Below are positions 1-64,000 of a stretch of DNA of 64,000 bases, in pieces (the first letter of the stretch is position 1; each line of letters opens with the position of its first letter). The DNA lies in assembly GCA_036172245.1 (NCBI GenBank), contig JAYWIR010000048.1:620001-684000 (forward strand). Direction: 5' to 3'. A model generated the notes under the pieces. That model worked only from the letters and a program-made list of their open reading frames with translations, ran no database searches and was not told where the DNA came from. The translations under genes were made by a program, and so were the position numbers. Source of the DNA: Raillietiella orientalis. Taxonomy: Eukaryota.

Positions 1-1005
1 GACTTCGCTTCGTTGCACCCGGGGCTGCATCACATGGCGGGCGGTGTCAATGCAGCCTGTCGTTGAGATCACTGCGCCGGTCGGGAGTCCGTCGGACACG
101 AAGAAGAACCACCTCAGCAGGTCACGGACGGTGTCCTCCTGGTGTAGGCTCGCTAAAGCCAGGTCTCCGCCATCAGTTCCTGGAGGGCAAAACAGTCCCA
201 ACGCAGGTGCGGGATCGACTCCGCCGACCTCTCTCCTGGTACAGTTCTAGGATACAACTCCCTGCGGAAACGAGGGTGCCCGAGCTGATGGAACAGCGCA
301 GACACAGCAGCGCCAACTGCTTTCACATCACAGGGAGCACGCGAGTGCACAAACATTGGGGAGGAACCACAGGTTCTTCAGTGGCGAAACTTGGAAGTTC
401 ACTCCAACAGAGGGGTCTCTTCGTCTGGATGAGCAGCATGGCGGCATCCGCCAACGCCATCGCGCGTCTTCCAGATGCCCGGGAGTTTCGTCTTTCCTGC
501 GACGGCGCAGCAGTACTCCCCCACCGCTGGAGTGCAGATGTCGTAGCTTGTCCTTAGGGTGGACAGAGCTGCGGGAAGAGGTCTCTTGAAATAACCGACA
601 CGTAGGGCAAGTCCCATCGAGCTTTTCTTCCCTCGCTTGAGCTTCAGGATACCAAAAGAATACAGAGGTTCAGGAACATCCCTTCGTAAACCGAATTCAT
701 GGCTGATCTACTCGCATGCGGGAAGATGAACTTCTATCGAGCGTATTAGAAATTTATTACAAGCCTCGATAAGAAGAAAACTTGAAAGGATCAGCTTTTT
801 CATTCCTCCTGGAAACACGAGTGGTTCTACGAAGGATTGCAAGCACACTTGCAAACTCCTTGTGCGAAGAATCCTTGGATTCTTTTTTCGTATGATTTCG
901 TCCCTCATCGTGGGAATTGATCAGTGCTGTCAGCAATCCTGGAACTCTCATCTTTTTTTTCTGCAAGTGCTCTGCCAGAAACCAACCGACTTTCGACGGA
1001 AGCAC
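1..1005 (-). mobile_element. Degenerate 3' part of L1/Tx1-type non-LTR retrotransposon ORF2 (post-RT region and zf-RVT-like motif)
   Basis: Minus ORF 153-356 contains ESIPHLRWDC, resembling the zf-RVT E(T/S)xxHLxxxC motif. The same motif recurs at ~11990, ~47990 and ~56960. Frameshifted. Confidence 0.65.
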
Positions 1006-1018
1006 TTATTAGGGGCTG

Positions 1019-1600
1019 GTGTACGCCGCCACTCCTAGTACACGAGCTGGGGACCGCGCTTCCAGCTCATTTCCTCTTGTTCAGCACAAGAAACGAGTAG
1101 AACCAGTGAGTGATGCTGGCTTTGTGAGCTGCGTGATTCCCTGTGGCGCAATCGAAACGAACGCAACGGTGTTTCGTCGACCGATTCACTTGCATTGGAC
1201 GCAGGGTGCCACTCTTCAGCACACAGGTCAAACGCGCGTGGTCTGGCGTGAAAATCGTAAATGCATGACCGACGGATCCAAGATGAAAATGAATGCAGCA
1301 TCCAGAGCGCGAAGCGGGTCCATCAAGTGACGCGCGGAATGGGAAGACGCGGAATTCATCTTTTGGTTCGCAGGATTCTTGCGCAGGATGGGCTCCTCGT
1401 GTCCGTGGGAAAACTTAGCCTGAAGTCATCAGTCCTGCAAGAACAGCAGCCCCACCCCCCTTCCCCTTTGCCATCGATGGGATGTTGAAGCATTTCCAAG
1501 AGAACCGAAACAGCTTTGAAGCAGCAGCGGAAATAAAATAATGTTGGCACAGAGCTTTGGTATTTTCTTGTGAGATTAACCCTTTGGGTGCGGAGCTCAT
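1019..1600 (+). mobile_element. Possible hAT transposase relic
   Basis: ORF 1019-1330 has LQHTGQ...W...CMTDGSKMKMNAA, similar to hAT HTG...TDN.xNM. It is followed by IHLLVRRIL, loosely like CxxHxLNLxV. Confidence 0.3.
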
Positions 1601-2199
1601 CAGATTGAAACGCTCCGTGCCGACGGCAGGCGAGTCGCAGCGTCGGCAGTCTCTTTTTCCCGTACCGCGTACTCCATCGAGGTAACCATTGACTACACAA
1701 AGTGCTGATTAAAGTTAATATTGCAACTGCCTATTTACACCACATTAAATGAAATATTTTCATTTCTTCCAAACATGAATTTTTATTTTTGTATCTATAT
1801 TTGGCTATTCTATTATCTGTAATGCTTTTCACAGCTTCAGAATCAGATAACGATGAAAAGCATAGGGATATTCTCTCGGTTTCACCGTCATATTCTTCAT
1901 TCGAATCCGACCCTTCATCTATTCCTCTGTCGCCTCTCGTAATGATCTTTTCAAAATTTACTGGACATTCTCAAGATATCGCAAAGATAAAAAACATATG
2001 ATAAATTATACGAAACCGACAAAAGCCGAGAATAGTTAGCCGATATGAATGGAATTTCGCTCCCTGTCGTTGCTAAGGGAACTATAAGAACGTCAGTGCT
2101 TGCGTCCATCTGATACACCGATAGTGTTAACTCAAACCGTGTGTACAAGGTACACACACTTGAGCCAGGCTCATCTAAGCGTCTGCAGCGCGCGCTGAC

Positions 2200-3100
2200 T
2201 CGTGGGGCTCACCCATGCGTCCATAGCACTCAAAGGGTTAAGGAATGCTTCTTGGCAACGCTGCCGACGAGCACACTCCACAGAACTCCATTCCGACTTC
2301 CTGCCCAGAGAGGGCTGTGTTCAAAAGAGACAGGAATGCGCGCATCAGAGAGGCGTCTTGCCCCTGGGAAAAGGGGTTGGCCAATTCGGACTGCCGCACT
2401 TTTCCCAGCTCTTTCGCTTCGGAATTCCTGGAGCTGATGGACGTCTTCTCGAACCCGATGGACAGCGTTCGACTGACTCTCATCATGTCGTTGGGCCCCC
2501 CATCCACAACTTTGAAGTTCAGTCGAAAATGTCTGGTGATTTCGAAAATCTCTTGTGGTCCGCAGTGGCTGGAGGTGGCTGAAAGCTTTCCCTGGAACCT
2601 GTTTTCAAAAAAACGAATAAAGAAAGAAAAAGAGCTAAACTGGAGATCTCCCAGACGCTTGCTGCAAGAACGAGGCAGTGCACAGCTTCCCATGTCTGCA
2701 GAAAACTTTCCTTTCGTCAAGGGGCCTTCAACTGAGAATTGCACAAACGCTTTGAAGCGTCTTTGTCGGTCCGTTGTTTTTGGTTCATACCGAGTTCGGA
2801 TTCGACTATCCGATGCTCCTCCTCCGTGCCGATAAGTGGATCTTGAAGATGCCTCCTCCCCGAAGGAAGCAAGAAACTCATCTTTGCCTCTTCACAAAAC
2901 CTCAGCAAGGCAGCAGCAGCAACACAGCGGCCGGCTCCCGAAATCTCTGGAATCGCCATCCTCACTTCGCATAGGAATTCGGTAGCTGCTGAGACAACTC
3001 TGGGCTCCCAATTTGTCTTTTGCCCCTCTGGTTTCCAGTCTTCCTCGCAGTATCTCACGTTTTCTTTGCAGTTATACACTGGAGATGTATTCAAATTTCA
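2200..3100 (-). mobile_element. Degenerate non-LTR (L1/Tx1-like) reverse transcriptase fragment
   Basis: Minus ORFs 2717-3094 and 2238-2744 carry decayed RT motifs in the expected order (LRF...GRR, KRLGDLQFSSFSF similar to RQGDPLSPxLF). Confidence 0.45.
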
Positions 3101-3849
3101 AAATAAAAGCTCAAGATACTCTTCGAGTGAGGATTCCTGTAAAGGAAACTATGATGACCTTTTAGCATGAAAACGGGGAGTAAAATGCAGTGGAAAGATT
3201 GACATCCCAGTCTGTTGACCCAGCAGCTCGACTGGCAACCAGTTACCAGCTACCAATACTTCTATTTGAGTGCTGAATACTGTCATTTGCCGATGTTAGG
3301 CCACGTTTACATACCGCTTCCTGTTCGGCACCAACGCTCACTGAAGGGCGGTTTATGGAGCTCTGGATAACAAGACCCAGATGGTCATTAAAAAGAGTGT
3401 CCGAATTCCACTGAATACTGCCTTCTAAGTAAATAGCAAGCGTCTGGAATGATCCAGAAGAGTAAAAGGATTTCAGCTTTGAGCTGCAAAAATGAATACG
3501 AACAAATACAGATATATGGTGTAATATAGGGAAAAATGTAACGTGAAATCTGCAATAAATTTCGCGCAAAAATCAAAACAGATCAAAATGGAGGCATTAT
3601 TTAAAGCCAGATGGATGTATATGTTTATGTATCACTGTTCTGGTGATCGAAGAATCGAAAACATTTCCTTTGCTGCGAAACAGGTTGACAGAATGAGCAC
3701 CTCATGGGACCAATTTTACCGTGGATGGGTATCATGGAATATATTTTCAGCACAAGCAATTCCTTTAAGGGATGCAGAGTTCCTTCCGTATGAATTCGAT
3801 GCGTCCGCATTACAGGGAAGGCATTAGAAGAAGGCATTTGAGGCCAGGA

Positions 3850-4730
3850 CGCCTACTTCTGTGCGCTGCAGCTCCATGGATGCGTTGCTAGGCATGATGC
3901 AGCATCTAGCATTTTCTCAGAGGTTGAGTGATGGATGGAATTATAGGTAGCAGACAAACGCCGCCCCGCGAATGCCTTCTGCGTGGATGCATGAGGAATG
4001 AGGTGGAAGCAATCTGCATGGAAACAACTGCCAAAGCCTTCATCTTACTACCAGAGTAGGTACGCATCCGCAGCAAATGTTATCTGGCGACCAAGGACCG
4101 GCAGCCTGCATCTGAGAGCAGCTGGGTTGGATCGCCATTATCTCGAGTGCTGCTGCAGTAATTGCTGGGGTTTCTCCATCCCTGATGCTGCGACAACCCT
4201 TGCGGATTCTCAATCCTAGGTGGGAACTCGCACAGTGGTGCGAACGCTGCGATTTCCTGCCCAGTGAAGAGAAGCCCCTCACTCCTGATTTTCTTCCTTC
4301 GCGACAAGAGCCGGATGGTTTGAGCAGCAAGCAGGAGTCCGTTTTCCCGGAGAGGATTCCAGATATGGCTCTCGGCATTCGGCGCTGCCGAAAGTCAGCG
4401 TGGATTAAGATGGGAGCGCACTTGGAATACGAAACCGCCTTCGGGAAGAAGTGAAGGATCCTAGTGGACCGATAAACGCTGTCTGAGCAACCGAACGACG
4501 ATCTCTCTCAGATAAATAAAATCCCTTCATCAGCTGCTCCGAATTTCGCAATTGATGGTTCCTGGAATGCTCTGGATGCAGGTTTCGTGACAGCTTTGGG
4601 TGTGAGAGCAAAGTGCGAGTTGACAGGGACTGCACAGCTGACAGCCTGAGTTTTTCCAGAAAACTGGAAGTTTTTTTCAGCCCTCCGGAGGTACGCGAAA
4701 GTCACTTTCAGCTGAAATGTTCCCACAACT
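3850..4730 (-). mobile_element. Degenerate non-LTR RT fragment
   Basis: Minus translation gives PILIHADFRQ (like xxxDxxKAFD) and LRIRKGCRSIRDGETP...AALEIMA (like GxRQGDP...ALE) in RT order. Confidence 0.4.
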
Positions 4731-4799
4731 CTTCGCTCCCCTATTCACCGCAAGAGAGGATGTGCGTGTGTGGGTACCTTCCCTCAGCAAGAGCATTTT

Positions 4800-5706
4800 C
4801 TTTTGGCACCATAGACAGGGTTTCTGATTTCTATGCAGGTGTACGTCCTCTAAATAATATTATAACCTTCATGGCATTTACTGTCGCGGTCAAACTCTTC
4901 GAGCTTTAGACTTTTGTCTCTTCGGTCTTTGCAAGAAACGGCGGAAAATTATCTCGAATCGATCCTTCACTACTAATAATTGCCTCCGGTATATACCATT
5001 TCGCTTCTTCTACTGATCTTGGAGTGCAGTAGAAACTGCTGACTATCTCCAGTTATGAAGATGGATGCTGCCTTGTTAAAAACGATTTATGTGTGAGGAA
5101 AACGAATCATTCCTGCGAGTTCTTTGGCACCACGGAGCTTTTTCCGATTTCCAATGGTGCCAAGGTGTCATCTACTGTTGTTTCAAAGAGAATCAAAGAC
5201 AGCTGTTTATCCAAACATCGAGAGCAGCTTGCAGTGTGTTCACGTAGGTGGTCGATAATTAGATTTTTGGATCGAATCGAGGATCCCTGGAAATGTCCTT
5301 TATTCCACAAGAAGTTAGTCTTGCTTTCAGAACTTTCAGGAAGGCTGCTGCACTCTGTCTCCCAGCATTCGATTACGGTTTTTCATAAGATCAAAGGAAT
5401 GCAAGTCTGGAGCAAGGAAAGGTCCGCCTCATGAAGGAAAGTGGTTTTACCACCAATTTACTCGATGGGCTTCGACCTATGATCCTCGAACAAAACCACC
5501 ATGATGACGCTTTGACTTCACGTGCTCCTGCAGGTGAAGTCTCTGTCAGTTTGTAAATCTCAGAGGACATCACCTCCAAGGAAGCCTAAGCATCAATTTC
5601 GCTTCTTTGTCTCTGAATGCTTAGCACCGCACCTGTAGAGGTGAGCAATTCTTTCGTACATTGCACCACCCTCCTCACTTGATCTGAAGCATTTTCACTT
5701 TCCATT
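4800..5706 (-). pseudogene. Possible orthomyxovirus PB2-like EVE (N-terminal part)
   Basis: Minus strand begins MESENASDQVRRVVQCTKELLTS and, after a frameshift, reads RVNWW*NHF. This resembles the PB2 N-terminus and its AV(T/D)WW motif. Heavily degenerate. Confidence 0.33.
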
Positions 5707-6049
5707 ATCCCTTAATATTATTATAGAATATTATATGATAATCAGCATTTTGAGTATTCATAAATAAAGATACATTTTGAATCCATGTCAAAGAACACAT
5801 AAATATTACATAACGATGCAGATGTCATAGAATTACATCTGATTAAAAAATTAAAGGTGTTCATCCTACATCTTGCTAAATTAAATTAAAGTCACTTCAC
5901 ATCACTTGATACGCACGTGTTGATCATCATGAAATGATCTTGGAAATAATTTTTTCCCAGATGCTATTTCTTGTCATCCTCAACTTATTTCTCTAAGGTT
6001 TTATTAATAATCCTTACTATTATTTGTACAAAAAGGATAAAATGTCAGA

Positions 6050-9000
6050 TGGTAAACTGAGAACACCGATAATCTCGCTATCCCTGAATCAATGGACACT
6101 TTTCGTGTCTCCTTCCAAACACCTCACTGCATGTCTTGCCGGCCTGGGAATACAACTGAAAGACGCCTCGCTGCTTTAAAAAAAAAAAAAAAATCTTCAA
6201 TGAGAGGTTATCCACTCTGAGCGCACGAGACTGAGAAGTTTCCCAAGCAGCTGCCATCGGAAACTTCTTAGAAACACCTATATGCGTATTTAATTTATTA
6301 CATTTTTCCTGTTTCTGTGCGCATTCTTTCCCGTCTTCTGGCTTCTGCTGGAAGCGAAAGTTTCCGTGGTCGTTAGGCAAGCGCGGCATCCGCATGAAGG
6401 CGGCTTCCCGGCCTAAAAGGGTCCCTGCGATCTCTCACTCTTTTCATGTGATGAGAAAGAAGTGTTTACCGTGCTGAAGTGAAACCGTGATGCTCGTGCC
6501 AGCCGTTGCTGGATGCGGCGCTGTGAAGACTCCAGGGGAACGTTGCTAGGTTCATCTCGTCTCGGTACGCACGCAGCAGTTATTCTTCTCGGTTCCGGTT
6601 TGGATTTCCGGAGGACTCGGTTTCGGATTTCTCCGTTTGGACTCACCAAGGACATCTGCATCGTAAACTCATATCATATCACACTGCCTTGAAGGAACCG
6701 ACGGTGCGTGGGCGTGTCGGGGGAAGGATTCACCGTTCGATTCCGGCGACAAGCGTGCCTCCTTGCATCCCTTCAGGAGACGTCTCTTGTCTGCGTATCA
6801 CTCTTCGAGGAGAGCCAGCGAGAATTTCGACTCAGCTGCTACGAATGATCATCAGAACTGATAAAGTACCTAAACTGCAGCTCTTCCGATGCTCTTCAGC
6901 ATCAGTGATCCTTAGCATCGTCGGATGCAGCTAGAATTTCTCACGACAAGATGACGGAACAGGAGGATTGGAGTCCTCTCCGCAAGCGCGAGACATGCTT
7001 GAAATTTCTGAGTCCAGAGCAAACTGATGCAATTGAGAATTTCATCCATAATGTGGAAGCGTGGAATTCGCTTCTTCACACATTCAACCGTTTCCAATTT
7101 CTTTTCGAATCTTCGGTTTCTTCTTTCTGTCTGCGTTCGCTCCCGCTGCCCGTCTGCAGCACAGTAATCAATTAGAAGGTGATGATTAAATGATAGTGTT
7201 TCAAATGGTACTGGAAAAGATATTTGTTTGGTTTCAGATGAATTCAATCCCTCGTTTCCCCCTTATCCTCTACCCCTTCTCTCCCTTTTTGAGTACAACA
7301 TTCCCGGGAATTCCAAGAATCGCTTAATTTGAGGCGTGTGTGAGACGCTGCATGAGGGCCTCGAAGATCACAGTTTTCCACCATGGGCATCGCTGCTAAG
7401 CAATTCAGCTAAGCATTCTAATTCTAATTACCACCCACTTCAGCCTTTGGGTGTTTTCTTGCAGTCCTTTGCAGCAAACGTCATGAAACAATCCCGCGCC
7501 CACTGTGAGAACAAATCCCACGCATTCTCATGCGTCTCATGAGATGAGGCATGTGCGCTTTTTTCTTTTTTTCCGACAACTACTCTTAAAGAAGCAATGC
7601 TTATTTTTTTCCGAGCCTTCTCAGCATGCATTTCCTGACTCCAAAGCTAGGAAGATGGCCATTTTCAGTTTATTTTGCATCCACGGCTCATGGAATGCCT
7701 ACGTGGTGGTCATGGTCACATGAACACTCCAAAGATCTCTTGTCTCCTGTCACCCTATTTTTCCTAGGGATTTTCCTTTCTTGGCATGACATCATGTGTT
7801 CATGGAGCATTTTCTGATTTCTCGTGCTTTTGGTTAAACATTGGGATCTCCACATAAGTTGACAGGTTTTCCTGGATGACCATGACCATTCCTGGATGGC
7901 CGAATACGCATCCAAAATGATAACAGTACAAACAATGTGATTTCCACTCCCTCATCCAAAGAACAACTCCACTGCAGATGTTTATGGGTTTGGAAGAGGA
8001 GTGGTGTACTAAAAGGCAACATTTGGGATCACTTTACAAAACGACTGACACAGCAACAACGGTGTTTTTTTTTATGAAGCCGAAAAATCGTCTTGATGAT
8101 TCAGTGTCGATCGTTTCAGGATGCTGCTCAGGGTGTTTCATGAAGCATGTTCGTTTTTCTCGATGCTGCCAGTGTCTTACTTGAAGGATCATCTGCTGAG
8201 GACACACAGCAAATTAACTTTTCAGCAGAGTTGTGGCATAAGGATCGAGGGAGGAGCTTTGCTCAAATCGGGCATTTAAGGAAAATTTCCGGTCTGCCGC
8301 CTTGATAATAACATGCTTTCTTGGAGACGGACACTCGGATACGAGAGAATGCTGATCTGACTGAGCCACAAAGAACAAACTGTCGAAATCTTGAAAGCCA
8401 TCTTCTGAATTCCTTTGGATTGCTCCAACATTTGTTGTTTCTAAGGATCGGAGACAATCTCCCCGAGGATGCTCGCGTAATCGAAAAATCAACGGTCTTA
8501 TTCTGACGAAGAAGTACTTGATCCAACTCTCGGTTGTTTTATCACCTCATGGGCATGATAACTGTCTTTGAGATCAGTGGCTGTTCTAGATAGACACTGA
8601 GAAAAGCATTCTCTTGTTACTAGATGACGAGTTTATCTCCCGCCACCAGAAATGATCCTCCTTGAAACTCATCTTTTGACTCCAAGACGGAGATAGCCAA
8701 GATATGCGAACTCGAAGGAACTTCTTTTCGAGACTGATCCCTGAAGATTGAGGAAGCATCAAGGTTGCTCTGCCCGTCGGACCTCGATTCGATGTTGGTG
8801 CTAAAAAAAAAACGTCTCAGAGCTCCTGAAAAAAACCGCTCCAGGGATTTGCCGCCTTCGACCTTTCCCAGGAGTGCTTGTTGCCGTCGTTTCACGCAGT
8901 GACACACGGAAAAAGGTTTCCCATCCAGAAAAGAATTGATCTGTGAGCTTACGAGCAACGAAAAGACAGGATGTGAAGGGTGGCGGGTAGATTCCTGAGT

Positions 9001-10172
9001 ATCAAAGCCACAGATGACCAAAAAATAAGTCGCTAATCGGAGGTCACTTCCACGTAATCTCAGAGGTCGAAAGGTAGATTGCATGAGATGCTGTGATCTA
9101 GATGGGAAGAACGTTGAATGTCAGAGTGGTTTAAATCGTCCCTGATTCCTGCAAAACACGAGAAACTGGAAACCATGTTTATCACGGAGAAGATGCACTG
9201 TGTAGATTCATTCTTTCTGGGAAGTTTGCTTCCGAGGAACGTACTCTAACTCCATCTTGTTCATCAGACGGCAAGTTTCCTGCAAATTTTCCTCCAACCT
9301 CTCTGCTGATTGGCATATGCGAAACATCTGACTTCTTGTGCATTAGCACGCCACTGTGGTGAGCCGTTTACATCCTCCTTTTAGGTTGATCTGATAGAAC
9401 TGAACACTGCGCAGACTGCGTTCTGGAAGGTAAAAATTGTGAACATCTACTTTTCAGATGCAGTCAAGCTGGTGTCCAGTGTAATGAATTTGACCATGGG
9501 ATTCCAGGATCCAAGATAAGCACGGAAGAGATTATCTGAGTTGTCTGCAGGCAAGGATTCCTTCATTTCTCAACCACTGCAAGTGGAGACGCAGGTGAGG
9601 GTCATTCTGCTCAGAATACAAACGGAAAAATCAAATGTGCACGGGATTCCCCTTTATAGTTGCTGTGGAAACACCGTGTTTAGCCTCGCTGTTCCTTGGG
9701 AAGCACAAAGACGAATGAATGAGGTTCCCGAGTTATTTCATTCTGGTGATTTTTTTTCGAGGCATACCAGAAACATTAATAAATCCGCTCTCTTGAATTG
9801 AAGTTATCTCTCAGATACTCAACTCAGTGCACAAAAATGCTCTTTGCATCCTGCGGCCCTTATTCCGGATCTTGGGAAACGCGTGCGGCAGGGATTACCA
9901 TTGCTGCAATTTTCCAAATGCTCGGATCCTCGTCTTCAGCAGGACAGAGATTTTCCACCACTTCCAGTGATCACTGGCAAAGCGATGGCCGTAACAACCG
10001 ACCGCATCCGTGGAAGATGTGCGTCACCCAAGGTCATGCGCCGAGGATCACCACATCTGTGATAAAGCTCTTGGAGAAAGTCGGCAGTTGAAGAACGGCA
10101 GGAGGACAGAACAAAGATTAAGGCAGGTCCGAGACCCCTGATTTCCAAGAGCTGCTGAAGTCTCAAAGCCAC
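6050..10172 (-). mobile_element. Degenerate L1/Tx1-type ORF2 (APE endonuclease, RT, C-terminus), interrupted around 7250-8200
   Basis: APE start LLEIRGLG...ADFLQEL (9936-10172). RT motifs TFRPLRLRGSDLRLATYFL, LVSSQINSFLDGKP and GKSLERF (8620-9084). C-terminal CPL near 6090. The domain order is correct. Confidence 0.7.
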
Positions 10173-10499
10173 GTGTCAATACGGCTCATCCCTGCACCTG
10201 AGGGATGATGGCACTTTTACCGCTCCGCTTTCAGGACAAGGAAGTCATCTGTCCATCGCAAGTTTCGACTTTGAGATTCCTTCGTTGCGTTAATTAATCA
10301 TGAGCGAAACTCAGCAAAATGATGCTGGGAATGCTGAGAAACTCAGTGCATAGGGAAGAAAAAAAAATGAAAAGATAATGGTCAGTCAGCTCAGGGTGAT
10401 GCCATTGAGGCCGCCGAATCGCCAAACTTAATGGTCATGAACCTTTGGATGATATACACCAACCTGATACGCGGATGACGCCGAAGAACAGGGAAAACG

Positions 10500-11480
10500 A
10501 AAAGTAAATGGAAAAAATCCACAGAAGGGTCTCGAGAAACGACCATTCCGGGCATTCGGACCGGCGGAGAGCGACGAACGACGGCCCGCAGGCGTTGCTT
10601 CCTGGCCCGTGGTCTACTCCCGCCGGGCTTGCGCTTCGTCGGCCGCTCTCCCGCTGTGACGGGTCTGCGCATGCTCTAAGGGGGCGGCCACCCTCCCTCG
10701 CAGCAGCCGTCTGCACGCCGCCGAGTGGCGAGACGTCTCCCGGGAGAATAGGACGCTGTGAATGAGCTGCGCTGCGATGCAGTCGCGCTCCTCGGGAGGA
10801 ACGGGCGTGGAGGCTAAGCGGTCGTCCTGTGTTTTTGCGGCAACCCCGCGATGGGGTGCGCATCCCCCCCCCCCCCAGCTGCCTTCATAAGAGAAGCACG
10901 AAGGGAACCTAGAAAGGATCCGCTCCTTGTTGCCCCTCTTCTGAAGAGGATCCCGAAGGGACTCTTCCAAATTTGTCTGAAGGGCTCCTTCCGAAGGGGG
11001 CAGCGCGCTTCTTACACTCTGCAGAGGCAACCTCCCGACAGAGGTTTCAACCACTTCCATGGTAAGGAGATGGAGAATCACCCCCGCGTAGGAAGGGACC
11101 GTTCCATTTTCCCAACCCGGAAGGGAACCCCGAAGGACTCCTTGATGCCCTGGAAAGACCCGGAGCGTCGTCCTGCGGGGGAGGAGCACCCGAAACCTAC
11201 GACGCACCCATTTCTCGACGGTGGAACTGGAACCCTCAACGACTTGGTGCCGCGCGCAGAGATCGCTGCCACGCGGCCGCCAACTCAGGCCGTGCGGCTA
11301 TGGAAGCGTAGCTTTCGAGTGTGTGGCCGCGTGGTCGCGCTGGGTGCTGTTTGTTTCGGTGGCACACGTGGATGGCGTTTCCATTTCCCGGAGGGAACGC
11401 CCCAAAGTTGGCTTTGATAGCCTGGTTTTTTTTGCGTTGCCACCCAACCAAGCCGGGGCCTTTAGTGACTAAAATAAACC
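10500..11480 (+). mobile_element. 3' fragment of L1/Tx1-type ORF2
   Basis: Frameshifted zf-RVT CGGGAPET/TTHPFLDG at ~11170-11225. Ends near an A-rich stretch at ~11470. Confidence 0.5.
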
Positions 11481-12600
11481 TGCAACTTTTGTCGTGGAGT
11501 GCGAAGTCCCACCACACTCAATTCTGCAATGGACCTGGCGGGCTGCCGGCAGGCAGACCGGAGGACTCACCTCGGAAGCGAAAGGGGGTGAGAGAAAACA
11601 AAAATACAAATAAAAAAATAAAGAATACCTAAAAATAAATAAGCACACTATGAAGGGTCGGGAGGGGTTCACTGTCCGCTGGAAGGAGTCAGTATCCTTT
11701 CCAGGATGTCACCTAGGTCCGTCCGAATAGGAGCCAGGTGGGGACTATCTGACCGCTATCCGCAGTAGCGAACTGCGAGCTGGACGGCGTCCCTCTCGTT
11801 CTCTCCTCCGTTGGCTTCGCTCCAGGCTGCGACAATCCCACGGATGAAGCAAAGCGCTGCTGGGGCTGCGGCTGCCTGACGTCCCGCACAAAGAGGAGCC
11901 TTAAATGTCTTTGGGATTGCCAACACGGATCCTGAACGTCGTCCCCAAACGTTTCCATGGGGGCCGGAGGGCGACAGTCCTCGAGCAGGTGCGGGAGGGA
12001 TTTCTGTTCCCCCCACCTGCGACAGTGCGGACTCGCCCTCTCCAGCGTCCAGCGGAGTCGGCGGGAGTTGCAGGGAAGACCCCAGTGCGAAATCAGAAGT
12101 GCCGACATGTGCTACTTCACGGCGAGGGCGCTGCTGTTCTTGAGCACTGGGGTCCACTCCAGGTCTTCGCTAAGGATACCGAGCAGCTTGCTCCAGCGCT
12201 GTAGTCCTCATGGAAGGACACTCAGGGTCGCGTCATCAGCCAGCTGTCCCAAGGGCCATCCACTCATCAGTTTTCGCCATGTTGAACGTGAACACCAAGT
12301 TGCTGGCTATGGCGTGCAAAACGACGACGGGTAGGTCGCGTAGTCTTGGTGAGATGGTCGCTGCGGGTGCTCGTGGGTCGTGTACGGAAAGGCTTGCCCG
12401 CAGCTTCCGGTGAAGCACTCTGAGCTGCGGAGTGGGCGCGAGCAAGGTAAACCGTTTTACCCGCAAAAGAGCCGTGAGGCACGCGGCATCCGGATGGGCG
12501 CGAAGAGTGCCTGAAGCAGGATCAGTGCACAGGTCTCTGCGCTGGTCTTCGGTTGGCTGGCCATTCGAAGAATCACGTGCGCGTTTCAATTTGGAGTTTG
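11480..12600 (-). mobile_element. 3' fragment of L1/Tx1-type ORF2 with 3' UTR
   Basis: ORF 11713-12108 HWGLPCNSRRLRWTLERASPHCRRWGEQKSLPHLLEDC is a typical zf-RVT region. AT-rich UTR at 11590-11645. Lies tail-to-tail with the preceding plus-strand copy. Confidence 0.75.
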
Positions 12601-12749
12601 CAAATGGGCGGATTTACGTAGAGCTCTCGCTACTGGATGGTCGCCTAATCTGGAGCACTCCCTACTGCCCCTACTGAGACCCTGTTTCGAGGCGATAATG
12701 GTGTGCTCTGACTGTGCTAGTGGCAGGTCGACATTCAGTTTTCATGCAA

Positions 12750-13200
12750 AGGACGCTGATTTTTGAACGTTCAAAAATCTTTGCTCAAGGCAGCATAGCA
12801 AAGAATCGGCTGCTGTGGTTTGGGCGGTGATTTGGGTGTTCGGAGCCTTTTCAGGTGTTATGAATCTCTTCATCAGTTAGCTCCTAAGAGAAATGCTTTA
12901 TGGTCTGGCAGATCGATGGAGGCCAACAAGTTATCTTCACAAGCTAACGTTTCTCAGGTCGCCATCAAGAGATGGGGTTTACGGGACCTATGTTTTCATA
13001 GGTTGTGTGTAAATCCCATCCACCGCCGTAGGGTGAGTTCTGCCTCTGCAAGCAGAATCGCAGCCGTGATGCCCCACAAGGCGGTTTCAATGTTTGCATC
13101 CCACTTGAAATCTGTGCTAGAGGACAGCAGAAGAAACGACTGCGCAATGGTTGTGCGGCTCTTTCGTCCTTGTTGCACAATTTTGTTTGCTATTCACCAC
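12750..13200 (-). mobile_element. Possible APE endonuclease C-terminal fragment (non-LTR)
   Basis: Minus translation GFTHNL...RSR...LPDHKAFLL resembles the APE xT...SRID...SDHxA motifs. Confidence 0.35.
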
Positions 13201-13399
13201 CTCCTACCCTTAGGGTATCAAATGAGCTTTCGTAAAGAACCAGAATGCCATTTCTGCAACTACTCAGGGTTGAGGGGAAGTTCCTAGTTCTGTGGCCATG
13301 GCAATTCCTTATTTCATAAGGGTCTGTCGAGACACCTAAAAATGGATGCCTCATAGGTCAGGAGTGAGGATTCGTGACTGCTCGCCACAAGTGGCAACT

Positions 13400-14095
13400 G
13401 CCACAGAATGCGGCTGCATTGCCGCATTAAGAAAATGATTGGAAGATTTAGCAGCAGGAACCACGAGCACTGGAAGCACCAGGCAACCAATGCATTGCGT
13501 CTGATCAACAGAGCCAACATCCGTGAGGAAATGAAGGACACCAACGAAGACGACGCACCGGGCAAGACCGCCAACAGCTACGGGATCCGCAACATGAACC
13601 AGCTATCGGTTGGCAACCATATGGAGGAGCGATCTGCCACCGGATACCCACGATGACCTCCTGATGTACTACCACGGGGGCACTCTGACTGGTTACTCAC
13701 CGAAACACAGGACAGACGGCAGCGAAGACGAACTCTGCAAGACCTGCGGATATAGCGAAACCCAGCTCCACATTTTCACCTGCCCGACATTGATTCAGGC
13801 TTGGGCAAAGCTGAAGGCGGTGACTGACCTTCAGGAGAAGACAAAGCTCTCCAGCTTTGTCTTCTCTCTTGGCAGGGACGAGATGGGAACATTCCCGGAT
13901 ACAATAATACGGTTCGCACCACCATCGCCCTCTTCATCACGAGCATCGCGATATGAAGGGCAACGATGCGGAGCGATAGTGCCTGCCATGGCCATGGTCC
14001 AAGGAGTCATCCAGGGAGAATTTTCTCACCTGGTCACGTCGGGTCATTTATTTTATATAAAAAAAAACCAGTTGGGGACGCAGTTCCCAGCTTAG
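13400..14095 (+). mobile_element. 3' fragment of non-LTR ORF2 (zf-RVT), a distinct L1/Tx1-like family
   Basis: ORF 13610-14095 reads IWRSDLPP...YHGGTLTG...CKTCGYSETQLHIFTCP...AW, a canonical zf-RVT CxxC...ET.xH...C. Confidence 0.8.
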
Positions 14096-14599
14096 GGTAA
14101 AAGGAGCTCAAGGGGAGGACCTACTGACACGTAAGCTAGGAAAGTCCAAGTGCAAGGGGTCATCAAGAGGGAAATAGGGATCAAGAACTGCAGCAGAGCA
14201 CCCTCCCGGACTTTTCACTATACCTTGAAGAAGAGGCGGATGTGGTCCGAGTAAATGGACTACCCACCGGGTGTTAGTGCCCCCTCCACCGACGGAGGAG
14301 GCTTTCTTTTGGAAAGTGAGCGAAGAAAGTGACCCCTTGTCACTTGAAGTGTTGCATGCAGGAACACCCGATGAAGTGTCTGCAGAATGCGTCATTGTAA
14401 TTTTTACTCGAAAGTTGCGATAAATTCACCTCTCCGCAGGTCGGACTGGACACCATCCGGTTCTTTTGTCCAGCGAATCGGAGCATCAGTTGATTATTTC
14501 GTGCTCAGAATGTGGAAGAACGAGTCAATCCTTTAATTGGTATGAGGTGCTGCTAATAGCTTAGGTCCGCTGATCCCCGATGACCCGTAAAGTCCCGGC

Positions 14600-16200
14600 A
14601 ACGCGTGTCGGAAGCAGTGTTCATGGTGACTAATCAAATCACCAAGGTCAAAGCTTATTTCTGGACCAAAAAAAAAGAAAAAAGGCCTTCAAGTTGCTTG
14701 GGCACCGCTCCAAACATCCACAGCACACATCTTCGTCCTGTAGCATACTGCGAATCTCCCTTGATAGGAAAGTGATGTTCTCTGTTTTGGAACCTCTTCG
14801 GAGCCTGATCGGGAGATGCTGGACAAACTTCCGGCGATGTGCGAAAGCGTCGAAAGCGACACGCACTTTTTGGCTGTCGCCACCACAGATTGCCGCCATT
14901 TACCAGCAGCTGCGTGTGCATGATTAACAGGAGAAAGACAACTAAGAAAGCATTCAAATACGCATAGGATTTATCCTTGTTATTATCCCGAATGCAGTCA
15001 AACTTTGTTTGCATCTCTTTCTCGGAAGAACCGTCTCTCCATCGACGCGTAGTAATGAGGAAACCTTTAGGTAAAAAATTTGCTTGGTGAAATGACCGAT
15101 CGATGTCATCCGATCTGCAGTTATCCAAAGGAAGTAGCGACTCTGGCTGCAGAAGAGAACCGTGAGGACTTCCTGCTGGCGGTCCCTTCTAATGAGGGAG
15201 GGTCAGCAAGCTGAAAAAGTTCCAAATGTACGTCCAGGAGCAAGAGATTGGCAAGCCTGTCTGCTTAAAGGGATGTCCCTACTTTTCCTTCACGCGTGAA
15301 GCGACTAAGAAATTTGTAGCTGCTCCATTTGGCAGAGCAGCTGCCGTAAGTTTGCTTCCCCCGTTGAAAGAATAAGGTGATTGACGAGTGAGTTCGATAA
15401 GAGATGGGAAAATGGATGAATCGACAGGAACATTTCTAAAGTCTTCAGGAATTCAGTGGAATTTCATCCAGATGAATTTTCCCAGGTTATTAGATTTTTC
15501 GTAAATAGTACTTGGAATCGTTTCAGCGTGAGAGTTTTAAGCGCATTCTGACTAATCTGCCGACTGATGATTCCCAACAAATGACTTCCTTCTTTGAAGA
15601 ATGCTTGATCCAGAGGGCAAGAAAGCCATCGGGTTCCTCCAGGAAGGGATCTCAGGCAGAAGGAAAACGAATATCTAAAGTTGGGAGCTGTTGCTGCATG
15701 CAGAAATGGATAACGGAAACTGAAGTCATTGCATGTGCGGGAGAACACTTGGGATCGGAGGCGACATCCCAATTTTAATCCCACACAGCAATTGCCGGGA
15801 AGGGAATCAAATCCTACACAAGATGTCAAAATGCTAAGTGATGGAGCAGTTGAAAATCTATGCCGGCCGAGCGGACCCTATCTTCCGCCGTCCAGGAGTT
15901 TGAGCGCGTTCTGGGAATCCCAGCAAATTTTGCAAAAGCACGTGGGGGAGATAAACGGAAGAAAGCGCCTTTTATGAAGCTGAATTTCAGATGAAGATGA
16001 TCTTCGATGGCCTTGATTTTGATATCAACAAATTACTAGGGTAACCTGCAAGCAAAAGAGTTACTGAGCGCCTGAAAATTGACACTGAGACAAATCCGCT
16101 CCTCATTACATCGAAACGCTCAAAGCGAGTGGAAATAAGGAGAGCGAGTGTACAGAGACATGTACAGAAAGGGTGCAAAGAGCTACCTCTGGTTCAAAAG
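14600..16200 (-). mobile_element. Highly degenerate non-LTR RT-region relic
   Basis: Scattered decayed motifs on the minus strand (GIISRQ, HPFSHLL, PSLIRR, RYFLW) in RT-to-C-terminal order. Weak. Confidence 0.3.
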
Positions 16201-17299
16201 TAGAGAATCATAAATACAGCCCTGGGAATCTCGCGTTGGAAATCCTGTTTCCGAGTGCTTCCCAGACTTGCTTCCGTTCTTCGGGACGTCAACACCGTTC
16301 CTTGCGACTCCTGTGCTGAGCAAATCCCGAGCAAGACGGCATCCGGTTTCTTCATGCCGTTTCGCAGCCTTCACAACCGAGTGACTTCCGCAAGCATTCC
16401 CGGTGCGTTCATCAAAGGAGGAGCGCTTACAACACTGAAGAGTTGCATTTCTCGTTGATTCAGCCAAAATGTTTGTGTAGGCTATCCGCAGATTTACATT
16501 TGGAAAGGATGGCATTGCGGTTTGTGGTTTCACATGTGGTAATTTCACAGACACTCTTCGTGAGAAGCGTTAGGACCGGAAACACTATCCAGTTTCGTTC
16601 TCAAGAATCCCTAAACACATGCATCTCCATGTCGCTTTTCTGCGTAGTCACCATTCTTACTGCTGCTTGCCATCCAGCACCGACGGCGTGGGATGCTGAG
16701 ATCAGCAACGGTCCTTCTCCTTCACGACAGCGCGCGCCTTGACAACACGTGCTGTCTGTCCCCACGTCCCAGGCATTTCCAGACAATTCGAATGGGAACT
16801 TTTTCATCACCCTGTCCTGACCGCGTGCCCGATGGCCACCACGTCTCCCTTCCTGCACCTCTAGAAGTGGCTCAACCATCCGAAGGGAGGGAGCGAGGAG
16901 GAGCTGAAAACCGCAGTGCTGCTGAGCTGACCGAACCCCCAGGCGGCGCAATTTTACGAAGAGGGCTTCAAAAAGCTTCTTCCAAGGGTATCAAAAGTGT
17001 TTGGAAAAAAAATGAAATGGGGACATATGTGTTTTTCTAACCACCAATGCATTTTCGATCCTCTTTTCCATTCTTTCTCTATATCCGATGGACTCTTTTG
17101 AAATGCTCCTGGTACATTGGTTTGTACGAATGCAACCATCAGAAGCAATTTGCGCAGCGTTGTTTTCCACGAGTCCCGTTAGCCTTTGGAAAGCGTGCCG
17201 TATTACTCCGCATGCTTTCTTCTTATCATTTCTTTGGTGATCCGAAAGAAGAAAAAAAGGAAGTGTGAAAACGTGGCTTTCCTGGTTAAGACTGTTTCC

Positions 17300-19200
17300 A
17301 GGGAAAACGGAAGTCCCGTACTAAAAACTTATCCGTTTCGTCTCTGTGATGTGATGGCGCCATTCTGCCGCGATTCGAGTCCTGGATTTGCCACTCCGGT
17401 TCACTCTCCAGAAAAGACCTTGTCGGCCATCCAGCGTCGTATGACCCGGGGAACCCTCTGCTCCGTAGGAAAGCGCAAAAGTGGCAAACGTGGCTCTTGT
17501 TTGAATTCTTTAGGAACGATTCTCCGGGAAGACCTGGCTGTTTTCGTTGTATCGGTCCAGTTTTCCCATTTCTCCTGCTTCCCTCATATTCCAGTGGACT
17601 CGAAACTCATCTGTGCTTCAGCATGCAGTGACCTGATTTCCGCAATTGACGCAACTGGTTCAGTCAAAGGAGGGAATCCTCAGTATGCGAGTTTCAACCC
17701 TTAGGAAGCTTTGATGGCTCAGTTTCACCCAATAGGGATTGACCTTTTTTCCGGTTTCGCCTTGGCGTGTGTTATTTCACAATTGAGAAATTTCTTGCAC
17801 AAGACTGTACTTCGTTCTGTCATTCCTGAAAATATGGAAATTTGTTAGTAGTGGCGAGCCACTTTTTCCAATCGAGGACTTCAGTGCGAACCGGACGGTC
17901 ACCTGATGGGAACCGGTCCTTCATGCCCGTCTTCTTGTCTAACAAATTCAAATTGGAATGGGAATTCGTTAGATTTCAGGAAAGCCTCCGTGGTAGAATT
18001 TTTATTATCTTTCCATAATGAAACTCGCCGCTATTAGCTTCCTTCTAAACTACGCGTGGATAGAAAAGCCTGTCAGACAACACACGGAGCCGCCCTTCCC
18101 CCTTTGAAAGTGCTGATTTCCATTACACTCCCTATCTAAATGGAATCCAAGATGAAGAATCCGTTTGTTTTCAATGTCCTCTGAACCCGACTTTGGATGT
18201 GCAGGCTTGGCTTTCCTATAGATCTACCGAAATCCCGACTCTTTGGAAAGATGAGAAAAAGATGAAAAGATTCCGTCGAAGAGTTTCCTCCTCTGACAAG
18301 TCAGAGGAGTCATCTAGTTAGCCAATGCGATGGTGTATATTCAAGTAGCTGTCCTGTGGACCAACCTCACCGCAGGAAACTTCGTAAATTTCTGAAGCTT
18401 TCTGGAATATACTATGCGTTTGCCATTTCCTCTTATGGAAAGGCCCCACCTCATGGGAATTCCACGAGATGATGTGAAAAGTGCTCTCGTTTGGAGCTTC
18501 GTAACCTAAAAATCACTTCTTGGACGACTTGATGGTTCTGCCGGGAGTCTGTGCCAAAGCGAAATCTTCTTCGGAATGTTGATGCCATACTTCAAATGAT
18601 GAAAAACGAGAAGGGTAGTTGGGTGATTGAATGCTCCCGTGCAGGCAGGAGCACGAAGTCGGAACGAATCAGAGGACACATAAGAAGAGCATTTTTTCAT
18701 TATTTTGGATAGCAGCTTCCATCGGTTCTTGTTCTCGGAATAAGCTGCAAAGAGGAGCTTTCCAGCGAATGAATGAGCTTTCGTGTGGTCCAGCGGAGTC
18801 TCCAGAACTCACTGGTTCCGGTCGCGGAATTCTGCTTCCAAATTTCAGGTTTTCGCAGCTCCTTTCCGAGGACCGCGACGGAGCCCATGCCAAAGGAAAC
18901 AACCGTAAAACTTTGCGTCCGCACACCCCGAAATCCTGGCTCTCCCGGTCCTCTTTGCCTACCTGCCATCCTGCTCAAGGGAATCACAGTTCCCAGAGGG
19001 GAACAGCGTCGCCGCGATGTTCCAGACAGAAGCGCAAATAATTTACCGTGACGCAAGGAACTTCCGTGGTCGCACGGATGCTGCTCGGAACTCTGTTCCT
19101 TGCGTGAACCCTCGGGGAAAATGATGGACACCTTGTCGCAATGCCTCCTTTGCGAGACCTCACTTTGCGAACGCGCACACCATCTTACTTCTTCCTGGTA
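17300..19200 (-). mobile_element. Highly degenerate non-LTR RT relic
   Basis: GPGEPG (~18950) and TGAFNHPTTLLVFHHLKYG (18506-18700) resemble the GPDG and D.xxAFxxVxHxxL...G RT motifs. Confidence 0.3.
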
Positions 19201-20199
19201 CAGTGTTCACGGTTGTGCTGGTTTCCCAAAACGTGTTCAGAGCGCACTTTAGAATGCAAACCCCGGAAATGAATGGCGGACTTTGCTGCATACCTTCTGA
19301 GAATTTATGGCTCCCGGTTGGCACTTCGATGGGCGACCACCTGACAGTCCGGGGTGCTGTAAACTTGTTCCGGTAAAATGCTTTGAAACTCTCCCATATT
19401 GACCCAATGCTCAGCTTGAAAAGCTTACACGTGCAACAGCCCCCTTTCCTGGATGCATCTCAATATCCTCCATGGCAAATGTAATGAAATTTACCATTTA
19501 CCTCTTTGCTATGATGAATTGCAAGTTTTTTTCCATCATTCATTTGAGCAGCCCCGTCTTATTTCTCAGAAGATTCATCAGAAACTGATAATAAAAATAC
19601 AAATGCAAATTATTCCGCCTTTTTTTTCTCAATGAGAAGTGTTTATGTGAATCACTAGATTTCCGACCTACGAGTACATTGTGCTGCATACGTTCACTTG
19701 AAATAGTGGAATTCATTCCAAGTGCTAAGTGAACCAATTCGAACTCATTAAAGCAGTGAAGTCTCATTGCTTTCATCATTTCCGAGCCGAAAAGGGATTT
19801 ATTAATTGCGTGAAATCCGGCTTTTTCGTCCCCACTTTTATAAGAACTGTATATTTCTTGCTTTTGGACCCGTTTCCAATCTGGAGTTGAAAACCACGGC
19901 AACCGAAGGGTGACGCAAACAAGTGCGATCGTTTACGCAAAGTTCCCAAGTACCTCGTTTTCTAATGGAGGATAGGAAAAGGAAGGTAATGAGATTTCAT
20001 TGCTTAAATTTACAATTTAACATCGCGTTACAGAGGGAGAAGAGCCTCTCACATTCTTCCGAGATTCCTTATCTGTCCATCTGGGGGGCTCGCTGCCCTT
20101 CATTCTGCTGCTTCCTCAGCATCTTACGCTCCGTCTCGAGAGGGCCGAGCGCTGAGATTTTCCGGATGTACCTGCGTTTCGGTCTCTCGTGTTGTACCT

Positions 20200-21320
20200 A
20201 CCGTGGTGCGGGCTGCGTAGATGCCCCTGGGGCTCCGAATGCACGAAACCACGATCCGGTGCCTCATCCTCTCCGAGTGCTAGGAGCTCCAAGATCATGC
20301 CGCACTTCCTGGTTATCTGGGTCCCAGGCTCCCAGCAGGCCAACGATGAGGACATACGCCTGGCATTGCTTTCCTTCCCTGCTTAGCTAGAGAGCTACTT
20401 CTTTATATGTTTCCAGTTTATGCCTCCTAGCTGTGATGAACGCCTCTTTTCCACCCTCCAATGGGACAGCAGATGTCCACCACTGTTGCTCGATTTTCTT
20501 TCTTCGGTACCAGGTCTGATCGCAAGAGGGATTTCGTTCCTGGAGCTCTCTGGTTGCTTGGTAGCTTTCATCAGTTGGCGTTAAAGTAATGAGGTTCGTT
20601 TAAAATAATGAGGTTTCATATTTGCATTGATTTCATCACCGGCGTTTTATACTGAGGCTTACAGCCTCTTTGAGAGAGGAGGAACTGATACGACCGGCAG
20701 ACAATTGCGAAATCAAGAACAGCTGAACGACAAATGCGTTCGAAATCCCGCCTGCTACAAGTCCCAGGTCCATTTCTCAATGGGTCACCCTGCACAGTGA
20801 GCTGGTTTCCATGGAATTCTCTCGGATTCCACCAGCGTGACGACAAGGTCCTCGACACGTGACGTTGGGCTCTGCCTCGCCTCGGTAAAGGCCAGGAAAA
20901 GTTCCATTTCCGTTCATGGAGGCAATGAGCTGCTCAAACCGTGATGTCCTTGCAGAGAATGCTGGCAGCGTGCTTCGCATGTCCGAGGTCTTAGGATGTG
21001 GAGCGTCCACAGCACATTTCCCACTCTTCGTTATCCTCCAGTGCGCTGTTGCAGCATGCAACTACATTTGTCGCGTCCAGCAGCAGCACGAGCCTCTGGA
21101 GAAACGGCTTTTGCCTAACATTCATCTTTAGCAATTCCGTTTCGGCGACACGGCAAAGGCAGTCCTTCATGCATTCTGAATGTCCTAAATAGCTTTAACG
21201 CAAGAAGAGCGGCTCCAACTCTCCACATCTTCATAGGAGATGAAAAACAACATGATTGCAACGGTGTGTCTCCTGAGCCCTGTTTCGGACGCTCTCGGAC
21301 CAAATAGTCAAGGCAGAAAA
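20200..21320 (-). mobile_element. NeSL/Utopia-type (R2 group) non-LTR retrotransposon 3' fragment: RT remnant plus restriction-like endonuclease (REL)
   Basis: Minus 20560-20280 reads LRSDLV...ATVVDICCP/EGGKEAFITARRHKLETYKEVA...YVLIVGLLGAWDPDNQEV..DLG, the REL PD..D...KxxKY...IVG.LG.W motif. RT-like KQGSGDTPLQSCCF at 21115-21303. Confidence 0.8.
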
Positions 21321-21399
21321 CCGAGACATCTGCATCTCGTGCTGGAGCACAGCAGCGAAGACTCCTCGGTTCACTTGGATGAAAAAGGTTCCCCTCGCA

Positions 21400-21920
21400 A
21401 GATTTGCCAATGCAATATCTGCGATATTTCAGGTTTGCGCCAAAATAAAATACGGAATTATTGTCAATAAGAAAGGATTAACTGTGAATTGTATATTGAT
21501 GAGATCACTCTGTAGATTCACAACATTCGGCAGAGTTCTAAAAAGGGAGGGAAGCTACAATAAAAGATCAGCATCTTCCATACTAGCAAGAAACGACCAA
21601 TCGAACGGCTTGTCAGGGACCTTGCTGGGAAATCTAAGGACCCCATTGCAGCTCTTATGCTTCCCAAAATTATCACGCGCACGTTTTCCAGGAAAATCGA
21701 ATCCCAAAACGAATAGATTTCCAATTCAATTACAGGGGATTTTTGCCGATTTAACAGCCCGAGTACAAACGGGAAACCTTCAAGCAATCGTTCTGCAAGG
21801 GTACGTTTAGAACGTTCCCGAACGAAGGAAGGATTGTCTCTCCCGGAATGTTTCCTTGATTTTAAAATAAATGGGGAGGGGAAGGTAGATTCACTAGATG
21901 ATCCAAAGATCGTAATTTCT
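21400..21920 (-). mobile_element. Possible piggyBac-like transposase relic
   Basis: Decayed TFRERQSF, PARSLTS and FLIDNNSVF occur in piggyBac order (TMSRxRF...PxKP...DNxF). Weak. Confidence 0.25.
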
Positions 21921-23299
21921 GGAACTAGGGAGCGATCTCACCTAAAGTGCGCCGTTCTTCGAGAGTATTCGACACGGGCAAGCCGTCCAAATGCTTCACT
22001 GAAACCACCAGAGGGACTCCTTTCCCCATGGAGAGGTCGGAACTCAGTCGGGAGAAATCAGGTGAGCCCGTAAGGTAAAGCGAATACGATCCAAGAGATG
22101 AAAACAAGGCGCCGTTGCGAAGGCTGGAAAGATTTTCCGACTGGCCGTCACATGCAACATTTTCCGACAGAGTGGCCTCTAACGAAGAAGAACGATTACC
22201 GGAACACTACTGGAGGCTAGTCTAGAAGACGATTCCTGGCGATCACTGGGGATCTCCAAAATCGGTTCCAGGCTGGAGGATGCGGGCTTCTTGCTGCAGC
22301 GACTGCCGAGGGTCCCACACCGGCAATCCGGCAGAGTTTCGAATTATTCTGGTGCTTTTTTCCAGAGTTCCTCTCCAGTGCCATCCGGCTGCTCTTTCTA
22401 TCCCCAGCTCCATCGACGGCGAACTTCCTTGCGACGGGAAGCATCAGATGTGTTTCTCACATTCCTTACACCAGATGCAGTGGTCCTTTGTTTCCGGGAA
22501 CGTCCACCGCCCCGTGCTTTCGAAATTCAAGCGGAAGCTGACGGTGATTGGCTTTAAGCCCCACTTAGTAGAAGGTTCATCTCCATGAGCGGCGGGATGA
22601 AAACAGGAGACACCCCGCACGGAGGGGATTTGCACACCTCGGCGACAGTCCTCGTGCAACGTGGCACATCAGCGTCGTACGACGCTGTGGATGAATCTCC
22701 ATTTTGTGGTTTGGTTTCGGCCCAGTTTTCAGTTCAGTTTTGCCACACGGAATCCAATTGGATTGGATTCCATTTCGTTCCGAGTTCCGGGAACACAATA
22801 GCGTGATGGGATGCATTTTTCAACAAGCAACGGGAAGGATAAATCGATACCTCTGGGATCGTTTACATTTAATAAAAACCAAAAAAGACGCAAAGCCCTT
22901 TTTTTTTTTTCCCACTTAAAGTTAATAAGTAAACACCTCGAACTTTTTTCTTTTGCTTCAAAGTGAAATGAATATTCTGCTACCGTCACGTTTGAAATAC
23001 CTCCCATATCTTTTGCAAATACTACTAGCAAATGCTATAGTATTCGCGTAGAGTCATCGATATAGCGCAGATTCGTACAACGCGGAACGTACCTTCCGCG
23101 TTATACAGGAGGTACTTTGGTGGCATCGCAATGTTCGGATTCGTCTGTAGGTGCACATCTTACTGTTTGCGTCGAAAGGCAAAGTTCCAAGGATTCCTTC
23201 TTGAAAGATTTCTCGCCGAGGTTGTCTTCAAACTTTGAAGAGAAGACTGGAGGTGCTTTTGTTCTCTTCTTGCGTGGAAGCAAGTCCAAACAGCCATAG

Positions 23300-26200
23300 T
23301 CCCACTCGACAGCGCCCTTCTAATGCACTTTTGGAATCTTCCAAATCGCCATGGTTGCCAGAAGACCCACTGCTCTGATCTGCGAGATTACTGCGAACTC
23401 GGAATCCAGTGCCCTCGAAAATGCTCCGCTCGCTACATATTTGGCCAACCGAAGCAAGGCGGAGGACAAATAACGGTATATCTTCTTCCCACCGATGGTG
23501 GATCGCAAAAAGGACGAATCTGATCATATGCAGATAAGATACGGAAAGACTGCCAAGATATGCTCCAGACCTAAGAGGGTTCACAAAGGGAACTCGCGGA
23601 ACATTTCGAAAAAGATACACCACCACCATCATGTTTGTTTGTTGCTTGCAGATAAAATTGGAAATTTGGAATTCCCCTGGAAAAGAGGTGCCGGAAGGCT
23701 TTATTGCTCACAAAGGCAAAACGCATTTTACCTTGTACGAGGTTGTGTTCCAACTGCTGCGTGCTTCCCGTTCGGACGCATGGAAATACATCATTCGTCT
23801 CTACGGAAACAGTACATGGAGAGGAAAGTGAAAGGATCAGTTTGGTGAAGAAATCCATGAGAAGGAACACTGCAGACATTGTTCCAGAACGGGAAAATGG
23901 ATGGGGCAAGACTGAAGGATTCACAGTTCGATAACATGGCGCAATGTGCTTTGTGCTCGAAGCACTGTACTCCAATCAGCTGATCCCCGCTGACTTCAAA
24001 AAGAGAAGCGTTCCTTAGCTGGTACACATCCCATATTTGTAATACATTTCAGAAAGCAAGCAAATACACTGCAAGGAACCGACAGCCCACCGAAGCCAAG
24101 TCGTATGCCAGCCATCACAATGAAACACACGAAACAGCTTCGGAGGAGATCGGAACATTTCCATGGGAACCGCGGAAATCCGCTGAAAGGAGCAAGTTTC
24201 CTGAAATTTTCGCATGGCACTCGTATGCATTCCTGGATCAGTTTTCATTGCTACATAAAATCACTCAGTGATTGCCGTGCGGGAGTCAGCTTTATGGACC
24301 TTCGTTTTGCACGAGACTGGCTCGCATCTGTGGTACTGCTCTTTTAAGAAAAGAGCACCTTTCAAGAAACGGAGTAAATTGATTTTCACTCCACGCTCCT
24401 CATCTCAATACAGACTGATTAGCTCTCAAAAGGGAACAGCTCCTGGATTCCAACTCTCCTCCTTTCTGATTAGGAGTTATTTGGAAATGATGGCGCTGAA
24501 GTTATAATACATTAATGAAGTTGAAAACCATTGATTCTGAAACGTCTGCTTGCTTTTTCCGAAGTGGCCATCGTATGTAAGTAGATAACGTGTGTTAACA
24601 GGATATATTTCAACCGTGAAAAGATACACGGCAAAACGGGAGGGTAGTTCCTTCGTAACGAGCGAGAACGGCTTCCTTTGGAGCACTTTCCATCTCAAGA
24701 TCGAGTGCTTTCAATGTTTTAATGACGTTAATTTTCGTTTCCCAGGGAAGCACAAAGCACTCGTACGTTCTCGTCGCAGTCCTCAATGCCTTTTAGTAGA
24801 CGGCGTTTTTGCCTGTGCTCACTCCATCGATGAGGCCGTCAGTAATGGGCAACAGTTTTGAAACGAAATTTAGACGTCTCCTCCCTCCATCTCTGAAACG
24901 AGGCTTCCACGCTCGTTGCCTACAGCAACCCACCAGCACCGTGCAAAAAACCCCTGTCTTCATTCCAAAATCAGTTCTGAGCTTTCCGTCGTCCACTTGT
25001 TCTTTTTTTTTTTTTTTTATCTCTCTCTCTTGAAATTGCCCTTTGAACCTCCTGTGTTCAGCTTCAGAACACCCACACTATTCTTTGCTATTGGCGACGG
25101 ACCTCAGCATCCGCAGTGCTGCCATTCGCTTTGTTCCACATACCATGGTTACGTGCTGATGGTCATCTCGAGCTGCTTCTAGGCTGGCTGCCTTCCATGA
25201 GGGTTGCCACGAGAAAGTATGGGCATCGATAGCATAGTGATGAATAGCGTCTACGAAACAATCTTCTAGGGATCCCAATTTTGGGGCAGACTGAACTCGG
25301 TCATCCTTCAGTTGCAATCTACTTTTGGATGAAAATTGTCGTCATGTGAACAGAACACCTCTGCCTTATCAGTTTCCTCGACGGACGTGAAACCGAACGG
25401 CCACGTTCACAGTGTAAGCATTCCCTTGAAAATGATATGCACGAACGGAATGTTCAGTGTATGGCGAAGTGGCAGGGGAATATCTTCCGCCCTTGGTTCA
25501 GTATTTCATCGGAATACATTCCGACATAAATTCTTCCTCCTTGGCATTTTCTTTACTACCCGTGTTTAGAGGTGATGGAGGAGTTGGAATCCTCAGTTGG
25601 GCGATGGTTCAGTCAGCCTGGAAACTTTGCATCTGCATCCGGCGAGCACAAAGCTTCTGTTCACATGCCGACAATTTTCTCCCCCCTTCAGAAACGCGCG
25701 GCTGAAGATCGAATCTGCTGCGCTCATCGACGGACTTCTGCCGTCTTCACGGATGAAGACGTCAAGTGGGATTCAGTTGCAGAAATGGCTGCTGTGTCTC
25801 CTCTTCAGGTGAGACGTCGGCAGGATCGCCTATCTCTTAGGCGGTCACATCCTGACATACACCTCTTGCTGCTTCTGGTGCGAAGAAAACAGAGTGGACC
25901 GGCGACTTCCGGAGGGGCGATTTCAATACACATTACAAAACATGCGCCTTTCATCACTGTCGAAATCCTCCAAGCATCTTTACAAAGCAGAGCCATAAGA
26001 GTACAACTTTGCACGTCGTTGCTGTTGTTCGCTCGTTGCCAAGCATAGAAGTCGGGCGCGCCATGGTTCGCCGTGGATTTCTTCCTTTCCCAGCGAACAG
26101 AAGAGCCAGAAAGCGTGCTCGCCGCAGGCAAATCAAAAAACGGATCCTCGTGGTAACGGAAAAGAAAAAAAGCTCCAGGACAAACAAAAAGCAGTCGATA

Positions 26201-26400
26201 AAAATGGGAGTCCGGTGAGGCAGGCCGAAGTTTCCTGACAGTTCAGCACGTGTCTGCAGACCGAGTGCCCTTTGGAAGTTACCAGTACCAATTCTGCACG
26301 ATGCACGATCGTAAGGTACCAGTGCTCCTTTTTTTTCCCGCTTTGTTTCCCTGCATGCTTTGTACGCGTACGTGCCATTTGGACGCGGGTTCTAACCTCG
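23300..26400 (-). mobile_element. Degenerate hAT-superfamily transposase (DUF659-like catalytic region plus dimerization domain)
   Basis: SCTLMALLCKDAW...P...FLRT (25805-26131) resembles CTxMxDGW...FL. YRYLSSALLRLA and CSERSIFEGTG (23320-23508) resemble the hAT C-terminal dimerization motif. Cys/His-rich N-terminus near 26250-26350. Confidence 0.45.
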
Positions 26401-26949
26401 CAACTGTCAAGGGACTCCGATAAAAATGCTGCATGATCCGGAGTGTGTTCATTCGCTGAACTGCCATTCGTGCATTAATCACTTCGATACGGTAGGGAGT
26501 ACTGGGATGTAACCGGACGAGTCCTTGAAGGGCCGAGCAGCAGCCCTAGTAACACACAGTTTCCTTAACACACGACCCTAGCAACCCGCCCAGACACAAG
26601 TGATTCACGACTCAAGAAAGGTCAGCGTGAAAATTCCATGGAAACAACTCGCAAAAGCCGTGTTTGAACAAGAAGAAGAGGAAATGTGTAAAAAGAATTT
26701 TGTTTTTCCTTGTTTTTTTTTTTTTTTGCCTGCCGAAAGTTCTTACGCCTGCTGCGGTAGGGCCTCGTGCGAGTTCAGTTGGCATCTCTTCTTGAAACTC
26801 TAAAGTCCTGGGACAAAAATTCGAATAATCAGCTCGTGTGGGGATTCGAAAGGGGAACGAAAAGTCTTCCTTAAGTACTCTCAATGAGAAATTCGGGAAC
26901 TTTTTTTCCAAGGTTCAGTCAAAACTTCGAAATTCTCTCTCAGCCCTGG

Positions 26950-27760
26950 AAGAATGTGCTCCGAAAGAAGCGAGTGGCGGATTTGGAAATCTTTATCGGT
27001 TTGCTTTATGTCACTATTTCTGTCCCGCCCTTCCATGCGTCCACGAAGATGATGATGACTGCTCAGGACAGTCTTCCGACTCGGAATACAGTCCTGGAAT
27101 GGTCGCGGAATACTGACCTGGTCCGTGGATGCATCCGAATTGCCTGTATTAGAGCATTAGGAGAGAGGAAACGTTCATATACATCCTAATAGGAGCTCAT
27201 GTGTCACGTGATCGTTTTGCAAAAGGATCACGTGGCTAATTGGGTTTTAACATTCATCAAAGAAACTATAGATGTGCTAAAGGTCACGAAAGACCTGGCA
27301 ATGCGCTCGGATACTCGCAAGTAGGAATGATAATCGAGTACAGTAATCCAAGTACAGTTATGTAAAATTGTTTGCGGCTTCGTCACCAAAGAGCCTCAGC
27401 TGTGAAAACGGTGTCTCGAGAAGTCCTTTGCCAGTACTCAGCAATGTTGTCATCAAACACGTGAGTGCGTTACTATTGCCCATTTTTCTTTATAAGATAA
27501 TGCACTCACACGCTTGAGACCAGAGTACCTAAAATATCTTAAAGGGAATCAGATCCTGAAAGGAACAGATTTTCCGGGAATAAACGAGAAGGGGTGTTGT
27601 TTAAGTATGCAGTTAGCAATGTAATGTTTGGTGCATTAATATCGAAGAAATGCATAGAACTGAAAATGCTGACACTCTGCGACAGTATTTTCAGAAGGGA
27701 ATGGGTCAGCCCAAATGTGGTCCAGGTTTTATTTTGAGTTTCCAGCTCTGCTAGTCCGGG
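26950..27760 (+). pseudogene. Rhabdovirus glycoprotein (G)-like EVE
   Basis: PGPWMHPNCLY*SIRREETFIYILIGAHVSRDRF...NYRC (27115-27280) parallels vesiculovirus G PGFPPQSCGYA...HHV.VD...NYIC. CCHQTRE and RPEYLKYLK...GTDF...VLFKY parallel LCQETW and SPVDLSYLAP...GTG...GTLKY. Confidence 0.5.
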
Positions 27761-28018
27761 CAAGGCACCAAAGAGATCGAGAGTGGGTTTGCCGTGCCGT
27801 GAGAATGGACAACCACTGGACACATATACACGAACATGATGATAGGATAGGAAAGCTCCATGCTAGCTTGCGACCAACCTAAAGCCTTTCGAAGGCCTGG
27901 AAGGCAACTGCGTGCCGGTGCGTTCCCGCTGGAGGTGAAAGGAACCGCATCATCGCATCTTGTGTGATCGTCATCACTGGTGGAACTCGTCCTGCGGTGT
28001 CCACTGGGAATGATTCCG

Positions 28019-28045
28019 TTTTTTTTTTTTTTTTTTTTTTTATTG
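28019..28045 (-). repeat. Poly(T) tract, probably the poly(A) tail of a minus-strand retroposed insertion
   Basis: Run of more than 20 T followed by TATT (AATA plus poly(A) on the minus strand). Confidence 0.5.
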
Positions 28046-28679
28046 AGTTCTCATCCCAGGGAGCTCCAACACTCCAATGTGCTGCAGTAGTGACCCGAGT
28101 TGGTGCGCAATTTCCATTCCGCCGAGTAAGGGAATGGGACTAGCTCTTTTTTTCAAGCTGGTTTAGTGGGAACCCTGCACTTTTGGTCTGATTCCTTCCA
28201 ACATAGTATTAGTGAGCCACCAGGAGACTTTTGTGGCTAACACTAATACTACCACTAATACTATGCAGTTGATTGCATGGTATTAGTGGCTTGTTTACAA
28301 AGCATATGCCATCATATGCCATCAAGGTAGGAAGGAAGAAAGCCGTGCAGCTCTCCGCTAACCAAGGTGTCGTGGTACTTGGAGGGGAATGCTATTGCCC
28401 AAGAGTGTGGGCTATCAACTATTTTGTTTCCTTAATTCGTCGGCCTTATATACACTGGTACTGGCTGGAATAGGTACAGTCCCAGTGGTTTAGGTAAATA
28501 CTTGCGCATAATGGAAACAAGATATCTTGAAATCAGTGGCTAGATATCGTCGCCACTGATTTGCAGTCCAGTAGACTCTTGCCAATAGTCTAGCTAGAGT
28601 CCGCTGATGGATTCTTCTGGACTATTTTGGCAACTAACTTGGTATCCGTATTGAATGGCGTGCGCGCCTGCGCAACTCT

Positions 28680-29440
28680 CTTGGATATTGGTGGTGGTCT
28701 TGGATGGGCGTGTGTGGGACCTTTGTCCGACCCTAGTCGTTGCGTGATAAACGCTTACACCTCAGTGGCTTTTAGCGAAACCCATGACGAGTAGCTTTCT
28801 TTGACAGTCTGGTCATCAAAACTCCATCGGCGACTTCGGCAGTTTTTTTTGTAACAGGATGGTTCACGAGGTATTGAAACGCGTTATGTAGGTAGGATTT
28901 TTTGTTTCTGTATGTTCCCGGGAATGAGGTGCCACAGCTGGGAGCACGATTCTTTCCTTGGGCTCTTTCACTGAGGATGGAACCTAGTCTGTGGTGACAG
29001 GTTGCCAGAAAGACATAGCCGTTTCTCCCGATGGCAGCATGCTTCAGATATTGAAGCATCGGTGTCCATATTCCTTAAAGAAGTCGACACGGCATTCGGA
29101 AAGAATTGTCTGAAGGGTTTTACTGTAGAGATGGAGCCTGCTACTCATCCACTGCTAATCTTTGGGTCAGGGCATGTCATCCTGAATCATTGCCCGCGTG
29201 CAGGTTTCTTGTCCCTTGAATCCTTTTACCTCTTAGAAGTCTCTTGATACCTCTGATTGTCCTATGCGAAGGGGACTCAGTGACATTTTCTGTTGTACCC
29301 AAGCATGTATGCTAGCAGTGCAATTACAGAGAAGATATTGGCCGATAACCCCCAGGCGGTGGCCGATATTCTCCTTGCATTCTTCTTTCAAATGGTTGCG
29401 CTCCAGATCTTGGAAAGCTTCCTTTATATGCAAAAGGAGT
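28680..29440 (+). pseudogene. Possible mononegavirus-type (xinmo/lispi-like) glycoprotein EVE, copy A
   Basis: Frameshifted Cys-rich segments RCHSWEHDSFLG, GFYCRDGACYSSTANLWV...PACRF and TEKILADNPQAVADILL occur in the order expected for class III viral glycoproteins. Confidence 0.35.
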
Positions 29441-29449
29441 AGGAGGCCA

Positions 29450-30224
29450 CGGCTCGAGGGGGAGGAGGAAGGGAGAAGCTATCCATAAGTGGCAACACTG
29501 CGGAGCCATGCACGAGGCTTAAGGACGGTCTCCCCCGCCACCGGTTGGATAATCTGCCTTCTCGACGGCCTCCTTAATGCCCGTAGCAAAGGCCTCCCTT
29601 CCCATGAGACACGTGGCTTCTTCGCACAGTCGCTTCTGCACTTATTGCGCACGATTTCCATTTTATCTCTGGATGATCGTCTTGGGCGCATAGGTGCGGG
29701 TGGTCAGCGAGGCTCGCCAGCGCAGGTTCGGACAGAAGCGGGCAGCTTCGTGCCTGTGGTGAGCATAAGAATCGGCCAAGGAAGGACGCGATACTGAAAT
29801 GCCTCTGTGTCATACTGGAACCTGAATACGAGGATGTCCTCTCCCAAGCCGTCAACACCTTGAATTTTGCCTCCCCTGTTCGGGCTCAAGGCGCCCTAGG
29901 CTTATAACCTTGCCGGACCGCTTGATTCTGGTGCGGACATTGCAGATCCAAATTGCATCTGCGATTCCATCACGGAACATTTTCATATTAAAGGCGAGCA
30001 ATGTCCTGTTCTCCGCCATTCACTCCCATTTGACTCTTCCTTCGACTCAAATCACTGTCAGGGTGAAATGCAGAAAGCTCATTAAGGTGGACTTCCCATA
30101 TATGTAAGTTTCTCATATCATATAAGATTTTTCCAATTTCTCGGAAGACTCCTTCTGTGTCCCAGAAATCTTCCCTTGGATGATCTGTTAGACATTCTGC
30201 CCCGAAGCTAACAGGACTCTCCAT
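29450..30224 (-). pseudogene. Orthomyxovirus nucleoprotein (NP)-like EVE, copy 1 (N-terminal half)
   Basis: REIGKILYDM...LSAF resembles influenza NP GIGRFYIQM...LSAF. Also present: RPSLADSYAHHRHEAARF, KRLCEEA (like ERMCN) and LRSVATYG*LLP (like [12 protein letters not shown]). Nucleotides 29740-29805 are visibly homologous to 31155-31220. Confidence 0.6.
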
Positions 30225-30309
30225 AACATTTATATTGGGATTTAGGTTGAGTCATTTCAGTTATTCGTGGGCAGTATTTAGCATAGTAAGGCTTCTGAAG
30301 GTGTGGTAC

Positions 30310-31850
30310 TAAACAGCATGGACATGCGAGCCAGCTGGAGCAGATCTGCTCAACGCAATTCTGAGTCTGGTCCTGAATTCCATCACCTCTATGGCCTTTC
30401 TTATTTCGTACAACAGTTGTAGGACGATTCCTGCAGTCCCTGCTGCTGACAAAAAGACAGCAAGCGGACAGTTGATGTCCGTAACTGACGTGCCACAAGA
30501 GATCACTGGCACACTGTCGTCGTACCGTTCAACGGACGAACCCTTTACTTTTAGGGGGGTAGCCTCCGGCACCTTTGGGACCCGTGCCAATATGGTGCGT
30601 TACAATTCCAGAAACTCTCTGGTTACAATTTGTAACATTTCTAAACAGCTGTTTAAATGTCGTACAATACTCGAACGTTGTGCATGTACTTGTTGCTGGA
30701 ATTGGGTACAATATGGTTCAAGGTCTCACCAGGGACTGGCTTGCTTTCTACGTCCCTTGTTCCTATAGCTCTGTAGCGAAACCGGTGCAGTCCGTTTACC
30801 GAAGCTTGTGTATCGAGTACCCAAGCAGCAGCGTGTACAAACTGAGGATGTTTGCATGCCGCCTTTGGACTTGTCAATACGGGAATACTTTGGGCCTCTG
30901 GTATCTCTCAATTCAAGGGTATACTGCTCATTTATGTCGGTATCTGCTGACCACGTTTTGGGCACACTTGCAACCACAATCAGCATTGATCATAAGATCA
31001 CAAATCCTAGCAAATCGTCGACATTTTCAGTGCTTGCCATAGGTAGGTCATAGGTCAAAAATTAAATTTTCCGAGAGAGATCGCATAAAATTCGATCGGA
31101 TACGAATAGGATCACTTCCGGAAATGCAATGCGCGGCTCCCATCTGCGATGGGAAGCGCGCAGCTTCGTGCTTGCAGGGAGCATACGAATCGCGCAAGGA
31201 CGGACGGATACCAAAAGACTCTTCGTGTGCTCCATCTGTGCCCTTCTCGATAAGCACAGCTACTTTTGTGATGTGCACCATGCGCAGTTCACCTTAGGAG
31301 CATTTGTTCCTTTTTTAGTTAAACTTTCATGGCATTTTTGAGAAACCTCCATGTAAGTTTGGTAGCTGATTTTGATTTTGCTTCCTTGCTCTCATGAAGT
31401 CTCCTAAAGACGTCAATTAGCTCGATAACTTTTAGGTTCATCCTTCCTTTTTTTTTTTTAACTGCATCGTTAATTTTGCTAGCCTCGGTTCTTCCCCTTT
31501 TAGCAAATTACCGATGGTCTAACTCGGCCTGGCTGCCTTGTTTAACCACTAATATCTCACGTGGCTATCTGCAAAGGTTATATCCATGCTGCTAATGGCT
31601 ATAGAGCACATTTACTCTGATTCCGCAACCAAGGATTATTGGTTCCTTCCATACATACAGTCTGCTTGAGGGATCAAATCTGCTTCTTGCATCCGTCATC
31701 CGCGTCTCTGTAAGGTTTGAGACAATTGCCTCCAAGAGTCTAGTCGTGTCCATCACATTCTTCATCCATATTGACACGCGTTTCACTCTGTGGAGGATGC
31801 TCTACCTCTGCTTTTTCACTTCTTGGTGTTTGCAGAATGCATTCTCGATC
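30310..31850 (-). pseudogene. Orthomyxovirus NP-like EVE, copy 2 (near full-length, ~1.5 kb)
   Basis: Colinear motifs: LLEAIVSNLTETR; FGIRPSLRDSY...HEAARFPSQMG; ENVDDLLGFVIL*SMLIVVASVPK (like [22 protein letters not shown]); HPQFVHAAAW...IGTRDVE (like KSQLVWMAC...LSTRGVQ). Confidence 0.65.
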
Positions 31851-31974
31851 TTAGCAGGGCAATCGAGGCAATGTCGCAGACCTCCTTTATCCTATCGGAA
31901 ATTCAGGGTTTCAGAACCCGAGCAGTCCCTGATACCTACTGCTCCGCTTGAATTGCTGAAGAGATATGCAGATA

Positions 31975-32370
31975 CTGGATGGGCATATGGGGGACCTTTG
32001 TCCCACCCTACCCGTTGCTTCATAACACCTCAGTGGCTTTTTAACGAAACCCCGTCCGGTCATCAAAACACCATCGGCGACTTCGGCAGCTTTTTTTTTG
32101 AAGCAGTGTGGTTCAGAGGTATTCCTCCATTGAAATGCGTTATGTAGGAACGAGTTTTGTTGTGTCTGTACGTTCCCGGGAATGAGGTGCCACGGCTGGG
32201 AGCACGATTCTTTCCTTGGGCTCTTTCACCCAGGTTGGGACCCCGTCTGTGGTGACAGGTTGCCGGTAAGACATAGCCGTTTCTCCCGATTGCAGCGTGC
32301 TTCGGATATTGAAGCCTCCTTGTCCATATTCCTTTTGTCCTTAAAGAAATCGATACGGCATTCGGAAGGA
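31975..32370 (+). repeat. Diverged duplicate (copy B) of 28700-29100, the putative glycoprotein EVE
   Basis: Direct nucleotide similarity, e.g. ccatcggcgacttcggcag, gttcccgggaatgaggtgccac, gctgggagcacgattctttccttgggctctttcac and agacatagccgtttctcccgat occur in both copies. Confidence 0.9.
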
Positions 32371-32499
32371 GTTCTCTGCTTTCTGCTTTCATTGCTTTCG
32401 TTTGAGCCTTCGTTGGGGTAGCTGTATCTTTTTTTGGTGACCGAATGTTCGGTGTTGACCGAACATTCTGCAGATTCATGAATGAAATGATTCACATTC

Positions 32500-33361
32500 T
32501 TATTCGACATATGTTGTGCTTTGGGCTTGTGTTTTGTGTTGCATCCATTGGAGTTCTTGGTTACATGGCCCACTATAAACTACCATTACTAATCCCCCAT
32601 AGTTGGTGCCTACTTAGGGAGTGATAGACTTCATTAGGGCCATGCTTCATTCTTCATACGTATGAGTTTCTTGGAATGGAACAGAATATGTAATAATGTT
32701 TGTAATTCTGAAGTTTAGAACTCGTATGTGTTCATTTTCCAGGTCTCGTTTTTCCTTTTCGGCAGGAAATATTCCTCTGGTGGTGATCAATGCTTTCCAT
32801 GAAAGCATTGCATCCTCATGCTCTAAAGACAAGCGTGATTCGGGTCTTAACCCGTCCCTGTCTTACATGCCAAAGCATCAATGTACTTTACACAGATTTG
32901 TCCGGATCTATTATACAACCTCTAACAGCTATCACAGGAGGTGTATACTGTGGATGTGCTCATCGTTCCAGTACGGATTCAGACCGTATTCGAAAACTTG
33001 CTATCCACGGAGGGGATGCATGCTCCTATACGTTGAAATTCTGATATTGTACTTCCATTCAAGAAATTCGGGTGTTTACGTCACAGCAAGCGCAGTTCAG
33101 TCTCAAGGAGGAATCTAACCTGTGTTTCAGCTGGGAGTACATAAATCCCGTTGATCGAATGAACCTGTGACTGGCAATCCCGAGTTTGGAGCACGTATTT
33201 GCCTCCACGCTCTCGGGCGTTTGGTGATTGATATTCATGCGGCCGAGTGCGTTCCAATCTACAGATTCAAAGAAGCAGAAAACTGTACCTCGGATGGCAG
33301 ATGCTATCGCTAATAACCAGAAAACGCACATTTTTTTTTGTGGACTGGCTCATCGGTTTTG
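32500..33361 (-). pseudogene. Orthomyxovirus PB2-like EVE fragments (two pieces)
   Basis: 33125-33361 reads HQTPESVEANTCSKLG/LPVTGSF (like [25 protein letters not shown]). 32730-32830 reads EDAMLSWKALITTRGIFP (like AYMLERELVRKTRFLP). Confidence 0.5.
33125..33361. repeat. ~240 bp near-identical direct repeat of 36204-36443
   Basis: Long identical runs such as tgattgatattcatgcggccgagtgcgttccaatctacagattcaaagaagcagaaaactgtacctcggat occur in both places. Confidence 0.95.
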
Positions 33362-33699
33362 AGGAGCTCAGCGTTGTTATAATTTGCTCTCTCCGACGGA
33401 AGTCAGGGAAAATATCTTCCCCGAAATGCTGATTGCTCCCAAACACTTTCTACTTAAAAAACGGGAGCAATTTATAAGGAGATTGTAGATATTTGTAATC
33501 TTGGAAAGCAAAGAGTGCTGATCGTTTCAAGTCCTAATACAACTGCAACTTCAGAATCTGTACCTCATGAGGTCTAGGATCACATATTGGATGAGGGGGG
33601 CAGCTCCATCGCAACCTGGTCCAATCGATAGGATTGGGAGTTTCAACCGTCAACCGCGACGGCTGAACCAACCAAAGCGTCTCCATTTTGCCTGCGGTC

Positions 33700-34100
33700 G
33701 TAGCGTCCACGTTTGGCTGCTGGATTCAGGGTTCCCTAACTGAATCTGCTTCCTAAGCACTCAGTCTGAGCCAGCATCAGAGGACAGAGCAGCTTCGTAG
33801 CGTAGTTCACCTGCCGTCCCCTGTGATGCCCTGGTCTGGAACAGAACGCAGTACGGGTCTGCCTACCTCCTCACCGAGACGTCAAGGAACTGATTTCTGA
33901 ACCTGCCTTCTTCCTCGGTCCACGTGAAGGTTGAGGCCTTTCTTTCTTGCTCGGTGCTTCCTGCTACTCCGCAGCTTTGCGTTCGCTCTTCTGTTCGAAA
34001 TACCTCTTTGAATATGCCATTGGGAAAGGAAATCTTCTGTTCCAGTGTTTTTCACGTTGTCCTCCTGGTTTCTGCAGTTTTGCTCAGTCGTTCACTGTTG
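33700..34100 (-). mobile_element. Gag-like ORF1 fragment of a non-LTR element, homologous to 37950-38230
   Basis: Shared nucleotide block cctgtgatgccc.ggtctggaacag.acgcag.acgggtctgcct.cctcctcac at ~33820 and ~38035. Confidence 0.5.
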
Positions 34101-34329
34101 CCCCTTTGCATGGGGCTTCGACGTGGAGCTTCGAAGTGTATGAACACAGGAACACACGCTACACGCCTATTCAACGATAAAAAGACACACCCAGCGCAAC
34201 GTGGTGTAGGGGTGCTCCCGGTGAGATTAACTGGGTTTGGAGATTTTGTTATTGGTGTGACACAGCACCGTACTGAATGATCAGCAGTGACTGGTTCTTA
34301 AACAGCTGGTAACCAAACGTTACCGCTTG

Positions 34330-35190
34330 GCCAAAGTGTGCCACATCGTTATTGACTAGGGACTCGGCCCTTAGTTTACTGTTGACAGCCCTGATCGTCG
34401 GGCTGTCATTCTCAACAGGTCCTACAATAACAGCCTGTGAATTGGATCCGCTCTCTGACAGCTGGAAAAAGTAAATCTCGGAGTTCTTGAAAGTCTAAGT
34501 CTAAGTCGGATGGAGCTCAAAGACTCCAGAATCGACGAGACTGACTTAAAGGAGTTGTATGTTGAAATCAGTTCCCTGAGGATGGTGAGGGAAATAACTC
34601 AGTTTCAGTCACTCATGGCATTTAGTTGTCAGGATGTAAAAGAGCTTCATCCCGTAGTGCCCTAACCTGCCAAAGCCCTAATAAATTTGGGTTGGCCACG
34701 AATCCGTTGTGCAATTGGACGCGTCGTCCGAAGGCCAGCGCGGACCATGCCAATCGCGGTTCCCAGGCACGGGATTTCTTCGTATTGGTTGTGAGAATCG
34801 TTTGAAATCACCCCGTATAGACCTGGAACTCCATCCACAGTTGTAGTTGGCATAGGGGGGAACTCGGATTGTAGGTGCTGTTCAGTTTTCAGCTGAGTGG
34901 TTCCCAGCCCTGCGAGGTAGAGCCGTAGAGGCTCGGGAACACAAACCCTGTGTTGAGGCTAGTCGCGGGAGGACCTGTTTTGCGGTCAGCTTTTGAGTTC
35001 GATTTCAGGTTCATTATCCTGAGCCACGCCAGGGCAGTTGCGTAGTAATCGAATGTCTCAGTTCTTGACCATATTTGCTTCATAGGCCCTAAACTCTTGA
35101 GAAACGTATCGAGCTAGCTCACTGTGGCAGCCAGCGATGGGCGCTGAGTCGTGCGGAAGGACCGACTTCACGGACGGGACATATCCTGCT
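34330..35190 (-). pseudogene. Partiti-like virus capsid protein EVE
   Basis: ETFDYYATALAWLRIMNLK (34889-35083) is followed by PTTTVDGVPGLYG...DSHNQYEEIPCLG (34662-34853). This matches the arthropod partiti-like capsid signatures YYAxALxWLR and LPT...G..G...THNLYEE.PxLG. Confidence 0.75.
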
Positions 35191-35419
35191 TAAATATGAC
35201 GTCTGCGAAGGGATCTTCCTCTACAAAACTCCTTCCTTTTAGGATAGGAGAAGTGTACCATCGTTGGTGGTCGTAACGAAGCAGGCACAGGTCCGAGCTT
35301 TTTGCCTGGGAATCTTATTTCCTGCCTATGGAGAAAGGACTGCAGTTCCTTCTTGCGGTTAGCATTGGGTATTGCCTTCTGGATCTTTTGTCCGAAGGAT
35401 TTCATCTCCTGAGAGGTGT

Positions 35420-35980
35420 TGCTCTTGTAAAACCGATGCTCAGGTCAGAGGCACACAAAAGGGCAAATGCGAAGGGAAGCAGAGAATTAAAATACTCCAT
35501 GGATATACAATGGACATCTTCGGAAGATGGTCCTTTTTTATGTGGGGATTGCGGGATAATTGCATGCACGACAGACGTGTCAGCTGGTCGGGTTGCGTTG
35601 CAGGCGAAGGCAGTTTTGGCTTTGATAATTCTAATTTGACTGCACACCACCTTTGCACAGTTTGTCTTTACTGTGTACAACATTATCCACGATGCATCAG
35701 TCTTATGTGCTCCATTAGAAAGTCCTGCACTTACGTGATGACCTAACCTTACGGAGCAAGTTGCTATCACGCTCGTTTACAGTTCTCCTATATCCAGAAG
35801 AGGGGCGGCAGCTATGTGGCAAAACGACGTTCAGCTTCAACGTGAATTGCTAGCTAGTTTACGTCGATTGCAATGTCCTGCGCTATACACTATATTCGCA
35901 CCCCGTGGGCATGTGCCATGTGGGTTCATCGGTCATGGTCCCGAGTTCAAACAATCCCTAATACATACGGTTCTAAGAAA
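35420..35980 (-). pseudogene. Possible viral glycoprotein N-terminal EVE fragment
   Basis: Stop-riddled minus frame ELGTMTDEPTWHMPTGCEY...LNVVLPHS...GY...KCRTF*WST...LCK. The Cys spacing is like mononegavirus G. Weak. Confidence 0.25.
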
Positions 35981-36099
35981 TCATATCACCTCCATCGTGG
36001 GACATCTCAAGCCGCTCTTTACCCTTTCTTTCGTGGAGGCATTCAAATCAGCTGCTGTGCTACGGCAGACAATTCATAATGACCTCCTCTGAGGATAAT

Positions 36100-36640
36100 C
36101 CAGAGGCTGCTCTGTGAGCGACGTATTCAATACCTCCGTCATCAAGATGCGGGAGGTAATCAGACCAATCAGTCTCAGTGGTTCTCAGAAATCTACCCGG
36201 AAGTTTCAGCCAGGAGTGCATAAATCCGTTGATCGAATAAACCTGTGACTGGCAATCCCGAGTTTGGAGCACATATTTGCCTCCATGCTCTCGGGCGTTT
36301 GATGATTGATATTCATGCGGCCGAGTGCGTTCCAATCTACAGATTCAAAGAAGCAGAAAACTGTACCTCGGATAGCAGATGCTATCGTTAATAACCAGAA
36401 AACGTACACTTTTCCTCCTCTATGCACTGGCTTATCGGTTTTGGTCAGGTCAAGTGCGCTGCTGGACTCTAGGCAGATGACCTACCCAAAGACGCCCAAC
36501 AGCCTTTTCCATGGTCATGTCTTCAAAGGTTCCATGTGCTCTATGTTTCTCCTCATCTTTTCGGTAAGAAATACTCTTCTGGTGGAACTTACTATTTTGC
36601 ATGAAAGCGTTGCATCCTCACACGTCATACGTTGAGGAAA
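36100..36640 (-). pseudogene. Orthomyxovirus PB2-like EVE (mid region)
   Basis: Colinear with influenza PB2 mid domain: KIVSSTRRVFL (like RELVRKTRFL), NIEHMEPLKT*PWK (like YIEVLHLTQGTCWE), QTPESMEANMCSKLG/LPVTGLF...AETSG (like [23 protein letters not shown]...KRTSG). Confidence 0.55.
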
Positions 36641-37899
36641 GTTCCCGAGTAGCGGGAACTACGGGAAGAACGAAAGTTTTAACGTCATGATCTCGGGGTG
36701 CATGCATTGCCATATTCAACTCCGAAGAATGGATCGGAATTGCTAACCTAATCGCAGTCCAAAGAGGTCCATCTGGCTAGGATCAGATATTGATCGACAG
36801 AGAGAGCAAGTTGGTTCTCTTCGATAGGGTGGGACCATGTTGCACCAGTTGAGCCGAGTGACCAACAAAAACAGCCTTTCCTGCGAAGTTTGCCTGAGGC
36901 TGTGTTGAGGAAGACCAACCGATTGTGGAAGTAGCTGGGACGTTTGCTACCATCTGCCTATCAGCTTTCTTGCAGACTCCCAGGTCGCTGTGCGTGAGAA
37001 CATCATATTGCTCACGTTATTCACACGTTTCGTTCCATCACTGCACATGGCTCAATTCGTGATTGCTGGATAACCTCGCTCAAAGCTCAAAGTCTCCGAT
37101 TTGTAAGCAGCGAAATTGCAGCTCTCTCTCATTTTTATTTGGATAATTTTCTGCACTTGTGCATACACGGTTCTTTCTTCCGATGTGTACCAAGAGTTCC
37201 AGGCTCTTGGGTGCAAGGTGGGACCATGTTGACGACACGTCGCAGGTTTTGCACTGTGACGTGTCGTCAAACGTCGAACGTGGGTCGAATACCGTATCAT
37301 CACTCATATGCAGCGGCAGCTCATACTGAGTCCAGGGATTTCATTTGTTTTTTTTCTTCCTATATCCAGCGAAATCTTCCTCCGCGATGGAATGACGCAT
37401 CCGGGATTACGGAAGGGGACTGTGCTCATCCAGCATCCGGTAGGGAAGCAGACCTGGTTTTGCACAGTTTGTCGCCAGAAATGTATGCACTCATAAAAAA
37501 GCAGATTAAAATTTTATGGAGCTCGGGGCATACATTCTGAACATTATTACAGGCGGCGCTCAATTGTGTTTCCTTGTATTTCTTCCTGAATATTGAATTC
37601 TACTGCTGGAGACAGGACAGCTCTCATAAATAAACCGAGCACTTTGTTTTGACAAATGCCACTTGAAATTGCGATAAAGAGGCCAATTTAATATCCGTTT
37701 GTTTTGCCTACTGCCAGATATGCTGGTGCTTTCGGGAAATATAAGCAAGGGAATGCATCTGCAGATGCAGTAAAAAAAAAAAAAAAAAAAAGGCCTCAGT
37801 TCGTTCCCCCAATATCGGTGTTTTCTACAAACACTCGGCATGCTGCTAGCATTGAAGCACAACGGGGCATTCCAAGGAAGAGCATCTATCCTTCAACGG

Positions 37900-38790
37900 A
37901 CTAGAGGAAGCGACCGATCGGTACTTCACAATGAAATTCCAGAGTTGGGATTTTCAGGGACCGATTCTTCAGCTCTCTTTTAAGAGAGCGAGGAACATGC
38001 GCAGATTCGTCGCACAGTTCGCATCTGCCATTCCCTGTGATGCCCCGGTCTGGAACAGCACGCAGCACGGGTCTGCCTGCCTCCTCACTCCACCGTGGTG
38101 CCAAGGAACGGATTCTCTCCTCCCTCGGTCCATGCGAAGGCTGAGGCTTTTCTTTCTTTTTCTTTTTGCTCTGTGCTTCCTGCCACTCCGCAGTTTTCTG
38201 TGTCGTCGGGAGTGGCATTTCCTGCTCATTCACTCCCTCATGGTTTCTGCTTTTTTGCTACACAACTGTAAAGATACCTTACGAAATTCGTAAACATTCC
38301 TCGCGAATGGAGATGGTTGTGTAACAGGTACAAAAATACGTTTGGTTTGAGACATGAGGCAACTTTGGAATCACGTAGGAAAGAGCCACTCACGTCTCTA
38401 GGAGGTTTCTTTTTTTTTACCCGCCTCCTGCTCATTGACCTTTGATCCTGTTTCCTGTGTAGGGCACAGGAATGCTTCTCATGACGGGTCGAATTCTTCT
38501 CCTGTTTCAGGGAGATGATAGTAGCTCGGTTTCCGGGTCTGCAGCCGGAATAGGTAATATTGACGGCTTTCCTCTGACAAGATGCAACCTGCCCACGTGT
38601 AAAGGGAGTGGGGGGAGTCCACTCTAAAGGATATGGGGAGCACTCCCTCCCAAGTAGAACCATGTCTGGAAGCTCTGCATCGAACTCCGTAGTGAGTTCG
38701 AAATAAGTTCAAGTGACCAGCACCTCGTAGCTCCCGGCCTTCCGTTTTTACAGGGCCAGTAGCTGACCTTAGTTGATAGGAAAACAAACA
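37900..38790 (-). mobile_element. Gag-like ORF1 fragments of a non-LTR retrotransposon
   Basis: EWQEAQSKKKKKEKP (37901-38233) is typical of ORF1 N-regions. Zinc-knuckle-like YWPCKNGRPGATRC at ~38720-38765. The sequence ccgtttttacagggccag is shared with ~45845. Confidence 0.45.
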
Positions 38791-38799
38791 TCTCGTGAG

Positions 38800-39850
38800 A
38801 AGTCTGTTTACTCCTGTCTGCTATCTGTCTGCTGTCTCCATCAGGTACCATGGATCCTCCAACATTCCTTGAATAAACCGTTCCATGGCTGAATCAAACG
38901 AATGTAGGCTATGGTTCATGGTCCGGGAATTATGCTGATGCTTGTACTAACACGGCAAGTCGTAACTTCTGGGAGGGTGACATCATTCCCGGTAGTGTGC
39001 CCATTTCCAGATCTACGTCGAGATCTGGCAAATCAAATATACAACGTCCATCGGATGAACTCGTAGACGCTATGGCACTCGAGTGTGCAATTCGAAACGG
39101 TATTAGCCTTGCAAAGGGCAATGCAATTCATAATGTGTCACATTTGAACCTGCCTTGAACCTACCTTGTTGAGTCCCACCTTCTTGCTGACCTTTACACG
39201 TTAGAGAATAACTTCTCCTTGTGAATCACGTTTCAGTCCGAGAATGGGTACGCTTCGCAGGGACTTGCGAATGGGCATTTACCTCTTCATCTGCTACACA
39301 AGATGAAGTCGCTCTAATATTTCTATAATGGGATGTCTTCAGCAAACCGAAATCTGCTGAAGGACGAACCCTTCCCTAGCGGATGGACACAACTGATATA
39401 AGAGTTGAGGTAGGCCCACGCAATAATCTCAAGGCAAACATCAACAGATGTTATCCCGACATGCAAAATATCTGGATTCAAGTAGGGGAAGCCGAAGTTT
39501 TTCAACTGAAGTCACTTCATAATTACCAATGCCGTATGAACCAGAAGTTCCTTCGAAGAAGTCCATTGAAGTTGTTGATCTTCGAAGTTCTTCCAAGATC
39601 AACAACCATTTCATGGATGGGCGAGTATTCTCATTAGAGCTCACAATCGCTCGAAAAAATGTGCATCTTAATTGTGCGTCCCGAAGAAACTGTTCGATTT
39701 GTATCAGCTCCCTTGAGGAGGGCTTACCTTCCTTAGTGTTGGGTATAGATTAACGGTGACAGGAATAGGATGCTTCTAGGTGATGGTATGCAATGTCTTG
39801 CAGAGTTTTGTAGGAACTTCATTATCTGAGAGGAGTGGACCCCTCCTTCA
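38800..39850 (-). pseudogene. Orthomyxovirus (quaranja/thogoto-like) PB2-like EVE, N-terminus to cap-binding region
   Basis: Colinear motifs: TIT*KHPIPV (like KYPI), EKLRLPLL/PDILHV (like KTRFLP..EVLHL), ILGLKRDS (like MGLRISS), THYELHCPLQG*YRFE and ERFIQGMLEDPWYLME. Confidence 0.5.
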
Positions 39851-40167
39851 AGAAAAATTGCCACACCCTCTTGTGGCGTGGAACCGGGTATGCATTACCG
39901 CCATACACGGTGATAGCTCAGTGGCCGGAAATAAAAAGCAAAAAGCGGCACCACAGATCGTTCCAGTGCATGAACGCACAGGCATCTTGAACTTTGTCCA
40001 GTAAACCCATGAGAGTTCTCTCATTTGTGATCGTCCAGATTGCAGCTCCCAGAACGTCAGCTCATCTCAGCTCATGATGGGAATTTCGCGTGTCGTCTGA
40101 CCCTCCGTTTCCCACGAAAACGTCACCAAAGGATGTGCACTTCGGGTTCTCGTTATCCTATATTCGC

Positions 40168-40500
40168 ATGGCAAAATTTTTACATCTTGGAACTGTGGCA
40201 GTTCTTCTTTGGTTTATGTCTGTTGCATTTATTGTGAAAGCAGATCTGGGTGGGCTGATGCTGCAGGAAATCTGGGCATCCCAGAACTGGTATCTGGAAC
40301 TGGAATTTTCACAGTTGCCTGCACTTATGCTGGACGCGAAAGTTCTGTGCCGACATCTTCAATCAAATGTACTTCATTGACTTCATGGCGTATACAGGTA
40401 CACGCAGCCTGCAGTTCACGTTCTTACCGGTTGTTTGCAACTGGGAAGGATTATAGAAGCTATGGACTCTGCATGGCCTTGATGAAGAAGGTTCTCTAAT
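40168..40500 (+). pseudogene. Possible mononegavirus glycoprotein N-terminal EVE
   Basis: Signal-peptide-like MAKFLHLGTVAVLLWFMSVAFIVKA, then DLGGLML.../GTGIFTVAC.../VYRYTQPAVHV..C, resembling anphevirus-type G N-termini. Confidence 0.35.
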
Positions 40501-41089
40501 TTACCTTGCATCCAGATCCAGAAATCCTCCAGAAGATGACGTAATGGTTATCGCACGCACATCATTCTGTAGACGTTTGTTTCGCTTCATATATTCATCC
40601 TCTTATCCCAAATCCTCTCCCTTGTTCCGATGCCTATCACAAGTTTCGCTTACGTGACTTCCACTTGTGATGAGATCCGCTTTCTTGTGGACGAAAAAGA
40701 TCCAAGAGGCAGTCCATTTCAAAAGTTTGCTTTTTATTGCATCCCGAATTGCATTTTATCGTACTGCTCTTTCTAATTATGTCCCAATATTATTATAAGC
40801 TCTTTTAGAAAGTGGCATTCATTTTTGCTCTCTGCTCGTGGCATACAAGCATCAATTGGTACTTAATCTAGCGTGCTCGTCGAAAACAGAAAGACGAATT
40901 AAGGAAAGCTTAGGTTACATGGGAACATACCATAAAAACGTCAACCAGTTTTTATTTACAGTTGGCCCTCGCGGATGGGAAGCGAAAGCGTTCGGACTCT
41001 GCGGGGTCGTTCTTTTCAGCTTCCTGTCGTCTCTCGAGAAAGGAAAGGGGATCAGTTCAGCATCCCAGCGACATCTTTAATGATATCAG

Positions 41090-41290
41090 ATATCAGAGCA
41101 AGTTCTGAATGATTCCGCTAATGCCAAGGTGGAGCGAAATCGGGCCTCTTTGCTTCTGAGAGCGAAAAATCCGCTTTCTCCGAGACCGGAAGCGAGCGAC
41201 TGCTTCATCCAGGGCGGGAAGTTGGAGAACGGGAGAGATGGAAGCCGAAGAGATGCCTTCCGCTCCGACTCCGAGATTCTGGTGCAACAC
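41090..41290 (-). mobile_element. Short RT fragment
   Basis: LGVGAEGISSASISPVLQLPALDE resembles GVxQGxxxSPxLFxxALD. Confidence 0.35.
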
Positions 41291-41654
41291 CGAGCTCCAG
41301 CTGCAGGAGCGATGTGAAGTTTTCCTCTTAAGAATTCAATGTTCTTGAACGTGAGAACTTGTAAGGAAATAGAGAGCTGTCGATAGAGACGTCTCGGGAT
41401 CTTTTGAATATCATCATCCAGGGATAGTAACTTGGGTAGTGCTTTTGTTTTTTCTCTCTTGGAGGTCTGACAATAGTTTCCAGTTGGACGGTAATCCTCT
41501 CTGGATTTGAAGGAATCAGCACAGGGTGGACTTTGAGGTACGTGGTTCTCACATACGTTCCCAATCTGCCTATATTCCGATCCGCTTCAGGATCCTGAAA
41601 AACCGTTCCCCTTTTCCCGGTAAAGCCCCACAGCACCTATCCATGTGGTCCTCC

Positions 41655-41796
41655 TTTGTAGTCCATGCCGGTGGAGGAGAGGACGTCCACCAGCGTGCTT
41701 TTCCCGCTCTCTGCGGTGCCTGACGGAAGGACGTTGCGTTCCTGCCGGGCCCACTCCTCGATGCTCCTCGCCGTCCAGACTCAGGCACGCGCCGAT
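41655..41796 (-). pseudogene. Fragment of a heterotrimeric G-protein alpha subunit gene (Gv-like) 5' end
   Basis: Across frameshifts: (I)GACLSLDGEE / EEWARQERNVL.SGTAESGKSTLV / LLHRHG. This matches the G-alpha N-terminus MGxCLS, the P-loop GxxESGKST and the IIHxxG motif. AESGKSTLV is Gv-like. Confidence 0.7.
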
Positions 41797-42649
41797 CGAG
41801 TTCTTCTGTCTCCTCGGGTGGCGGTCACCTTGAGCCACGTGGGGCTCAGAGTGAACGCAAGCGGCGCGCGGCGGCGCCAACAGCCCTGAGCGGACGAGGA
41901 GGTTTGCAGACTAGCACCAGGTTGACAAGGATGCTAAACCGGCTTCATTCACTCCAGCGTCAGGAGCTCGAGGCAGTCGTCTCGAGGCGCAAAGCACACA
42001 GATCCCTTGAGGGGGCTCGGGACCTTCCTGTTCCACAAGCTGGTGATCCTAAGGAGGTCCTTCGTCCGCTTATCTATGCCTCCTGGTGGGAAGACAAACA
42101 AAAGGGAGGCGGCCACGAAAGTGTTCCACCGCGACTGTTCCGTTAAGTGGAACCTGTCTCCTTGGAACGGACCGAGCGTCAGCTCTGCTTTCTGGTAAGA
42201 TCAGGGTTCTTGCATAGAAGAACTCTCTGACCAGAACCCCAGGCTGGAGATGAATTTGTTGTGAAGCTTGCTCGTCAGCAAGGTGCCACACTCAAGCTGC
42301 CACTCCGGGGACTCTAGTCAACTGCCGCTTTCGTTTCCACGAGGAGGAGCCCGCCTGCACCACCATCTGAGGGAAACGGTGACACTCAGCGAACCTCAAG
42401 TAATACAAGAAGAATCCGTCCTGCTAGAGCTTGTGGAACGAGCCAATCGCCTTGCATTCTGTGCAGGTAGAGGTGCTCCAGTGTACACGAAATCTTGCTT
42501 CCGGAAAGGGCGGTACATTGTTGCGTCCTGCAACCCTTAAAATTCGGAACCCCTTTGCTGGATTTTGACTTTTTCGATTCGTTCTTCGAGTATAACAGCA
42601 TCCCGAACGCGCACTTCTTCTCTATGCTTTTCCTTCTGGGTCCCGTTTT

Positions 42650-45230
42650 ATTCCACTGGCGCTTGCGGGCGAGGTCGCAACCCTTCAGGAATTTGTTTGC
42701 TTTTAACTAGGGATCGTCTTACGATGTAACCTAAACCTCTGGAGCGGAACGTTGAATCCAACTGCCGCCTCAAAGGTGGGCTGTTCACCCCTATACGGGC
42801 ACTCCTTCCTGGCTTCCCGTAGTCTTTGGACTTCCTGAGTGATGTAGTGGTCCCAATTCCAGTTTTCGTCCGGTAAAATGGGACTGAGGGTGCCCCACGC
42901 CCAAGGTCATCCAGCCCCTCAACCTGAGCCAACGAGCATCCTACAGTCGTCGGTACCCACTTTCGGGACTGCTCTCGGCACCTGGACCGGCCTTGCACTC
43001 CCACCGTCCAAGCCGATATCGTTCGGACAGGGTGCGTGCACCCCTGCAGCAGCCTCCTCCGCACCCTGAGTCTTCCTCTTTGATAACGAGGAGGCGCCGC
43101 TGGTGTAACTGGTCGCTGTAGGGTTTAACCCAACCACCAGGTTCAAACTGAACCTATAAACGTCAGTGACGCAGCAATACCGCGGAGCATAACACATCCC
43201 ATTCAAATCCATATTTGGTTGACTGAGCTCTTATGGCACAAATCTGCCGCGCGATCGCCTGGCTCTCTGAAGAAAAATTTGAGCGCTCACCCAGCGCCGG
43301 TAGGGGGACCACGGAAAGCTGCTCTTCACAGCCACCGCACACCACAGAACAAACACATCGTGATCAACCCGCACACTCAAGACGTAAGTTGACAGAGGTC
43401 ACAAACTGGCACGTTCTGCCTAACCGTGAATGTGAGAGCGTTCAATCAGGTGGGAGAACTTCCCAGTCAATGACCCAACGGTAGTTCGGAGTTAATCCGA
43501 ACGAAGCACTGCTGAATTATAGAATTGTAGTTCTGGAGCGCTCGGCGGGCGCGTCATCGCCTCACCTGGCGATTCTGTTGGGGATGACTGGGGACCCAGT
43601 GATTGTTCACCGGATCCCCAGTCATGCCCAGTTGGGTTAATTTGCTTGGTGATGTTATCGAGCTCGGCGGAAGGTATTCTGCTCGAAGTTAAATTCGAAT
43701 TTAGATCTAGAATCGAACAGAATACCTTCCAATAACTAGAGCGAGCTCGCTTCCTAAACGCCTCATCAGGAGTCTTAGCTGATGGCTGTCCTCTGCGCCC
43801 ATGTGGTCGATCTAAGGAGATCGGTGGCAATTCTACCGACCACCGATAGTACATAAGACTTCTTCACGCCATTTGCGCCTATGCTGCTCTATTCCCCAGC
43901 CCCACACCATCGGCTCGTGGAAGTGGGTGCCAAAGAAAGCACCCCGCCACTCCGCAGCGAACCACAGGGAGTTGGTGGCGGTACTGCTAACCCTGTACCC
44001 ATACGCGTCGTCACGGGTGTGGGCGGGGACTGTGGAGTATGCAAACATATCCGCACACTAGTGAGGTCCACCTGGGACGCCATTCGGGAGACGCGAAGTA
44101 CCTCGAGCATCTCTTGTGCATCCACCCACATGCCAAACCGCCAGACTGCAGACAAGGCGCCACTGTGGGATCTAGTCTTCCTGTGCACCAGATTGCTTCC
44201 GTAGCCCTCGAGATTTGAATACAGGCGGAACTTGACCAGTTCGTCGGTTACCCCAGTTTCACTCTTCCACTCCTCAAAGAGCCTCTTGAGGGGGAACCAC
44301 CCCGAGCCAACCACCCTAGGCCTCTCTCCTACAGTCCATTACGGATCGAGCTCTCTGTCTAATAATGTTGTTATAGACCGTGCAATGGAAAGCGGCGGCA
44401 AAGACGGCTAGTTCCGCGAACCTGGTCCACCGACCGATGCTAAGGACCGGATTTTTCTTTGCATCCCGGTCGCAGGACCGGTACCTGATCAAAGCACGTA
44501 ACTGCTCCTCGATGCCGGTTCTCGCCTGCACCTGTATCAACCCGGTCTCCTAGCTGATACATGCATTTGAGCTCGGACTTCCGGAGCGTCCTATAGGAGA
44601 CTCTCGCACGGCCTCCACTTGGGGAAGGACAAAATATGACGAGTCAATGATCATTTTTTTTTTTTTTAATACTCGCGAATCGAAAATGATTAGTACTGAT
44701 CAGGAAGATCTGCTTGTAAGGTAGAGGAGCAAATCGAAGGGATCATGGGAAATGATCCACCTCCTTTCAGGGATAGAGGGTAACGCGTACAGGCCCCTAA
44801 GGCTGCCTGGACCACGGTCTCCGTGCAACCTAGAAGCCGGGACTCAATTGTCCAAGGCCGTAGTCGGGATTGGGATACCCGCTAGTTCCACTGCGGCTTG
44901 AGACGCGGTGTGACCGGGATGATTCTCCTGACCTCATTATGGTAGTCCACCAGTCCTGAGGTCCTCACGAATGCATCCATGTTCTTCGACCTGTCCCCTC
45001 GCAGGACTCTGAACTAGCACTGGACTAGCGGGTATCGTAGGTGCAACAACCGAAGCTCCCTGGAAATTGGCTGCCGTGGCTTGCTTATCCTCCAGCCACC
45101 GCCTGCGGGGATGCATCTCTTGGTGAACCTGATCTAATGGGGGGAACGCGTTAAGCTAGAACATTTCTACTCGTTGTGGGACGGCCCGTTGGCATGCCAA
45201 CAGGCTAGCCTGAGACAACGACGACTGTAA
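42650..45230 (-). pseudogene. Possible dsRNA (toti-like) virus capsid EVE, otherwise an unidentified decayed ORF
   Basis: A chain of abutting minus-strand ORFs (44316-44540, 43889-44314, 43833-44048, 43492-43854, 43163-43345, 42919-43212) has protein-like W/Y-rich composition and no TE motifs. The family assignment is a guess. Confidence 0.3.
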
Positions 45231-45699
45231 GTAGCGATTTCTACTCGATGACGCCAGGGCGTTTCCTTATTTAAAATAATAATAATGGAATATGCCAAAT
45301 GGAAATTTCCTTATGAATAAAGAAAGAAAGGGAATCACCACCAAAAGGGGTTCAGTACGGAGAACTAGAGGAGTCGGAAGTTCAGCCGCAGGAATTGCTC
45401 GCAGAAAAGGTGGGGTCAGGAAGTTAAGCAAATAAGTAGTTAGAGGAAGCAGGCAGGGGCACCGAAATTGCTGGCGCTGCTCTCACAGCTTCCGCAAGAT
45501 GATGGAAGCCAACTTTATGCTGACTTTTGTTGTCTCCCCGGGATTTCAGAGTCTCCGTTTTCTAAGCTTCAGAAAACCTCACGCAGTGGATCGCAGTTCC
45601 GTTCTGCAGCTGGTCACGGTTTGGCGACTGACGAAACCTATTTTCTTAAGTGTCCGCTCCTTGAGGCACTGGAATTCCATTTTTTCGTGATTTTCATGA

Positions 45700-46450
45700 T
45701 TCGGCAATGTGCAATATGCAAGCGCTTTTTCAGATGGAGCCTCCTGCAAGCCTTCAGCTGCATCTCCAGAATGGTGCAGACCTTTAGGGTGCGCGAACAT
45801 GAGGTATAATGCGTTCAAGCGGAGGCCAGCGCGTGGAGGCCAGGCCGTTTTTACAGGGCCAGCGGGTCTAGCACAAAGACTGCTGCGAACCCTTATCGAG
45901 AGTCTCCAGGTCTCCACCGTGGTCCACCCAAGGGGTATTACCTTACGGCTGCTCCCGAGCGCCATACGGAAGCATTACCTTCGGGTAGTCGATCCGGATG
46001 GTTTGCTCGTCCTCCTTTGTGCTTGTCTACCCCCACCCCAACCTGCTCAGTTCCTGTCTATGAAACTCCCTGGTAGACCTGCGAGGCTCAGTGGAGTTAG
46101 GCGTTCTGACGCTTTAAAGACTGATCTGCAAGTGTGGTTTCCCAGCTTGGCATTTTGTGAACTATGATGCACCTCGTGGTGTGAGTAATCTTTGCATCGG
46201 CTGCTAGAACGTGACTCTACTGCTACTGGCAAACTTGCAGCGTCACATGCCGTGCAGTCTCAAGAGGGTGTAGTGGTGCCCTGAGGCACACGACCTCAAT
46301 AATGCAGCGACATCTCTTGATCTTCTGCATCCCCTTGAACTTCGGCGGCTGACTGCCGGAGACCTGGAATGCCAGGGTGCTCCCAGAGCAACGAGGGTAG
46401 AGGAGCGACGGTTGCCCTTATAGCAGAGAGCTGGCTCTCCATCCGCTTTG
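45700..46450 (-). mobile_element. Gag-like ORF1 fragment (non-LTR)
   Basis: RKVIPLGWTTVETW followed by RWPCKNG, like IxIGWxxxxV...CxxC. Shares an 18-mer with ~38742. Confidence 0.4.
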
Positions 46451-47450
46451 CCTCAGTGTTGCTTCCACTCAGGGAAGCACAGGGCAGTGCGACAACAGGA
46501 AGGAGGGAAGTCCGACGTTAAACTCCAGGAAAGCTGGAAGACGGCTGACCTGGTGGGTGCTGCTACTTCACGCTGTTGAGCCAATGTGCTGTTTCGGCGG
46601 GGAGAATTTGACGTGCGTTTCCCGCATAAATGTGGAAACTCCAACGAAAGACTTTCTCCGCTTTCTTCACTGAGGTTTTGGCGTCAAATGCGCCGACCCC
46701 ATGTTCGTTTCCAGGAAAACCGCATGCCCCAACTGTGCCAGAGTGGGAAAATCGAATTGTTCCCACATTATCTTCTTGGATTGAGGCGTCCTCCAAGAGC
46801 TGCGGCGGAGGCGCGCTTCCGTGCTACTACGTCCGGATTACATGAGAAACTTGTTTGCGCCGTTTCTTCGCAGGCGACAGGCTTTCGCGTGGCGCGGTGA
46901 TCGTGAAGATGAGTTGCGGAGGCTGCGTCCTGGCAGCCCCGCAACGGCAGTGCTGCAGCAAGCGTTTTTTTTTTGTGCTCACCGTATTCCATGATCGCCT
47001 TCAAGGAGCAACGAGCGCAACTGGAGTACAGCAGACGCTGCATTTCCTTTCACCTCATGACGCCTGTCTTGGCCTAGGTCTGGATTCTTTTTCCCTCTTC
47101 CCCCTTTCGCAGGTCACCTTACAGCTTGCCGTTTGTTGCTTCTTATGGCGATGTAATGAGAGTGCTGAGGCTGCCGGGATTCCCTCAGCCTCATTCATTG
47201 GTCCTGGTTATTCATGTGGTGGGATCACAAAGTGTTTGGCCTGCCGATGAAGCGCTTGGCAATCTGAGAGAACTCCCCTTCAGAACCAACGTTGCGTTGG
47301 CTCTGAGGGCATTCGACTTGAGAGCTTGCTGAGCTCATGCCCCGGCAATCCTAGTCTGTTGGCCGTCGCAGACGACTTTCTGATCCTGTTCCCCATATGA
47401 CCCCTGGAAAGCTTCTCCAAATTGCTAAGCTGGGGAGCGGTTTGGGTATT
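46450..47450 (-). mobile_element. Degenerate non-LTR RT fragment
   Basis: GNPGSLSTLITS and LKAIMEYGEHKKKTLAAAL occur in RT order. Confidence 0.4.
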
Positions 47451-47469
47451 TCACCCGGGTTCAGCAGGG

Positions 47470-48750
47470 GATTTATTTATTTAAAACAAGAATAAACAAT
47501 ACGAAGGAAGTAGGGTCATGGACCCTACATTCCAGATAATCACGAGTTTAGAAGCCGTTGCGTGGACCGGCGAGGTTCGCACCGGCAGCAGAGGGGAGGG
47601 AACAGACACACAAAAAACTAAAAAACCACATAAAACAAAAGAGACCCTGGAATGGGATCACATTCTGTATGGAGGTGTCCTCTTCATGCTTTAGAGGATG
47701 CCTCCAAGTATAATCTACATACTCCCCAAGTGGGGTCAGATGGCCCACCTGGGAGAGGTGAGGCATCACCTCTCCCAGGTGGCCCAGAAAGAGGCCCATT
47801 CCGCCTCTTTCTCCTCCGGGATAGTTACAGGCAATCGAAAACCTGCGTCCCTGCGAGTGCAGCGAGGAGATCCCAAGAATGCGACTAGCAGAAACACATC
47901 ACGTACGAAGGAGAGTTGCCAAGCAGGATGCGGAGGGTCATTGCGAAACGTCTCCATAAGGGCCGGAGGCCAGCACAGTTCACAAGCTGATACGGAATGG
48001 ACTCTCGTCCTCCGGGTCTGCAACAGTGTGAAGCCGTGCTTTTTCATGAGATGCTGCAACGCAAGATGAGCAACGCTGTCCCTTGCCTCTTTTTAAGGGG
48101 AGCATTCAGCTGTCTGAGAGGACAGGGATCAACGATGGGATCTTCTGGAGAGACCTCAAGAAGTTGAGCTAGACGACTTTCAGTGTCAACGGCTTGCTAA
48201 GAATGTTTCGTGCCTCCTCCCAACCAGGAAGTCCCTCGGCTAGCGAACGACGCGCGAAGTCGCGTGCCGGAGGTGACTTCGCTTGCAGGGAGCAGCAAGG
48301 CCTACGCACGATGCTTCTTGAACTTGCCCCGGAGACTACCTATTCTAATTGCCTTAGTGCTGCTCTCACTCGGGGAAGCACGGCTAAGTGCAACACCGGG
48401 ACGGAGGAAAGTGACCTGCTGAAATGCTCAGGAAGGTCGAAACCTTTCGAAGGGTGGTGGACGCGGATGCTGCGATCCCGAGTCCCATAACTGCAGGCTT
48501 GCTACGCCGGATACATCTTCCGGAGATTCTCCTCCAGAAGATGTGGCATCGGCGGCGATACTTACACATAGGTTCATCCTCCCTTTGAAGTGGCGGGCGC
48601 CTGCGTTGCTTATATTGCTTTGCAACGTCTCACGTGCAAGCATGCGTTCAATTCTGGACTCGGGGAAGGATGGGCTCGAACTGGGCCAGTTGCATGAAAG
48701 GGCAAACTGCCTCTCCAGTACCCAACGCACTTAGTTAAGACGCTTCCTCT
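47470..48750 (-). mobile_element. 3' fragment of L1/Tx1-type element with AT-rich tail
   Basis: HFKGRMNLC (like LSxKGR) and ESIPYQLVNCAGLRPLWRRF (zf-RVT, same family as 11990 and 56960). (TAAA)n-like end at ~47470-47485. Confidence 0.7.
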
Positions 48751-48989
48751 CGTTCGCCGGAGCCTGAGAGTGCCCAATACGTCAGCAGGAACGACTGTTG
48801 CCACCTCCGGGTGAGGCACGGATTTTTCACCCCGAGTCGGGGGACGATGTCCCCTTAATACAAAGACATCAAAAAAGAAACGTTTAATGGGAATAACTCA
48901 GATCGCAGGCCGGATTATAAGGGAGTGGGGAGAAAGACGCAAAGGAAAAAAAGAATGATGAGAAAGCACAGGGGTCTCTGTTCTGCAGC

Positions 48990-49230
48990 GCTCCTTCGTT
49001 CCTAAATGCGGTTCAGTATGGAGGACCTTAATTACTTTTTCTGGCACATAGGCCAATTTGCTGCCATCATCATTAAGGTGGCTGCCATGCAGATGTCCTC
49101 CATTCTCAGCGAACGAGACTCCAGCACATGGCACACTGTCCCTATGGCACCTACAGTGCAGAAACGGCAGAACATCTTGTTTCCATCTTGATGGATTCCG
49201 CTGAGGGTATCTACCCTCAAGGTCTGTTTG
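48990..49230 (-). mobile_element. CGGBP1-like (hAT-derived) transposase N-terminal fragment
   Basis: RVDTLSGIHQDGNKMFCRFC...MMAANWPM parallels CGGBP1-family RV.EF..LHEDGGKLFCxxC...ANIPL. Confidence 0.55.
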
Positions 49231-49544
49231 GTTTGCTTCTTCGGTCAAGTTCTCTGTCGTCGTGACTGACTGTGGAGAATGCAGGAGTGTCTGTGTTCTA
49301 CGGTAACGGTAGAGACGTTGTTTCCACCGATCGCGATGACTCTCTTGAGAGCGCTCAAGAGAGTCCGTGGCGACTTGCGCCTGTCTCGGACTTGCGTTCC
49401 TCGCGCTTCCCTTCGACGTGCAGTAGGGCCCGCATCTTCCTTCCCTTTACTCACCAACAGCTGCCACCCCACATGCTCGGCGCTCATGTTTTCCCCAGAC
49501 GATCGCGCGCGAGCGAGATTCGCGCGACTTTTGGTTCGACTTTC

Positions 49545-50050
49545 GGACACAGTAATCGCATACAGTAGACATCCCTACTGCATGCGATAACAGATGATAC
49601 GATCAGTTTCCTGAATTTCGTCGCGTATCTTCTAGAGATGCCTAGGTCTTTTAAGGAGTCCATCATTTTTAGGATCCCAAGATCCTAGCACTCTAACAAT
49701 GAAGGTATGAACGTGACCTTCATTCCTCAACGAGAAAGATGGCGATCTCTTGATATTTGTCCTCCTTGGTAGTAAACAATGCCTCCTCCCCATTTTCAAA
49801 GGGGCATGCAGCATCCAACAGCACGATTCTTTGATCCGGACGAAGTGCCGAGTTCACTTCTGGGACTTGCTGATTCGCGGACACGAGCCTCCATCCAGCT
49901 GCTATGAAAGCCTTCTTCAGTCTCTCCATTACGTTGGTACATGGGGGAGTGCCTCATACAATAGTTAAGTAATGTCTCCTCCGAAGTGCCACAACGATGT
50001 TTGATCTTGCTGTGGTCTTCTTGATATCCCTTGGATCGGGATTAGATTCA
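49545..50050 (-). mobile_element. NeSL/Utopia-type REL endonuclease domain (3' end of ORF)
   Basis: RCGTSEETLLNYC, ERLKKA...NQQVP...LRPD...LLDAACPFENGEEAL...KY, FIVRVLGSWDPKND and LGISRRYATKFRKLIVSSVI..SRDVY together form the complete REL signature. Confidence 0.85.
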
Positions 50051-50299
50051 GCCGTACTGAGTGGATGAACCGATAGTTAGCGAACCCCAAGTATACGCCA
50101 TTCCTATTGAAGTAGCTGAAGACTTGGAGTCTTCAGCTACTTCAGCACATGGCTTTTCCTTGATCTGGGTGCTTATTTATCAAAGAAAACCATTCCGCTT
50201 CTCGCTGGAGACTCCGGATTGTCCAAGCCACCGTTTTTCTTTGTGTGACTTCAATAGTCACATCAGAGACGGAGATGTTGTGGTCATCTTCGATCCAGT

Positions 50300-53200
50300 T
50301 CCACGTCGCGGACAACCACCTTGAGGCCGAGGTGGGGCCATCTCGACGTGGTTCTCAAAAAGAGCGTCGTCCACTGGATGGCGTCCCTGCCATTTTTTCC
50401 TCTCCTTGTCGCGTTCTAGCACGCCACAATTTCACGGACACAGCAGCAGAGAGCTCCTGGTCGACGCTAAAAGTCTTAAAGTCTTTTCCTTCCGTACAAG
50501 GTAGGCAATCCATAATTTCGAGAGCGCAAGCGTCTTGTCGAAGGCGGATTAAACAAGAGGAGCCTCATACGATGACCATGCGCAGCACGCGTCAGTATTG
50601 GGAGATGGTCTGCATAGTGGCAGACCTTGATCAAAGATTACTAAGGACCCACGTTGTAATGGATCCTCAGTAATCATTGAGCAAGCTCCACCGGATCACG
50701 ATGGATCGCCCTGTGGTGGTCCACATTTTCGGTATAACGAGGCAGATGACCAAGGAGACCATCCGCAGCGAACTCGAAGTGCGGCACGGTGCACGCGCTG
50801 TGGGCAAAGCCCTCCCTTCGTAACGCACAACGGGCTTCTGTGCGGCCTCGCAGCATCGCGAATCACCGTCTGCAAGAGCTCTGTGCTGCCCCACAAGCTG
50901 CAGGGGGACCTATTCACGTGTGGCACGTGAAGAAACTGAGTATTATGCGCACTGCCACACTTCGGGACACACGAGGAAAAGGTACCCCAAAATATTGCGT
51001 GAAGTGTGCCAAACAAGGAAAACAAGGAGGAGGGGAGCGAGACGATGGCGTCTGTCGTCGTCGACGACAACGTGTATCGCCCTGGCCACGGAGGAGCTCG
51101 TGGCTACACTGCTAAAAAGTTTGCGGGTCCCAATCTACTTTTTCCACGATTTCCACGTACGTCCTCTTTCATCCATTTTACTTCAGACGTTGGTTGTAAC
51201 TCTGGAAAGCTTATTCATACGAAGGGTAACTTCGGTATGGACAGAGGGGGCACGTTGCCGACCCCTCCGGGTATATTGATTCTAACCTTAGCAGTGTCCA
51301 AGCAGTATCTTCTAGATTCTTCTTTTTGAGCAGTATAAATAGGCACCTTGAGGAACCGACTGTATGCACTCGATAATGTCCTGCGCGACGTGCAGTTCGA
51401 CGTTGCCACCCGGTCACGTCGGGGCGTTTATTATAAACATCGAGATTTGCAGTACAAGTCCCTGCTGCGACCAATAAACAAGTGACCTGCCGGGTCGTCA
51501 GAGCGCAGACTGACCTGACTCTATTCTATGTCTGCAGCAGTGATGCGCGTGCTCGCATCTTCTCGTCGCGTCCGCGTGGCCTGTTGGAACGTCAGCGGGC
51601 TGCAGGACAACGAGAAGAGGCGATTGGTAGGTAAAGTCTTGAGCGACTTGAGCAAAGCACAGAGGAATGGAAGGAAGCTGGGGCGAGGAGAAAGGTGGGT
51701 CCCAGAGCCTCTGGACGTCCCAGGTCCTGGCCAATTATAAACGTCCGACTTCTTTCCTCTTTCCTCACTTAGAACCTCATTCACACTTATGAGACCGCAT
51801 CCCTGCTTCCTTATCTCCCTGCTGCTCTCCCCTCATCCCCCTAGTCGACTCCCCCTAGTCATGCCCCCAGTTGGTTGCGACACCTATTTGTTTCCGTCTG
51901 AAGTCTGCCTCTCTCCTTTTATATTTATTTACTTTAAACAAATGACCTGGCATGTTTGCTAAGAAGGAAGAGATCCGGGAAGCTCGTTTGTGAACAAGCA
52001 GGAAGAGCCGAGCTCCCACTGGGACGCTGCGAGATTTCAGGGGCGGTAGGGAAGCGTACGGCGCGCTGTGCAATGTGGAGGGGGTGATCTGGAGTGACGA
52101 ATGAGAAGAATACAATAAAGAAATAGAATAAATAAATAAATGATGCTCATGAGGGAGGAAAGGGTCGCCGCTCTCCAGTGCTTTTGGTCCTTGGTTCTTG
52201 AGGGGCGCGGGAGCAAGCGGCCGTGCCTCGCCACTCTCCGCAGCGCGCCGGTGGGTGTTGGCTGGCTGCTCCCTCGAGCATGCGCAGTCGCAGCAGGTAT
52301 CGCTGCGGCGGACGGAGCACAGGAGCATGGCAAGTGGACCTCGGGCGAGGAAACTCCTGCGGACCATTCTTCGGTTGGAAGAGGAGAGCTTCTTGCTGCC
52401 CTCAAGGGAGGCACTCGAGGAGGTCTGCACAACTCACAAGCCTGTGACGTTGGAGCGGACCCATCAGGCTGTCCACTTACCGAGAGGTGTGGTCGCATTG
52501 GAAATGAACACCTCTTCCCCTGTTCCAGCTGGGCTGCTGCTGCTTGCTCTTTGTGGAACACAAAGCGCTATGGCCAAAGGTAATGGTGGATCACAGGATC
52601 CACTTCTGTGTCCCGCCTCATATCTTCAGAGAGACTCTATACTCTGGTAACGGACAAGACGTTGCAGTTTCGGGTTTTTCACCCGGATTTGCCGGGGCAT
52701 TCATTATTAAAATTTCATTATGAAGACTTTATCATGAAATTTTATTATTTTCAGGCGGAACGCGTGGTTCTGCCTGTCTGGAACACTTGTCCTCGCTGAC
52801 CTGAAGGCCAGTGAAGTCCTCTTCGCTGGCGAAGGGGGCAGCAAAACCACAAAAAAAAGAAAAAAACAAAAACACGAGCAGGAGCAATGTTTTGCGGAGA
52901 GGGGAGGGAAGGAAAAGGATCACAGGTTGCCGCGAGGAGTCTCCTGCATCTGGTTTTGGATACGGACAAGTGCCGGTCGAATTTTCCTTAGTCGGGGCAA
53001 TCGTGCAGCTTTCTCCATAGGGATTGCAGCCCAGTGAATGGTGTTCTGACTGTTGCAGCCTCTCCTCGAGGCAGTCTATTTGTCCAGGATTCTGCGTATG
53101 CAGCAGAGAACTGCTACACACGCTGCTGCCGGCAGGGTGTCCCGCGTCAGGAGGCGACGGAAAATGTCCCTTGGGTCGCCCACCGGAATATTCAGAATGA

Positions 53201-56200
53201 ACGATACGTCGATTGCACATTGGTCAGAGGGCGACACACTCCATGAGGATGGGGGGGAAGTTTTCCCTTTCCCCGTAGCCTGCACAATTGGCGTCCACAC
53301 TCCCTAATGTCCAGTGATAGAGGCGTGCTCTGCAAAGGAGTCTCCAGTGCAATACCAGCAGCGCCGTCTCCTGCCAATCCAAGGGGAGGGTGTCATTGTC
53401 TCAACGCGCTGGGAGCCTATTCACCTCCTCGGGAGGTATGCTGAGCAGCTCGCCCAGCGAGGTGCCTTATGGTGGCCTCGTGTATCCGATTTACTACGAA
53501 CATCTATTCTGGACTGACGTACTAGGTAGGCTTTCGAAAGATTTGGAAGGTACTATGTACTCTGAAGAACTCAGTAAGCCGCTTTCAGAAGAGACTGCCG
53601 GGAAACGGGTAGCAGGAAGCATACTGGGATAGGAGCAGCGAGTGCACCAGACGGACGAAGAGGATCCTGAAGAATAGGGAGAGCTACTTGCCTGGCTTTG
53701 CACTTCGCACTGATCATCATGCCAGTGTGAAGGTCACCCTGAGACATAGACACAGTGGCAGACCACCAGGCAACCCACTTCCTTTAGGGGAGATGACAGC
53801 CGTTCATGGGCGTTTGCCAGTCGAAGTCATCTTACGCGTGTGAACATAGATCGTGCGGTGGATCGATGACCTCTGCGCAGTGATGGTGCCAGTCGCCGCC
53901 ACTAGCTCTCGTAGGTGAGTGCAGCCAAGACGTTCGCAGCCCAACGTCATTTTTTTACCATCTGCTTTAGAGCATTGCAAACGATGTCATGCCAAAGACT
54001 CTACGAAGGTTGTAGTAAAGCGACATTTACGCTGCAGGGGTATTGTGTTCTTTTTGGATGTGAAACACAGGAGAGAAACGAGTGGGGAGCAAGGTAAGAG
54101 AGGCACTTTGGCCTTTATCTTGGAAAGGTGCGTCCTTCGTTATGTTGCTGAAGCGAGAAGGGAGTGTGAAGGGCTCTGGACCATATTTTCATAGCATACC
54201 GAACATGCGGTCAAAGTGCAGGACTTTCTGGTAGGCAGACGGAAAGAAGGAATAAGAAGAAGGAAGATGGAAGGAAGAAGGAGATGGAAGAAGGTCCATG
54301 GAAGAAGTCGCAGCTCGAAAATCGGGAAACCCCAAACAGAACAACGCTGGCATCCACAACGGTCTTGCGGGCAAAAGGCGTTGCGATCTCTGCTCATAGA
54401 CTTCATGAAGTTACTACTTTTCTGTCCAGAGAAGTGATGAGACAAATCTATCGTCCTCTGTGGCTGCTGTAGGGGACGACTCTCCTGCTAATGGAAAGAC
54501 ATTGCTGTTCCTGATGCTTTGCTTTGGTAATGCAGGGCACGCAGGATAAGAAGATTGCTCACCAAATGATATGAGGTGCAAGACTCGGGTCGGCCGAGAA
54601 CACAGCTCTGGAGATGTAGGTGGATCCCGGATTCAGGAAACCCACGCCAGAAATAATGCAAGGAACGATTTCCAAGGCTCTGTTCCACTTTAAAAGAGGA
54701 TGAATGTCCCCTCGAGGATTTCGTCAGCATTCCATCCTGCCGGCGAGTCCTCGTGGCATGGCCATCTCCTCCTCTCCTCCTTGAGAAACAAGCCTTCGGA
54801 AATTCTTCAGTTCTTCTGTGAGTACCTGAAGAGCACTAGACATCCTGGAGAATTGGGATGCTGTTTTCGAATTTACACTCGTCTGAACACAAAGCAAGGC
54901 CACGGCAACCTTTTTTGGCAAGCGGGGATCCTCCCCGGCGTGACCGGGTGGCAACAAGCGGGATCCTGTCTCTCCCTCGAATGCCGAGGCATATGGAGGC
55001 ATTTCAGAATGCCGATCCCGGATAAATCCTGCGACAGAATTCGTGTAGGAGTTACGACGCTAGCAGCTCCCCGGAGAGCCATTCGTTTCCTGCACGCGGC
55101 AGCTCTCTGACTGGCTGCTATAAAAGGAGTCCCACGGAGCGAACTCGGCTCTCCACAGGGCTCATCTCCTCACTGCCGCGGCTGGAGGGACCTGCTCCAG
55201 AAGGCAGCTCTTGTTCCCTGCAGCTCTTCCCGCCAGAGCACGCCGGTAAACTATGAGGATCGATTTTTTCCTCCTCCTCCGGTGCGTTTGCGAAACGGAT
55301 CTCACGTTTGGAGCTCCTCTTCGGACGTGTGCAGCGATGCACTGGAGCATCTCGCGCTCGCTGAACCTCGCCGTCTTCATTTGCAAATCAACTTTCTGGA
55401 AACGAAGGAAGCGCGCATCTCTCACCTCTCAACCAGGAAGAAATTCGCGTTGGACGTCTCAGTGCATGACGAATCCCTCTGTTCCGCAGGAAAGACAAAA
55501 GCCATGGAAGCTGCCTTCATTAGGAGTTCTTGACAGCCGGAAAAAAGATTATTTGTTCTCAACCTCGGAGTTCTCCTGAAACGAGAGCAGATGGATGCAG
55601 AAAACGGATGTTTTCATCGAAGTAAGAGTTGGAAGCAGTGGTTTTATCTTCCCTGGAGAGGAGAACAAGCCGAGTCTTTTGCGCACCGTTTGCAAGAACC
55701 CTTGAGAAATTCGCTATCACTTTCCAGGTTTCCCGAAAGTATCTTAATTCGGCAGTCACCTTTTAGCACGGGAGGAAGACAAGTGAGGAAGTGCAAATCC
55801 ATGGCAGTTCATATTGCAGGTTGTCATGGGAACTGCTATCTCCTGAAGATTCCTGAAGGCCAGATCATTGCATCCATCTATAAAACTGGATGACTGCAAT
55901 CAGCCGGTTCATGTGCTTGGAGAATGCTGACGAATTCTGGCAAAATCATGCAGAATAGAAGATCTCTTTGTTTGTCGGCGCAAACAAAGACGGACGAAGA
56001 GGTTGCAAAGATTGCATGGTGTAGCTGAAGAGATCGCATGGTGATTTTCCTTTGAACCAACCAGCAACGAGCTGGAAGACGCAGGAGGAAATTGCAAAGG
56101 ACAGCAGGAATAGCGAACAGATGTCGCGTCCACTAGCAGAGGAGCAGCAAGAAGAACCAAAAACATGTCATATTCTCAGCTCCGAATGAAAGGCGATCTC

Positions 56201-57600
56201 CGAAGCAGTACCACAGCTTCTCCTGAAACAAAAGCGGAGCTGCGCATGCGTCGTGCACGGTCCCTTGTCTTGGTGATCGAATTTGACGGCAACGTAAGCT
56301 TGACCGAAGAGTTTTTTTTCGATGGCCAGCAAGAAGTGATCCCTATGGAAAAAATTCTTTCATCGCGATGCTCCATGAATTCTTTCGCGCTTTTGTACGC
56401 AGAAAGAAAGTATGTCCTGAAAAGCACTGCTTGGTCCTCGAACCCATCTTCACTCAGAGAGTGGTGGGTGAAACTGAAGTGGAATCTCTCCGACTTGTCA
56501 TCTCTAATCGTTGCTAATTCTCTTTTCATACTCGAGGAAGGTGCTTCAACAGGTGCGCCACCGACTCACCCACCCTTCGTCCTTACTTTCGTTTCGCCCC
56601 TCGCCGCAGCGCTGTCTGCTCTCAGGGCAAGAGACGACAACTGCCTTCCGGGGAGGTGGGAGGTTTCCCGCACCATAGCAGGAAGAAGAAAATTCCTCGG
56701 CGACTGGAAGACGAGTGAGTTGGCGGACGCCGCCACTCCTCGTGCTACTGCGAAGTGACTCCTTCGATGGGGAGAAGAACTTGGTGTTACCCCCCAAGAA
56801 CTAGTGGTCCCTTTCCATTTTGTTGATAGTTCGCTGCTTCCCCTTGCTTGGAAACAAGCCGTGTTGCTCTTCCTTCACTGAGGTTTTCAGTGTAACGAGC
56901 GATGACATCGTGTTTCCGGGGGGCTTGAGTCCGCGAACTATGCAAGGCGCGGCGACGGAGTCGATCCCACACCTACTTTTGGACTGCGGTATCCTCCGAA
57001 GACTCTGGCGGCTGGCAACAGCACTTTCGCATCAAGAGGATACCGCAAGAGACTTGCTGCGGAGGTTCTTTGCGCCGAGCGGGCTTTCGAGAAGCGCAGT
57101 GATTGCAACCATGGGTTACACCTGAGCCATCGTTTCGGCCCGACAGGTGCTGGTGGTAAACGGACAGAGAAAGATCATCAGGAAGGCAGCCACCTACATC
57201 GGGAAGGCCCTCAGATGGCCTTGTGTGACAGAAGAGGCGAAAGAGATCACCGATATCCACCACCGGTTTACAGACGGTTTGCAACGCCGAACCAACGCAA
57301 TCCTTGCATCTCCTGCCCCATACATATTTATTTTTATTCTGAACCCTCGTTCCCTTAGGCTCCGTAACTTTCCCGATGTGCTTTTTGTTTTTTACCTCGG
57401 TGAAAACGAAGCCTCACCATAACGTCGGGTCTTTACCCGCACCCCTTCCCTCCCGTTTTGCTTTTGGTTGCTGTCCCTTCGTCCACCCCCCGTTTGGAAC
57501 TGTCCGTTTTCCGGTCTTGCATGCCGGTGGCCCGTCTCTTTCTTCTGCTGTTTTGTTGGTTGGGGACTTTGTCCCCGACTGGTTTAGTAATAAACGCCCG
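50300..57600 (+). mobile_element. Near full-length degenerate L1/Tx1-type retrotransposon (ORF1 gag knuckle, APE, RT, zf-RVT, 3' UTR) with a nested insertion
   Basis: PKYCVKCAKQG (~50990), VACWNVSGLQDNEKRRLV (51575-51630), SQPNVIFL (~53935), RT remnants at 55200-55800, ESIPHLLLDCGILRRLW (~56960) and a pyrimidine-rich UTR at 57320-57590. Confidence 0.8.
51660..53910 (-). mobile_element. 5'-truncated L1/Tx1-type element nested antisense in the APE domain of the outer element
   Basis: IPPEEVNRL...VLHWRLLCRARLYHWTLG (~53300-53440) resembles VxWxxLCxPxxxGGLG. HRLVSCADL (~52440) is zf-RVT-like. AT-rich UTR at 52105-52140. Confidence 0.65.
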
Positions 57601-57619
57601 GCATGACCGGGTGATAAAC

Positions 57620-58340
57620 TTTCGTTCGGGTGCAAAAAACCAGAGCATTCCACAGCAGTATTCTGGAAATTTCCTTGAAATTCTGAGGAGGCCTGGAAGA
57701 CCTGCATGATTGATGAAATAACACAGATCATCTAACAACAGCAGGAGGCTAGTTTTGGGAATGTTACGATCTCACTTGGCATCCAGGAAAGGTCAAATCC
57801 TTTGCGAGTGTGCCACAGACAGGGATGTTAGTTAACATTACTGCAGCATGGCTTCATGATTTCACTGTATTTTGTACTGCAACACCGACTGCATGAGAAA
57901 AAGCATTACAAAATACATCATTCTAGGTGGTGTAATAGCTGACTTTACCTATTTATTACCACTGCGGCATTTTACACCGTCCAAGAAAACGCAAAGAAAT
58001 GGGCAATTCAGTACGGTAATCCAACAGAAGGAAAACTGCTTCTCGGGGAAGGCACAGACCCAATAGCTATTATATAGGGCCACATTCCAGCAAAACTGTA
58101 TTTGCTAGGTGCGATTTCAGTCGGGAAGCAACAGCGGATTAGGTGTACATGCTGTGGAAGATCAAAGGAGCGCTGAGTAACATCAAAAGCGGTTGCTGCT
58201 ATGTCACGAAAATTAGCACGTATCTTTTACAGTATGCGAAAGTATGGAGAAGGATATGTAGAGACGGAATCGGCTGCCATGAGGAAGTGCATAAAAAGAG
58301 TGTGTTGAAGAAGTGAAGCAAAAGGGCTGGTAAACTTGAC
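57620..58340 (+). mobile_element. Degenerate bacterial IS110-family transposase fragment (C-terminal half)
   Basis: 58183-58340 reads SKAVAAMSRKLARIFYSMRKYGEGYVE then (frameshift) HEEVHKKSVLKK*SKRAGKL, the IS110 KAxxAxARKLAxIxYxMLKxGxxYVE...YExxYK...KRA terminus. Upstream ILGGVIADFTYLLPLRHFT, GKLL and SNSGLG are colinear. Confidence 0.75.
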
Positions 58341-59599
58341 CGCGTTTTACTATAAGAAACAAAAACAGAAGAACGTGAACTCGTAGGGCAGGTTTCTTGG
58401 AAGACGAAGAGTGCCATCCGATTTGAACAAGATGAGCAGCGGGAAAGAATTCCAAGAGACTGCCGTCTAGCAGATGAGAGGAGCAGAAAATAAAAGGAAT
58501 CTATAGCTGCAGCAACGTTGGTAGGCAAGACAGGGACGACGTGGAGGGCACTGCCTGCTGAGTATGGAAAGTGTTCTGGAATACACTAGCGCTTTATGGG
58601 ACGTGTTCGAAAGGTGGCTCTCAAGAAGTTCGCTGCTAATAAGGAAGCAGAGTTTTAGGAGCAGTCGTTTCGAAGGGTCAGGGAAAATTTCCAACCGTAA
58701 GCGGACATTATGACGGCCTGATTTCTTGTTCGCAGAGCGGATCCAGGCATCAGCGCAGAATCCAGCAAAAGCGGAAGAGCCCACGCAGGCCTCAATTGAC
58801 GCGTCCTCGAAAAGATCCACGTGTCCTTTCGGCCTTTTTTCAGCAACCCATTTGCCGCTTATTGAGGATTTGGGATTTGAGGAGCACAGAGGCAATCGGT
58901 TCTCGTTGCCGGAAGAAGGGGAGAGAGGGAAAGCGCCCGCGGTGCCGGAGGAAGAATTGACTTTCTTGGCTGCCATTCATCTGCATTATACGGAACGGAC
59001 TTCAATGCAACTCGGGAGCGGGGCGCTAAGAGAAATGGGGTTGGACACATAGGACCATGGAAGAACAGATGGGCGATAAATCCTTTCCTCAGCAAATTAT
59101 CCGGACACGTGAAGATGAAGAGGAGACAATCCATGGAATGCGTTGAAAGCCATTGAGACGTCACTCCAGCAGCAGAACTGGGACACTGCGGATACACTTC
59201 GTTGAAAACCAAGGAACTGAACATTGAAACGGATGCAGTGCATCTGGTGTATGCGGAGTGTGCTTAGGTGCTCCCTCGCTTTGGAGACGTGAAATCTGCA
59301 GAAACGAAAACGTGGTCATTTCGTTCACAGAATTCATTAGGGGACGACTAGAGCATGGGATGAAATTATTTGGAATGCGTGACGTGTGTTACCTTGTCGA
59401 TGGCGAGGGCAAAACACAGATAATGTGCATCCTCTGATGCCTCAGTGAACGCGGAGCTCGGAAGCTCTCGGATCTCTGTCTTCGTGATCGAACTGATGCG
59501 CATGGGTGATCTCTACTTTGCTCCAGAGTCACTGTTTTCAAGGACGATCAGTGGGATTGCTGTAAAGAACGCTTCGCTCCTCTTGTAGAGCACAGTTGA

Positions 59600-60650
59600 A
59601 CCTGTATCCGGATAACATGCATGGAGTCAGCCGTTTGCTTGCTAAATTTTCGACTATCGTTTCTCTGGTTGCAGATCAACGCGATTCCTTCAGCACGTTC
59701 TTTCCATGCTCTTCGCCATCGAAAGGGCGCTCTCAGCCGAGATGCACGGAAAGAACCCTCCCGTTTCTTTTCGCAAAAACTGCACAGTTGCCTAGGGAGC
59801 GAGATTTCGCTTCCACATGTCCAGTCGCCTGATCGGGAACCCGTCGAGCACGAGAGACTGGGTGGCAGAATTGCATGGAGAGACCGTTAAGGCAGGGAGC
59901 GCTGGCACGTTGAGGCGTTCTCCATTCTTCCTGCCGTCCAGTGAAACTGGATGCTTCCCGAATGCAGCTCTGGAAGGGTCACATGTTGAGTTTCCTCCCG
60001 AACGGATTCGTTGCTGAATCTCGTGCTGCCTCCTCGTCCGCTGAAAGGCATGCATCTCATGTAGAATGCCAGTGCGTAAATACGTTCGGTGAAGTCGTCA
60101 CCAGTTCACTATATTCATGATGCGATTACACATTGATGAGGACCGTGAATTCAGCCCCATCCCAGCTTGCATCTGCGGATTGAGCTCGGAGCTCAGAACA
60201 AGATCGAAGGATTGCCAGTCAGCAAATGTCCCAAGAACAGCAAGACGTGGAGCACGTTCCTGCTCGAGGCAAAACATCGTCGGGCTCCGCGCGCGATCCC
60301 GACGTTGCATCCGTGGTTTTAAACCAGTACATTCCAGAATTTCCGGTGACTGCAGAATTTTCGCGAAGCAGCCCGAACACGGAAATCGGCGTCTGCATCT
60401 CCAGCCGGAACCTTCCATGCCAGGAAGCCTTGTATCCCTCCAAATTCGCTTATCCCACCCCGCTTGGGAAGGCAATCGAACAGCAAGCGCAGTTTTGGAA
60501 ATCGCCCCTGCAGAGTCAGGGATTCCGTGCAGAGAGAGTTATGGTTGCAGCAGCCAGCGGGGTATCCGCACGAGACTGCTGACTGCTGGTGGTGCCGGCA
60601 CGGCATCTGGAGCCGCGGAGACCGCTCGGGGAGAATGGCCCGCATCGTGA
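59600..60650 (+). mobile_element. hAT transposase relic (C-terminal dimerization domain)
   Basis: AQFWKSPLQSQGFRAERVMVAAASGVSARD (60480-60580) resembles FWK....FPxL..xA..VL..PASSxxxER. The upstream extent is uncertain. Confidence 0.5.
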
Positions 60651-61999
60651 GCTTCTAGCCTGCGTGGGAACTCGCAGGCTCCCTGGCAACGCACTTCAGG
60701 CCACCCGTCCGGCCTCTCCCTTGGACACCATCGCACCGCGCTCTCTCAGTACCCGCGGAGCTCTTCGCGCCGGAGCAGCGCCCTTCGCCTTTTATGGAGG
60801 TCTCGTGGACCGATGCGCAGAATGAGCCTTCAAGAGTGAAGCCTGGCGACGTGGCACTTGGATGCACGGACGCACGGCTGTGCGGATCTTTGACGGATGC
60901 CCAGTTTGGCAGAATAAAAATGATCAGCGTTGTAAGCTGTTGAAAAGACTCAAAAAGAAGTAAACAAAGTTCGTGGTTTGTTGACTAGTGGATCTGCACG
61001 TGATCATGTGGGTCTATTTCTAGGCAAGAGGAAATGCGACACAGAAAACAGAGCAAAGGATAACCGACATTCGGGCTGCGCGTAGCTTTGGAAACATGCC
61101 CAGTAAGAACCACGGCAACGAGGCAACTAAAGCTTTTTCCTCTTCCCGATGAAGATTACTTCCGAATCAGAATCTCCATGAGATTTTGATTGGGATAGCT
61201 TGATGAGATTTCATCTTTGCCCTTGCCTGTCGGCAGGAAACTGCTCGCTCCGGTGAACTCCCCGCTTCCAGCGGCGCATAATTGGTGAGGCAGTCAGTGG
61301 AAGTGCATCATCTTCACGGCTCACAAGAAAGACAATTCGAAGAAGAAGCGAAGAAAAAGTTCTTCGCTTCCGTCACTTCAGGGCTATCCTTCCAGTGGGC
61401 TATCTTCCTTCAGGGCTATCTCTCTGCTTTTGGTGCTACGAACAGGCGCATCCATGGTAACGGATGCTGTTTAGCGAGGCGCTAATAAAAGAGAGCGCAG
61501 TCGGTTACCAAATTCCCACTGCCAATCAGTTCACGCAGCTGCTTGTCAGGAATTCATAGCTCCTCTATGCAAACCGAGTTCGCGCTTCTCCCGAAGAGGT
61601 CTTTCAGCAGTGGTCACTCTCAGAGATGACAGTCGTATGTGTGGCACTCATGGCGAAGGGGACAAAAAAAATTAAAATTTCTCGGTGCACATTTCTGGGG
61701 CAAAGTGACATAAGTAGCATTGCGAGAGACAGGCGTCGCAACGAATGCCGAAGTGGTGAAAACTTCAATGCCTTCCTTGTTTGAAAATGACGTTGAGTGT
61801 CTATTCAAGCCAAATTTCCCATTCAAAGAAAAAGGGTGGCACACGAACACTCATCAGCTGAATCGTGTTCGTTTCAATGGGTCGCTCTATCATTACAGTA
61901 TTTTTAATGAATCGCACAAGATTGGAGTTTTTCATTGACTCTTTGCACCAAACCATCACGAAACCCACATGCTCATAATCTCCTAGGAAACGTGGAGCA

Positions 62000-64000
62000 C
62001 GTTGTTCGTGATCTCATTCAGTGCGGCGTTATTCGTTTATCGGCACGCACAAAGGAACACAAGGAGGACGACAGCACGGCAGAAACCACGGCAGCCATCA
62101 CCCCCAAATACCGAATCTCTGAAGATTCCCTCTTTCCGTGAAGACGAATCTCAGGTGAAATTGGGTGCTGGGAGGTGTTTTCAGGACAGCTAGACGGCTG
62201 CGCCGCCCTCTCCTTTGCACACGATTTTCTTCAAGACGAAGGCGGATGATATTTCTTCTTCTTCAAGCTCGCTGCAGACTCGCGCATGGCGCTTACCTGC
62301 AAAGCAGTCGCGAGCTTCTTCTTCGTTCACTGTACAAAGCCTCGCGCTTGTGTCCCTCTCCTGAAATGATTCAAGAGGACCGTTTGTCCCCGAGCATTCC
62401 CAGTGCCGCGGTCATGGAACATGGGAGCAAAACCCAGCGAGCATCCAAGAATATCATCTAAAAAGAAAAAGGCATTCCGATGTTTCTGTCGTTCCTTCGA
62501 GTCCGTAGCTTCTTTCGCAGAACGGCTGAGTCTTTAAAGAGGAAGACGAGGGAGTCGAGTGCACACGGGAAAAGAAAAATCCTCAGGCAGCCGTTGAAAC
62601 TGTGCTCCAAGAAGCCGGGAGTAATTCTTCCATCAGTTATGTGTTTACTGAGCTGCGCAGTCAATAGGATTGGTAGGCTCATATGAGCTCGGCTTCTCGA
62701 CGATTGAAGGACGAAAAAGACTCACGCAGAGAGATCGAAACAGCTTTCTGCATGCGAAAGATGGGAGGGACTCAGAGGACCAAACGTAATCTGAAAATTA
62801 AACTGAAGAATCCATTCGAAGAGGCCATGGAGCACGAAAAATTGTCAGCTTCAAAATCGATTAATGAATTCCGTGTAAGGATATTTCAGCCAGCATATGA
62901 GGATGTCAAGGATTTGGAAGCATTTTCAAGTGAGATTTTGAAAATCCCGCGCGACTGAAAGTCAAATGAGCAGCCAAACGTGTCAAGGGGGTGCAGCAAA
63001 CGGAACGAAATTCGTCTGCCCGATTACCATCAGGTCCACGGACTTTTGAAATTCCTGCGCCGTTTCCAGGCTGAGCCTCCATTACAGGATTTCATTGGCG
63101 AGATCCGACGCGGATGGAGCAGGGACCACGGCGTCTGGGAGAGGAAGCATCTCCAGTAGCCGGTCGGTTGGTCCCTCTGCGCAGCGTCTCAGTAAGTTCG
63201 CCTCCGACCAGGAAACGCATCGAGTGCCTCGGAGGACGGAGGGGGTGTCGCGAAATTCAAAGTGGAGTGGCCTTGACCACGCGGTCCGTCCGCTCATGCC
63301 GAATGAGAAAGTGCGGGTCCTCCCTCCCGCCTCCTTCCTGCAACGGTCTCCAGCTCGTCACCAGCGATCGCGGGAAACCCGATCATGTAGATGAGGGCCT
63401 CTTTTCAATTAAGGTCGCTTGTTGGCGTCTGCGAGCCGCCGCCACCCCTTTGCCTGGACCGCGGTCCTCTAGGGAGCCAAATACTCCCAGCGATTATTCA
63501 TGGAGAGGGAAACATGGACCTCGTCGAGTTTCCAGATCGTAGGTCAAGAGTCGTCTGCAGATGAATTTCGCTGCTGCTGGAGTTCGACCTATCCCGAGTG
63601 AGGACCTCAGCAGGCCACAGAGCTCGCAGACTGTGCCGGAAGGCTTCTCGAAATTCCAGCTTGGTAGCGTGGGAAGTCCAGGACGCTCCGAAAGAGGGAA
63701 GAAGGCAGAGTGGGAGTGCGCTCTCAGTTTGCTTTTGTTTGCTCTCACTCTAGAATGAAGTGTGCATCTTTTGCAACCTTCGAGATCTACGATGAAGCGT
63801 AGATTTTTTGTCCCCCTTATTCGGTTCCTGGAACATGCCCGAAGTCAGAGTTTCTTCTTCCTCTTTTTTTTTTCATCACCTTTGGACGAGTTCTCTGTTA
63901 AGGATTCTCAGACGGACTCTCGGAAAGTGATGTTGGAGATGCTCGAACCTTCAGGATAGAGAGGCGCATTTTATCGCTCGTGTGGATGCAAGCAGGGTGA
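62000..64000 (-). mobile_element. Degenerate L1/Tx1-type ORF2 (RT region)
   Basis: SKVRGPDGNRADEF (~63010-63050), FRMQKAV (~62750) and GCLRIFLFPCALDSL (~62570) are RT motifs in the correct order. Confidence 0.6.

Follow-up and report, generated by a model that had tools for sequence, protein, structure and literature searches.

The locus described here raises the question of how a piece of a bacterial IS110-family transposase came to lie in what appears to be eukaryotic DNA, how much of the element is left, and from which bacteria it came. The first-pass annotation of this DNA had described an IS110 relic that fills 57620..58340, directly downstream of an L1/Tx1 3' end, and had attributed it to an old transfer from an arthropod endosymbiont. 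Our analysis covers the whole stretch in which the relic lies (64,000 nucleotides, called the window below; all coordinates are window positions). It reveals two adjoining relics on the plus strand, one of the IS110 family and one of the IS5 family, and the bacterial origin of the pair is well supported. We consider it fairly probable that the segment occupied by the pair (58096-58629) is a fragment of a dead bacterial IS-in-IS nest that was transferred into the genome of a eukaryotic host.

The C-terminal end of an IS110 transposase

Judged from the sequence, demonstrable IS110 homology is confined to 58096-58403, which corresponds to the last ~100 codons of the gene plus the end motif of the element, or about one fifth of a ~455-residue transposase gene. 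The segment can be divided into two parts: the C-terminal ~85 codons of a transposase belonging to a ~455-residue IS110 subgroup (58096-58352, plus strand), which are recognised by NCBIfam, tblastn, HMM and frameshift-aware alignment; and the final codons together with the right-end motif GTTTCTTGGAAG (58353-58403, plus strand, with the motif at 58392-58403), which are recognised by pattern and PWM searches. The peptide VTSKAVAAMSRKLARIFYSMRKYGEGYVE is encoded in frame 1 of the plus strand at 58177-58263, with a TGA stop codon (58174) immediately before it; the helix peptide picked out in the first-pass annotation occupies 58186-58263 of that frame. The peptide is thus present as quoted, but the residues KRA, which had been read as its continuation, lie at ~58320-58328 in a different frame. 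The stops and frameshifts noted at the same time are real: the relic has three stops (TGA 58174, TGA 58314 and TAA 58353) and requires at least one frameshift, near 58263-58266, while some alignments introduce further possible frameshifts at ~58127, ~58150 and ~58183. The element is dead.

Each of the database matches to IS110 is weak when taken singly, and the assignment draws on several of them. The NCBIfam profile of IS110 family RNA-guided transposases (NF033542) is matched at positions 286-341 of 343 with an E-value of 0.053 and a score of 12.7 bits, which is below the curated cut-off of 140; a local match of this kind is as expected, because the fragment is short and C-terminal. When 58096-58275 was used as a tblastn query against 72,556 plasmids, 118 records were matched, and among the 60 listed, 52 are annotated as IS110 family, five are unannotated, three are hypothetical and none is annotated as another family, although the E-values are individually only 0.08-8. 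In the reverse direction, a 446-residue protein from one of these plasmids (L002) matches the window at 58105-58263 with an E-value of 7e-5, and its next best match in the window has an E-value of 1.

A broader set of relatives was collected with a peptide pattern taken from an alignment and applied to one genome per prokaryote species, which gave at least 616 pattern matches, at least 244 of them confirmed by tblastn. The best 80 of these confirmed matches, from 78 distinct loci, were retained, and 45 distinct full-length proteins encoded at these loci served to build a subgroup HMM of 457 positions. Across the six frames of the window the HMM has a single match, at 58096-58296 (28.3 bits, HMM positions 360-426); with a weak colinear continuation in another frame, the overall match covers positions 360-452 only. 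Frameshift-aware alignment of proteins to DNA gives scores of 94-105 for three plasmid proteins and up to 131-142 for closer relatives, compared with a mean of 31, a standard deviation of 5 and a maximum of 52 for 820-base chunks taken from elsewhere in the window (313 chunks, both strands). Colinear over ~85-100 codons, the alignment lies ~10 standard deviations above this null, a within-window figure that is somewhat inflated because the queries were chosen for their resemblance to 58096-58403. The tail that follows the frameshift played no part in the choice of queries. When only this tail is scored, at the position expected for it, between 1 and 127 of 2314 null chunks reach its score, the number varying with the relative, and without positional constraint it is the top window match for none of six relatives; the tail therefore adds modest independent support only.

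The features shared with the subgroup go beyond the helix. The relic keeps, colinear over ~100 codons, the KAV-A-ARKLA-I/LFY helix, the YG--YV- turn, the basic tail and the terminal V-S-stop of these ~450-475 residue proteins, which are found on plasmids of Enterobacter/Citrobacter, Skermanella and Rhizobium (L002, L007 and L008) and at the genome loci L012-L089. Unlike them, it is reduced to a fifth of the gene, is broken by stops and a frameshift, has 35-40% identity to its best relatives, and is without the DEDD domain, a recognisable Transposase_20 core and the bridge-RNA region.

Pfam Transposase_20 (PF02371) has no match at E<=10 in ten single-frame pieces or in a read-through translation, and in this respect the IS110 assignment, positive by NCBIfam, plasmid tblastn, the subgroup HMM and alignment, is not carried by Pfam. 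In an intact relative, Transposase_20 spans residues 316-398 of a 474-residue frame, so that the surviving ~100 codons overlap only the last part of the domain. Pfam DEDD_Tnp_IS110 (PF01548) is likewise not matched in the region or in any of the six frames across 50-64 kb; since the HMM match begins at position 360, the DEDD domain is absent and the relic is therefore truncated. Run exhaustively against 1.8 billion representative sequences, phmmer returned no IS110 protein at E<=0.001, and a word-indexed search of 5.8 billion proteins with the read-through translation as query found nothing. The three matches that phmmer did return (two ankyrin-repeat proteins and one other tandem-repeat protein, at 57997-58070) were judged spurious, because their scores are inflated by repeats and the same residues align elsewhere too. 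The stretch 57997-58070 also aligns, without support, to the S-W-L-G-L-S-P-G-N-K-I-S-G-G-K region of IS110 proteins.

It could be argued from the single-search E-values (0.05-10), and from the blank results of Pfam and of the two large protein searches, that the resemblance is a matter of chance, a short helix-like peptide in junk DNA with no IS110 ancestry. We regard this as exceedingly unlikely, given the consistent annotation of the plasmid matches, with no other family among the 60 listed of 118, the colinearity over ~85-100 codons far above the window null, and the presence of a DNA end motif at the right distance (see below).

IS110 ancestry being accepted, the relic is shorter than first described, although the end motif and the IS5 neighbour (see below) anchor it more firmly. 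The supported segment is ~300 bp and not 720 bp, and 57620-58095 is without supported homology. A low-GC block (57640-58095, plus strand, 42% GC) shares its GC content with the relic: over 57640-58400 the GC content is 42-44%, with a sharp onset at ~57640 (from 52% to 42%), and the CpG o/e is 0.56 at 57631-58340 compared with 0.85-0.98 in the flanks. Because of this composition, 57640-58095 may be what is left of the middle of the IS110 gene, decayed beyond recognition. The subgroup HMM finds no match in 57631-58110, and in a position-constrained test the summed score of 57930-58099 over 32 relatives is equalled by 358 of 1490 null chunks; some pairwise alignments reach upstream to 57958, but not above chance. 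Extension of the relic to 57930 or to 57631 is thus unsupported by the HMM and the null-chunk test. The plus strand also has a purine excess at 58100-58700 (GC skew ~+0.3, AT skew +0.2 to +0.35) that differs from the flanks and covers both the IS110 and the IS5 relic.

The right-end motif and an adjoining IS5 relic

The typical gene end among the bacterial relatives is GTTTCTTAG, in which TAG is the stop codon, with GAA coming next. The corresponding pattern, GTTWCYBRGRAR, was written after both the bacterial ends and the window had been viewed, so that the weight of the motif has to be discounted somewhat; in the window it has two matches, compared with 1.05 expected by chance. The instance at 58392-58403 on the plus strand lies 206 nt past the K codon at 58186, and the same pattern is present in 29 of 87 bacterial ORFs, 183-272 nt (median 198) past the K codon of the KAVTATARK-type peptide. 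A PWM derived from 26 bacterial instances ranks 58392-58403 second among ~128,000 window positions. The relic thus carries the right-end motif of the subgroup at the stop position of the gene and at the same distance as in its relatives, as far as a pattern written post hoc can tell, with the TAG stop of the family replaced by TGG at 58398.

Directly after the IS110 end lies a second relic, which is a new finding of the present analysis. It is the N-terminal region (DUF4096/OrfA) of an IS5-family transposase at ~58428-58629, on the same strand and ~25 nt from the IS110 end motif, and it is recognised by Pfam, NCBIfam, tblastn and OrfA queries. DUF4096 is the N-terminal part of IS4/IS5-type transposases. 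The Pfam family (PF13340) is matched at 58476-58598 with an E-value of 0.0012 in the six-frame search and 0.001 on the piece (19.7 bits, cut-off 34.3), and is the sole Pfam family in the six frames of 50-64 kb; the NCBIfam IS5 family profile (NF033580) is matched at positions 18-66 of 258 with an E-value of 3e-5 (23.7 bits, cut-off 110). Both are local matches that fall below whole-protein cut-offs. In addition, every annotated match of the relic in the plasmid tblastn search is an IS5 family transposase, and each of three IS5 OrfA queries has its best window match at this position (E-values of 7e-6 to 3e-4, within the window). One alignment begins at 58377, at odds with the other two. In common with the IS5 family (NF033580, transpos_IS5_3), the relic keeps the N-terminal ~50-70 residues with the T-G-x-x-W-R-x-L-P core; unlike the family, it has no detectable DDE part, and its frame is interrupted by two stops (TAA 58491 and TAG 58587) and a +1 frameshift near 58585.

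Further downstream, at 58731-59153 on the plus strand, there may be remnants of the IS5 DDE domain; the resemblance there is colinear and at the level of motifs, with no statistical support. It includes a 91-codon open frame (58881-59153) that resembles, again colinearly and at motif level, the C-terminal part of IS5 DDE transposases. Neither Pfam nor NCBIfam matches a DDE domain in 58643-59153, and the pairwise scores of ~40 are at the null level. The sole plasmid tblastn match to this candidate (E-value of 1) lies beside thiC, in a gap that has no annotation, and does not represent an IS5 element. Beyond it, no NCBIfam family is matched in the six frames of 59101-64000.

The position of one insertion sequence at the end of another has parallels among the bacterial relatives. 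We analysed 24 bacterial loci downstream of the right-end motif, using the two longest frames per locus: nine have a same-strand IS3-type ORF (HTH_21/rve), which in seven of them starts at the motif; three have a group II intron reverse transcriptase/maturase, and Rfam introns are matched in three loci; a further IS110 and an ISAzo13-type transposase were found at one locus each; at seven loci the frames are ordinary genes; and at three they could not be recognised. The ~455-residue subgroup is therefore often inserted inside other mobile elements, as would be expected if the family selects insertion sites by their sequence, and the relic, which adjoins another mobile element, resembles its relatives in this. 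The partner differs, in that the neighbour of the relic is IS5-type whereas those of the relatives are IS3-type frames or group II introns; an IS5-type neighbour was found downstream of the motif at none of the 24 loci. The motif often lies directly 5' of a same-strand IS3-type OrfA/OrfB, or beside group II introns (L012-L089, L001 and L007-L010), and this abutment suggests that the guide RNA of the subgroup targets conserved sequences of other mobile elements.

Host setting and junctions

The setting of the relics is inferred to be eukaryotic, from the gene-poor DNA, a zf-RVT-like lead and an AATAAA with a run of A before 57640. The window contains no ORF longer than 227 residues, and none of 143 ORFs of at least 95 residues across 1-49.6 kb matches a Pfam family (E<=0.01); the transposable element and viral relics claimed elsewhere in the window must therefore be strongly degraded or occupy shorter frames. 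The GC content of the window is 49% and its CpG o/e 0.86, Rfam finds nothing in it, and its only tandem repeat is a purine-rich array at 54244-54304.

To the left of the relics, an open frame on the plus strand at 56805-57125 contains a zf-RVT-like cysteine/histidine motif. The ESM-Atlas clusters nearest to 56805-57122 are eukaryotic zf-RVT proteins (PF13966, score 0.90), a lead from a language model only, and the frame could be the C-terminal end of the ORF2 of a non-LTR retroelement, the left neighbour of the relic. It is followed by a pyrimidine-rich stretch on the plus strand (57126-57639) that contains an AATAAA at 57589-57594 and six A at 57634-57639, and may represent the putative 3' UTR and end of such an element; the AT skew is -0.39 and the GC skew -0.13 to -0.23 at 57200-57649. 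Neither RVT_1 nor zf-RVT is matched by Pfam at E<=0.1 when 50-64 kb is read in all six frames, and no relatives were found for the ORF at 56114-56755. The L1/Tx1 3' end that had been placed here is thus not confirmed, since the language-model lead stands alone and no reverse transcriptase domain is recognised in 50-64 kb.

The junctions were also examined in one public sequencing run, which contains 14% of the sampled window words and possibly derives from the assembly's own sample. Short contigs of this run are identical to the window at 56828-57257 and 58438-58630 at a depth of 2-3, the contig over the IS5 relic having a depth of 2.8, which is single-copy-like and similar to that of the flanks. 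At this depth, no contig of the run covers 57472-58405 or bridges either junction; the absent cover says little because the depth is thin. A 21-letter joint from 52141 to 58623 in the same run was taken as a short shared repeat. Elsewhere, contigs of the run pile up at 51868-52334, with a summed depth of ~349 compared with 0-9 in the rest of 50-64 kb and with many loose contig ends at ~52109-52151, which indicates a high-copy host repeat.

These data bear on a chimeric assembly or contamination, in which a stretch of pseudogenised bacterial insertion sequences would have been wrongly joined to host DNA. The gap in the contigs between 57472 and 58405, with no junction bridged, and the sharp fall in GC content at ~57640 are what speak for such a join, although the thin depth leaves the first of these with little weight. 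The DNA on both sides is ORF-poor and without any bacterial gene family, so that contamination by a bacterial contig is unlikely; the bacterial piece would have to be ~0.5-1.5 kb long and consist solely of broken IS fragments; and 58438-58630 is present, identical and at the depth of the host-like flanks, in a run that is possibly the assembly's own sample. We therefore consider a chimera improbable, and the earlier view that this is decayed prokaryotic DNA and not simple contamination finds support.

A resident family of eukaryotic IS110-like transposons, multiplied in the host and represented here by one decayed copy, is likewise unlikely. The composition of the block is nearer to that of the host than to that of AT-rich endosymbionts, as such a family would have it, but an unrelated, prokaryote-type IS5/DUF4096 relic abuts the IS110 relic on the same strand, which fits an IS-rich chunk of bacterial DNA, and the bacterial right-end motif is kept. 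The depth of the contig over the IS5 relic is, moreover, single-copy-like, and neither protein search nor the subgroup HMM finds a second IS110-like piece in the 64-kb window. An IS110-like candidate at 52212-52421 on the minus strand (E-value of 1) was rejected, as its translation is without the ARKLA motif. A limited literature search found no description of eukaryotic IS110 transposons.

Origin and significance of the probable nest

The bacterial origin of the relics, which the abutting IS5 relic and the conserved IS110 right-end motif strengthen, can be set out as a sequence of events. In the nest, an IS110-family element would be represented by its final ~300 bp (the C-terminal ~100 codons and the right-end motif), and a same-strand IS5-family element, of which the initial ~200-250 bp remain, would follow directly. 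The abutment is most simply read as the original bacterial arrangement, because relatives of the subgroup typically sit in other mobile elements. Bacterial DNA with the nest would then have become part of a eukaryotic nuclear genome, where neutral decay may have added the stops and frameshifts while the composition drifted towards that of the host. The left part, including the 5' part of the IS110 element that is now missing, would later have been removed or replaced, with a non-LTR retroelement whose 3' end lies at ~57640 as the probable cause. Nothing in either relic can function, as the DEDD domain, the serine region, the bridge-RNA region and the IS5 DDE domain are missing or unrecognisable; with every catalytic part absent, the IS110 relic cannot act.

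The donor of this bacterial DNA is less clear than its bacterial nature. Among the best 80 of the at least 244 confirmed genome matches, the best relatives all have 35-40% identity and comprise environmental genomes of several phyla and one amoeba symbiont. They include an Alphaproteobacteria genome bin (32 of 85 codons identical), a Syntrophales bin (34 of 86), a deltaproteobacterial bin, and the amoeba symbiont Candidatus Paracaedibacter symbiosus (36 of 94). The alignment scores of the relatives fall from 131 to ~105 across many phyla, which gives no resolution of the donor. Wolbachia and Rickettsia are absent from these best 80 matches and from the matches listed for the trimmed plasmid tblastn query. 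A longer query had matched two Rickettsia plasmids, which dropped out once the query was limited to 58096-58275, the part with supported homology. The proposed arthropod-endosymbiont donor thus finds no support, the relatives being spread over several phyla at 35-40% identity and the searches giving no sign of Wolbachia or Rickettsia.

That bacterial insertion sequences can pass into host genomes is already known, and the relic is one more fossil instance of it. A study of the ant Formica exsecta reportedly found Wolbachia-derived transposase pseudogenes in the nuclear genome. The divergence of the present relic is far greater than that of recent Wolbachia insertions, and it differs from Wolbachia insertions in having no affinity to Wolbachia or Rickettsia and a GC content of 43-50% instead of ~35%. 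Passages of a preprint on horizontal gene transfer in termites list the transposon domains PF01548, PF02371 and PF01609 among the Wolbachia-derived transfers (10.1101/2025.03.16.643567), and the relic pair is like those described there in that fragments of IS110 and IS4/5-type transposases persist as pseudogenes in host DNA (10.1101/2025.03.16.643567).

The relic pair has no function and leaves our understanding of IS110 biology and of gene transfer unchanged. In living bacteria, IS110 elements move by means of a DEDD/serine recombinase that a bridge RNA guides to a specific target sequence, as reportedly described by Durrant and by Hiraizumi in 2024. That a lineage of such bridge-RNA-guided recombinases was once active in a eukaryote and targeted a resident element, with the present copy as its fossil, is in our view very unlikely. 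The nesting habit of the bacterial subgroup and its conserved end motif may nonetheless be of interest to those who study target choice by bridge RNAs. The protein tail and the end motif together still allow a fragment of ~300 bp to be assigned to a definite IS110 subgroup, and if the copy number in the host and the orthologous loci were known, the relic could serve to date an ancient encounter of the host with an IS-rich bacterium.
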